This document shows positions 1-64,000 of a stretch of 64,000 bases of DNA, piece after piece. The position numbers and the translations under genes are program-made. The notes beneath the pieces were generated by a model. The model saw only the letters and a program-made list of their open reading frames with translations, searched no databases and was not told the DNA's origin. Every line of letters begins with the position of its first letter. Positions within the stretch are counted from its first letter, which is position 1. This stretch comes from Eledone cirrhosa (lineage: Eukaryota): positions 22,258,001 through 22,322,000 of the forward strand of contig OZ024756.1 of assembly GCA_964016885.1 (NCBI GenBank), read 5' to 3'.

Positions 1-200
1 TTCGTTCTCCCCTTCGCTTCTTTTTCTTCCCCTTCTTTCTCCCCTTCGCTTCTTTTTCTTCCCCTTCTTTCTCCTCTTCGCATATTTTGCTTCCCCTTCT
101 TTCTCCTCTTCGCATCTTTTTCTTCCCCTTCTTTCTCCCCTTCGCTTCTTTTTCTTTGCCTTCTTTCTCCCCTTCGTTTCTTTTCTACCTCTTCTTTCTC
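1..200. repeat. CT-rich ~34-bp tandem repeat (TTCCCCTTCTTTCTCCCCTTCGCTTCTTTTTC-like)
   Basis: About 5 imperfect copies visible; the overlapping 60-aa ORF is low complexity. Confidence 0.75.
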
Positions 201-351
201 ACATCTTCATCCACACAGCAATGCGTAATTTCAACGTCACCAATATCATTATCTTCAGCATCATCATAATCATCGTCATGATATATGATCATCATGATTA
301 TAATCAACATCAACATCACTATCTTCAGGACATTATCCTCATCTACCATTA

Positions 352-710
352 GGGCGGTAGATTGGCAGTATTAGTAGAGGGTCGGACGCCATGATTTCAA
401 GCATAGTTACGTCCCTTTACGATCTGAGTTCAAATCCCGCCGAGGTTGACTTTGCCTTTCATCCTTACGGGGTCGATAACATAAAGTACCAGTAATGCAC
501 TGGGTAATTGCTGGCCTTGTGCCTAAAGTAGAAACAAGTATTAGTAGAGGGTTGGATGCCATGCTTTGCAGCATAGAGTTACGGCCCTTTACGCTCTGAT
601 TTCAAATCTCGCCGAGGTTAACTTTGCCTTTCATCCTTACGGAGGCAATAACATAAAGTACCAGTAATGCACTGGGGTAATTGCCGGCCTTGTACCAAAA
701 GTAGAAACCA
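352..710 (+). mobile_element. Two tandem copies of tRNA-derived SINE (family S1)
   Basis: A-box-like TGGCAGTATTAG, B-box GTTCAAATCC, conserved core GCCTTTCATCCTTACGGGGTCGATAA-ATAAAGTACCAG and 3' end GCTGGCCTTGTGCC-AAAGTAGAAAC. Confidence 0.85.
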
Positions 711-2031
711 TCATCATCGTCGTCATCACCATCAACATCACCATCGTCGTCGTCGTCACGATGATGATGATGATGAGCTACTATAGAACAAATAAACCCG
801 TGGAACAATTACTATAACTACGATCATGATAACTACCATCAAAACCATTATTACCGATGGCATGGCAAAATCGTTAGAGCATCGGGCAAAATGTTTTTCG
901 GTATTTGGTTTCGTCCCATAAGGCTCTGATTTCAAATCTCGCCTAAGTCAAATTTGCCTTTCACCCTTTCGGGGTTGATAAAATAAGTTACAAATCAAAT
1001 AATAGGACCCATGTAATCGAATTGCTTGAGAGTATCTTGGCCTGTCTTCACCTTTTCAACCGACCCCCCTAATTGAAATAAAGTTGTGTATAGATCTCAA
1101 ATGACAAGTTTCTACTTGAGACATACTGAACAATATAGCCTGAAGCTTCCTTTTTGTAGAATTCTCGAGACTATCGAAAAAAAAAAAAAGGGAGAGGAGA
1201 AATAATACAAAAAAATCCTATGTTGCTAGAGTAGAAAGCAGCGTGAATGGTGTTACGTAGATATTTTGAGAGGACATACGTGGTCAGAATATTTGCAAAA
1301 CACTAGATGCCATCATGTATATTTAAGTTTATGATGTTAAACCGGAAGTTCAAAGCCGCTATTAAAGAATAAATTTACCACGAGACAATAAAGACTCATG
1401 GACACAGTCACACGAATTGCTAGAAATAGCAGCCAACGTTTGTTCAAATTAAACCGTGCAATCGTCAATAGGCAACGAAACATTGTAAAACATAGTCGAA
1501 GATATATACTGCGACAAGAATCGCATGACTAGAATGCATTTACTCATGTAGTAGCAGTATGTTGAAGATGTTTGCATTTTAACCTCCTTAATCCACGGTT
1601 TTTCCAATGCGACATCTTGGGTAAATCTTTTCTACAATACTTATGGTTTCACAAATATGTTGAGTGGAATTCTGTAGAAGAAGTCAGCACCGAAACGTTA
1701 TGTATATAACAGATAGAAAACTAAGATGAAGACGTTTCAGACATTTTGTTTATCTTAGACATATAATAAGACAGTAATGAAATGGAAATAGTGAGAGATT
1801 CATTCAAGTTCAATTATTATTATATCCATACAGGAGAATGGTGGATTGGCAGTAATCGGTAAATAATCGTACAATATGCTTTGTAGTATATAGTTACCTT
1901 CTGAGTTCAAATCCCATCGAGGTTAGCTTTTCCTTTCATCCTTAAAATGTCGATAAAATAATGTACCAGTAAGGCACTGGGGTCGTTTTAATCGACTTTC
2001 CCCTTCCGCATAAATACTCCCCTTTCGCATT

Positions 2032-2114
<83 letters not shown>

Positions 2115-2191
2115 TAATAATAAATGTGAAGACTAAAACCCGAAGAGGGCTCGATAAGGATAATATATATAACTTTAATCTGTTTTATATA

Positions 2192-2246
<55 letters not shown>

Positions 2247-2248
<2 letters not shown>

Positions 2249-2434
2249 CGAAGGAAATGTGGTAAGGAACCAGGTGGACCATAACGCACCAAAGTACTCA
2301 ATACTTAGGGTAGTAGAGTGGGTAATAGGAACCAGTAAGACCCCGACGGCTGAGCTCAAGCCGTTTCGACGGCTAATGAGAATTAGCCGTCGAAACGGCT
2401 TGAGCTCAGCCGTCGGGGTCTTACTGGTTCCTAT
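2247..2434 (-). mobile_element. Family A palindromic mini-element in (TA)n (Penelope-like pLTR remnant)
   Basis: Perfect 53-bp inverted arms 2325-2377 and 2382-2434 with a GAGA loop, plus a 78-bp one-sided tail. Flanked by (TA)n on both sides, with 10 homologues in the window. Confidence 0.8.
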
Positions 2435-2919
2435 ATATATATATATATACGTATATATACGTATGCCTGTGCTTCGGTGAAAAACCGATGCAGTTGAATA
2501 CTAAAGCTGTAGCTCTCTACTTCATGATTCACAAATTGCTGTAATATTTACCTAAAGTTCATATATATAACTCCTTAATCTGGGCTGACCTGAGGGGGGA
2601 AACAATGACAAGTTTACCACCCAAAATATCTATCATACATTTCAACATAATTTTTGCCAATATTTTCGTTGCTTTTGGCTAACATTCTATTGTTTACACA
2701 CTTTTATAAGTATTATAGCTGTCGCCATCTGAAGTGCCAGCTTTACTAGCTAAATATACAAGCTAGCATCTAAAATTATCACAACTTTTCAGGATAAATC
2801 AACAATTCTATGCTATTGTTGTAGCCATTTGGTAGAATCACAGGTCGGGTGGAATCTCGCCTGAAATGACTTTCCTTGTGTACCACTTGCCGGATATCTT
2901 GCTCTACAGACGCACAAAC

Positions 2920-3150
2920 TAGAAGTGTCGGGTGGTTCAGGATTGGTGGGGTACCTGAGTGGCCCCTGGGTCGTCTACTCCCCTATTGAGGAATTTATTT
3001 GGTTATGTTTATGCATAATTTATTTTATATTTTCATTGTTAAATTGGTTTTGCCATTGTGCACTTTTACTCGAGCTTATTGTAAGCCCCCACTGTCTGTG
3101 TATTTGTAATATCCCCTACATGTCGGCCCTTGTGGCCAATAAATGAAACC
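2920..3150 (+). mobile_element. Probable LINE 3' UTR fragment (L1/Tx1-like)
   Basis: T-rich UTR ending GCCCTTGTGGCCAATAAA followed by (ATT)n; family assignment is inference. Confidence 0.35.
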
Positions 3151-3163
3151 ATTATTATTATTA

Positions 3164-3900
3164 TTGGATTGGCAGAAAATGCTTTCCGGTATTTATTCCG
3201 GTTTATTACGTTCAAATCTCGCCAAGGTGTTGTTTGCTCTTCATCCATTCGTGTTCGATAAAATAAAGTACCAGTAATGCACTGGAGTCGATTTAATCGA
3301 CTTTCCCCTTCCCTTCAAATTGCTGGCCTTGTGCCTGAATCAGAAACGATTATTATTATTGCGATGCACTGGCAGTATCGGTAGAGCGTCGGGTACCGTG
3401 CTTTGCAGTATAGAATTATGCCCGTTTATGATCTGAGTTCAAATCTCGCCTAGGTTAGTTTTGCCTTTCATCCTGACGGGTTCGATATAATAAAGTACCA
3501 GTAATACACTGGATTCGATTTAATCGACTTTACCCTCACCCCAAATTGTTGGGCATGTGCCTAAAGTAGATATCATTGTAGTTACGGTCCTTTACGTTCT
3601 TTGCCTTTCATCCTGACGGGGTCGATAAAATAAAGTAACAGTAATTGTCTCTACTTTAGGCACAAGGCCAGCAATTGCCCAGTGCATTACTGGTACTTTA
3701 TGTTATCGACTCTGTAAGGATGAAAGGCAAAGTCAACTTCGGCGGGATTTGAACTCAGATCGTAAAGGGACGTAACTATGCTGGAAAGCATGGCGTCCGA
3801 CCCTCTACTGATACTGCCAATCCACCGCCCTTAAGTATAAAATAAAGTAACAGTAATGAACTGGGATAATTTTTGGCCTTGTGCCAAAAGTAGAACAATT
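3164..3900. mobile_element. Cluster of four S1 SINEs, including a minus-strand copy (3646-3830) nested in a plus-strand copy
   Basis: S1 motifs on both strands; a 21-bp duplication ATAAAATAAAGTAACAGTAAT at 3625-3645 and 3837-3857 flanks the inverted copy. Confidence 0.85.
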
Positions 3901-4372
3901 ATTATCATTATTTTTTATTCGTTTTTGCTTCCTTCTTTGTTTCATACCTCCAAGCAGAGACAGAAAAACAGAAAGAAACGGTGATCAACAAAAATGATAC
4001 TGATTCCATTTGGCAATGTTTGCTCACACGAAAACATTTTTTTCATCTTTAATATCTGAAATATTTTCCTCTTCGTCTTAATATAATTATCTTTGATAAA
4101 GTGAGAGAGTGAGCGACAGAGAGACCGAGAGAGAGAGAGATAGAGAAAATAAAGAAATAATGGGAAGTATAAGAGAGAGCGACTGAGGTATTGCTCTCTT
4201 TCTTTCACTTTTATCAAAGAATATTGACGCAGCATGATTAAAGTCGGCTGTCCTTCGAATGAGATTTTCACCACCTCACCTGTTTCCCCCTTGCTTATAT
4301 TATAAATGAAATATATAACTTATTTGGCTGAATGTTTTATACATTATGTGACATTATTTACATTGTAGATTA

Positions 4373-4790
4373 GGGCGGCGGATTGGCAGTATCGGTAGAG
4401 CGTCAGGCACCATGATTTGCAGCGTGGAGTTACGGCCCTTTATGATCTGAGTTCATATCTCGCCGAGGTTAACTTTGTCTTTCATCCTCATGCTCTCGTT
4501 AAAATAAAATACCACTCACGCACTGGGGTCGATTTAATCGACTTTCCCCTCCTCTAAAATCGCTGGCCTTGTGCATATATAAGAAACCATTATTTATATA
4601 TTGGCAGTGGATTGGCAGCATCGGTAGAGGGTCGGACACCATGCTTTCCAGCATAGTTAAGTCCCTTTACGATCTGAGTTCAAATCCCGCCGAGGTTGAC
4701 TTTGCCTTTCATCCTTACGGGGTCGATAAAATAAAGTACCAGTAATGCACTGGGTAATTGCTGGCCTTGTGCCAAATGTAGAAACAATTA
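4373..4790 (+). mobile_element. Two S1 SINEs (long variant with GTCGATTTAATCGAC palindrome, then short variant)
   Basis: Full A box, B box, core and tail in both copies. Confidence 0.85.
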
Positions 4791-4927
4791 TTTATATTGT
4801 GATTAGATAGGTTGATAACAGAAACGATGAAGAATCGAGCGACAATCAGAGAAAGTTCTACAGTATATTTTCTGCTCCGCATACGAATTGAGTTCAAATA
4901 CCAAGATCGGAGATACAATATAATGTA

Positions 4928-5125
4928 CGAGAGTCTACTGAAAAGTCCATAGCCTGACAATGACAGATTGGCGCTAGAGTTGTGAAAGCCTTCATGCATT
5001 AATTTCAACACTTCTTATTAAAAACAGCAATGTTCCTTTCCATGGACTATGCTTATAAATAAACCTCATTTGGTCATTCCACGAGAGTAGCTTGGTCAGC
5101 CTATTAACCTTTCAGCCGACCATCG
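4928..5125. mobile_element. Tc1/mariner-type MITE
   Basis: TA-flanked imperfect TIRs CGAGAGTCTACTGAAAAGTCCATAGCCTGAC and GTCAGCCTATTAACCTTTCAGCCGACCATCG; homologues at 54537-54723 and 29960-30082. Confidence 0.7.
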
Positions 5126-5129
5126 TAAA

Positions 5130-5235
5130 AGCGTGGGCCCCCATTTGCTCATAAGAGTGAGAGATGGGAGAATCTAGAGAGACGGTTGCAGTGACAATGG
5201 GATTTTGTTTCTTTGTGTTCGGACCTGGTGTATAT
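5130..5235 (+). mobile_element. CRE-clade LINE 3' UTR fragment
   Basis: Homologous to the UTR after the RLE ORF at 54225-54315 and 19690-19770 (GGGCCCCCATTTGCTC...TTCGGACCTGGTG). Confidence 0.55.
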
Positions 5236-7065
5236 GTAGAGGTTTCATGAAAGTAAGATATTTGATAACCGTAAATGCAGGACAATGGAATAACAGTAGC
5301 TTGTCATAATAATTCCATTCAGTGTCGTTCTTATTGTTGTCTATCAATTTAATCAGAGCCTATATGTGGTCGCCATGTCTGCAGGAAATAGCAGCCAAAT
5401 CACTATCAAATCTTACCAAGGAACGTATTAATCAGTGTTTCGTCTTAGACACACTATGTATGAAATAAAAAAAGAATAATCATTGTTGGAATACTTTTGA
5501 TCTTCCAGCTATAAACAATATTTGGATCCATGGAAGTTACGAAAAAATTCAACAGAACCTCCTAACTACTTTACAGCTTCCTCCGCTTCTAATTTTTCCT
5601 TCATCTTTTTTATGCTTATTTTACCTCCCGTTGGCATTCCCAATTTAATGTATTTTATTTCATTTCAATTTAAATTTTATTTTCACTTCTGAATTTTTTT
5701 TTTGTTTCTCAACTGTAGAATGTACTAGATACCTCACCTAGTATTTCATGGCTTACTAGTTCTATAAGGACGTTTACATTGATTAAATGAATAAATAAAT
5801 AAATGCAATTCATGATATTGACTCAATTTAACTAACTCAATGCATAGCATAATGATAAGGTTAATGTAATAGTGTAAACACGCGTGCGTGCGCGCGTGTG
5901 TGCTTGTGCCTGTGTGTGCGCCTGTGTGTGTGCGTGTGTGTAGCAGTTTAAATATCCATATGATGTCGGGAGGGGCGACGAATTGGACTAAGTCGTTAGA
6001 ACGTCGGATAGAATACTTTGCGGTGTTTGTTTCAGCTCTCTCTGCTCTCTGAATTCAAATCACGCCGAGGTCAGCTTCTTGTGACGCTAAACTCCGCCAG
6101 TTAGAGACTGCGCATAAACATGAGATATCTCTCTCCAGAAAGTTCCATCACCAGCAGCAGAGTTCAAAGAGCAAAGATCAAGTCCAGTCCAAAAGTCCAT
6201 CGTTTTGGCAGCTTTGCCTTTTATCTATTCGAGGTCAACAAAAAAAGTACCAGTCTAGAACCGAGATCGACACTTCTATATTTCTTTCTCACTACCTTTC
6301 TCTGTAAGAAATCTGCTGTATTCAGACTTGGAGAGGACTGGGTTCCGCCAGAGTTAAAAATGCCTTCAAAACACCGTATATCAATACGACCGGTGCCCTT
6401 ACGACTCCTTCGGGAGTCGCTGGGCCATCCGCCAATCTATAGTGTCAGGAGAAATAAATCTTACACGGAGTTTTATAATATATATAATATACTCCAAGGT
6501 GTATAAGGCAGTTTTACATAAGCTATTATGTTGCCCGAGCCCACAGGTTAATCAGGAAAAAAGTATTTCAAACGAACATAGAATCATACGATACAAATAG
6601 AAAAATAACAAAACCAAACGTGAGATTTCGGTGGCAAGTTAGATTAAGCGGAAATACTTTCATCCTAACATAACGCCCCAACACTCACCACCTCAGTGTC
6701 GTTGGAGGGATTACAGAATGTATTGTGTGACCATATGGGACACGTATGTATTTCGTATATGTGTGTGTTTTATTTCTGGATAAAGTTTTATTTTCAGAAC
6801 CGTGTATATAAGAACTGTGATGTGTTTAATAAACTTTTTTTAATAGAAGAATGTGTAGCGCTTTGATTTAAAATTATTTTATTCGTTGTAGTCATGTAAT
6901 TGCATTAAATTCCCTGGCTAACTGTCAATCATTTCAATTTTTATATTCCAGTCTTTTACTTAGTTCATCGATTTTAATACCTTAAAAAAATAGTGTATAG
7001 GATAAAAGTAAATATTAGACGGTATACACGTAATCACATTAAGACATACATTAACCACACACACA

Positions 7066-7097
<32 letters not shown>

Positions 7098-7149
7098 CTC
7101 GTATATATATATACGTATGTATGAGCTAGACAACCCCCCCCCCCCCCCC

Positions 7150-7410
7150 CACCGCAATAGGACGTCACTGTGTGGTGCCAAAGGTCCTATCTTACACAGA
7201 ATAAGGAGGAGTTATTGCAATAGCCTGGGATTCAGAGGGCCCCAACTCTTCAAGAGGGTGAGAAGAAATTTGAGAGATGTGCATGATGTGGACATGGATG
7301 TCTTCAAGAAATATCTTGACGCCCTGCTATCCAGGATCCCGAATGAGCCTACAGCACTGTATGAAGGTAACCTAAGGGCAGCAGCAGCAGCACAACAAAC
7401 TCACTCCTAA
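7150..7410 (+). mobile_element. 3' end of a CR1-like LINE ORF2
   Basis: YCNSLGFRGPQLFKRVRRNLRDVHDVDMDVFKKYLDALLSRIPNEPT fits the CR1-group C-terminal motif (RGPxLFNxLPxxLR...FKxxLDxxLxxIPDEP). Confidence 0.7.
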
Positions 7411-8226
7411 ACCAATGGCCAGCCAACACAGGCTGGAGATAGAATGTGTAGCAAGAAGGGCGGTACCCCTGCATGGCCTCAGAAGCAACAAACTCACTCC
7501 TAAACCAATGGCCAGCCAACACAGGCTGGAGATAGAATGTGTAGCAAGAAGGTCGGTACCCCTGCATGGCCTCAGCAGCAACAAACTCACTCCTAAACCA
7601 ATGGCCAGCCAACACAGGCTGGAGATAGAATGTGTAGCAAGAAGGGCGGTACCCCTGCATGGCCTCAGAAGCAACAAACTCACTCCTAAACCAATGGCCA
7701 GCCAACACAGGCTGGAGATAGAATGTGTAGCAAGAAGGGCGGTACCCCTGCATGGCCTCAGAAGCAACAAACTCACTCCTAAACCAATGGCCAGCCAACA
7801 CAGGCTGGCGATAGAATGTGTAGCAAGAAGGTCGGTACCCCTGCATGGCCTCAGCAGCAACAAACTCACTCCTAAACCAATGGCCAGCCAACACAGGCTG
7901 GAGATAGAATGTGTAGCAAGAAGGGCGGTACCCCTGCATGGCCTCAGAAGCAACAAACTCACTCCTAAACCAATGGCCAGCCAACACAGGCTGGAGATAG
8001 AATGTGTAGCAAGAAGGGCGGTACCCCTGCATGGCCTCAGAAGCAACAAACTCACTCCTAAACCAATGGCCAGCCAACACAGGCTGGAGATAGAATGTGT
8101 AGCAAGAAGGGCGGTACCCCTGCATGGCCTCAGAAGCAACAAACTCACTCCTAAACCAATGGCCAGCCAACACAGGCTGGCGATAGAATGTGTAGCAAGA
8201 AGGTCGGTACCCCTGCATGGCCTCAG
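7392..8226 (+). repeat. 93-bp tandem array, 9 copies, derived from the LINE 3' end
   Basis: AGAATGTGTA recurs at 7441, 7534 and so on (period 93, i.e. 31 aa in ORF 7415-8287); only 3 variable sites. Confidence 0.95.
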
Positions 8227-8626
8227 CCGGATGCCTGGAACTGGTAAAATAATATATATAATATATATATATAATATATATATATAATATATATATAATA
8301 TATATATAAATATATATATAATATATATATAAATATATATATATATATATTAAAGAATGATATTAAATAAATGGAAACTATATATATATATATACATGCA
8401 TACATGTATATATATATACATAGATATACATATACATAGATATACATACGCACATAGATATAGACACATAGATATAGACACATAGATATACATACATAGA
8501 TATATATACACACACACACACATATATACATAGATATACATATACATAGATATACATATGAACATAGATATAGACACACAGATATATATACATAGATATA
8601 CATACATAGATATATATACCCACACC

Positions 8627-8722
<96 letters not shown>

Positions 8723-9197
8723 TATACACACATACATATATATGCACACATACATAACTATTGTTGTATCCGTTTTTCCTCTTCACTTTTGACTTATTCG
8801 TAGCCCGAAGTATTTGTAGAATATCGTATATATTCGTTGAACAATTTCAGCGAGTTATACGTCATTTAACTGAGTTCAGATGTACTGTGCGTTGTGGAAA
8901 TCTCATGATTCAGGTTACATACAACCATGCACACACACATGTACACCTGCATACTGCAATGTGCTTAGAGTTATATGTAGATATATATACACAGATTGGT
9001 TTATATTATTTCGCTATCTCTCTATATATCTATATATCTATATCTATATATATATATATATATACTGTATATATATATCATGATGATATAATTGCGTCTT
9101 ACTTGCCTTCACATTGTAAAGAAGCGGAAAGGGGGGTTATTCTTATTGTCATTTGATTAGTATGTATGTATGTATGTGTGTGTATATATATGTATAC

Positions 9198-9280
<83 letters not shown>

Positions 9281-9757
9281 CACACATATACACACACATA
9301 TATATACACATACATACATACATATGGTGGATGTTATGTGTACGTGAGTGTGTGTCTGTTTGAATGTGTACATTTTTATTTATGGTGGTTGTATTCTATT
9401 CAGATACATCATACTGGCCTAGAAGCTTACTTTGGAATCATAAGATTCATTATTCAACCTCTTCATCAAGTAGCACATGAAAGTACATTTTACCCTAGTC
9501 TCCATTCAAAGCATACTTTATATTAGATGGAAACTCTTTTGGAACTTTGGAGATGGGTCCAAAGAGCCAAAAAACCACACTCGACCCAAAAATTCTTACT
9601 TGGATTCTTCCTCAGAATTGAGGAACCTTGTTGACGTTGCAAATATGTTTGTCATATAAGGCCATGTACAAATATATAGAACGACATGAAGAGGATCTAG
9701 TTTATCTAGCAACGTGAATATTCTACGGACACAGTCAATTATTTATACATCTCACAA

Positions 9758-9816
<59 letters not shown>

Positions 9817-10327
9817 CACACATATGTATATACATATATGTACACAAATATACACACATACACATATATACACATATACACACATATATATATATATACA
9901 CATACACACACACACACATATATATATACATATATGCATACACATATACACAAACCCATATACACACATATACACACACATATATATATATATACGCGAA
10001 ATACTAATTCATCCTTTTTCCTTACATTTTCTGTCTTTGTCTTTCGTATAATTTGGTCCCTCTTCCTCTCTATTTCTCAATACTCCCCCTCCCTCCCCAC
10101 TCACTCCCTCACTCTCCCTCTCACTCCATATGAGTCACGTTTTCCTTCCCAACAAAAAATCATTTCGATAGATTCTTATTGTGATTGAATGAGTGAATTA
10201 GTTCTGAGATTGCATAAGTAATTTTTACTGATGAGAGTGTATGTACGAACACGTCAAAAGAGTGAGAATAGTAAGAGTGTGTCTGAATAGACAATGATGC
10301 ATTAGAGAATGTGTGTGTTTGTGTGCC

Positions 10328-10465
<138 letters not shown>

Positions 10466-11031
10466 CGCGTGTGTGTGTGAATGAATCTGTGGATGTGCGG
10501 CTGTGATCAAATGAAGAAAGTAATGCTTAGATATCAGCGAGAGAATAACGTGTTAATCAATAGAATTGTTGTGTGTCTTTATTTTAATCAATCGGCATTC
10601 ATTTTCTAAGACTTGCCCCAGTTACAGAGATTCAAGATATATACAGAATTAACAGCAACGACTGCAACAATGACAACAACAACAACAACTACGTCATGAG
10701 CGTGAAGAAAAATAAATAAAGAATAAACCATTTAACATTTAAATCAGCCATATCCGGCCAGAATTCCCTCAGTTCTTTCTGTTCAAACCGCCTGTAATTG
10801 GCCACTCACACTGATGTTAAGGTATTTTTCTCAAAATAAATAATATCAAAATCTCATAGATTCGATATTATGTGAGATAAAGGCTTTACCACGAAAATAC
10901 AATAGTATATGTACAATAAAGTAAATGCTAAAAGGTTAAAGAAAAAAAAATTAAATGGTGGGGTTTTGGCTTAAGTCAGTTAAAAAGCAAATAAAGAACA
11001 AAAATAGCTTAACGCATGGACCGTCTACTTC

Positions 11032-11165
11032 ATGGAGAATCCTGGTGTCCTTGGACCTAGTGCTACCTCCCTTTTCACCACCATCGCAGGTGTGAACCTT
11101 TCGAGGTGGAATGGCCCTTTCAGCGCGTCTCCCTCACCATCCCTCGGAGAAACACCTTTTCTATA
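11032..11165 (+). mobile_element. CRE-clade LINE RLE-domain fragment with internal deletion
   Basis: MENPGVLGPSATSLFTTI / [26 protein letters not shown], homologous to the 23447-23887 copy. Confidence 0.7.
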
Positions 11166-11763
11166 ATGGTGGTAATAGCTACCTCATTCATTATCACCTC
11201 ACAGAAGTGTGTGTATGTATGTGCGTGTGTGTGTTTCTTATATCTGTATATGTCTAATGCTTCTGTGCTTTGTAACTCAATACGTGACCGCCAGTTTCTT
11301 TTATGGCTGAAATAGGGAAATCTTAATTGTGTGTGTATACCGGCATGTTTGTATGTTTGCAAAACTTTCTTACTCTCAATATATTGTCTGTATGAATGTA
11401 TACATATATATATATATATATACATACATACATATATATATATATATACATACATATACATACATATATATATATATACATACATATACATACATACATA
11501 CATATACATACATATACATACATACATACATACATACACATACATACATACATATACATACATACATACATACATACACATACATACATACAAATATATA
11601 TATATATATACATACATACATATACATATATATGTGTGTATATATATATACACACATATATATATACACATAAACATATATATATATATATACACATAAA
11701 TATATATATATATATACACACATATATATACACACACATATATATATATACACACACATATAT

Positions 11764-11808
<45 letters not shown>

Positions 11809-11943
11809 TATATATACACATAAACATATATATATATACACATAAATATATATATATATATATATATATACATACATATATATACACACATATATATACA
11901 CACACATATATATATATATATATATACATACACATATATACAC

Positions 11944-11988
<45 letters not shown>

Positions 11989-13118
11989 TATATACATGTG
12001 TATATATATATATAAATATATATATAAATATATATATATACACATATATACATGTGTATATATATTATGTGTGTGTGCATGCGTGTATTCTTGCGTGTGG
12101 CATGGAGTCGTGTTTTTGTTTGGGGATCACGTACGTTGAATTGAAATTGCAGTCTAGAAGTACAAGCCTTTTGGTAAAATGCTCTTAAGTAGATTATCAA
12201 CAGTATCTAAAACTGTTTGCAAACGACGCCATTTTATTTTTTCTTTACTGGAGTATGACATTTTAGGAATCAACGCTTAACCTACTCAAACGATAGAGTA
12301 AGTTTTTGAAAAATATTGAAGCATTAGTCTAATGGATTTTGTTAAATATTATTTACGAATCACCTGATATGGTAATTGTAATTATGTTATTGGTTTATAG
12401 ATTAGTGACTTTCTATGAAGAGAAAAACTATGCAGCTTTATTTAAATCATTACAAAAATGTTTATTCATCTACGTATTTCATCATTTCAATATAATTAGA
12501 CAAACACACATATACACATGCATGTGTGTATACGTGTGTGTAAGCTTGTGCCAGCGCGTGTGTGTATATATACATTTATTTGATCATATCGAATATGCAC
12601 ATAAAACAAAACCGTAATTCATGGCTAACAGACGACAAACAACGCTGAACCAACTGTCTTTCTCACTCGCTGAGATATTTCTTTCTCCACTCTCTTTCAC
12701 TCACTCTCTCTCTCTGGCTTCCTCTCTCTGTCACCACCTTTATTTCTCTTTTTTTAAACATATTATAACACTCGAATGGTTTCTGCTCCTCTGGACTTTG
12801 AAAGCTTTACAATTCAAACCAGAAAATCAATCGAAATAACTCCCCATCCTGTTTCGTCTTCTGTGATGTCTTACTTCATAGACACACCCGCAATAGCCAC
12901 TTCATTCTAACTTCTCTCCTTTAAACACCAATCATCTAGCTATATATATATATATATACTCTGTTATGTATTCAGTACCTTACTTACTGTGGTTACTCCG
13001 ATTGAACTCGGAATAAACATATATACATATATATATATAATAAAAAGTTGACGGGTCTAGCATGGGCTTCACTTCTAGTACAGCAATATATATATATATA
13101 TATATATAGTGTGTGTGT

Positions 13119-13207
<89 letters not shown>

Positions 13208-13889
13208 TGTTTGGTGTGTATGTAATGAGTGTGTGTGTGAACGTGTTTGTTTATGTAAAAGATAAACCGAAATAAAGCAAACGACGAAGTACAATAAAGA
13301 AATATATTGGTTTAATGCTGTGTATGTATGTGTGTGTGTATGTGTCTGTATGTGTGTGTGTGTCTATGTGTGTGTGTGTGTGCGTGTGTGCGCGCGCTTA
13401 GTTATCTCTAATTTATTTCAATATTATACACATTGCCAACAGAACAACGTGTTTGTCATCTCCAATAGAACGGTAAACAAAACGAGGGTCATTGTTCTAA
13501 TTAATTCAAAAGAACTAAATAAACAGTCAATCATATGTGACTTTACGCTGCATGGACAACGAAACACTCCAAGTGTAAATGGACAAATAATGCAATGAAC
13601 GAATGCACCATTGCTTGAATAAATTTCGTGCAACGAGGAAAAAAATTAAAATTCACAAATGCAATTTTCTGCTATTTTACCTGTGAAAGGCAATTTTATT
13701 TGCAATACACACAAACACTCATACCCAGACGTACCAGCACATAATCACACAGACATATCGATGCAATAACACACACAAATATATATATACACATACATTT
13801 AAACTGACAAAACTATATGCATTCATAAACAAACACAGAAATGCACAGTCACGTACATATAATTACAAACACACATATGCGTTTTTCAT

Positions 13890-14232
13890 TTGGTACTATC
13901 GGTAGATGGTCGGACGCCATGCTTTCCAGCATAGAGATACGGCCCTGTGCGGTCTGAGTTCAAATCCGGCCGAGGTCAATTTTGTCTTTCATCCTTACGG
14001 AGTCGAGAAAATAAAACACCAGTAACGTACTGGGGTCGATTTAATTGACTTTCCCCTCCCCCGAAAATTACTGGCCTTGTGCCGATATAAAAAAACAAAA
14101 AACATTTATATATAATCGTTTCTGCTTTTGGCACAAGGCCAGCAAATATACCAGTGCATTACAGGTACTTTATTTTCATCGACCTCGTAAGGATGAAAGG
14201 CAAGGTTAACTTTGGTGGGATTTGTACTTAGA
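13890..14232. mobile_element. Tail-to-tail pair of S1 SINEs (+ then -)
   Basis: S1 core on + at about 13890-14095 and on - at about 14117-14232. Confidence 0.75.
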
Positions 14233-14791
14233 TCCTCTCAGCTATCTCTCCTGCAATATTATCCGCTCTCCGCGTTTTACGGCCAACCTCTTAACTATCA
14301 CCACTCACAGATGTAAACATCTATACACTTCATGGGTACACTGCTGTGTCTTACTTGTCTAATCTGCTTTTAACTCCATAACAACTCCCGAATGTTTCCC
14401 TTTTTCAGTTTACGCTGCAATATTTTTCCGTTCGCACGAACCATTACCATTCTACACGTACCTAGGTGTTCAATTGGTATTTTATCCTGAACATCTAAAA
14501 ATATTATACGTTGAAACAAATTACTAACAATATGGTTTGTTTTATATTAAAGAAACTGGTCACAGAATAAACATCGAATTAGAGAACACTTGTTGAGAAT
14601 CCGACACAACAACAGTCGGTCAGTTAATAAAGGGAGGGAAAATTCAAAGTTTCGGTCAGTGGCCTTTGTCAAGAAGTGTCAAACGAAAAGGAAAGAGTGA
14701 AACAAGATTGTCACAGTTTTTCATCGTTTTATATATTCATAATTTTATAAAACTTTTCCTCTCCACTCTTGACATTTAAATAGCAGTGATA

Positions 14792-14950
14792 CAGGTAAAA
14801 TTACGTTATAACGAATTTTTCAGTGTAACGAAAATGTTCAATCCCCGGTCACCAGTCGATGTGTTTCGGTCAATCTCGTTATAAAGAACTTTTCGGTTCA
14901 AAGAATATATATTTATACCCTGTGAATTTCGTTATAACGGAATTTCACTG
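14792..14950. mobile_element. Pogo/Tigger-like MITE
   Basis: TA target duplication; TIRs CAGGTAAAATTACGTTATAACGAA and TTCGTTATAACGGAATTTCACTG; internal subrepeats of the TIR motif. Confidence 0.75.
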
Positions 14951-16607
14951 TATATGTTTCATCTTTGTCTGGAACTATATCTTCTCATGGAATATGTTTA
15001 TAAGGAATCACGTCGTGCTATTAGCGGCGTATTCCAAAGGTGAATCTTCCTATCCACAGCATGAAAGAAAATTGGGCACTGAATGTTTACCTCTTCTCAG
15101 AATACATGAATAAAATCTAGTAAACAATTCATAGACTACACTGTTCTATTTCATATGATAATGCAAAAATATAGCTTCCCCCCACCTCTTGATATCTGCG
15201 TGTATATACTGATTCACCATCTTCGCAGATTAGCCTGATACAATCAAATACCCTTGATACAAGACTGAGCTGCTCCTATTCGTAGGATCTGATTTATAGG
15301 AGCCCACGAATAAGCATTTACTAAACCTTCCTTAAATATCACCTTATCGTCTAAAGATAGAGGCATATTTTGCCAATGTAGATTGTGAATACAAAAGAAG
15401 GGATGGTCCCCACTCCCAAACCCTTATTCATATATCTGCTTGATCAGGACTGACTTGGATCTTAACATAAATCAACAACACGCGTTTACGCCCTCGTAAA
15501 ATTGAATCGGAAAGTGTTACGATAGCTAGGTTTGTCAACATGATTTACTTGGCCTTAGGTTTTATCTGTTGCGAATCCGTGCCGGAACTAATAGCGTCTT
15601 TAGATAAACACTGTTCAATAATGTCAACCAATGTAATAAGGTACGTGATCAGTATTCGTATTTAAGTCACGCACTGGTTCTTATTTCCTCCGTCTCTTCG
15701 ACACCGGTCATCTTAGCATTCATGAAACATTGTAAATATTTGTGAATTTCTCAACACCAAAGTGAAGCTAAATAGATTTCTGTTAATATTTCATCAGAGA
15801 ACTTTTTTTACATTTCACTTAGCCTCTGTTTACCTGTCTTTCAGTTATCATTAATTTATTTCACTTACTGTCTCTCCCTCTCTTTTCTTCATAATTCTTT
15901 CTTTGCTACATTATTTTTATTTTATTTTCTTTCTCTCATTATCAGTAACATTGCAGTTTTTAGTGTTATTTACTGAGGTAGACGTGTTAAGAAAATGAAA
16001 CTGATTAATGACAGTATGGACATCAGGTCTGTAAGAGCGTGTATGAAGTAAGTCAATGAGTTAACGAATGTGCAAGTGAGTATGTATGAGTGCACGTGGT
16101 TGTACGTTCGTGTAGGACAGGCCTGGAGCGGAAGAACTCCTTAATAGGTAATTAGCTTCATAGAAACGCATTGCAACTAAAAAAATAAAAAAAGCCAAGA
16201 TTTATGTATTATTCTTGGGTTTTGTATTTTATATTTAGTCAACGGTTCTATCTTTTAAGAACCGGCAATTGGTATTTATTCACTAAAACGACAGCGAATA
16301 ATTGACGATATTCTGTATAGATTATTGTTTTTTCTTCTTTCCTGCAACATAATCTACTTCTTTCCTGCGACATAATCTATTCCTTTCCTGCAACATTTGA
16401 CTTGTAGTTGATTAAATTTGATTTGGTGAAATGTAGTTGAAAAGAGGTCTTGAATTAATTTTGTTGCTGAAAGTCGATTTCTAAAATTTTTGTTCGATTT
16501 CTCACGTTCAACAATCAATAGCATTAATTAAAATTTTATTTAGATTTTAGTTAATAATTATTCAACTTGCTTTAATTATTTTCCCTAGTATTATAATGTT
16601 TTATAAT

Positions 16608-16792
16608 CGGTGGATTGGCAGTATCGGTAGAGGATCGGACGCCTTGCCTTCCAGCATAGTTACGCCCCTTTACGATCTGAGTTCAAATCCCACCGAGGTT
16701 GACTTTGCTTTTCATCCTTACGGGGTCGATAAAATAAAGTACCAGTAATGCACTGGGTAATTGCTGGCCTTGTGCCTAAAGTGGAAACAATT
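16608..16792 (+). mobile_element. S1 SINE, near-consensus
   Basis: Complete copy with A box, B box, core and tail. Confidence 0.9.
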
Positions 16793-17879
16793 AATTTAAC
16801 TGTATTAGTAATATAACTAATTATACTACTGTGAGATCTCATTTAAATGTATCTTTTCATATAATGGTTAGGTTTGACGGAAGGATACATTCATGGACCC
16901 ACGCAAACCCCTGGGTGATTGACATAATTAATATTTCTCTTAAACAGCTGCAGGCGAAAATGCCTGTAACTCCATAGACAAGCATTAATTAGTTCGACAA
17001 CAATCACTGCGGTCCTAGTATTGCACATATGAATAGTCAATCATTTAGAAATCTGCTTTCACGTAATTAATATATTATGTAATGTCGTTCTTCATTAATA
17101 TTCTCTCTAGTGATTAATTAACTTCAGTATCTCAGCATAAAGACACCTTATTTCAGTATATAATACAATATCATCTCCATATCTAGCTATCTATTTACCT
17201 ACCTATCTATCTACCAACCTATCTGTATTCTTACCTATTTGACGTAATTCTAATTACGATTAAATATATATTTCACTGCACATAATTATATATTCATGTT
17301 ATCAACTAATCAATAATATTTAATTCGCAAGATTAAATATATATATATATATGCATATATGCGTGTTTATATACGAATTTAGTGTCGAGAGTTTTCGTAG
17401 ACTAGATAAAAGCGCTCTCTATATTGTGTATTATTATAAACAAATTAATAACTCTATGCGCACTCTACTGATACTATAAATCCACTGAGTTTCATTGTGC
17501 TATTTCTTTTGATATTGTAGTGTTTCTTCCATTGTCTAGTGTTTGCTTACTGTTAGTTGTGCTATTGTGTTGCGTGAGGTATATGTTCCGTATATGCTGT
17601 ATTGTCAGGTTTGTGTATCTCTGTGGCTGATGTGTAGTTTATGTAGTATTAGTACGTATCATCTATCTAGCATGCTGGTTGTATCAGTTACCGATGCTGC
17701 AATGTCGGATGTGTATAATGTAAGTGCATGTGTTGCTTTCATTATAATTTCATTACGAGGTTAACTTTGCCTTTCATCCTTACGGGGTCGATAAAATAAA
17801 GTACCAGTAATGTACTGATTAACTGCTGGCCTTGTGCCTAAAGTAGAAACAATTATAATTTCATTATTATTATTATTAC

Positions 17880-17919
<40 letters not shown>

Positions 17920-18299
17920 GCTTCTTCGCTCAGCTTCTAAAGCTGGAGATGTATTACAATGTTAGATGTTCATTACAGTGAAGTTAGGTAACACCCCCTA
18001 TTATTATCATCAACATTATTATTGCCAATAATAATAGCATTGAGGGTTCCGTGTTAAGATGTTTCACAAAACGCCCTGTAGCATTTAATTGGGCTCTTTC
18101 TAATCTAAATTCAATTCCCGCCTAGATCGATGCTTGCCTTTCAACCTCCTTGTGGCAATGAAATGAAATACATGCTCCATTAATGAGTCGATATAATCGA
18201 CTCCTGCAATGTGTTGCCTGGTGCTTATATTCGTGTTCATTAATTAGATAGATAGCAGAATCGGTAAAGTGTCCGATAGAATTAATTAAAATAGGTAGC

Positions 18300-18747
18300 A
18301 AAAGACTGATAACTTTAAAAAATCCGGTACAATGCAGTAGAAAAATACGCAGGGCAAATGGCATTTCAGTCATGAAATACAATGTTAGAATAACTGGGTA
18401 AAATATTACCTCGTTTTGTATGTCATCATTTGCCCTTCCTAGGATACCACGTAGCCCTGTTATGTTATAATACGCTGGGCAAAACTTGACTTTGTTTTGT
18501 TCTATTTTTCATCATTTGCCCTTCCTATTTTTCTACCACACAGCCCTGAAATATGTTAGAATATATTGGGTAAAACATACTTTCGTTTTGTTTTGTATGT
18601 CATCATTTGCCCTTCCTAGGATACCACATAGCCCTGAAATATGTTAGAATACACTGAGCAAAACTTTATTTTGTTTTATTTGTCATCATTTACCTTTTGT
18701 ATTTTTCTTCTGCATTGTACTGGCTTTTTGAAAATTATTAGTTTTTT
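18300..18747. mobile_element. Foldback/MITE-like element with ~60-bp TIRs and four internal ~85-bp tandem repeats
   Basis: AAAAGACTGATAACTTTAAAAAATCCGGTACAATGCAGTAGAAAAATAC is mirrored at 18700-18747; internal unit ATGTTAGAATA...CATCATTTGCCCTTCCTAG...AGCCCTG. Confidence 0.65.
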
Positions 18748-18923
18748 ATTACATATCTCAATGCTTCGTATTAACTATACTAATCTAATTAAAATATTTA
18801 TCTATTTATCCGTTTATTTATTACATTCCGGATTGAGATCATACCGAGGTCGAATACGTCTTTCATCAGCCTGAGGGTATTAGGCTCTTTATATAAAGAG
18901 TCTTAAAACCTCGTATCCCGCTG

Positions 18924-19770
18924 GAGACTTCTGGTATCCTTGGTCCTAGGGCTACCTCCCTACTCACCACCATAGGCGCTGAGCTGGCTAGCTGCAGGTG
19001 TGAAGCTCGCGAGATGGAATGGCTCTTCCAGCGTATATCCCTGACCATCAACCGGGGAAACGCCTTCTCTATTCTGTCCGCCTGGGCGGCTAGCATGTAG
19101 GATCCTATTTGTTCATAATTGTTTCTACTTTGGGCACAAGGCAGAGCAATTACCCAGTACATTACTGGTACTTTATTTTATCGACCCCGTAAGGATGAAA
19201 GACAAAGTTAACCTCGGCGGGATTTGAACTCAGACCGCAAAGGGGCGAAACTATGCTGCAAAGCATAGCGTCCGACCCTCTACCGATACTGCCAATCCAT
19301 CGCTATTTGCGCATAATAATTGTTTCTACGTTAGCCACAAGGCTAGCAATTACCCAGTGCATTACTGGTACTTTATTTTGTCGACCCCGTAAGGATGAAA
19401 GGCAAAGTTAACCTCGGCGGGATTTGAACTCAGACCATAAAGGGCCGTAACTCTTTGCTGCAAACATGGCGTCCGACCCTCTACCGGTACCGCCAATCCA
19501 CATAATTGTTTCTACGTTAGGCACAAGGCCGGTAAATTACCCAGTGCATTACTGGTATTTTATTTTATCGACCCCGTAAGGATGAAAGGCAAAGTTAACC
19601 ACGGCGGGATTTGAACTCAGAATGGCAAGGGCCGTAACTCTATACGTCAAAGCATGGCGTCCGACCCTCTACCGATACTGCCAATCCACATAATAATGAG
19701 AGATGGGGTGGGCGAGAGAGATGGAGGCGATGAGAGTGGGTGTTCGGTTCCTCTGTGCCCGGACCTAATG
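18924..19770 (+). mobile_element. CRE-clade LINE 3' end interrupted by three SINEs
   Basis: 18924-19100 translates ETSGILGPRATSLLTTIGAELASCRCEAREMEWLFQRISLTINRGNAFSILSAWAASM*; the 3' UTR resumes at about 19690. Confidence 0.8.
19118..19689 (-). mobile_element. Three tandem S1 SINEs
   Basis: Three reverse-complement copies separated by CATAAT-containing junctions. Confidence 0.9.
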
Positions 19771-19879
19771 TACGTGTGTGGGTATGTTTACTTCTATTCA
19801 TTCGATATTTTGGGCTTGGTATTCACTTGTCAATAAACATTACTTAACCCTTCATCATTCCTGGATTAAATTATTAACA

Positions 19880-20190
19880 TACAAAATTGTTGGCCTTGTG
19901 TCTAAATCAGAAACCATTATTATTTCTTTAACGCGGTACCAGTAATGCACTGGATAATTGCTGGCCTTGTGCCAAAAGTAGAAACAATTATTTCTTTAAT
20001 GCGGTGATTGGTAGTATCGGTAGAGGGTCGGACGCCATGCTTTCCAGCATAGTTACGTCCCTTTACGATCCGAGTTCAAATCCCGCCGAGGTTGGCTTTG
20101 CCTTTCATCCTTACGGGGTCGATAAAATAAAGTACCAGTAATGCAATGGGTAATTGCTGGCCTTGTGTCTAAAGTAGAAACCATTATTAT
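19880..20190 (+). mobile_element. S1 SINE plus two 5'-truncated tails
   Basis: Full copy at about 20002-20185 preceded by tail-only fragments. Confidence 0.8.
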
Positions 20191-20817
20191 TTCTTTAATG
20201 CATTTCTCAAACGAGAATAGATTTAATAAATACAAAAAAAATATATATATCTATATAAAAGTAAACTTTTATTTTTAGCTTCGTTTATTTTCGAGGTCAC
20301 TCCATCTAGACGAAACAGTGATGAATAAGTTTGAAAAGTAGTAAAGCGAGATGATGCTTGAGAAAGATTATATCGATAATGTATAATTAATTACTGATGC
20401 TAATTATAAAGAATCCTTTTAATAGCGAATTGTCATATTCAATTAGAGATAAAATCTTCTAAAGGACATATTTCTTTTGTTGGCACATTCTCTGGTTTGA
20501 TGTATGCATTAATTTCATTGTTTCTATAGATTCTTTTTGTTTCTTTATATTATCATTACAATAAATAACCTATCTTATGTCAAATTGATCCGTGCTTTCG
20601 TAATACACCTGTTGTGAAGATCATGCAAGTATTTATGCTATTATGCAGGGCATTCATATGCTTTCGTTATGTGTGTGTGTAGGTGTATGTATATTTTGTA
20701 GGGCAAATTAGCCTGAAACACAATCACGACTTTCCCCTGCATCCTTTATTCATTTGTTCACCATAATCATAGATGATTAGGGACTATATTCATATCAATC
20801 TCATCCTCTCTCCGATT

Positions 20818-20864
<47 letters not shown>

Positions 20865-21149
20865 CACACACACCTATATACATACATACACACACCTATA
20901 TATATATATATATAAATACACAAAGTGTTAAAGCTAAAATTTGATCGTTTCAACACTGTATCTCAGCTCTGTAAAACACTTGAAAATTTGCATTGAGCCT
21001 TTTGTCATACCGGTAACAGGCTAGTACTTAGTACAACCCTCCGTAGTTATAGCTGTAGTAAACATATATAACTATTCTTATTACTATATATACACACACA
21101 TATATATATATATATATTTTGAGTTTATGTTGTTTGTATACCAACACCT

Positions 21150-21187
<38 letters not shown>

Positions 21188-21829
21188 TATATAGGTATGT
21201 TTTTATATATATAGGATGGTTTCTGCTCTCAATATGTAAACTAAACGACTAAATCTGGTTTTTGAAAAAAATCAACAGAGACAACCAAGAAAAATTACCG
21301 ATTTTCTCCTCCCTCCCTCTCCTTGTTATTTGGGACACGAGAGTAGCTATTATGAAAGACATAGAATGATGGATAAAGTCGAACTTAATAAGGACTGTGC
21401 TTGTTCTATATCATTGTGAGCTTATTAATTTTTCCTTGTACAGTTTGAAGATCAAGCTAATTATCTGAGGGCATTCTGCCAAGAGGCTACAGACCGATTA
21501 AAGGTTTTAAGACCTCCTGAGTGATGTATCTTTATATATGAAGGGTCACTGGTGGGGAATATACGCAGCCTCACGACACGGCTGCAAATGCGATATTTGG
21601 GGGCACATCAAACGGATTAAGTTTGCTGAAGTCGAACTTGGGGTGCCTCTAAACCATATAAATGGCACAAGTTGCCTCAGTATGGGCTGGGGACGGCTCC
21701 TTTTCCCATGTTGTAAAAACTATGTTTTTACCTACTACAATATATTGTTGCACCACCCCATAACCCGTTTATTATAAGTCGTCCTTATACGTTTTAAATT
21801 TTATCTCATACATTTTGTACTGTAGTAGT

Positions 21830-22315
21830 AGGGTCGATAATATAAAGCACCAGTAATGAACTGGGGTTGATTTAATCGACATTCCCCTATCCCTAAATTG
21901 CTGGCCTCGTGCCTATAGTAGAAATCATTATTATGATTATCAGCAAGCGTGGTGGTTTGGCAATATCAGTAGAGCGTCAAAAACCATGCTTTTCAGCATA
22001 GGGTTATGTCCCTTTACGTTCAGAGTTCAAATCCGTCGAGGTTAACTTTGCCTTTCAGCCTTACGGGGCCGAAAAAATAAAGTACCAGTAATACACTGGG
22101 TATTTGCTGGCCTTGTGCCAAAAGTAGAACCATTATTTTGGCAGCATCGGTAATGCGTCAGACACCATGCTTTGCAGTATAGAGTTATGGCCCTTTACGA
22201 TCTGAGTTTAAATCCGGCCGAGGTTAACTTTGCCTTTCATCATTAAGGCGTCGATAAAATAAAATACCAGTAATGTACTCGGGTAATTGCTGGCCTTGTG
22301 CCAAAGTAGAAACAT
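21830..22315 (+). mobile_element. Three tandem S1 SINEs
   Basis: Core motif repeated at about 21830, 22050 and 22230. Confidence 0.8.
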
Positions 22316-22599
22316 TTATGATTATCAACACTTCTGAAGTCACGCCTCCCCTCCTTATCCACGTACACTGCTACTACTACTGCTCTGCTCTTACTACTAC
22401 TACTGCTGCTACTGCTACTACTACTGCTGTCACCTCTGATTGAAGACATTTGTGTAATGTGAAATCTTTATCAATTCAAAGAACCCGTATTCGAAGAAAT
22501 CCTCCCCGTTGTAACACAATAGCTTCCGCTTTCGGAAGCAATTAGAGTGAAATATTCTTTAATCCAGGTCAGGTATTGATTAGACAATCGATAATTTTG

Positions 22600-25020
22600 T
22601 CAAGATTTATGTTGTTGTTGTTGTTATTTCCATTGTTGTCGATGTTGTTGTTGTTGTTCTTATTTCCATTGTTGTCGATGTTGTTGTTGTTTATGTTGTT
22701 GTTGTTTATGTTGTTGTTTTTGTTGTTGTTTATGTTGTTGTCGTTTATGTTGTTGATGTTTATGTTGTTGTCTTTCATGTTGTTGTTGTTTATGTTGTTG
22801 TCGTTAACGATTTCCTTTATCCTTCTATATTGGCGTCATTTGTTCTAGCTGTAATATGTCTTGTTTCTATTGTTGTTAAACCATGTCGGTCGCTCTTGTT
22901 AAAGTCGTTCTTATTGGTGTTGTTGGTGTTGTTGTTAATGGTGTTGTTGCTGGTGTTGTTGTTGGGGTTGTTTTTGTTGTTATTGGTGCTGCTGTTGTTG
23001 CTGTCGTTATTGGAGTTGTTTTGTTGTTATTAATGTTGTTATTAGAGTTATTTTTGTTGTTATTAAAGTTGTTTTTGTTGTTATTGAAGTTGTTTTGTTT
23101 TTGTTGTTATTGAAGTTGTTTTGTTGTTGGTGTTCTTGCTGTTGTTGCTGTTATTGGAGTTGTTTTATTGCTATTGAAGTTGTTGTTGGAGTTGTTTTTG
23201 TTGTTATTGGTGATGTTTTTCTGAAAGGATCATGATGCTTGCTATTTCTGTTAAGAGAGAGAGAGGAAACTGTGTCAACTTGTAAGAATGGGAGGTTCCT
23301 GTTTAGAGATAAGGGATATTTAAGTCTATTAATGAAAGTCACGACTGGCTATTTAGATGCTGACCCGCCACAAACTAACAGCAGATTCAGTTGATAAAAA
23401 ACGTTCCTACCATTTCATAATACCTTCAGTCTGATAAATGTGTCTTAACACGGAAGAGCCGAACTCCCAATGTCATCGCCTCCATCTCTCTCACACTCCC
23501 AATCTCTCTGTATTATGAGAAAATAGGGTCCAACACGCTGGCCGCACCACATCCCTGACGGACAGAATGGAGAAGGGGTTTCTCCGGAGAATGGTAAGGG
23601 AGATGCGCTGGAAGAGCCATTCCTTCTCGCGAGACTCACACCTGCGGCTAGCCAGCTCAGCGCCTATGGTGGTAAGCAGGGATGTATCCTTAGGGCCAAG
23701 GACAACAGAAGTCTCCATTGCTAGGGGCACGTCCGCAAACCTGTTGGAGAGCGACCGGTACTTGGAGAGTTTGGTCTCCTCAGCCCGAAGTGCAGCAGAA
23801 CCTGGGTTAGTCGCAGACTGCACCAGGTTGCGGCTGGAGAAAGTGTCGTTGCAAGTGGCATCTCGGACGAGGGGTTTTCCACCGTAGAACGGGAAGATAC
23901 CTGAAGTTATTGATGTCGTTGCTGTTGATGTTTTGGTTGTTGCTATTGTTGTAGTACTTAGAATTCTTATAGTTTCCTGTTAATTTTTTTTTTATGCTGT
24001 ATGTTGTCACCATTGTTGTTGCTGTTATTCGTGTTGTTGTCATGATTACCTCTATCATTAGAATTGATGTTGTGGTTATTGTTGATGTTGCTGCTGATGT
24101 TGCTTTTAACGTTATTTTTGCAATTGCCTTTATTTGTATTATCTTTTATATTAAATCTGTCGTTATTTTCGTTGCTATTGCCGTTATTATTGCTGTTGTT
24201 GTTATTGTTGTTATTGTTGTTGCTATTGCTGTTATTGTTATTGCTGTTATTGTTGCTATTGTAATTGTTGTTGCTGCTATTGCTGTTATAAGTGTTGTTG
24301 TCGTTGGCATTGCTGTTATTTATCTTGATGTTGCTGTTATTGTCGTTGCTATTGCTGTACTATAAGGTTATTGTTTCTGTTAATTTTTAACTCGAGGCAT
24401 GGTTTCTGAATATATTTTTTCTTAGAGCGGTTGTTGTCATTATAGTTGATTGTTGTTTTTGTTGTTGGTGTTGTTTTTGTTGTAGTAGTTGTTATAGTTG
24501 CTTTGTTGTTAATGTCTTTGTTGTAGTAGTTATAGTTGTTTTGTTGGTGGTGTTAATTTAGTTTTTTAAAACCTCCGTGTTATTTCGTTGTTCATGTTAT
24601 TGTTGTTGGTGTTACAGCTTTAATTCTCAGTGTTAAGGTGTTTTTTTTCATAGCAGTCGTTGCCATTAGTAGTAGTAGTAGTTGTTGTAGCTATTATATT
24701 TTATAGCAGTTGTTGTCTTTAAAGTTATTGTTGTTATACTTGTAACGGCTGCTACTTGTCGTAGCAGTTGTTTTTATTGGTGTTATACTTTTTATAGCAG
24801 TTGTCATTAAAGCTGTTGTTGTAGCTGTTGTTGTTGTTGTTATAATTGTTCGCTTGTTGTTGTTATAATTGTTGTAGCGGTTTTTGTCATTACAGTTGTT
24901 CTTGTGTCATTTGTGATGCCATTGTTGTTATTACAGTTGTCATTGCAGTTGTTATACTTGTAGCGGTTGTTGTCATTACAGTTTTTGTTATTATACCTGT
25001 ACCATTGTTGTTATTACAGT
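22600..25020. repeat. Degenerate (GTT)n / (TGTTAT)n low-complexity region
   Basis: Direct inspection; explains the poly-L, poly-V and poly-N ORFs. Confidence 0.85.
23447..23887 (-). mobile_element. CRE-clade non-LTR retrotransposon 3' end (restriction-like endonuclease domain and UTR)
   Basis: GKPLVRDATCNDTFSSRNLVQSATNPGSAALRAEETKLSKYRSLSNRFADVPLAMETSVVLGP...WLFQRISLTILRRN matches the RLE motifs D-x-T, AExxKxxKY, PxAxETxG and QRxSxxIQRGN of CRE-type elements. Confidence 0.85.
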
Positions 25021-25559
25021 TTTAGCCCCCCCCCCCACACACACACACACACTCACCCACGTAACATTATATTAATATGTGTGCTACTGGTCCCAGAATG
25101 CTGAAGGACAAATTTAAGTGACAGGAAACCAACCCAGAGGGTAAAGGGAGATAACTAAATATCACAAAGAAATCTACACAATTCGCCATTAGGAAATTTG
25201 CTGTCATTTTTAACTTTCCAAACAAGTACGTAGATATTTTCAGGAATCGGTTATGATGCAGTTCGGAAAATCGATAACACGTGTTGACAGGGAGAATATT
25301 GTATTGATTCAGGAAGGATTAAATGCAAATTGAACAACGCCGGTATTTATAAGATAAGTAAATATGACAAGGGATTTACTTGTCAGGCCTTCAACACTTA
25401 ACTCGTTATTGTGACGTAGGGACGCCCCCGTAACACAGAATTTGACTTGGGCATGTCAAACATGGCGATTGTCATCCCACTTTAGGTTTGACAACAGCTG
25501 ATGTTTTCGTTAAGAGAGAGAGAGAGAGCGAGTGGAGAGAAGAGGTAGGAGAGGGGCAG

Positions 25560-25600
<41 letters not shown>

Positions 25601-25605
25601 TTCAC

Positions 25606-25638
<33 letters not shown>

Positions 25639-26379
25639 TAAAGAATCGGCCCTAGTAACGAAGTGCTACTTCATCGACACCGATTCTGGAAGCATGTAAA
25701 GAAAAACTGAAACATGTCGTATTTGAAATCAGTGGGCAGAAACGAACACTGCAAAGTGTTCTATCGAACCCTCAAACGTATCTGCTAACTCACTATTTTA
25801 CACGGGTTTTAGATCGACGTGTATTCCTATCTTATTTCTGCAGTTCATCTCAAGACTATTATGTTAGAGTATAGTCGTGGCTATGATGAAAGGTAATTGG
25901 AAATGACCAGGTGCACAGTTTAATAAGAAAACTTCTCAGTGATTCTTATAAAGGTCTCTTATCAAGATGAACGTATTATAATCATGCATAAAAATAACGA
26001 ATGTTTTACATTTGAAAGAAAACAAATAGAAAACACTGACCAAATCTGAAAATGGGATTAACACATGGTTTACTGTTTGATAAATGTATAATTATGTGGG
26101 TAATGTTACACGGGTGGGATAGTTAGACTCATAGAAATATGATACGTGGTGTAGAGTCGAGAGGTTCATGTAAAATATACATATATATCAACAAGTATTA
26201 GCAGGGGAACCTTATGCTAGTCCCGTCAAATTATCATTATTATTATCCAGCCGAGGTTAACTTTGCCTTTCATCCTTATGAGGTCGATAAAATAAAGTAC
26301 CAGTAATGTACTGGGTATTTGCTGCCTTCTGCCAAAAGTAGAAACAATTATTATTATTCAAATATATATATGTATATAC

Positions 26380-26592
26380 AACAAAGAGGGTGTGGTAAGA
26401 TACCAGGTGGACCATAACGCACCAGAGTACTCAATACTTAGGGTAGTAGAGTGGGTAATAGGAAAAGAGTCAAGACCCCGACGGATGAGGTCCGACACTC
26501 TCGTACGTTATAGTACACTGGTATGATACCGTTCGGATCTAGCTGTCGAAACGGTCTGAGATCAGCCGTCAGGGTCCTGACTGTTTTTCTAT
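26380..26592 (-). mobile_element. Family A palindromic mini-element (asymmetric centre)
   Basis: Family A tail plus arms GACCCCGACGG and CCGTCAGGGTC; carries CTAGCTGTC-GAAAC-GGTC. Confidence 0.75.
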
Positions 26593-26607
26593 TTATATAT
26601 ATATATA

Positions 26608-26975
26608 TAATTGTTTCTACATTTGGTACAAGGTCAGCAATTATCCCAGTGTATTACTGGTACTTTATTTTATCGAAACCGTAAGGATGAAAGGCAAAGT
26701 TAACTTCGGCGGGATTTGAACTCGGACCATAAAGGGACGTAACTCTTTGCTGCAAAGCATGGCGTCCGACCCTCTACCAATACTGCCAAATATATATAAT
26801 GTAATATAATTGTTTCTACTTTTGGCACAAGGCCAGCAATTAACTAGTACATTACTGGTACTTTATTTTATCGACACCGTAAGGATGAAAGGCAAAGTTA
26901 ACCTCTGCGGGATTTGAACTCAGAATGGCAAGGGCCGTAACTCTATGCGTCAAAACATGGTGTCCGACCCTCTAA
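26608..26975 (-). mobile_element. Two S1 SINEs
   Basis: Reverse-complement S1 motifs present twice. Confidence 0.85.
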
Positions 26976-27287
26976 TGTAATGTAATACACATTTGAGAAT
27001 ATATCTAATACAGTAAAACACAGTAGAAGACGTATCAAATGCCCACCATAGAACATATCTCACATTACAACAAAGGAGTACATGACTAATACACACCACA
27101 GAACACATCACGAACAATACAACACAGGAGAACACATCTCTAATATATACCAGAACATAACTTGTATACACTAAACCAAAAGAGAACACATATTGAATAC
27201 ACACCATAGAATACATCGTACACAGATATATTTACGTACATGTCGATACGAATATATAGACATATACACATACACATATACATACAT

Positions 27288-27334
<47 letters not shown>

Positions 27335-27431
27335 CACACCCAGACACATACATACTCGCATATACACACCCAGATACATACATACACACATATACACACC
27401 CAGATACATACATACACACATATACAAATAT

Positions 27432-27479
<48 letters not shown>

Positions 27480-27575
27480 CTACATACTCAAAAACATACA
27501 GATATATATATACAGATAGATACACATTCATAAACATACATACATATATTCACATATACATGGCCCTATATACAC

Positions 27576-27636
<61 letters not shown>

Positions 27637-27928
27637 CGTGCAATTCCACAGACATATATACACCCAGAGAGGTTTTAATCAACGCCAAATCTGTTTTTAC
27701 AGCAAAGATTAATTGAAATTGATGGTGGTCTATTAATTATTTCTGTCCATGTGATTAATTTAGTTTACCGATGATGGAATACTTTTAGAAATAACAGATG
27801 TACTTATATATTGAGTGTACGTGTATTTGTAAATATGTGTGAGCATGTGTGTATGTATGTATATACATATATATACATATTTATTAAGATATATATAGAT
27901 ATATATGTATATATATGTATATACATAC

Positions 27929-28010
<82 letters not shown>

Positions 28011-28458
28011 ATGTATATACATATATATGTATATGTATACATATATATATATATGTATGTAGGTATATACATATATATATATATATGTAAAGTACAATGC
28101 CGGACTTGGAAGTTAATTTTGGAAGACGATTTGATCGATTACAATGTATTCACTGACACTTATAAATAATTGAATATATAGTTATATATGTACATACATT
28201 CATATATGTATTTATACACACACAGCCAGACATTATATACACACACACACACATATATATATAGATATATATGTACATATATGTGTGTGATTGTATGTGT
28301 GTGTTTGTATGTGTGTATAAATATATATATATAAATATATATTAGTGAAAAGTGGAACGGGAACAAAACAGAGATGCAGTACGAACAAAGGTTTATTAGT
28401 TTCACACTCTTGGGAGTGTGTGTGGGGGGAGGGGGTTGGACGTTTCGAAATAAAACCC

Positions 28459-28498
<40 letters not shown>

Positions 28499-29130
28499 TT
28501 GATATACTTCCAGAAGCAAGGAAAATGAGAGACTGCCTCTGCTTTTGACACGCCCAACTGATGTATGCCGCATATAAAAACCTAATTTATTTGTTTAGCG
28601 AAACTAGCTTTACTTAATAATAAAATATATTTGCAGCCTTTTATCATCATCATCATCATCATCATTGTAGTTATTATTATTATTATTATTAATATTTTTT
28701 TTTTTGTAAATCTCACTTTCCTGTATTTTCATTTTTGTTCCAAAATATTTAATTTCGTCAGAAGTGTTCTATTGTTTATTTTTATTGATGTTTTATAGCA
28801 ATTATTTGATGTATATTGTTACTCCATCCATAACTTTAAAAATCAAACAACTTCTATGAACAATCATATAAAAATTTAGTGGAAATTAGGATTTCAAATT
28901 TAATAGACGTTAATAGAATTTAATTATTTCCGGATTTAGCAGAATTAGTTAAGAGCAGGGCGAGTTAGTTTACAGTATCTGGGTTACTCCCATTGGTTCT
29001 GAGTTCAAAGTACATCCCTGTTACCGGGCACCTTGTAAAAGAAGTTACCACTCCATGTAATAATGTAAAGAAATAAAGCAGTAATTAGTAAGATAGATAT
29101 TTATGTGTGTGTGTGGTGTGGCGTGTGTGT

Positions 29131-29293
29131 GTATCCCGGGTTCAGTTGGGGGGTAATCACAGTAAGTAAGGTACTCAATACATAAAATATAAGTATTTAA
29201 TATAGAAATGGATTCTACAGGACTAGAAATCTTTCATTCGATGATTGCCTTCGAATGTATCAGTTCTAGTCTCGCAGAAGCCATTTCTATTTC

Positions 29294-29305
<12 letters not shown>
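29131..29305. mobile_element. Family E hairpin-plus-tail element between microsatellites
   Basis: Imperfect hairpin ATAGAAATGG..GACTAGAA..CATTCGA / TCGAATG..TTCTAGTC..CCATTTCTAT; tail homologous, in inverted orientation, to 12967-13016. Confidence 0.55.
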
Positions 29306-29334
<29 letters not shown>

Positions 29335-29493
29335 TAAAATAACAGATTAAAGTTTAAGCAAAGAATCGGTGCTTTCACCCTTAACGGGATCTTCTGAAAC
29401 TAACAAAGTCAATCTGTAAACGCAGAACTGGATATTTCAAAAAACGTTGCACCGGAGCCCTCTTTGAATTTTAGTCTTCAATTTTATTATTAT

Positions 29494-29553
<60 letters not shown>

Positions 29554-29556
<3 letters not shown>

Positions 29557-29928
29557 AGTGAAGAATAACATGGTCAACAGTACAAAAAGGGTTTTATTTA
29601 CAGTATTAACAATTGTTTCATTGATGAGGATGTCTAAAGGTTGCTAATCACTCGAAGTTGTATCAAACAACCTTCAATACAGTGTATGCGTAATAAAATC
29701 GTCGGAATAATTCTGTAAATAAACCCTTTTTGTACTGTTGGCCATGTTATTCTTCACTCTTTCACTATTATTACTCCAAGATTAACCTGCATGGGAATTC
29801 CAGAGAATTCGCCACCTAACTAAGGAAACCTCTTGTTGAGTCAAACAACGCCGTACGTTAAAACTATCTATAATACAGAGTACTCACAACCTCTAACTGG
29901 ATTACCTATAACGATAATTTGTTATCCT
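29554..29928 (+). mobile_element. Inverted-repeat-plus-tail element in (TA)n (Penelope-like)
   Basis: ~50-bp arms 29554-29603 and 29713-29761, degenerate TGATGAG...CTCGAA core, AATAAA and a 165-bp tail. Confidence 0.6.
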
Positions 29929-30080
29929 ATATATATATATATATATATATTGTTTACATCGATTTCAACTCTTATCAACAACTTCAATGCATCTTTCTAG
30001 GGAATATGTTGAAACACAAAGTTTATTAGGTTATTCCATAAGTACGTCTTGGCAAGCTTATAAACATCTCAGCTGACCCT

Positions 30081-30168
<88 letters not shown>

Positions 30169-30620
30169 CATATGTATGTATTATGTAAAAGGTAAACAGA
30201 AATAACAATCAGTACAGTATATGGAAGGAATATATTAAGTTAACATTTGAAATAGCGGAAAAGAGAGTCTTAACGTTTCGAACGCTAGACCTTCATCAAA
30301 AGAAAGAATTAGAAATAAGATAGATTAAAGGGACGGGCAGCGTGGGATTGGAAAACATGTCTTTAAATGAAAAGAACAGGTCCATATATGTTGACATCTC
30401 TTAAGAGCAGTGTTCATGTGTGTTGATGCATGCTTATGTGGATGTCAGACAGTGAGGATAAGGGTGGAGGTGGTGATGGTGGTGATGGTGGTCGTGCTAG
30501 AAGTGGTGGTACTGTTGATTATGGCGATGATAAAAACGAATAAGTGTTGCCGCTCATACTTGTACCACAGTTATCAACGTCCTTAAAATATTGTTGATCT
30601 TTATATAATACATTATCGTG

Positions 30621-30694
<74 letters not shown>

Positions 30695-30720
30695 GTATGT
30701 ATATATATATATATATATAC

Positions 30721-30751
<31 letters not shown>

Positions 30752-30830
30752 TATATGTATGTATATATACATATATATGTATATATGTTTATATATGTAT
30801 ACATATATATAAACACACATATACATAAAT

Positions 30831-30880
<50 letters not shown>

Positions 30881-31455
30881 CATATATATGAATATGAAAA
30901 CGTATGTGTGTGTGTGTGTGCGCACGCGTGCATATGCAAATTTACGTATAATATATGCAAATATGTATATGCGCGATAGTATTTTCATGTGCGCACAACA
31001 AAGCGACAATACGATTACATACATGTGACATCCTGGTATCTGTATCGTGTCAGACTATGCGCATGCGTGCTCATTACGCTTCATGCAAATAACATTTTTA
31101 TCATCTGCCAATTTACGTTTTACATATTCATTAATACCAAAGCAATCAGCTCCAGGTATAATATCGATCTGTGATTACCACTCAATATGCCTGATTTAAC
31201 AGTTTCATCTGATAAATTCCTTTTTTTATCACAGACGAAATTTGTCGATTGATGCTTGGGGAGAAATAAAGACATGAAATAGGATATATATTACATATAT
31301 ATATTATATATATATATATATTACATATATATATATTATATATATATATATATATATTACATATATATATATTATATATATATTACATATATATATATAT
31401 ATATATATTACATATATATATATTATATATATATTACATATATATATCTATCTAT

Positions 31456-31930
31456 CTAAGGCGGGTAAAATTCCCGAGATCCATGGACGAGTTCTCTCCA
31501 GCGGTCTCTGTCCCTCATTATCGCTGCCATATCCTGCATCTCCAACAGACCAGTGTCTGTCCTTAGGGCATCAACATATGTTAACCTTGGTCTTCCTCTT
31601 CTAGTGTGTCCATGTATATATTATATATATATTACATATATATATTATATATATATATATTATATATATATATATTATATATATATATTACATATATATA
31701 TATTATATATATATATATATATATTACATATATATATATTATATATATATTACGTATATATATCTATCTATCTAAGGCGGGTAAAATTCCCGAGATCCAT
31801 GGACGAGTTCTCTCCAGCGGTCTCTGTCCCTCATTATCGCTGCCATATCATGCATCTCCAACAGACCAGTGTCTGTCCTTAGGGCAAAAACATATGTTAA
31901 CCTTGGTCTTCCTCTTCTAGTGTGTCCATG
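31456..31930 (-). mobile_element. RTE LINE 3' end, tandemly duplicated (31456-31614 and 31772-31930)
   Basis: HGHTRRGRPRLTYVDALRTDTGLLEMQDMAAIMRDRDRWRELVHGSREFYPP* is the RTE C-terminal motif (RGRP...D...DRxxWR); (TAGA)n tail. Confidence 0.85.
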
Positions 31931-32209
31931 TATATATTATATATATATTACATATATATATTATATATATATATATTATATATATATATATTATATATAT
32001 ATATTACATATATATATATATATTATATATATATTAAATATATATATTACATATATATATTACATATATATATTACATATATATATATATATATTATATA
32101 TATATATTATACGGTGGGAGGGAAGATGCATTAGCTACATTAGCAAAGCAGATACCAAAGAACATGCCTAACGCAAGCTTTCTCTCTCACTCTATCTCCA
32201 TTATATATA

Positions 32210-32729
32210 CTAGCAGAAAATCCCCCGAAGTAGTGTAGTGTGCATATTTATATTACATGCAGATATACATGCATGTAGATATGATATGTTAAATAAAATC
32301 GTATTTGACAATATGCACAGAAATTGAAGAGAGTGTGATACACTATCTTCTGTATTCAGTAAAGTAATCCATGATACATTTATAAAAGAGGATATTATAT
32401 ATAAACTGCATTACGTTGAAATGTAATGAAACCTTACATACCGATGCAAATATATGGATGTTTATATAAGCGATGTAATATGTGTTATGATATAACGAAC
32501 GCTAACCGGAAGTGTAGACATTTAAACATTTTAAAAGAAGTGAATCTTAAGAAAAGCAATCATTGTATATTAGAATGTTTATGTTTAATCAACAGCTACG
32601 AAATTTAGTAGATAAATTATGTAATATTCATTCATTATTTATTCAAAGAAATCTAACTTATTTTACTAACGGGATTAAAAAATATATTCTGCACGCAGTC
32701 CCACACTCCTCTCTTTATTATAATTAAGA
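32210..32729 (-). mobile_element. Non-autonomous Helitron (upstream copy)
   Basis: On the - strand it starts TCTTAATTATAATAAAGAG and ends CTAG (32210-32213); same CTAGCAGAA terminus as the adjacent copy. Confidence 0.55.
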
Positions 32730-33455
32730 CTAGCAGAATGGTCCGGCGTTACTCGGGATTGTAAACATAGATTCGCATACTTATCCCTCCTTTCTGAAAC
32801 AGTACAGAGAAGTACGGAATACCTCGGGCTCAGGATAGTGTCTACATGTTGTGCTTATAAAAAAAATCCGTCGTAGATTCCCAGGGTTCTTTTCCATGAG
32901 AAAAAAAATCAATACTTTATCGCGAAATAAATACGTTTGTTTATATTTTGTTATTGTGTATGCAAACATATCTGTACACGAATATATAATTATATATATA
33001 TATATATATATATATTAAAATAACAGTTTAAAGTTTAAGCAAAGAACCGCTGCTTTCACCCTTAACGGGATCTTCTGAAGCTAGAATATCAATCTGTGAA
33101 CGCAGAAGTAAATATTTCGAAAAACGTTACACACTATATATATATATATACACACATACACACATACACATATATCGCGTCATAATGCAATGCAGACAGT
33201 CAGACATACAGAGATATATGAGGGAGCAACGTTAGATCTATGTATCTATCTAAAAAGAAAGACTAAGAATTATAGAGAGATCGCTAAATCGCCTTATGCA
33301 CTCCTTAGGGCATTGAACATTTCAAATATTTTTGGAGCAAAACACTCACAGGATCATAAGTATTATATGTGTAAAGTTGAAAACAATCGGTTGGGTGGTT
33401 CTCGAGTTTTAGGGAGTCAGACATACAGACAGACATTTTCCGTTTAAGATATATA
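32730..33455 (-). mobile_element. Non-autonomous Helitron (downstream copy)
   Basis: 3' CTAG at 32730-32733 with subterminal hairpin TCCGG-CGTTA-CTCGGGA; 5' end TATCTTAAACGGAAAATGTCTGTCTGT is typical of invertebrate helitron 5' ends. Confidence 0.65.
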
Positions 33456-33474
33456 TATGTATATATAATAGTAG

Positions 33475-33975
<501 letters not shown>

Positions 33976-34619
33976 TATAATACAGTGTGTGTGCGTGCGT
34001 GCGTACGTGTATATATATATATATATATTAATATATACATTTTTCGTGGTTATAACGAAAATGCATATTGTGCACAAAAGCATTGGTGAGAGCGCTCTAC
34101 AAAAGTGTAAAGAACGAAATAACTCGGTTACGATTCTCTTCGCAGACTTAGATAATGGCCGACTTAGGTCTCACGTGACCATAATCATCTATATGGAGAT
34201 TGACTGCGAGGAATGTGATGTATTCCTGCATAGAAAACATTACATACCTCTTTACTTAAATACTTCGCATTAAGAACACACACGCGCACACATATGCATG
34301 CGCGGGCATGCATCTTTACACAAACACACAGACACACACGCACAATTAAATATATGGTTTCAGTACTTGCAACTACACTAGATTTAAATGTTGTTGTAGT
34401 GGAGATGTTAGTTACTCAATTTGTTTTGTTTTTGTTTGTTTTTTGTTTTGTTTTGTTTTTTTTCTTTTATTCTGTCTTTTACAAGAGATGTTCGTTTTGA
34501 CATTAAGATGGCATTTTAACACAATGATATTTCCCAACTCTCTTTCTTCTGCTAGTTAGATCACAATCATCATCATCACCATCACCATTATCGTCATATT
34601 ATTATTATCATATTATTAT

Positions 34620-36315
34620 TTGGCAGTATCGGTAGAGGGTCGGACGCCATGCTTTGCAGCACAGAGTTACGGCCCTTTATGATCTGAGTTCAAATCCCGC
34701 TGAGGTTAACTTTGCCTTTCATCCTTACGGGGTCGATAAAATAAAGTACCAGTCACGCACTGGGGTCGATTTAATCGACTTTCCCTCCCCCCAAAATTAC
34801 TGGCCTTGTGCCTATATAAGAAACCATTATTATTAAAGGCATAAACAAAAGTAATTGTCTTCGGACGCCATATTTTGCAGCATAGAGTTACGGCCCTTTA
34901 TGAGCTGAGTTCAAATCCCACCGAGATTAACCCATCCTTACGGGGTCGATAAAATACAATATCAGTCACACACTGGAGTCGATTTAATCGAGTTTCTCCT
35001 CCCCCCCAAAAAAATTGCTGGCCTTGTGCCTATATAAAAAAACCATTATTATTATCACTATCAGGGCGGTGGATTGGCAGTATCGGTAGAGGGTCGGACG
35101 CCATGCTTTCCAGCATAGTTACGTCCCTTTACGATCTGAGTTCAAATCCCGCCGAGGTTGACTTTGCCTTTCATCCTTACGGGGTCGATAAAATAAAGTA
35201 CCAGTAATGCACTGGGTAATTGCTGGCCTTGTGCCTAAAGTAGAAACAATTATTATTATTTTCACCATCATCATCTGCACAATCTTCGGTGAGATTCCAC
35301 TGTAGTCCAAATGAACACATCTGTGTTCTTCAGGTGTGTGAGCACCGATTTTCGCTCGTTCTTTCTTAACAGTCTAAGTATTTATTGAATAGGTGTATAT
35401 TTTATATAACATGCACCTGATATGTTCGATAAGCTGGGGAAACGTTCTGTAGAGTTATACCGTCTTCATAATATCATCAGTTTTGACCTTTATTTCTTCT
35501 GGGAATGCGATGTTGTGATTACATTTATACATTTAACACAACAGATCGATTTAGCCGCCGCTATCCACAACCCCTACGATCTGCTCTACAGGTTTGAGAT
35601 CTTTGTAGTTTAATCTTATTGCTGTTCTGCCTTTTGTTATTATCATCCATAGGTGAAGGCGGTGGCTTGGAAGAATCGGGATGGTGTTGAACAAATGCTT
35701 AACAGTATTTCTCACGGTCAGTTAGGTTCTGAGTTCAAAATCCGCCGAGGTTAGTTTTGTCTTTTATCTTTACGAGTTCGAGCAATTGGAGCCCCAGATA
35801 TTTACTGGAGTCGATTTGATCGACTTGATCGATTTTCTCCTCCACTCAAATTGTTGGCCTTCTGATTAAATCAGAAATAATTATTATCCAATGGCGGTGG
35901 ATTGGCAGTATCGGTAGATGGTCGGACGCCATGCTTTGACGCATAGAGTTACGGCCCTTGCCATTCTGAGTTCAAATTCAGCCGAGGTTAACTTTGCCTT
36001 TCATCCTTGCGGGGTCGATATAATAAAGTACCAGTAATACACTGAGTAATAATTGCTGGGCTTATGCCAAAAGTAGAAGCAATTATTATCCAATGGTGGT
36101 AAAAGTGGTGGATTGGCAGTATCAGTAGAGCGTCGAACAACATGCTTTGCAGCATATAATTACATACGTTCCTTTACGTACTGAGTTCAAATTCCACCGA
36201 GGTTAGCTTTGCCTTTCATCCTTACGAGGGTCGATAAAATAAGTACCAGTAACGCACTCAAGTTGATTTAATCGACTTTCATCTCCCCTAAAATTGTTGG
36301 CCTTCTGTCTAATTC
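34620..36315 (+). mobile_element. Cluster of six S1 SINEs
   Basis: Copies at about 34620, 34860, 35064, 35657, 35892 and 36106, several abutting the previous copy's (ATT)n tail. Confidence 0.85.
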
Positions 36316-36325
36316 AGTCACGTGA

Positions 36326-36515
36326 CTCGATAGAGTGCGTTGCTCGGAGATCAGAGAGACCCTCCTAAAGGAGCCGCTACTTCTCCAGATTGAGAGATCA
36401 CAGCTCCGATGTTACGGACATGCGGTTAGAATGTCTCGGAAAAGAATCGCTGGGCAGATTTTACGGGCAAAACCAACCAGCATGTGATTAAAGGTAGACC
36501 CTGCGCTAGAGGTTT
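36326..36515 (+). mobile_element. RTE (Rex3/Expander-like) LINE ORF fragment
   Basis: LDRVRCSEIRETLLKEPLLLQIERSQLRCYGHAVRMSRKRIAGQILRAKPTS / KGRP matches the RTE motif DRVRS..IRE.L..EPLLL.IERSQLRW.GH..RM. Confidence 0.85.
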
Positions 36516-38542
36516 GAGGCAAATATGGCTGTTATTTCTATTTAGCTGGATATGGATACAGTAATGGATATCCAGTAATACTAAAGTGGATGTGCCTATA
36601 TCGATATTCTTGTTTTTCTTAACAACATTGCTTAGTTAACAAGAAAAGAGTTACCCAACCAGCACTATAATCATCATCATTATCATCATCATCATCATCA
36701 TCATCACAACCACCAATAATGTGTTTCATTTGTATTGTGTTACTGTTGTACCAATTTAAAGAACGACCCATATTTTTTAGTGGCAATTTTCTGCAATTTT
36801 CTGCAATTTTCCGTAACGGTGATTTGATTGTATTCATCGATATGCTTGGTTAAAACAACATTGTACTGCATATGACAAATTCAGAAAAAAAATGTTAAAA
36901 GAACCTCCACAACCACCACAAAAAAAGAAACATAGCAAAGAAGAAAGCAACCAAAAAAGAAAGAGTAAGAAGAAGAAAAATAGAGAGACGACAAGAAATA
37001 CAAAAATATGGCGATATTTGAAAAATTTGAAATATTACAAAGACACTATGGAAGACTAGATAAATACAGAGACATAAGCGGAACTTATTTCAATGTTATT
37101 TTACAAAGTTGAACAGATTTAGATAATAGCTTGCTTTTTTAGCATGTTTTTTTTTCGTCTAAAACTCAAGACGAAATCTGTCTGTGATATTACATTCTCT
37201 ATTACAATTCTCTGATAAAAATATTGATTTTTATTACCATATGCAGAAGAACAGCTAAAGTCGATTATATGTAGGCCAGTATTTTAAAGGTCCTTGTATC
37301 GACTCCCATAACCCGAAATACTAATTTGATTTAAATAATAATACTGATTTCTTCATATAAGTAAAAGGACATATTTTAAAAAGGGACGTTTAGTCGATAA
37401 CGACAGCCCAGTTCTTCATTGTTTCTTTATTTTATCGTTTCCGTAGTGATATAAAGCAAAGTTGGCATTTGACGCAAGTTGAATTCAGAACATAAAGGGG
37501 CGTAATTTTCTATAGATATACTGATATTTAAGTAGCACCTGATCCAATACTCGGTTAGTATTGAATAAATTGCAAGGTTAAACACGCAACGATGTGAACT
37601 CAGAAAGTTAAAGTAAACCAATAGCATAAAAGCCCTTTCTTTCAATGACAATTCACGAAACAGTGCACAAACATAATTTGCTGTCAACCTGTTTTTGATT
37701 TCATTTTTCTGGTTTGTTTTTTTACATTTTATTATCAGACAGCCGTTAGAGCATCGAAACAATGGCCTTAGAATTGGTTTCGGCAATTTGTGTTCCGTGT
37801 TTAGTCCGCGACAACATCGAGGGTACAAATGAAACTAGTTAAATAAATTTAACACAGCCTCTGATGTTGCATGATTCGCCTAAAACTGAAGGCGGAACGT
37901 TAGTCAGAATATGAGTTTTGCAGCGAACTGCATCGATTTCTGGACTGTTAAGGATATGTGCAATGATTGGTCAGTGGAAAAAATTAGAAAGTCCCCTCAA
38001 TGCTGTCACGGACTGTTAAATACTCTCAATATCTCCGTAACCCTTCTTCTTTCAGCGTCGATAAATACATTAGAAGTGAATTAACGGTGTAGTGGCAGAA
38101 ATGTTACTGAGTCGGACACATACAATATATTACGCTATCTGCTCGGATTCTGTGGTTTTCTGAGATCAAATCTCACGTCCTGATACATACAGAACCACTG
38201 GGAAATCTTGTCTCTAAAGACCAGAACATTTCTAAATAGTTTGTGGTGAATTTCACAAAATACTAATTTGATAAATCGCAAAGAATAGGTTACACAGTAT
38301 AGTGATTACATAAGGGATCTGCATTTGGACCAAAGGAAGGTTACAGATAAAATTCCGTCTGTTTGTTTAAAAAACCATACAATGTAAGCTCGTGAGGTTT
38401 CCAACGTAATACGTCAGCAATTAATTGAGTGAGAAACCAAAATAATTGAAAGGAAGAAGTGTTTCAGATTGACCATCCATCATCAAGAGGGGTCCATGGG
38501 GAGACACTTCGCAGGAGAAACAAAGATCTTTCTTCTTGGTTA

Positions 38543-38586
<44 letters not shown>

Positions 38587-38802
38587 GCATATATATATAT
38601 ATATATATATATAGTTATCGCGTACTAGTACTAGCATAAAGTATTATATTAATCTCTAAGATAAACACACAATGGTGAAGATGATGTAGCTGATTATATC
38701 ATCCAGGATACTTCACTACTTCTATATGATAACTAAGCCTGCACGAAAAAAGGCAAAGTTGAGCCTTGCTTGATTCGAAATCATAACCTAAAATTAACTA
38801 AA

Positions 38803-38991
38803 TAATTGTTTCTACTGTTGGCACAAGACCAGCAAATTACCCAGTACATCACTGGTACTTTATTTTAACGACCCCGTAAGGATGAAAGTTAAAGTTAACC
38901 TCGGCAAGATTTGAACTCAGTCAGTAAAGGGACATAACTGTGCTGCAAAGCATGGCGACCAATCCTCTACGATACTGCCAATCCACCGCCC
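38803..38991 (-). mobile_element. S1 SINE
   Basis: Complete reverse-complement copy. Confidence 0.85.
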
Positions 38992-39829
38992 TTAAATACT
39001 GCCAATAAATAATGCAAGTTATGCACTGCCAAGGCAGCTCTTGAATTTTGATTAAACTGGGAATACCAAAAGATAGTTCATTCGAGGTGAAACATATGCG
39101 TCACAATTTAGTAAAGGAGGTTGTTTATATTATTTTTTTTAAATTGTAAATATTAATGCAGCATTAAAGGAATATTACAGGAAACGAATGTATACCTCTT
39201 AATAATGCAATATGAACAAGTTTAGATGAAATTTACGAAATTGAGAAACCCGAAAATAGCCACATGATATATACTCTGTAGAGTTGGGAATAATTTTGTA
39301 CCAAATGACAGACAGCAAAAAACACCAATGTTTTTTCTGGTTTTATACCCAAATCTCATTGGAAAAGTTGTCAAGAAATGATTAATGTTTTATTAAATTA
39401 TAAAATAAAACTAGAAATAACAACAATAAAAAAATTCAATTAAATATGATTTTAATTGAAAACGAAAATTACCGATTCCAACATAGAAAAAATAACATAA
39501 ATCCATGAATTCTTTCTGAATTAAATTCGAATCTAATTTTCTCTTTGACTGTATAGTCTAATAGTCTTAGTGGTATGTTATACGTGTTGTTGCTGGTGTT
39601 GTTAGTGTTCATTCCGTAATTCAATTCATGTTATATTTAGAAAAGCGTCGAATAATATTTCATAACTAAGAGAGCAACAGCAAAACAGCAACAATTCAAG
39701 ACAAAATAAACAAGTTTATCTTTAACGATTGATTCCCAAAAGACAGCTGACTCGTTGAAACAACGGATGGTAGAAAAGAGTGAACGTACAGAGTGAACTC
39801 TGTAGATAATGAACACAACCACAAGGATA

Positions 39830-40041
39830 TGGTCCGGACGTGGAAGAGCCGAACTCCCACTGTCATCGCCTCCATCTCTCTCAACCTCACCATCTCTCTG
39901 TATGGTGCGCAAATGGGGTCCCACGTGCTGGCCTCCCCACAACCCCGCCGGACAGAATAGAGAAGGCGTTTCCCCGGAGGATGGGAAGGGAGATGCGCTG
40001 GAAGAGCCATTCCAACTCGCAGAGCTCACACCTGCGACTAG
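39830..40041 (-). mobile_element. CRE-clade LINE 3' fragment
   Basis: Nucleotide homology to 23447-23650; translates SRRCELCELEWLFQRISLPILRGNAFSILS. Confidence 0.8.
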
Positions 40042-41463
40042 GTGGTTATTTACAATTTTAGAAGGTACCATTAGTATTACTGCTATTATTATTTACTTCT
40101 GGGTTACTTTAAGGATTATGAACGATTTCCGAAAGTCCTTTTCTTTGCCATACTACAAGAAGTAGAATGGAGCAATGTTTGATCGATTTAAACTCTACAA
40201 TTTCAGTCGATACAATAGAAACAGCATTTGACTGTACTCTCATCTATTGCTTGGGTATTGCTGGCCATTTGGTATATATCGATTTGATGTTACCAAATGT
40301 AGAGCAGATCAGTCTACCAGGCGTTCGGCCCAGTTTATTTCTTCATTACAGATTGATCTTACATGTTAACATTGTTTTCAGTCGACAGTATGAAAAGCCT
40401 GATCATGACTAAGATCTAAATAGCAACAAAGCAACAACCAATGAGAAGGATAAATGCTCTATAACTAAATATGATGCAAGTTTATTGCGGCCACTCTTTC
40501 CGAAATGATCTGCAGTCTATTCTCGATAACTAACAGAAACTTATAACTTCTAGGATAATGTAAAAGTAAACGTAAAATTAGAGTAAATCTTTACAAAACG
40601 TTACCTAATCCTGCAAAAGGAGAATTAAAGCATTGCAAAGTAATGGTACCATTACTAGAATAATATAATCGGAGAATATCACCTGCATCAAATACCTATT
40701 TACTGCAGAAATATTTTCAGATGATCAGATACCAATCACTTCCAAAATAATAGCACAATGAAATGTGAAATAAGTAATAAAATATTCAAAGGACAAATAT
40801 TTTCCAGTAGTATATTGAAGTGCGCTTGAACTGGAGATCTGTCAGTGAGCTGTAAGTTGTCCTAGCGGCGATTTTCTCTCATGTGATAATAACAAACTTT
40901 TTAGCCAATGGCGATCGGAGGTTGCAATTTAGATTTACAATAAAATGACAAGATGACATGCAAATTGCATTAAATTATTTCACCGAGCCGATGCAATTAT
41001 ATCAAAGTGTTTTACTTGACTTCAGAAATACTTCAACCGAACGATTATGGCTTTGAAAAAAGCTATTTAGAAGTTAGCGTAATAGCTGAAATATTCTCAA
41101 CGTATTTCTTATTGGATAGGTTTCTTAGATCATGTTAATTTAATGAACGTAAGGCTGCATTGTGAGAAACTCAACATGGGCAATTGGTCGGCCATTTTGT
41201 TGCCATAGTAGTAATAATATTATATCTACATATTTTTATTATCTTTGCAAATTTTCTTTGTTTTTCTTTTCTCTAAGCGAAGAAATGGATGGAACAGTTC
41301 CTTGGCTGGTTGTTTTCGGGTTAATTGGCTGAGCGCCCGTTCGTGCAGTATAATATAAAGTGGTGTCTGAAACGTTACAGCTATTTCTTGTATCACTAAC
41401 ATCGTATTATATAAATAAATATATATATATATATATTTATACATATATCTGTCTCTGTCTGTC

Positions 41464-41496
<33 letters not shown>

Positions 41497-41940
41497 GTCT
41501 GTCTGTCTGTCTGTCTGTGTCTGTCTGTCTGTGTCTGTCTGTCTGTGTCTGTCTGTCTGTGTCTGTCTGTGTGTCTGTGTATGTCTGTGTGTCTGTGTAT
41601 GTCTGTGTGTCTGTGTATGTCTGTGTGTCTGTGTATGTCTGTGTGTCTGCATGTGTACGTATGTGTGTGTATGTATGTATGTGTCAGTGTGTGTGTGTAT
41701 GTGCACCTGCATATGTAAGTATGGGAGTGCCTCTGTTTATCTTAATGTGTAGATTTCACTGGTTAAGTCCGGCACGAAATCAGTTGACTCATGTTCGATT
41801 TAATTGATTTTTATCTTCGGCAATAGGTTTCTCTCATAAAATAGGATGAAGCCAAGCCAAGACTTTTCAGAGAAATTTGCTAAGAAGGATTGTCTCCATA
41901 ATAGTAAAACGCTGTTTTAATATTACAGGTACAACACGTG

Positions 41941-44305
41941 AGTCACTTGCAGTCACTTGCAGTCACCTACAGTCATTTACAGTCACCTACAGTCACTTAC
42001 AGTCACCTACAGTCACCTACAGTCACTTGCAGTCACTTGCAGTCACCTACAGTCACTTACAGTCACTTACAGTCACTTACAGTCACTTACAGTCACCTAC
42101 AGTCACTTACAGTCACCTACAGTCACCTACAGTCACCTACAGTCACTTGCAGTCACCTACAGTCACTTACAGTCACTTACAGTCACTTACAGTCACTTAC
42201 AGTCACCTACAGTCACTTACAGTCACCTACAGTCACCTACAGTCACTTGCAGTCACTTGCAGTCACCTACAGTCACTTACAGTCACTTACAGTCACTTAC
42301 AGTCACCTACAGTCACTTACAGTCACCTACAGTCACCTACAGTCACTTGCAGTCACTTGCAGTCACCTACAGTCACTTACAGTCACTTACAGTCACTTAC
42401 AGTCACTTACAGTCACTTACAGTCACCTACAGTCACTTACAGTCACCTACAGTCACCTACAGTCACTTACAGTCACCTACAGTCACCTACAGTCACCTAC
42501 AGTCACTTACAGTCACCTACTTACAGTCACTTACAGTCACTTACAGTCACCTACAGTCACTTACAGTCACCTACAGTCACTTACAGTCACCTACAGTCAC
42601 TTACAGTCACCTACAGTCACCTACAGTCACTTACAGTCACCTACAGTCACCTACAGTCACTTGCAGTCACTTGCAGTCACCTACAGTCACTTACAGTCAC
42701 TTACAGTCACTTACCACTTACAGTCACTTACAGTCACTTACAGTCACCTACAGTCACCTACAGTCACCTACAGTCACTTACAGTCACCTACAGCCACCTA
42801 CAGTCACCTACAGTCACTTACAGTCACCTACTTACAGTCACTTACAGTCACTTACAGTCACCTACAGTCACTTACAGTCACCTACAGTCACTTACAGTCA
42901 CCTACAGTCACTTACAGTCACCTACAGTCACCTACAGTCACTTACAGTCACCTACAGTCACCTACAGTCACTTGCAGTCACTTGCAGTCACCTACAGTCA
43001 CTTACAGTCACTTACAGTCACTTACAGTCACTTACAGTCACTTATAGTCACCTACAGTCACCTACAGTCACCTACAGTCACTTACAGTCACCTACTTACA
43101 GTCACTTACAGTCACTTACAGTCACCTACAGTCACTTACAGTCACCTACAGTCACTTACAGTCACCTACAGTCACCTACAGTCACTTACAGTCACTTACA
43201 GTCACCTACAGTCACTTGCAGTCACTTGCAGTCACCTACAGTCACTTACAGTCACCTACAGTCACCTACAGTCACTTACAGTCACCTACAGTCACCTACA
43301 GTCACTTACAGTCACCTACTTACAGTCACTTACAGTCACTTACAGTCACTTACAGTCACTTACAGTCACTTACAGTCACCTACAGTCACTTACAGTCACT
43401 TACAGTCACCTACAGTCACTTACAGTCACTTACAGTCACCTACAGTCACCTACAGTCACTTACAGTCACTTACAGTCACTTACAGTCACTTACAGTCACT
43501 TACAGTCACCTACAGTCACCTACAGTCACCTACAGTCACCTACAGTCACTTACAGTCACTTACAGTCACTTACAGTCACCTACAGTCACTTACAGTCACC
43601 TACAGTCACTTACAGTCACTTACAGTCACTTACAGTCACCTACAGTCACTTACAGTCACCTACAGTCACTTGCAGTCACTTGCAGTCACCTACAGTCACT
43701 TACAGTCACCTACAGTCACCTACAGTCACTTACAGTCACCTACAGTCACCTACAGTCACTTACAGTCACCTACTTACAGTCACTTACAGTCACTTACAGT
43801 CACTTACAGTCACTTACAGTCACTTACAGTCACCTACAGTCACTTACAGTCACTTACAGTCACCTACAGTCACTTACAGTCACTTACAGTCACCTACAGT
43901 CACCTACAGTCACTTACAGTCACTTACAGTCACTTACAGTCACTTACAGTCACTTACAGTCACCTACAGTCACCTACAGTCACCTACAGTCACATACAGT
44001 CACTTACAGTCACTTACAGTCACTTACAGTCACCTACAGTCACTTACAGTCACCTACAGTCACTTACAGTCACTTACAGTCACTTACAGTCACCTACAGT
44101 CACTTACAGTCACTTACAGTCACTTACAGTCACCTACAGTCACTTACAGTCACTTACAGTCACCTACAGTCACTTACAGTCACTTACAGTCACTTACAGT
44201 CACTTACAGTCACCTACAGTCACTTACAGTCACCTACAGTCACCTACAGTCACTTACAGTCACCTACAGTCACTTACAGTCACCTACAGTCACTTACAGT
44301 CACCT
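41941..44305. repeat. 10-bp satellite (AGTCAC[T/C]T[A/G]C)n, about 236 units
   Basis: Direct inspection; three main variants and a few 4-nt slips. The long TVTYSHLQS ORFs are artefacts. Confidence 0.97.
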
Positions 44306-44398
44306 GTAAAAACAATGCATATCACTGCCGAAAAGGATAGAGGTCGTCAGTAATACATTTGGGATAATTGCTGGCCTTGTGCCAAAAGTAGAAACAAT

Positions 44399-44500
<102 letters not shown>

Positions 44501-44540
44501 GATATTAAATAAATGGAAACTATATTTATAAAACCATATT

Positions 44541-44606
44541 TATTTCATTATATATATTTCAGGGATATCATATTAAAAATATGGTATGCCTTCTTCAGAC
44601 AAAATA
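44541..44606 (-). ncRNA. Minimal type I hammerhead ribozyme (family B element 44500-44690)
   Basis: Minus strand: UAUUUUGU-CUGAAGA-[AGGCAUACCAUAUU uuu AAUAUGAUAUCCCU]-GAA-AUAUAUAU-A/AUGAAAUA. Core intact, 8-bp stem I, palindromic stem III. Confidence 0.7.
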
Positions 44607-44821
44607 CAATATAAACAGTCTTATAAATAGATAGATTTGACATACCTTTCAACTTCAACTTCCATTTAAAAAGTTGATTTGGTAGTATTAGTATATATAT
44701 ATATATATATATATGTAACGGCCCATTTGTGTGGTGGTCATTTTAACCGCTTGATTCATTCACCGGGCAGAAAGCGACACATCCACATCTACGTGGATTT
44801 ATATCTAGTAGGTTTGGAAAA

Positions 44822-44901
44822 GCTATCTGAAGAGCTATATCTTTCCATTTGAAATTCACTGAATTTCCAATCTTTTGATTAGCGAAACCGTCGGTCATGG
44901 C
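44822..44901 (+). ncRNA. Type I hammerhead ribozyme with extended stem II
   Basis: GCUAU-CUGAAGA-GCUA...UAGC-GAA-ACCG-U-CGGU-C/AUGGC. All conserved core nucleotides present, GUC cleavage triplet, and stem I GCUAU/AUGGC pairs. Confidence 0.75.
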
Positions 44902-44974
44902 ACTAGAAGAGGTAAATATTTAAATCGTATTTTAATTTATTCACAAGATTGTTTAATGTTTACTTGTTCCGCTC

Positions 44975-45021
<47 letters not shown>

Positions 45022-45029
45022 AATTAGTA

Positions 45030-45228
45030 TATCTATCAACATATATATACAGATACATACCTATGCTAGCAAATATATAGGTTTTGTCTTAGTAACTTTG
45101 TGGTTCAATGCAAGGGGATGCAGAACAATTATATGAAAGACGTAAAATAAGAACATTATAAAAAGTAAGTAAGTTAATTTAGTAAGTAAGTTAATTTTTA
45201 TAATTTTCTCATTTTACGTCTTTCATAT
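45030..45228. mobile_element. Family C tail-plus-hairpin element in (TA)n
   Basis: ATGCTAGCAAATA...TGAAAGACGTAAAAT / ATTTTACGTCTTTCA; homologues at 56735-56862 and 60117-60265. Confidence 0.65.
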
Positions 45229-45635
45229 ATATATATATATATATACAGAGAGACAGAGACGTGGGGAGAGAGAGGGTAGATATATAAGAAAATGAGGGTT
45301 TTTTTAAATGAAAAAAAAACGAGATGTCCTACACGAGTATACATAATATAAGGAAAATAAATCGAAACTGCAACTGGGTTCTTTTTAAGAATATTTATAT
45401 TTATATATATATATATATATATACTATTTACAAAAAAATATCAAAGAATCGATATATTAAAAAATCTGTAAATATATGACCGCTGGGTGACGTATCGTTG
45501 GCTAAAACGTGTTTGAAAACGCATTGATTTTTTTGGTGTTTTTCCTAAATAGTATATGACAGCTTACAACCTTCCGTTAAAGTTTCATTACTCAACTTAA
45601 AAACAATATTATTATTATCAATACACCTTATTTCT

Positions 45636-45718
<83 letters not shown>

Positions 45719-45814
45719 CAGTTGATCGACTTTCGTCGAATCAGACCGAGGAATCAATGTTTACATTGGTCTTTCTAATTGCTAATACTATCTATTGGTT
45801 GCAACTCCAGGTAA

Positions 45815-45922
45815 AACGAGCAACGTGAAATAAAGTGTCTTGCTCAAGGACATAACGCATAGCACGGTCCGGGAACTCACAACCTCACGATTGCGAATCC
45901 AATTATCTTACCACTAAGCCAC
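45815..45922 (-). mobile_element. Second tRNA-derived SINE family (CORE/V-type central domain), 5' part
   Basis: Minus strand CGTGGCTTAGTGG (A box) ... GAGTTC ... TGTCCTTGAGCAAGACACTTTATTTCAC. Confidence 0.65.
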
Positions 45923-45937
45923 GAGAGAGAGAATGGG

Positions 45938-46009
<72 letters not shown>

Positions 46010-46017
46010 GAGAGAGA

Positions 46018-46048
<31 letters not shown>

Positions 46049-46254
46049 TTGCCAGATAAATAGACTTTCTATCTACGCACCAAATGTCCATTACCTCGGC
46101 GATATATATTCAATGTGCTTGATGGTCAGAACTTCTCACGTATCGTAAGGTAGAGCTTTAAATTTGCCAGTATATATATGTGTAATATATATCAATACAC
46201 ACACACACCAGAGAGAGAGAGAGAGAGAAGGAGATAGTGAGAGATAGTGGGAGA

Positions 46255-46645
46255 GAGAGAGATGGTGGAAGAGATACTGGAAGAGAGAGATAGTGGAAGA
46301 GAGAGAGATAGTGGAAGAGAGAGATAGTGGAAGAGAGAGATAGTGGAAGAGAGAGATAGTGGAAAAGATAGATAGTGGAAAAGATAGATAGTGGAAGAGA
46401 GAGATAGTGGAAGAGAGAGATAGTGGAAGAGAGAGAGATAGTGGAAGAGAGAGATAGTGGAAGAGAGAGATAGTGGAAGAGAGAGATAGTGGAAGAGAGA
46501 GATAGTGGAAAAGAGAGATAGTGGAAGAGAGAGATAGTGGAAGAGAGAGATAGTGGAAAAGAGAGATAGTGGAAAAGAGAGATAGTGGAAGAGAGAGATA
46601 GTGGAAGAGAGAGATAGTGGAAGAGAGTGATAGTGGAAGAGAGAG
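46255..46645. repeat. 16-bp purine minisatellite (GAGAGATAGTGGAAGA)n
   Basis: About 24 copies visible. Confidence 0.9.
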
Positions 46646-47267
46646 AGGGACATAGAGAGAGAGAGACAGTCAGAAAAGAGAGATAGTCAGAGAGAGAAAG
46701 AGAGAAAGAGACAGAGAGAGAAAGAAACAGAGATAAAAAAACAGAGTGAAAGAAACAGAGAGAAAACGACAGAGAGAAAGAGACAGAGAGAAGGGAGACA
46801 GAGAGAAGGGAGACAGAGAGAGGGGAGACATAGAGAAAGAGAGAGAGAAAGAGACAGAGAGAAAGCGACATAGAGAAAGAGACAGAGAGAGTGAATGCGA
46901 TTAAGTGAGTGTCAGTGTGTCCATCCTCTACAGACAAGCAGATTATATGTCAATGTAAAACGATCAATTACTATCCAAGTTTGTTGCTATTACTTTTCAA
47001 TTTCTAAATGTTTTTTGTCATTGACTTCAGTGATACGCTACAAGACGTTGGCACAAGAATCTCCAATATTTGTCCAATTTCGTTTCTTATTTCCAAGTTT
47101 ATTTCAATCCCGGTATTCCTTTTTCATTCGTAAGCAGGAAAAATATTTGTGTTTCGGCGATTTGCTGCACACATACCTGCATACACACCAACCATATCTG
47201 CATACGCACATACGTATATTTACAATTTACACACCTGCAGAAGTGTATATATATATATATATATATA

Positions 47268-47447
47268 TAGGAAAAAGTATGACCCCGACGGCAGAGCTCA
47301 AGCCGTTCCGACGGCTATTTCTGTATGACCCCGACTGAGCTCTGCCGTCGGTGTCATACTTTTTCCTATTTCCCACTCTACTACCCTAAGCGTTGAGTAC
47401 TCTGGTGCGTTATGGTCCATCTGGTTCCTTACCACAATTCCTTTGTT
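47268..47447 (+). mobile_element. Family A palindromic mini-element
   Basis: TAGGAAAAAGTATGACCCCGACGG arm, its inverse and the tail; (TA)n flanks. Confidence 0.8.
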
Positions 47448-48026
47448 ATATATATATATAGACACAAATATACATTTACATATATATACATATAAATAAA
47501 CCTATATATATATATATATATACATATATATACCTATACATACATATAAATACACCTACACATACATATAAAGGTACCTATATATATTTTTACATACACC
47601 TATACATACATATAAATATACCTATATATATACATATACCTATATATACATATACCTATATATACATATAAATATACCTATACATATAACTATATATATA
47701 TTATACATATAACTATATATATATACATATAACTATATATATATACATATAACTATATATATATACATATAACTATATATATATACATATAACTATATAT
47801 ATATATACATATAACTATATATATATACACATAACTATATATATATATATACACATAACTATATATATATATATATATACACATAACTATATATATATAT
47901 ACACATAACTATATATATATATACACATAACTATATATATATACACATAACTATATATATATATATATACACATAACTATATATATATACATATAACTAT
48001 ATATATATATATATAATAATAATATA

Positions 48027-48269
48027 TAAGATCAAAAGATGTTTAAAAGAGTTCTATGTATTTTAATATGCGCATTTCAAAAACAAATATCGTCATGCAA
48101 TAAAATTTGCGTTTTCGTCAGATAAAATAGGGAGACATGACATGAAGGTTAAAACACACTTGTGAATAGTGCAGTTTTAAATCAACATACTATTATTGCA
48201 TGATGATATTTGTTTTTGAAATGCGCATAATAAAATACATGGAACTCTTTTAACCATCTTTTGATCTTA
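48027..48269. mobile_element. Inverted-repeat element with hammerhead-like motif in both arms
   Basis: ~77-bp arms 48027-48103 and 48193-48269; TGATGA-TATTTGTTTTT-GAA-ATGCGCAT-A. Confidence 0.6.
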
Positions 48270-48459
48270 TATATTATTATTATATATATATATATAGTTA
48301 TATGTATATATATATAGTTATGTGTATATATATATATATATATAGTTATGTGTATACAAACTGTTGAGTGCTACTTATCCGATAACTGCATTGCTTTATT
48401 GTACTACAATAAAACTCACCTCCTACATATATATATATATACATACAAAAACAGACACG

Positions 48460-48539
<80 letters not shown>

Positions 48540-48933
48540 AGTGTGTGCGCGTATGTGTGTATGTTGCCGTTTGGAAGTGTACACGTATATGTAAACGCAA
48601 TATATATTCATACACCTATTCAAATATACCTACATTGACATTAGTATATATTGTTAGTTCTGATTCTCTGAGTATATACTGTGCTTCACTGTTCGTGATT
48701 TTGATTCAAATTGACAATTCCATAGCATCACAGTTATAGGTCGATATCCTTCATCGATCAATTTCTTTCATTTCCACCCAATTAGTACAGTCATTTTGTC
48801 AATCAATATCGCACGAAGCAGCGTGTGAAAGGAAAATAATTATGAAAACATAGATCAACATACACATACACACATTTATATGCGTGTGTGTATATATATT
48901 GTTATACTTGGGAAGGGTCATATTGTTGTAATA

Positions 48934-49241
48934 TTTGTTTCTACTATTGGTACAAGGCCAGCAATTACTCAGTGTATTACTGGTACTTTATTTTATCGAC
49001 CCCGTAAGGATGAAAGGCAAAGTTAACCTCGGCGGGATTTGAACTCAAAATAATTGTTTCTACTTTTGGCACAAGGCCAGCAATTACTCAGTGTATTACT
49101 GGTACTTTATTCTATCGACCACGTAAGGATGAAAGGCAAAGTTAACCTCGGCGGGATTTGAACTCAGAATGGCAAGGGCCGTAACTCTATGAATCAAAGC
49201 ATGGCGTCCGACCCCCTACCGATACTGCCAATCCACCACCC
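48934..49241 (-). mobile_element. S1 SINE with duplicated 3' half, inserted in a family D element
   Basis: TSD CATATTGTT(G/A)TAATA at 48919-48933 and 49243-49257; the flanks rejoin into a sequence homologous, in inverted orientation, to 57154-57244. Confidence 0.8.
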
Positions 49242-49382
49242 GCATATTGTTATAATAATATTGCCAGAAATAATAAAGGAACACACTCACTGTTTGGTTG
49301 GTTTTCGCTCTGTATCTTTTATATCTACAGAGCTAATTCATTTGGCAATCAATGTTTATCACTGACTGACCAACAGTCAAAA

Positions 49383-49530
49383 ATACACATATAAATACAT
49401 GTATAAATACATGTATAAATACATGTATAAATACATGTATAAATACATGTATAAATACATGTATAAATACATGTACAAATACATGTATAAATACAGATAT
49501 AAATACAGATATAAATACAGATATAAATAC
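49383..49530. repeat. 12-bp minisatellite (ATAAATACATGT)n
   Basis: About 12 copies. Confidence 0.9.
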
Positions 49531-49633
49531 ATATATATATAGTCCAACAAAGTTCTTTCGTTGCACATCTGCAACATCAGATGTTTCGACCCACGATTTC
49601 ATATCAGAAACCTTGCAAAACAATATATATATA

Positions 49634-49870
49634 TATATTAATAAGACGAATTCCAACTTTGTCTGATTTACTCGTTTTATTTACAATCCTTTAAAATATA
49701 TAATGGTATTATAATGAAATAGTATGATAGAATATTAAATTCTATCATACTATTTCATTATAATACCATTATATATTTTAAAGGATTGTAAATAAAGTGA
49801 GTAAATCAGACAAAGTTGGAATTCCTCTTATTAATATAATCTTCTATACACAATCATACACACCCGTGTA
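49634..49870. mobile_element. ~200-bp near-perfect palindrome plus tail in (TA)n
   Basis: Arms about 49634-49733 and 49739-49838, 5-nt loop, about 3 mismatches. Confidence 0.75.
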
Positions 49871-49886
49871 TATTTACCTATCTATA

Positions 49887-49945
<59 letters not shown>

Positions 49946-49948
<3 letters not shown>

Positions 49949-50122
49949 ATATTAATAAATGGAAACTATATTTATAAAACCATATTTATTTTATTATACA
50001 TATTTCAAGGGCAACCAAGGCAAATTATGGTGCGCTTTCATCTGATAAAATACAGATTTGTTTTATAAATAAATATTGAAATACCCGGAAAAAAGACAAC
50101 CTTAACGGTTGGAGCTTCCTGG
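49946..50122 (-). mobile_element. Family B element with mutated hammerhead (CAGAUGA core)
   Basis: Homologous to the 44500 and 57265 copies; stem I and GAAA retained, U4 changed to A. Confidence 0.65.
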
Positions 50123-50136
50123 ATATATATATATGT

Positions 50137-50297
50137 AAGGGCGGGGTTGGTGAGACCTGACCTCAGATGGCTAAAGCTCACAGAGGAGATAACGAAGGGC
50201 CCTGACAAGTAGAAAGATGCTGTGCTGAATAGGACCCGTGCCATCCTTGCCAGGAAGGAAAAGCGGACGGAAAATGATGATGACGATGATGATGATT
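50137..50297 (+). mobile_element. RTE-type LINE 3' end
   Basis: DLRWLKLTEEITKGPDK*KDAV (DL...DRxxW-like), followed by GGAAAAGCGGACG and a (GAT)n tail. Confidence 0.55.
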
Positions 50298-50601
50298 ATA
50301 TTTATATATATAGCATTTGATTTGTATATATATACACATATATAATATATGAACATGTAAATATATTTGATTTATATATGTATATATATATATATATACA
50401 GTTATACGTACACATGGGGAAATACACACACGAGCACATACATACATGGGTGGGTGGGACGGTAGATGGTTCTACAGATATATAAGTAGAATGGATGAGA
50501 ATCAGAGACAGGAAAGAGAGACAGAAAGAGCGGATGAATATGAGAAAATGAAATGGAAAGAAAGCAAAATGACAGCGTATTGTTAAACACTACATGCCTA
50601 G

Positions 50602-50646
<45 letters not shown>

Positions 50647-50751
50647 CACATTTACATATATATGTGCATATACACATAAATGCATATATTTATACATTTA
50701 AACATACGTAGATACATATACATACACACACACATACGTACGTTTACAGAC

Positions 50752-50816
<65 letters not shown>

Positions 50817-50862
50817 TATATACACACACACAAATTTATATATTAGCATATATATATATATA

Positions 50863-51058
50863 TAGGAACGAGTAGGACCCCGACGGCTGAGCTCAAGCCA
50901 CCTCGACGGCCAATTCCGGCCAGTCCAGAATTGGCCGTCGAGGCGGCTTGAGCTCAGCCGTTGAGGTCCTACTCGTTCCTATTACCCACTCTACTAGCCT
51001 AAGTATTGAGTACTTTGGTGCGTTATGGTCCACCTGGTTCCTTACCACATTTCCTTCG

Positions 51059-51060
<2 letters not shown>
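50863..51060 (+). mobile_element. Family A palindromic mini-element
   Basis: Arms TAGGAACGAGTAGGACCCCGACGG and inverse, with tail ending TTCCTTCGTT(AT)n. Confidence 0.8.
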
Positions 51061-51107
<47 letters not shown>

Positions 51108-51732
51108 AATAAAAACAACCCACAGAGCAGAAACTGATTGAAAATAGCATAATCTTCCTCAATACGTTTCACAATAGGAAAGTAACAGTGACCGTAATAC
51201 CTCTATAATACATTTCGCCGTGAGAATATATATAAAACGCAAGTACGAATTTCTTTTATTAAAAAGCAAAGTCATTGCATTAAAGCTAGGCGAAACAATT
51301 CCATTCACAGCATTTTACAACATTAAACAAAAGACATACCGGGCTAAACTGTGTAGCTTCATTGTTATGTAATTATGTCAGATGTAGAGAAAATTTCTTC
51401 CAGAATTGGCGATTTAATTTAATTCTTCCAATTATTGGCGAACTTAGATGTTTTTCTTTGTCTTTCATTGAAATAACAATAGAAACACAATTTCCGTTTA
51501 TGATGCAGCACAATAAGATTTTATAAAGGCTGAACATTGCAGTGTTTATGGTTGCACACATATTTACTATCATGCAGTTATATTACACATGTACATATAT
51601 ATTTACATAATTATATCCATATATGTATGTATATATATATATATATAAGTGTCTCAAAAAATGTATACACACTTCAACAGCATTCTTAGAAAAATTGCCT
51701 GTACAGGTAATCAGAGTGTGTATATATTTTTT

Positions 51733-51774
<42 letters not shown>

Positions 51775-51884
51775 TGTGTATATAAATACATATACATACA
51801 TGTATGTGTGTATATATATATATATATATACAGAAATATATTTATATATATACAGAAATATGTATACATAGATGTGTCTGTGTG

Positions 51885-51988
<104 letters not shown>

Positions 51989-52467
51989 AGTGTATATGTT
52001 TCTTTATCTTTGATAAGTAGCATTTACTCCAATACGCATGAATCAATAACACAGTAGGGTATGTTAACTATTTAGTCAGATATACAGTATAACAATGATG
52101 TCAAGTGTATGGGGCAATAACTCGTCGCATGATGAGTGGTTACTTGCAGCGTTTCGAAGTCACAGTCACGTTGGTTTTAAATATTGATTTATTTCTAGAT
52201 ATGGACATAGAAAAATACATACAGAGTTGAGTGGCAGAGAGTGGAAAATTATGAGAGACATATACGCATGACCTTGTCCCATAACAAAAGTAAAGGAAAG
52301 TAAGCTATTTTATTTCTAATTTTAAATGAGTATACCAGGAACATAGATAGGAATAGAATAAGCTAGCCTAATTACGATATGCGGTAATTAATCCTTACAT
52401 ATGTTGAACATTTTCAATGACAATATATTGTTCAAAATATTGAATTCTTCTTAATGAAATTTACGCT

Positions 52468-52569
<102 letters not shown>

Positions 52570-52764
52570 GAGAGAGAGAGAGAGACATACATATATATAT
52601 AGAAATACATACATATATATATATTGATGTATATACATACAAATATATATATATATAGATATACATACAAATATATATAGATATACATATATACATATAT
52701 ATATATACATATATACATATATATATATATATACATACAAATATATGTATATATATATATATGT

Positions 52765-53357
52765 ATGTGGTGGCTGCCAACTCGTTTTCGAGTACGGCCA
52801 CTACTTTATATCCATGTAGGAGAACCCCTACCGATGCGCTAAACAAGTGTGACTTTTTAGTCCAGCCAGCGACTTGAAAACTCCGGTACAAACACTACAC
52901 CTGTGACAATTATTGACACACAGTGCTGGGCCCATGGTACCATGTGACGACAAGTGCAGAGAGATCTCCAGATACAAAGCAATGCCTGTGCCGTGAAGCC
53001 TTTATAGTGAGCAAAGGCACTGCACAAAGCCAGTCCCACTCTCTTAACCAAGATGATATTTACCAAAAAGAAGAACAAGTCAACATCATTGGATACCATC
53101 AGGGTTGCAGGTGTTATATCAGAGTTTTCCTTCTCCTAGAATTCTGCCTTGACAAAGGTTAAGGGGTCATCTCTCCCGGTGATTTTGGATGGCCATTGAC
53201 TCTTAAGAGCTCCTTTGCCCTTTGACAGGTTTTTTTCTAGTCCTGCAGGATGTCCAAAGTCACCCTCCTCACCAAGAAACCTTGGTGGGGTTGCCAGTTT
53301 AGTCGCCAACGACCCGACCATGGGACAGGTTGTACTGGAATACATGTTACCAGTAAC
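52765..53357 (-). mobile_element. Probable RTE-clade LINE 5' UTR fragment
   Basis: Minus strand carries GGCAGAATTCTAGGAGAAGGAAAACTCTGATATAACACC, resembling the RTE 5' UTR motif GGCAACCAGTCTAGGAGAAGGAAAACTCTG; GC-richer island between TA tracts. Confidence 0.5.
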
Positions 53358-53924
53358 ACATACTTGACATAGTATATATATATACATATATATATATACA
53401 TACATTTATATATATACATACATTTATATATATACATATATATATATACATATATATATATTTATACATATGTATACATGTATATATATATATATGTACA
53501 TATATATATATATATACACACACATATATATAGAGAGAGAATGGGGAACAGAAACAGGGAGTGATAGATCGGTGTGTGTGTGTTTGTCTGAATCTATTTA
53601 TCAATGCTTATGTGTCTGTTTGTGTGTTAATTAGCGAAGCCATTAACGCAGCTTGATTCAGACAATTTATTCAGAAACACGCTGTGATAGTGCTGTCGCT
53701 AATTAAAAATAACTAGTCAAGCTTGTAGTAATTGTAAATAGGATTCTATTTGAAATATCTATAACGTTTTCATGTCTTTTATAACATAATAATCTGAGTA
53801 ACCCTTTAAACATTATATAATACATATAATGAACCACGAAGCAGTGGAGAAAAGTGCACTATTGCAGATAATATATTATACCTTCCGAAACAAACCAAAA
53901 GTATTGCTACGTTAAAAGCATATT

Positions 53925-54315
53925 CTCCAGCGGCAAACTGATGCAGTCTGCGACTAACCCAGGCTTGGCTGCACTTCCGGCCGAGCATGATAAACTCTCC
54001 AAATATTGGTCGCTCTCCGATAGGTTTGCCGTCGAGTCCGTAGCAGTGGAGACATCTGGTGTGGTGTGCTTGGCCCTAGGACTAGCTCCCTACTCACCAT
54101 CATCGGCATGTAGTTGGCTACCAGCAAGTGTGAGCCTCGCGAGCTTGAATGGATCTTCCAGCGCGTCTCCCTCAACATCCTTCGATGAAACCCCTTCTCT
54201 ATCCTGTCTGCCGGGGCGGGGCCAGACCTTGGGCCCCCGTTTGCTCTTAACAGTGTGTTATGGGGAGAGTAAAAGTGGGAGTTTGGTTCCTTTGTATTCG
54301 GACCTGGTGTATTTG
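53925..54315 (+). mobile_element. CRE-clade LINE 3' end (frameshifted RLE domain and UTR)
   Basis: QSATNPGLAALPAEHDKLSKYWSLSDRFAVESVAVETSGV, then ELEWIFQRVSLNILR. Confidence 0.85.
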
Positions 54316-54536
54316 TATACGTTTCACGGACACATACTCACACTGATGCAATTTAATTTAATATGTTAAAACTTATTTAAAATAGAAAATCGTTCAACAG
54401 CGTCCCTTCTCTCATACACAGCCTTGGCCATTAAAGCTACACCTACTAACCCCAGCATGTGAGAAACCCTTCGCACCAGAGACCTATAAATGGAGGATCC
54501 TTGACGACGCATTATCAAAGGCGGGCTACTGAAATA

Positions 54537-54723
54537 CGAGGGTGGCTTTAAAACTTCATAGGCTGACTATGAAGCAATAACGCTAGGTCTGTGAAATCTT
54601 GCATGCATTTAATTCAACTCTTATTATCAATAATTGCTTTGTTTGTTTTCCAGGGACTATATTGAAAAACATTATTTCATGAGAGTATCTTGGTCAGCCT
54701 ATAAAGGTTTCAGCTGAATCTCT
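54537..54723. mobile_element. Tc1/mariner-type MITE
   Basis: TA-CGAGGGTGGCT...CATAGGCTGAC and GTCAGCCTATAAAGGTTTCAGC TIRs; homologous to 4928-5125. Confidence 0.7.
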
Positions 54724-54994
54724 TATATATGCTATCATTTCTCTCATAATAGAACGCAACATCTAAATAAACGTGAACAAAAACAATAAATATAACCCAG
54801 CCATGACCCACCACGTGAATTAGAATTACTCAGCTACACAATGAGTAATAATTTGTAACCGTTTAACAATAGATCATACATATATTAACAAACAAAACAG
54901 TGCAGACAAAACCAAAACTTAATGGAGACAAAATATACATTTTACAAGAATATATTTTACATATATTAAACATAACCTTAATAAATACACAAAC

Positions 54995-55033
<39 letters not shown>

Positions 55034-55125
55034 CTTACACATGGATACATTTACAGATAAGTAGATACACATACATGTGTATCTACTTATGTGTGTGTAT
55101 ATATATATATATAGAGAGAGAGAGA

Positions 55126-55316
55126 TAGGAGAAAGTATGACCCCGACGGCAGAGCTCAAGCTCTTTCGACGGCTATTTCTGGACAGAAATAGCCGTCGAA
55201 ACGGCTTGAGGTCTGCCGTCGGGGTCATACTTTTTCCTATTTCTCACTACTACCCTAAGTATTGAGTACTCTGGTGCGTTATGGTCCATCTGGTTTCTTA
55301 CCACAATTCCTTTGTT
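55126..55316 (+). mobile_element. Family A palindromic mini-element
   Basis: Centre TTTC-GACGGCTATTTCT-ggac-AGAAATAGCCGTC-GAAAC; tail present. Confidence 0.85.
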
Positions 55317-55946
55317 ATATATATATATTAAGAGGACATGTTTTGGTTTATGTTATACATAAAACTTTGCATCTTCGAAATATATATAATAAAATAGAGA
55401 TGATATGAAGTATATATCTTTCGTTTATTACTATTATATATATATATATATACTTACACCTGCATATATTTATACATAGGTAGATTCACACATGCATGCA
55501 CTTATATACAAATGCACACACATACATACACATACCTACACACACACACACGCAAACAAACATACACATGCATGCACACATACATACAGACAGACAGTGA
55601 AATACCTTCAAGCATTTGGATCAACGCTCTAAAAAATATGCCAATTCCTTAACCGTAATATTAATACAGAGAAATTCGAAACAACTATTATTCTTAGGCC
55701 TGCTAAATAAAATAAAAGAAGATGGTTCGATATGGTAGGTGGTCTCAATCGATGCCAGAATCACCAAGTGTTCTATTACTCAGTCACATAGGAACGAAAA
55801 CAGCCAATCAAACACGATAAGCTTTTGTATACATCTCTCTTGTCTTATTGATGATTTGAGAATAATTCTATATGTAAACGGAAATTCCTGTAGATAATTG
55901 GCAGTGTAACAGACTGAAAGAAGTGGACAAGATACAAAGATTTGCA

Positions 55947-56400
55947 GAGAGGGTGAGAGAGTTAGAGGGAACGAGAGAGTTAGAGGGGACGAGAGAGGGT
56001 GAGAGAGTTAGAGGGAACGAGAGAGTTAGAGGGGACGAGAGAGGGTGAGAGAGTTAGAGGGAACGAGAGAGGGTGAGAGAGTTAGAGGGAACGAGAGAGG
56101 GTGAGAGAGTTAGAGGTGATGACAGAGAGAGGGGGAGAGTTAGAGAGGATGAGAGAAAGAGCGGGGAGAGTTAGAGGGGACAGTTAGAGGGGGCGAGAGA
56201 GAGAGAGAGAGAGAGTGTGGAGAGTTAGAGGGAACGAGAGAGAGTGGGGAGAGTTAGAGGGGACGAGAGAGAGAGTGGGGAGAGTTAGAGGGGACGAGAG
56301 AGAGAGTGAGGAGAGTTAGAGGGGACGAGAGAGAGAGAGCGGGGAGAGTTAGTGGGGCCGAGAGAGGGAGCGGGAGAGTTAGAGGGGACGAGAGAGAGGG
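55947..56400. repeat. Purine-rich ~18-27-bp minisatellite (GAGAGTTAGAGGGGACGAGAGAG)
   Basis: Direct inspection. Confidence 0.85.
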
Positions 56401-56596
56401 GTACAGAGAAAGAACAAGTAAGTGAGAGGTATAGAGAGAGAGAGAAAAGGAGGGAGAAGAGAAATAACTTGAGAGAGAATGAGAATTCAAACATAATGAT
56501 TAAGCCTGCCAGATATTTACTGACTGTTGTAACAAAATTCGCCATGAAATTAACAATACATACTCACAAACACACACACATCCCACCCCAAAGTAT

Positions 56597-56673
<77 letters not shown>

Positions 56674-56907
56674 TACATACATATGGACATAATAATACTG
56701 TTATATATATATATATATATATAAAATTAGTATATCTACCAACATATGTGTACGGATGTACACCCATGCTAGCAAATATATATGTTATGTCTTAGTACCT
56801 TTGTGGTTCTATGCAGAACAATTATATGAAAGACGTAAAATAAAATATTTTACGTCTTTCATATATATATATAACAGTATGTATGTATGTATGTGTGTGT
56901 GTGTGCG

Positions 56908-56945
<38 letters not shown>

Positions 56946-57080
56946 CGTGTGTGTCTGCGTGTGTATGTGCGTGTGTGTGTGTATGTGCGTGTGTGTGTAT
57001 GTGCGTGTGTGTGTATGTGCGTGTGTATGTGCGTGTGTGTGTATGTGCGTGTATGCGTGTGCGTGTGCGTGTGCGCGCGC

Positions 57081-57152
<72 letters not shown>

Positions 57153-57362
57153 CGATATAAAAGACACAGAAGCGAAAACCAACCAAACAGTGAGTGTGTT
57201 CTGTTATTAATTCTGGCAATATTACACAAATATGACCCTTCCCATATATATATATATATATATACAATGATATTAAATAAATGGAAACTGTATTTATAAA
57301 ACCATATTTATTTTATTATATAGATTACACATGTATCAAAGTTATGTTTAAAACATTTAATC

Positions 57363-57407
57363 GCTGACAATTGTTTCTTCTAAACTTAAGCTTGGAGTCC
57401 TCGGAGC
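57363..57407 (-). ncRNA. Hammerhead-like motif (U4C variant) of a different family
   Basis: Minus strand GCU-CCGAGGA-[CUCCAAGC uuaa GUUUAGAA]-GAA-ACAAUUGU-C/AGC. Confidence 0.45.
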
Positions 57408-57468
57408 ATTATTAATGTTTGTACATATAATTAACCTCCTAGTCAACTGAAGAATCATACAGATTTGA

Positions 57469-57530
57469 TTTTATTATATATATTTCAAGGGCAACCAGGG
57501 TAACATTGGTACGCTTTCATCAGATAAAAT
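57469..57530 (-). ncRNA. Minimal type I hammerhead ribozyme (family B)
   Basis: Minus strand AUUUUAU-CUGAUGA-[AAGCGUACCA...UGGUUGCCCUU]-GAA-AUAUAUAU-A/AUAAAAU; intact core and 7-bp stem I. Confidence 0.7.
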
Positions 57531-57659
57531 ACAAAGTTTGTTTTATAAATATAGATAGAGACGTACCCATGAAAATCATTCATATATAGTCGTATCATAC
57601 GACTATATATATATGATACGACTATATATGTATTATATATAAGTATATAAGTAATTATA

Positions 57660-57815
57660 TAGGAAAAGAGTCGACGTCTAGTTCTGAATGCAGCTATCGA
57701 AACGGTCGGAGCTCAGCCGTCAGAGTCCTGACTCTTTTCCTATTACCCACTCTACTATCCTTAGTATCGAGTACTCTGGTACGTTATGGTCCACCTGGTT
57801 CCCTACCACACTTTC

Positions 57816-57819
<4 letters not shown>
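57660..57819 (+). mobile_element. Family A element with short inverted arm
   Basis: TAGGAAAAGAGTC and GACTCTTTTCCTA arms, GAAACGGTC and tail. Confidence 0.75.
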
Positions 57820-57875
<56 letters not shown>

Positions 57876-58171
57876 CATATATATACATATATATATATAC
57901 ATACATATATAATTACATATATATATACATATATATATATAGATACATATATATATACATATATATATACATATATATATATACATATATATATATACAT
58001 ATATATATATACATATATATATATACATATATATATACACATACATATATATACATATATATATACATATATATATACATATATATATATACATACATAT
58101 ATATATACATATATATACATATATATATATATACATAAGTATTTGTGTGGGAGAGAAAGAAAGGGAGTGCT

Positions 58172-58238
<67 letters not shown>

Positions 58239-58530
58239 GTAGATTTGTATACGCATGCATTTATGAGTGTTTCACGTGTGTGAATGGTGTATGCATGTAC
58301 ATCAATGAGTTTGTGCCACCTACATGAATTTGCATATGCATGCATGTACGAGTTTTAGCCACGTGATATGTCGTTTTACGCTATTAACAATTTTCAATTT
58401 ATGATATAACTTGTAAAATAAAATGTGATTACTGAGATAATTCATTTTCGTTTAGATGGCTTGTGTTTATATCGATATAATTTGTTTTTCCATTTAGTGG
58501 TTTTGTTTTAAGCATTGATTTTTGTACATA

Positions 58531-58822
58531 TCGATGACATAGTGAATGAATGTTGCAGAAAACGCAATTTCATATTTTTAGGAGTGTTTATGAGGACATA
58601 TAACTAGTGAATCTGTGTAAACATCAATTTTGGGTCTATAGAGAAATATGTTAATTTGTGAATTATACAGCGGTAGTTTGTGTACCTCTCGATAACACAG
58701 TGAATGAGTGTTGCAGAAAACGCAATTTCATATTTTTATGAATGTATATTAGAACATATATCAAGTGAATCTGTGTAAACATCAATTTTGTGTCTATAGA
58801 GAAATATGTTAATCTGTGGATT
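58531..58822. repeat. ~158-bp tandem duplication
   Basis: AGTGAATGA.TGTTGCAGAAAACGCAATTTCATATTTTTA...GTCTATAGAGAAATATGTTAAT occurs twice. Confidence 0.85.
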
Positions 58823-59225
58823 GGGCAGCAGTGATGAAACCTTTAGAATAAAAACACTAGTGAAACAATTCTAAATGAACACTTCGACAATTTGCAGCAG
58901 AGTTAATGGTATCTTCTATCAATGATTCCCCCAATTGGAAAAAAGTGACAAATTTGGATATAATGAGTTTCAAACAAATTGACTGAACAACACAAACTGC
59001 AGCTTATAGATGTGTTTTCAGCTTTATTATCCTAATCATAGCATAATCCATGTCCATATCTTCCTTATTTTTCCTTATTAATCTTCGCTTTCTCATTTCA
59101 TAACTCTTTACTTTCTCTCACTACACACCCATTCAAAATAACTGATCATCGTGAGATAGCGTAGATTAACAAGGTTCAGAATTTAGCTATGATAATATAT
59201 ATATAGAGAGAGAGGGAGAGATAGA

Positions 59226-59390
59226 TAGGAAAAGAGTCAGGACCCCGACGGTTGAGCTCCGGTCGTTTCGACTAGCTGTGGAAACAGCCCGAGCTCAGCC
59301 GTCGGGGTCCTGACTTTTTTCCGATTACCCACACTACTACCCTAAGTATCGAATACTCTGGTGCATTATGGTCCACCTGGTTTCTTACCA

Positions 59391-59438
<48 letters not shown>

Positions 59439-59843
59439 GGTATTAACGTGTGCTTATACCGTTCCGGCAAACCAAAGATGTCGGTTCGTCTCCCATGTAC
59501 GTCAATACTCCATTTTTCCATTCACAGGTTTTTCTTTTTAAATACCAACTAACAGACTAATTCTAGTTAGTCAAACATCGTGTAAGCATATGTTTCTACC
59601 TAATTTTCAAATTCGGTAACCGTTTCTAAACAAAGTCTGCTTTGTGTCTTCCTATTTATATACATACACACACAGACATATATATATTACGACGGAAGTG
59701 AGGTAAGGAACCAGGTGTACCATAACGCACCAGAGTAGTCGATACTTAAGAAAGTAGAGTGGGTAATAGGAAAAGAGTCAGGACCCCGTGTTCAGAACTA
59801 GCTGTGGAAACGGCCGCAGCTCAGCCGTCGGGGTCCTGACTAT

Positions 59844-59890
<47 letters not shown>

Positions 59891-60069
59891 AAAATGTTTA
59901 ACCCCGACGGCAGAGCTCAAGCTGTTACGACGGCTATTTCTAGCCGTCGAAATAGCTTGAGCTCTACCGTCGGGGTTAAACTTTTTCCTATTACACACTC
60001 TACTACCCTAAGTATTGAGTACTCTGGTGCGTTATGGTTCATCTGGTTCCTTACCACACCTTCTTCGTG

Positions 60070-60071
<2 letters not shown>
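59226..60071. mobile_element. Three family A elements (59226-59393 +, 59689-59848 -, 59887-60071 +)
   Basis: Each has CCCCGACGG/CCGTCGGGG-type arms and the conserved tail, separated by (TA)n. Confidence 0.8.
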
Positions 60072-60102
<31 letters not shown>

Positions 60103-60266
60103 TAGATAATTTAATATATCAACTAACATAAGCGCACAGATGCACGCCCATGCTAGCAAATACACAGGTTATGTCATAGTACCTAGGTGGTTCAATGCAG
60201 GAGAATGCAGTACAATAATATAAAAGACGTAAAATAAGAAAATATTTTTTAAAACAATTTTATACA

Positions 60267-60402
<136 letters not shown>

Positions 60403-60670
60403 TGACTCTCCCGTCGTATACAGGCGTATGATTGTTCAACAGTTTCATTTCTTATGGTTTTGCCTTAAAGGACAATTTAGTCCAGCTCCTGATTTACGCA
60501 TCAAGCCGCCTAGAAAACAGCTGACTGGATTTTGTACGGATCTAGGTGTTAGATCCTAGATCACGAACAAGGATCTGACGATTTTTCAAATTTCATTATA
60601 CCTTCATGGCAGACAGTTCTCCATTTTCACGGCCAGCCACAAGTGCTTCAAAAGAAGTATATATATATAT

Positions 60671-61135
<465 letters not shown>

Positions 61136-61149
61136 TATAGTATTAATTA

Positions 61150-61530
61150 TACTATTTATGGTTATGCAAATACAAAAACCTTTTGAGTTAAATAGCTCAA
61201 TGTAAAAACATCAGATGATTTACAGAGCAGTTATATGAATTATAAGAAGAATCCAAACCTCGGTTTGGAGGAAACAGTTGTAAGCATAAAAATGTTTTGA
61301 ACAGTTCTTTGATTATTATAATTCATATATATATATATATATATATTCCTTTATTAGATACCTTTTATACAATTAACACCTGATGATGTCACCAAGATCC
61401 TACGGAACCTGGTCATTGAACTGTGGATAGTGTTTGTAATAAATCTTTGAAGGAATTTCACCAGTCCAGCCTCCTGTCATTTTACTCAATAATTAACACC
61501 GTTCTCGCACCACCAACAAGGTTCAACATA
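61150..61530 (+). mobile_element. Degenerate Penelope-like 3' end (possible ORF remnant, hammerhead-like motif and polyA signal)
   Basis: CTGATGA-TG...C-GGAACCTGGTC at 61380-61414, AATAAA at about 61438 and a tail; upstream a frameshifted W..K..T...N.LN-like trace. Confidence 0.4.
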
Positions 61531-62222
61531 AACTAAGATGGATGAATTGCATAACGTCGAGTGCTTTCGCTAAGATTGCATCACGATTGACTATACGGAA
61601 TGAACAGTTCTATACAGTGGTGAACCAACAAACCTAAATGAATATATATATTAATATGTGTGTGCATGGGTGTGTGTGCGTGTGCGTGTGATTTTTTATG
61701 CATATACTCTATATGAACTATGTTCTGGTTATATTTATTGCTACATACGTCGTTTGATCTAATCAATCTAATAAAATTCGTCATTTAAAATCTCAATCAT
61801 ATGACACCGATAAACGTAGTTATTCCACTGACTCAGAAAATATGATTTTTATTGTTTGTTTCTTCTTGTTATTCTTTTTACCTTTCCAGTATTTTCTTTT
61901 AGTATTTTGTTTTTATACCAACAGAAATATAACATAATTCAAGAGGATGAATACATGGGGAATTAAATCGGTACATTAAGAAATGATTTCGATTGATATA
62001 TAGATAAGTTAAAAGATATAGTAAATTATAAAAGGATAAAAGCGTAGCATGATTTGAGGATAAATACCTAATATATTTTATATAACAAGAATTCAAATAG
62101 ACGTAATTTTCTAAATGAAATTTAAATGTTCAAGCAAACTTTCAAATAAGCCGACAAATGAACACGCTCTCATATATAATTGTGTGTGTGTGTGTTCTAC
62201 AGACTCTTTCTCTCCCTATCAC

Positions 62223-62263
<41 letters not shown>

Positions 62264-62266
62264 ATA

Positions 62267-62300
<34 letters not shown>

Positions 62301-62524
62301 CATACATACGCACATCTCTCTCTCTATATATATATATATACACACACACACAAACATCTCTCTCTATATATACACACACACACACACATCTGTCTCTCTC
62401 TCTATATATATATAAACACATCTCTCTCTCTATATATATATATACACAAACACCTCTCTATCTCTCTCTCTCTATATATATTTATATATATAGAGAGTAT
62501 ATATATATATATATAGAGAGAGAG

Positions 62525-62586
<62 letters not shown>

Positions 62587-62612
62587 TAGAGAGAGAGAGA
62601 GTTTATATATAA

Positions 62613-62644
<32 letters not shown>

Positions 62645-62995
62645 TTAATAATTGCCTTATGTTGTTTATTACATAACTATATATATATATAGATATTTTA
62701 TATAGTGATTTGATGAATATTTTCATTGATCTTTTGCTCCATGAACTTGTTGAGTGTTCTCGGTCTGCTATACCCTTTTCTAAATATATATATATATTTT
62801 TATTTATTACTTGTCAATTTTTTTTTATATATAAAATATTTATTTTATATTATTTATGTTCTTTCTCATATATATATATATATATATTGAGTTATATATG
62901 TATATGTATGTGTGTGTGTGTGTGTACGTATGCATACGTATGTGTGTGTAGGTATATATGTGTATGTTAGTAAGTATGTATGTGTATGTATGTGC

Positions 62996-63037
<42 letters not shown>

Positions 63038-63067
63038 TATTCACTATATACAATATATACAATATTC

Positions 63068-63110
<43 letters not shown>

Positions 63111-63263
63111 TTTAGAGTTAAATCAGGTTCATATGAATTATCTAAGAATGAGTTTTACACATATATATATATATATATGTGTGTTTGTATTTGGTTGTGC
63201 GTGTTTGTGATATGTACGTATTTGTATGTGTATAATTGTATGGCTATGTATGTATGTGTGTGT

Positions 63264-63341
<78 letters not shown>

Positions 63342-63758
63342 ATGTATATGTGTGTGTATATATGTATATGTGTGTGTGTGCGTGTGTATGTATTTGTGTA
63401 TCCGTATGCATGTGTTTATGTATTTCTATATGTATATTTATGTGTGAGAGTGTGTATGTATTTATTTTTACGTATGTATGTGTACGTGCATTTGTGTGTA
63501 TTGCTTACCACGTGTGTTTTTTCATTTATTTGTTGCCTGTATCGCTGTCAACTTTTGTCTTTTATTATAATTTTTATATGTATTTTTTCTTATATTTATT
63601 TTTGTGTGTGAATATGTAGAGGTGTGTGTATATTTTTCTAATATTGTGCATGCATATGTATGCATGTATGTATGTGTGTATGTATGTGTATGTATGTACG
63701 TGTGTATATACGTATGATTGTGTGTATGTATGTATGTGTGTATGGCTATGTATGTGTA

Positions 63759-63812
<54 letters not shown>

Positions 63813-63971
63813 TATATATATTTCTATTTCTATATATATATGTGTATATATATGTGTGTGGTTGTATATATGTATGTGTATGTATGGATATGTTGATATT
63901 TATGTGTGTATGTATGTGTTTATGTGTGTGTGTAATTATGTGTGTATGTGTGTATGTATATATATATATAT

Positions 63972-64000
63972 AACGAAGGAAATGTGGTAAGGAACCAGGT
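63972..64000 (-). mobile_element. Family A element tail (cut by window edge)
   Basis: AACGAAGGAAATGTGGTAAGGAACCAGGT is identical to 2247-2275. Confidence 0.85.

Follow-up and report, generated by a model that had tools for sequence, protein, structure and literature searches.

A very abundant head-to-head repeat with a hammerhead-like half, plausibly a miniature Penelope-like element

The window analysed here, a stretch of 64,000 nucleotides of non-coding, animal-type DNA rich in microsatellites, carries a short palindromic repeat, family A, in ten full copies and one copy cut by the window end (63972). A BLAST search with the copy at position 2247 as query recovered the repeat at 11/11 positions of the original prediction, and a profile built from 19 arms found no extra copies in the 64-kb window. 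The full copies measure 160–210 nt (repeat length ~190 bases) and sit between microsatellites; in total, family A takes up 1,875 of the 64,000 bases, or 2.9% of the window. The tail end adjoins a TA run in 11/11 copies, and the short end adjoins either (TA)n or (TC)n. A reading frame with reverse transcriptase (RT) and GIY-YIG domains was found in no copy. A short repeat at 1921–2010 is, we presume, reminiscent of an octopus SINE.

In copy 2247, two ~55-nt arms form a perfect palindrome, to which a 78-nt tail is attached, and the short and long arms show 0/41 mismatches. Its parts are listed below.

2187..2246, no strand assigned: (TA)n target forming the left flank of copy 2247; a shorter (TA)n run follows after 2434.
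2247..2324, minus strand: tail, 78 nt, on one side only, putatively the stretch between two reverse-transcription start sites.
2325..2377, minus strand: long (tail-bearing) arm, unit +8 to +60.
2339..2368, minus strand: hammerhead-like 3' half in the long arm, from the descriptor scan.
2378..2434, plus strand: short (inverted, tail-less) arm, reaching +5, with its TTCCTAT end at (TA)n.
2391..2420, plus strand: hammerhead-like 3' half in the short arm, from the descriptor scan and RNAalifold, with C at 2391, GAAA at 2392–2395, helix III at 2396–2399/2409–2412, the palindromic loop III at 2400–2408, UC at 2413–2414 and the helix I 3' strand at 2415–2420.

The same plan recurs throughout the family. 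Each copy consists of two units placed head to head in (TA)n, with a ~140-nt unit and a ~78-nt tail on one side; the inverted, 5'-truncated arm and the restriction of the tail to one end hold for 10/10 full copies. In the GAAA sense, the unit extends over ~140 nt from a G, here called G1, to the tail end, where TT[CT]GT(T) directly adjoins (TA)n. The long arm ends at this tail end, and the short arm ends ~60 nt from G1, at a TTCCTA site. The fixed junction of the short arm with the microsatellite, already described in the original prediction, lies at the same site in 10/10 copies, reading TT[CT]CTAT in 8/10, with a variant in 59689 and an equivalent AT-rich site in 33785. G1 is found in the context GTTCAGAAC (59790), GTTCGGATC (26531), GTCCAGAA (50923 and 55184) or GTCTGCAAC (33919), and is kept across four subfamilies. 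The consensus folds with a small hairpin near the tail end and with similar energies in the sense (−13.7) and antisense (−14.5) orientations, which do not fix the strand, so the polarity of the unit rests on the truncation pattern and the motif. The remaining copies are the following.

26381..26592, minus strand: copy 26380; long arm truncated at +24, short arm whole as far as G1 (26531, plus strand).
26496..26530, plus strand: centre filler of copy 26380, a diverged piece of its own tail in short-arm sense, directly before G1.
33785..33985, minus strand: copy 33785, of a divergent subfamily; GAAT for GAAA on both arms, long arm to G1 (33919).
47267..47447, plus strand: copy 47268; long arm cut at +27, 12-nt duplicated filler at 47324–47335.
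50862..51060, plus strand: copy 50863; long arm to G1 (50923), GGCCA before G1, three mirrored A>G changes.
55125..55316, plus strand: copy 55126; short arm to G1 (55184, minus strand).
57659..57818, plus strand: copy 57660; short arm with an internal deletion, yet reaching +2.
59225..59390, plus strand: copy 59226; arms differ at 5/35 columns, loop II gone.
59688..59849, minus strand: copy 59689; short arm complete to G1 (59790, plus strand), long arm starting at the predicted cleavage site, +40/+41.
59886..60070, plus strand: copy 59887.
63972..64000, minus strand: tail end of the copy cut by the window end, 29 nt identical to 2247.

Family A is real and very abundant. In the public run X1, 15,899 contigs fall on copy 26380, the reference for contig mapping, and summed depth reaches 4.4 million over its tail versus 5 over its private centre filler, a sum to be taken as a sign of great abundance and not as a copy number. 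Runs X5, X7 and X8 yield 22, 5 and 1 contigs on family A, numbers too small to speak for other species. A scan with the family A pattern gave no matches in metagenome contigs and none in prokaryote genomes. It also returned 2 viral and 18 metagenome loci with little match outside the seed; the best profile match outside the window spans 36 nt, and the flanks of the four loci that were read are unrelated. These loci were taken as chance and rejected as relatives of family A.

The two arms share an inner limit, the wall at G1, in the place expected for loop II of a hammerhead. Inner ends were read by hand and then tallied against a G1 defined from these same copies: 5 of the 20 arm ends lie at +1 and 12 within +1 to +5, five more fall at +8 to +15, and the last three at +24, +27 and +40. 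Copy 50863 alone may pass G1, by 5 nt, and no arm goes further. Among the 15 X1 joints listed (of 79), 13 link scattered positions at 26414–26472 to 26531–26535, in a table biased toward centres that contigs can cross, and the filler between tail and centre is 1–4 letters long in 7 of the 10 rows listed. Because these contig joints and short fillers agree, the clustering at G1 is not just an alignment edge. Loose contig ends before G1 agree at only 0.38 over 97 contigs and therefore hold no dominant shared sequence upstream of G1.

The two arms are unequal at the centre. The short arm reaches further in than the long arm in 7/10 copies, 2247 included, and in X1 contigs long arms that break off within the tail are joined to short arms running all the way to G1. 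All ten centres are different. The centre of GTTTC-stem-GAAAC described in the original prediction is present, with variants, on both arms of six copies; one arm is without it in 26380, 47268, 57660 and 59689. The filler of 26380 matches its own tail at 28/35 columns (score 40, reached by 0/2000 shuffles) and has single-copy depth in X1 contigs. We did not take it to prove a circular or tandem RNA, because the same filler would arise if the cDNA's own tail served as template.

The arm probably descends from a hammerhead, an origin that we regard as likely, in a register other than the one first proposed. The site read in the original prediction as GAAAC-G-GUC has the sequence GAAACGGCC in 95% of contig depth, with C at 26555 in 192,524 of 203,007 depth units, and GAAACGGTC occurs in only 2/10 copies. 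The register that fits is C-GAAA-CGGC-(9-nt loop with a palindromic middle)-GCCG-UC followed by GGGGUC, with C-GAAA, a 5-bp helix III and GUC as its elements, and in it the C/T difference at 26555 is a C-G to U-G change inside helix III. The claim that a hammerhead 3' half is recognisable was upheld: NUH is found in 18/18 arms, GAAA in 10/16 and all five helix III pairs in 9/16. The descriptor was chosen post hoc, after the sequence had been seen; its strict form passes in 5/16 arms only, it matches 14, 28 and 41 of 5000 shuffles of three units on either strand, and it also matches six non-family places in the window. RNAalifold recovers four helix III pairs unprompted, and single-unit folds form helix III only in part (0.45, 0.0 and 0.6–0.8). 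No excess conservation of the core and helix III over the loops was detected (mirrored change 5/15 versus 9/21, p 0.73), and GAAA is altered on both arms in two copies.

The 5' core is absent, as the original prediction had stated. CUGANGA (or UUGANAA) matched in no copy, nor is CUGANGA present in the 10 tail-to-centre filler rows listed or in the loose-end consensus shown, and no longer family copy bearing it was seen in the window or the listed contigs. Family A is therefore not a ribozyme as it stands, and its hammerhead half would be a vestige. Rfam gave no hammerhead at gathering score in the window and none up to E 10 in 57600–61200 or 26380–26592, a search of low sensitivity that also missed the whole cores at 44827 and 60861. 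The 5' strands of helices I and II are supplied by the inverted arm only, apart from 5 nt before G1 in 50863 that fit helix II. Two further arrangements, a type II hammerhead with its core downstream in the tail and a core restored across the tail-to-G1 junction, were discarded, no core strand being found for either. In the C-GAAA register, G1 to +9 would represent loop II plus its closing pairs, so that the arms would meet at helix II, and the inverted arm would occupy the place of the 5' strands and CUGANGA. The predicted position of the palindrome axis at helix II/loop II agrees with the 12 arm ends close to G1, and the term 'stem II' for what lies at the axis is partly circular, as any palindrome forms a stem there.

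Resemblance between the two arms of a copy was central to the original prediction, and it holds on average. The mean distance is 0.091 to the own partner arm versus 0.237 to foreign arms (41 columns, in the nine copies where both arms could be used, excluding 57660; the pairs are not independent), but the own arm is often not the closest: it is strictly closest in 3/9 copies, tied in two and beaten in 4/9, by one or two foreign arms in three of these and ranking only at the median in 26380 (6/24 mismatches). Two of the three mirrored variants described as copy-specific are marks of subfamilies, CGAGTAGG recurring after a tail in one contig of run X7 and CCAGTAAG likewise in two contigs of X5; these contigs differ elsewhere from the long arms of 50863 and 2247. 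Most mirrored variants recur in other window copies and in X5/X7 contigs, and those private within the window number three in 50863 (all A>G), two in 59887 and six in 33785, the divergent copy. The arms thus appear to match largely through subfamily variants, and their likeness therefore points to one source per insertion, not necessarily to self-copying. The two arms of 26380, like those of 59226, are distinguished by variants common to other copies, as expected from two templates.

Two side observations concern the arms. In a single copy, 50863, the A>G changes look ADAR-like: GAAA has two of them, TAG has one, and the A after G is spared. An ADAR origin is a lead only, and the GGCCA before G1 fits a DNA-level compensatory change equally. 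Divergence between copies is faster in the paired arm region than in the tail (0.225 versus 0.140), for which tail selection and arm conversion are candidate causes.

Other short (TA)n elements in the window also have inverted arms and whole hammerhead cores.

44827–44975: complete hammerhead core whose loop II is long; a (TA)n junction follows after ~85 nt.
48021–48268: (TA)n-embedded element; hammerhead-type core at 48121 (minus strand), palindromic TGCGCA.
60672–61032: (TA)n-embedded palindrome whose outer arms, 119 nt long, are perfect and enclose a further perfect hairpin.

The scan accepts whole cores, helices I and II included, at 44827 and 60861, the second being a U3-A8 variant of a kind described in PMC4209133. 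In 60672–61032, a whole minimal hammerhead (60857–60894, palindromic CCGG) lies in one arm, the other arm having lost it through an internal deletion, and the axis is 42 nt upstream of the core. In 48021–48268, where the core was read by hand and failed the descriptor scan, the inverted arm stops at the border between loop II and the helix II 5' strand (48192); the axis is thus at helix II in one of the two comparator elements. With inverted arms and cores in these neighbours, insertions of the inverted type known from Penelope-like elements (PLEs) are therefore common in the window.

Further structures are scattered through the window. Core-like words occur at 44598 and 57523 (minus strand). 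A near-perfect AT-rich palindrome with ~90-nt arms (49641–49830) belongs to a different family, and more inverted pairs lie at 3656–4776 and 18300–18747. A tandem array at 7393–8226 comprises 9 x 93-nt units that are 98% alike, with no hammerhead core found in it, and a ~170-nt unit at 19115–20190 forms three direct copies followed by an inverted one. The long array of a ~9-nt unit at 41850–44340 has open frames of 800 codons and by appearance is not a gene. The frame at 7153–7383, for which no homologue of similar length was found, resembles what we take to be the end of a LINE protein.

We consider, on a modest balance of probability, that family A is a miniature PLE, non-autonomous and with half a hammerhead left as a vestige, whose insertions each join two cDNAs. 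Mobilisation of the PLE type is likely, and the joining of two cDNAs is somewhat more likely than not. The link to PLEs is likely and comes from the layout. The PLE literature describes an inverted 5'-truncated copy, a tail at one end and a (TA)n bias (PMC8557442), as well as head-to-head Penelope copies with junction palindromes, for which self-priming was proposed (PMC3846280). A purified PLE protein, a predicted dimer, is reported to cut and extend both strands and to start at two internal RNA sites bounding the tail, with no RNA ends at the ribozyme site in the case of PAc (PMC11167929).

Under this proposal, the unit would be a non-autonomous remnant of a PLE 3' end. Both (TA)n strands would be nicked by a trans-acting RT/endonuclease from a PLE; the first nick would prime at the tail end and the second at the internal site ~60 nt from G1. 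Both cDNAs would be extended toward G1, the RNA 5' end, in the position of loop II, stopping there or short of it, and their 3' ends would be joined via short homologies or templated fillers. The arms would be alike since both come from the same source gene or subfamily. Fillers templated from the element are present as the tail piece in 26380 and the 12-nt duplication in 47268. Uneven arm ends could also be imitated by deletions that hit palindrome centres later. We infer the enzyme, the RNA and the cause of G1, and for the last of these an RNA 5' end is favoured over processing or the apex of a parental hairpin. Neither an autonomous partner nor a CUGANGA-bearing parent was found in the window or the listed contigs.

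The main rival, which we judge unlikely, is the copying of ready-made palindromes from hairpin transcripts of earlier copies, with centres lost by template jumps or later deletion and gene conversion keeping the arms alike. The fixed short-arm end would then need no second start site, the faster divergence of arms than of tails is what mirrored conversion would give, and three contigs that reach 26525 or show similar letters before G1 hint at a shared centre. Against this, the centres differ in 10/10 copies, within subfamilies too, one-arm variants are not common to the short arms of sibling copies, and G1 is conserved across the four subfamilies.

Self-priming on an antisense RNA with its 3' end at G1 is doubtful. 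Such self-priming is in print for Penelope head-to-head palindromes (PMC3846280) and would yield a fixed inner end, matching arms and either arm as the longer one, but alone it leaves unexplained why both outer ends are fixed at the target. Target priming from sense RNA on both strands was reported in later in vitro work (PMC11167929), and the differing arm variants in 26380 and 59226 would be unexpected. Somewhat less probable still is the snap-back of the original prediction, in which a tail-primed cDNA stalls in helix II, folds back on itself and is extended as far as TTCCTA. In its favour, the meeting point of the arms is at helix II, the 5 nt preceding G1 in 50863 fit the helix II 5' strand that the model expects, and the inverted arm of a different element ends at the loop II/5' strand border (48192). 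A simple snap-back, however, predicts a single loop in long-arm sense and a long arm that is always the deeper one. That loop is found in 0/10 centres, and the short arm is the deeper one in 7/10, including 2247 with its 0 arm mismatches; contigs pair complete short arms with long arms ending in the tail, and the axis of the element at 60672–61032 lies upstream of its core. Snap-back is already contradicted, unless shortening after insertion hit most long arms.

If family A were a non-autonomous DNA element of MITE or Helentron type, its ends being fixed and its internal deletions variable, the outer ends, the variable centre, the TA-rich targets and the small hairpin near the tail end would be accounted for. 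Any target-site duplication would be masked by the (TA)n. This reading is very improbable: terminal inverted repeats are not present at both ends, the tail lies outside the repeat on one side, the deletions end at one fixed inner base, and the hammerhead-like half and the PLE-type neighbours are left unexplained. Least probable is a tRNA-type polymerase III SINE inserted by LINE twin priming, which the fixed G start, the ~140-nt length, the very high abundance and what we take to be loose A-box-like and T-loop-like words would suit, but a tRNA-like head was not found (ARAGORN 0; no Rfam tRNA match to E 10), a T4–T6 run lies at about +52 in 7/10 copies, and twin priming on one RNA gives non-overlapping pieces.

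Set beside known systems, the proposed miniature PLE combines familiar and distinct traits. EN+ PLEs (Penelope/Poseidon, Neptune, Hydra, Naiad), as described in PMC8557442 and PMC3846280, share with family A the head-to-head 5'-truncated inversion, the one-ended tail, (TA)n and the junction palindrome. Family A differs in having no reading frame, a unit of ~140 nt, both arms ending at one inner base and its share of the window, and its 78-nt tail compares with 30–40 nt published for PLEs (PMC8557442). PAc, from Anolis Poseidon and studied in vitro, resembles it in a tail bounded by two start sites, extension of both target strands and an AT-rich target, and its minimal active RNA of about +20 to +172 is near the family A unit in size (PMC11167929); the start sites of family A are deduced from insertion ends alone.

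The type I hammerheads of PLE pLTRs (PMC4209133) have the same C-GAAA, palindromic loop III and NUH, and a comparable position, ahead of the tail-less end by ~20 nt and of the tail end by ~100 nt, whereas family A is without CUGANGA and the 5' strands. Its 5-bp helix III is like those of fungal and protist variants, the minimal motifs of metazoans having 0–2 bp (PMC4209133). The non-LTR retrozymes of animals (10.64898/2026.07.22.740005) and the non-autonomous Chlamys, MRC1 among them (PMC8557442), are also short non-coding PLE derivatives; they are arranged head to tail, and the retrozyme unit holds a whole ribozyme, whereas family A is dispersed head to head with half a core. We rejected family A as a non-LTR retrozyme, as it occurs in single head-to-head pairs; one tail-to-G1 junction is present, in 26380.

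The inverted layout, the idea of self-priming and non-autonomous PLE derivatives are already known. A short head-to-head family with half a hammerhead has no description in the literature searched, and family A may already bear a name in repeat databases. 'Twin', an octopus SINE label and a candidate name, has 0 occurrences in two cephalopod papers. Automatic annotation likely files family A under SINE, MITE or unknown.

How the inverted structures of PLEs form is named an open question in PMC8557442, with self-priming (PMC3846280) and two-strand priming (PMC11167929) as the candidates, and family A offers very many natural junctions with fixed landmarks. A PLE derivative that spreads without a working ribozyme would agree with the in vitro finding that cleavage is dispensable.

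We also put forward a bolder and tentative reading, slightly less probable than the copying of ready-made palindromes. Here a catalytically dead, ~140-nt RNA with half a hammerhead, starting at loop II, would be the minimal parasite of the Penelope enzyme. Its palindromic loop III would pair two RNAs, both to be copied by the dimeric RT; the CUGANGA of the parent may cut in trans (59689 starts at the predicted cut), and ~3% of the genome would consist of 55-bp hairpins. Among the species compared, octopus has the top share of near-perfect double-strand loci, and octopus repeats were left out of annotation-based analyses (PMC5625713), which is relevant here only for an octopus host. Family A would make up a large group of editing substrates that fold on themselves. 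Should the host be an octopus and the parasite reading be true, the family could be a main source of the animal's unusual wealth of near-perfect double-stranded RNA and of A-to-I hyper-editing, and copy 50863 would be an edited RNA written back into DNA.
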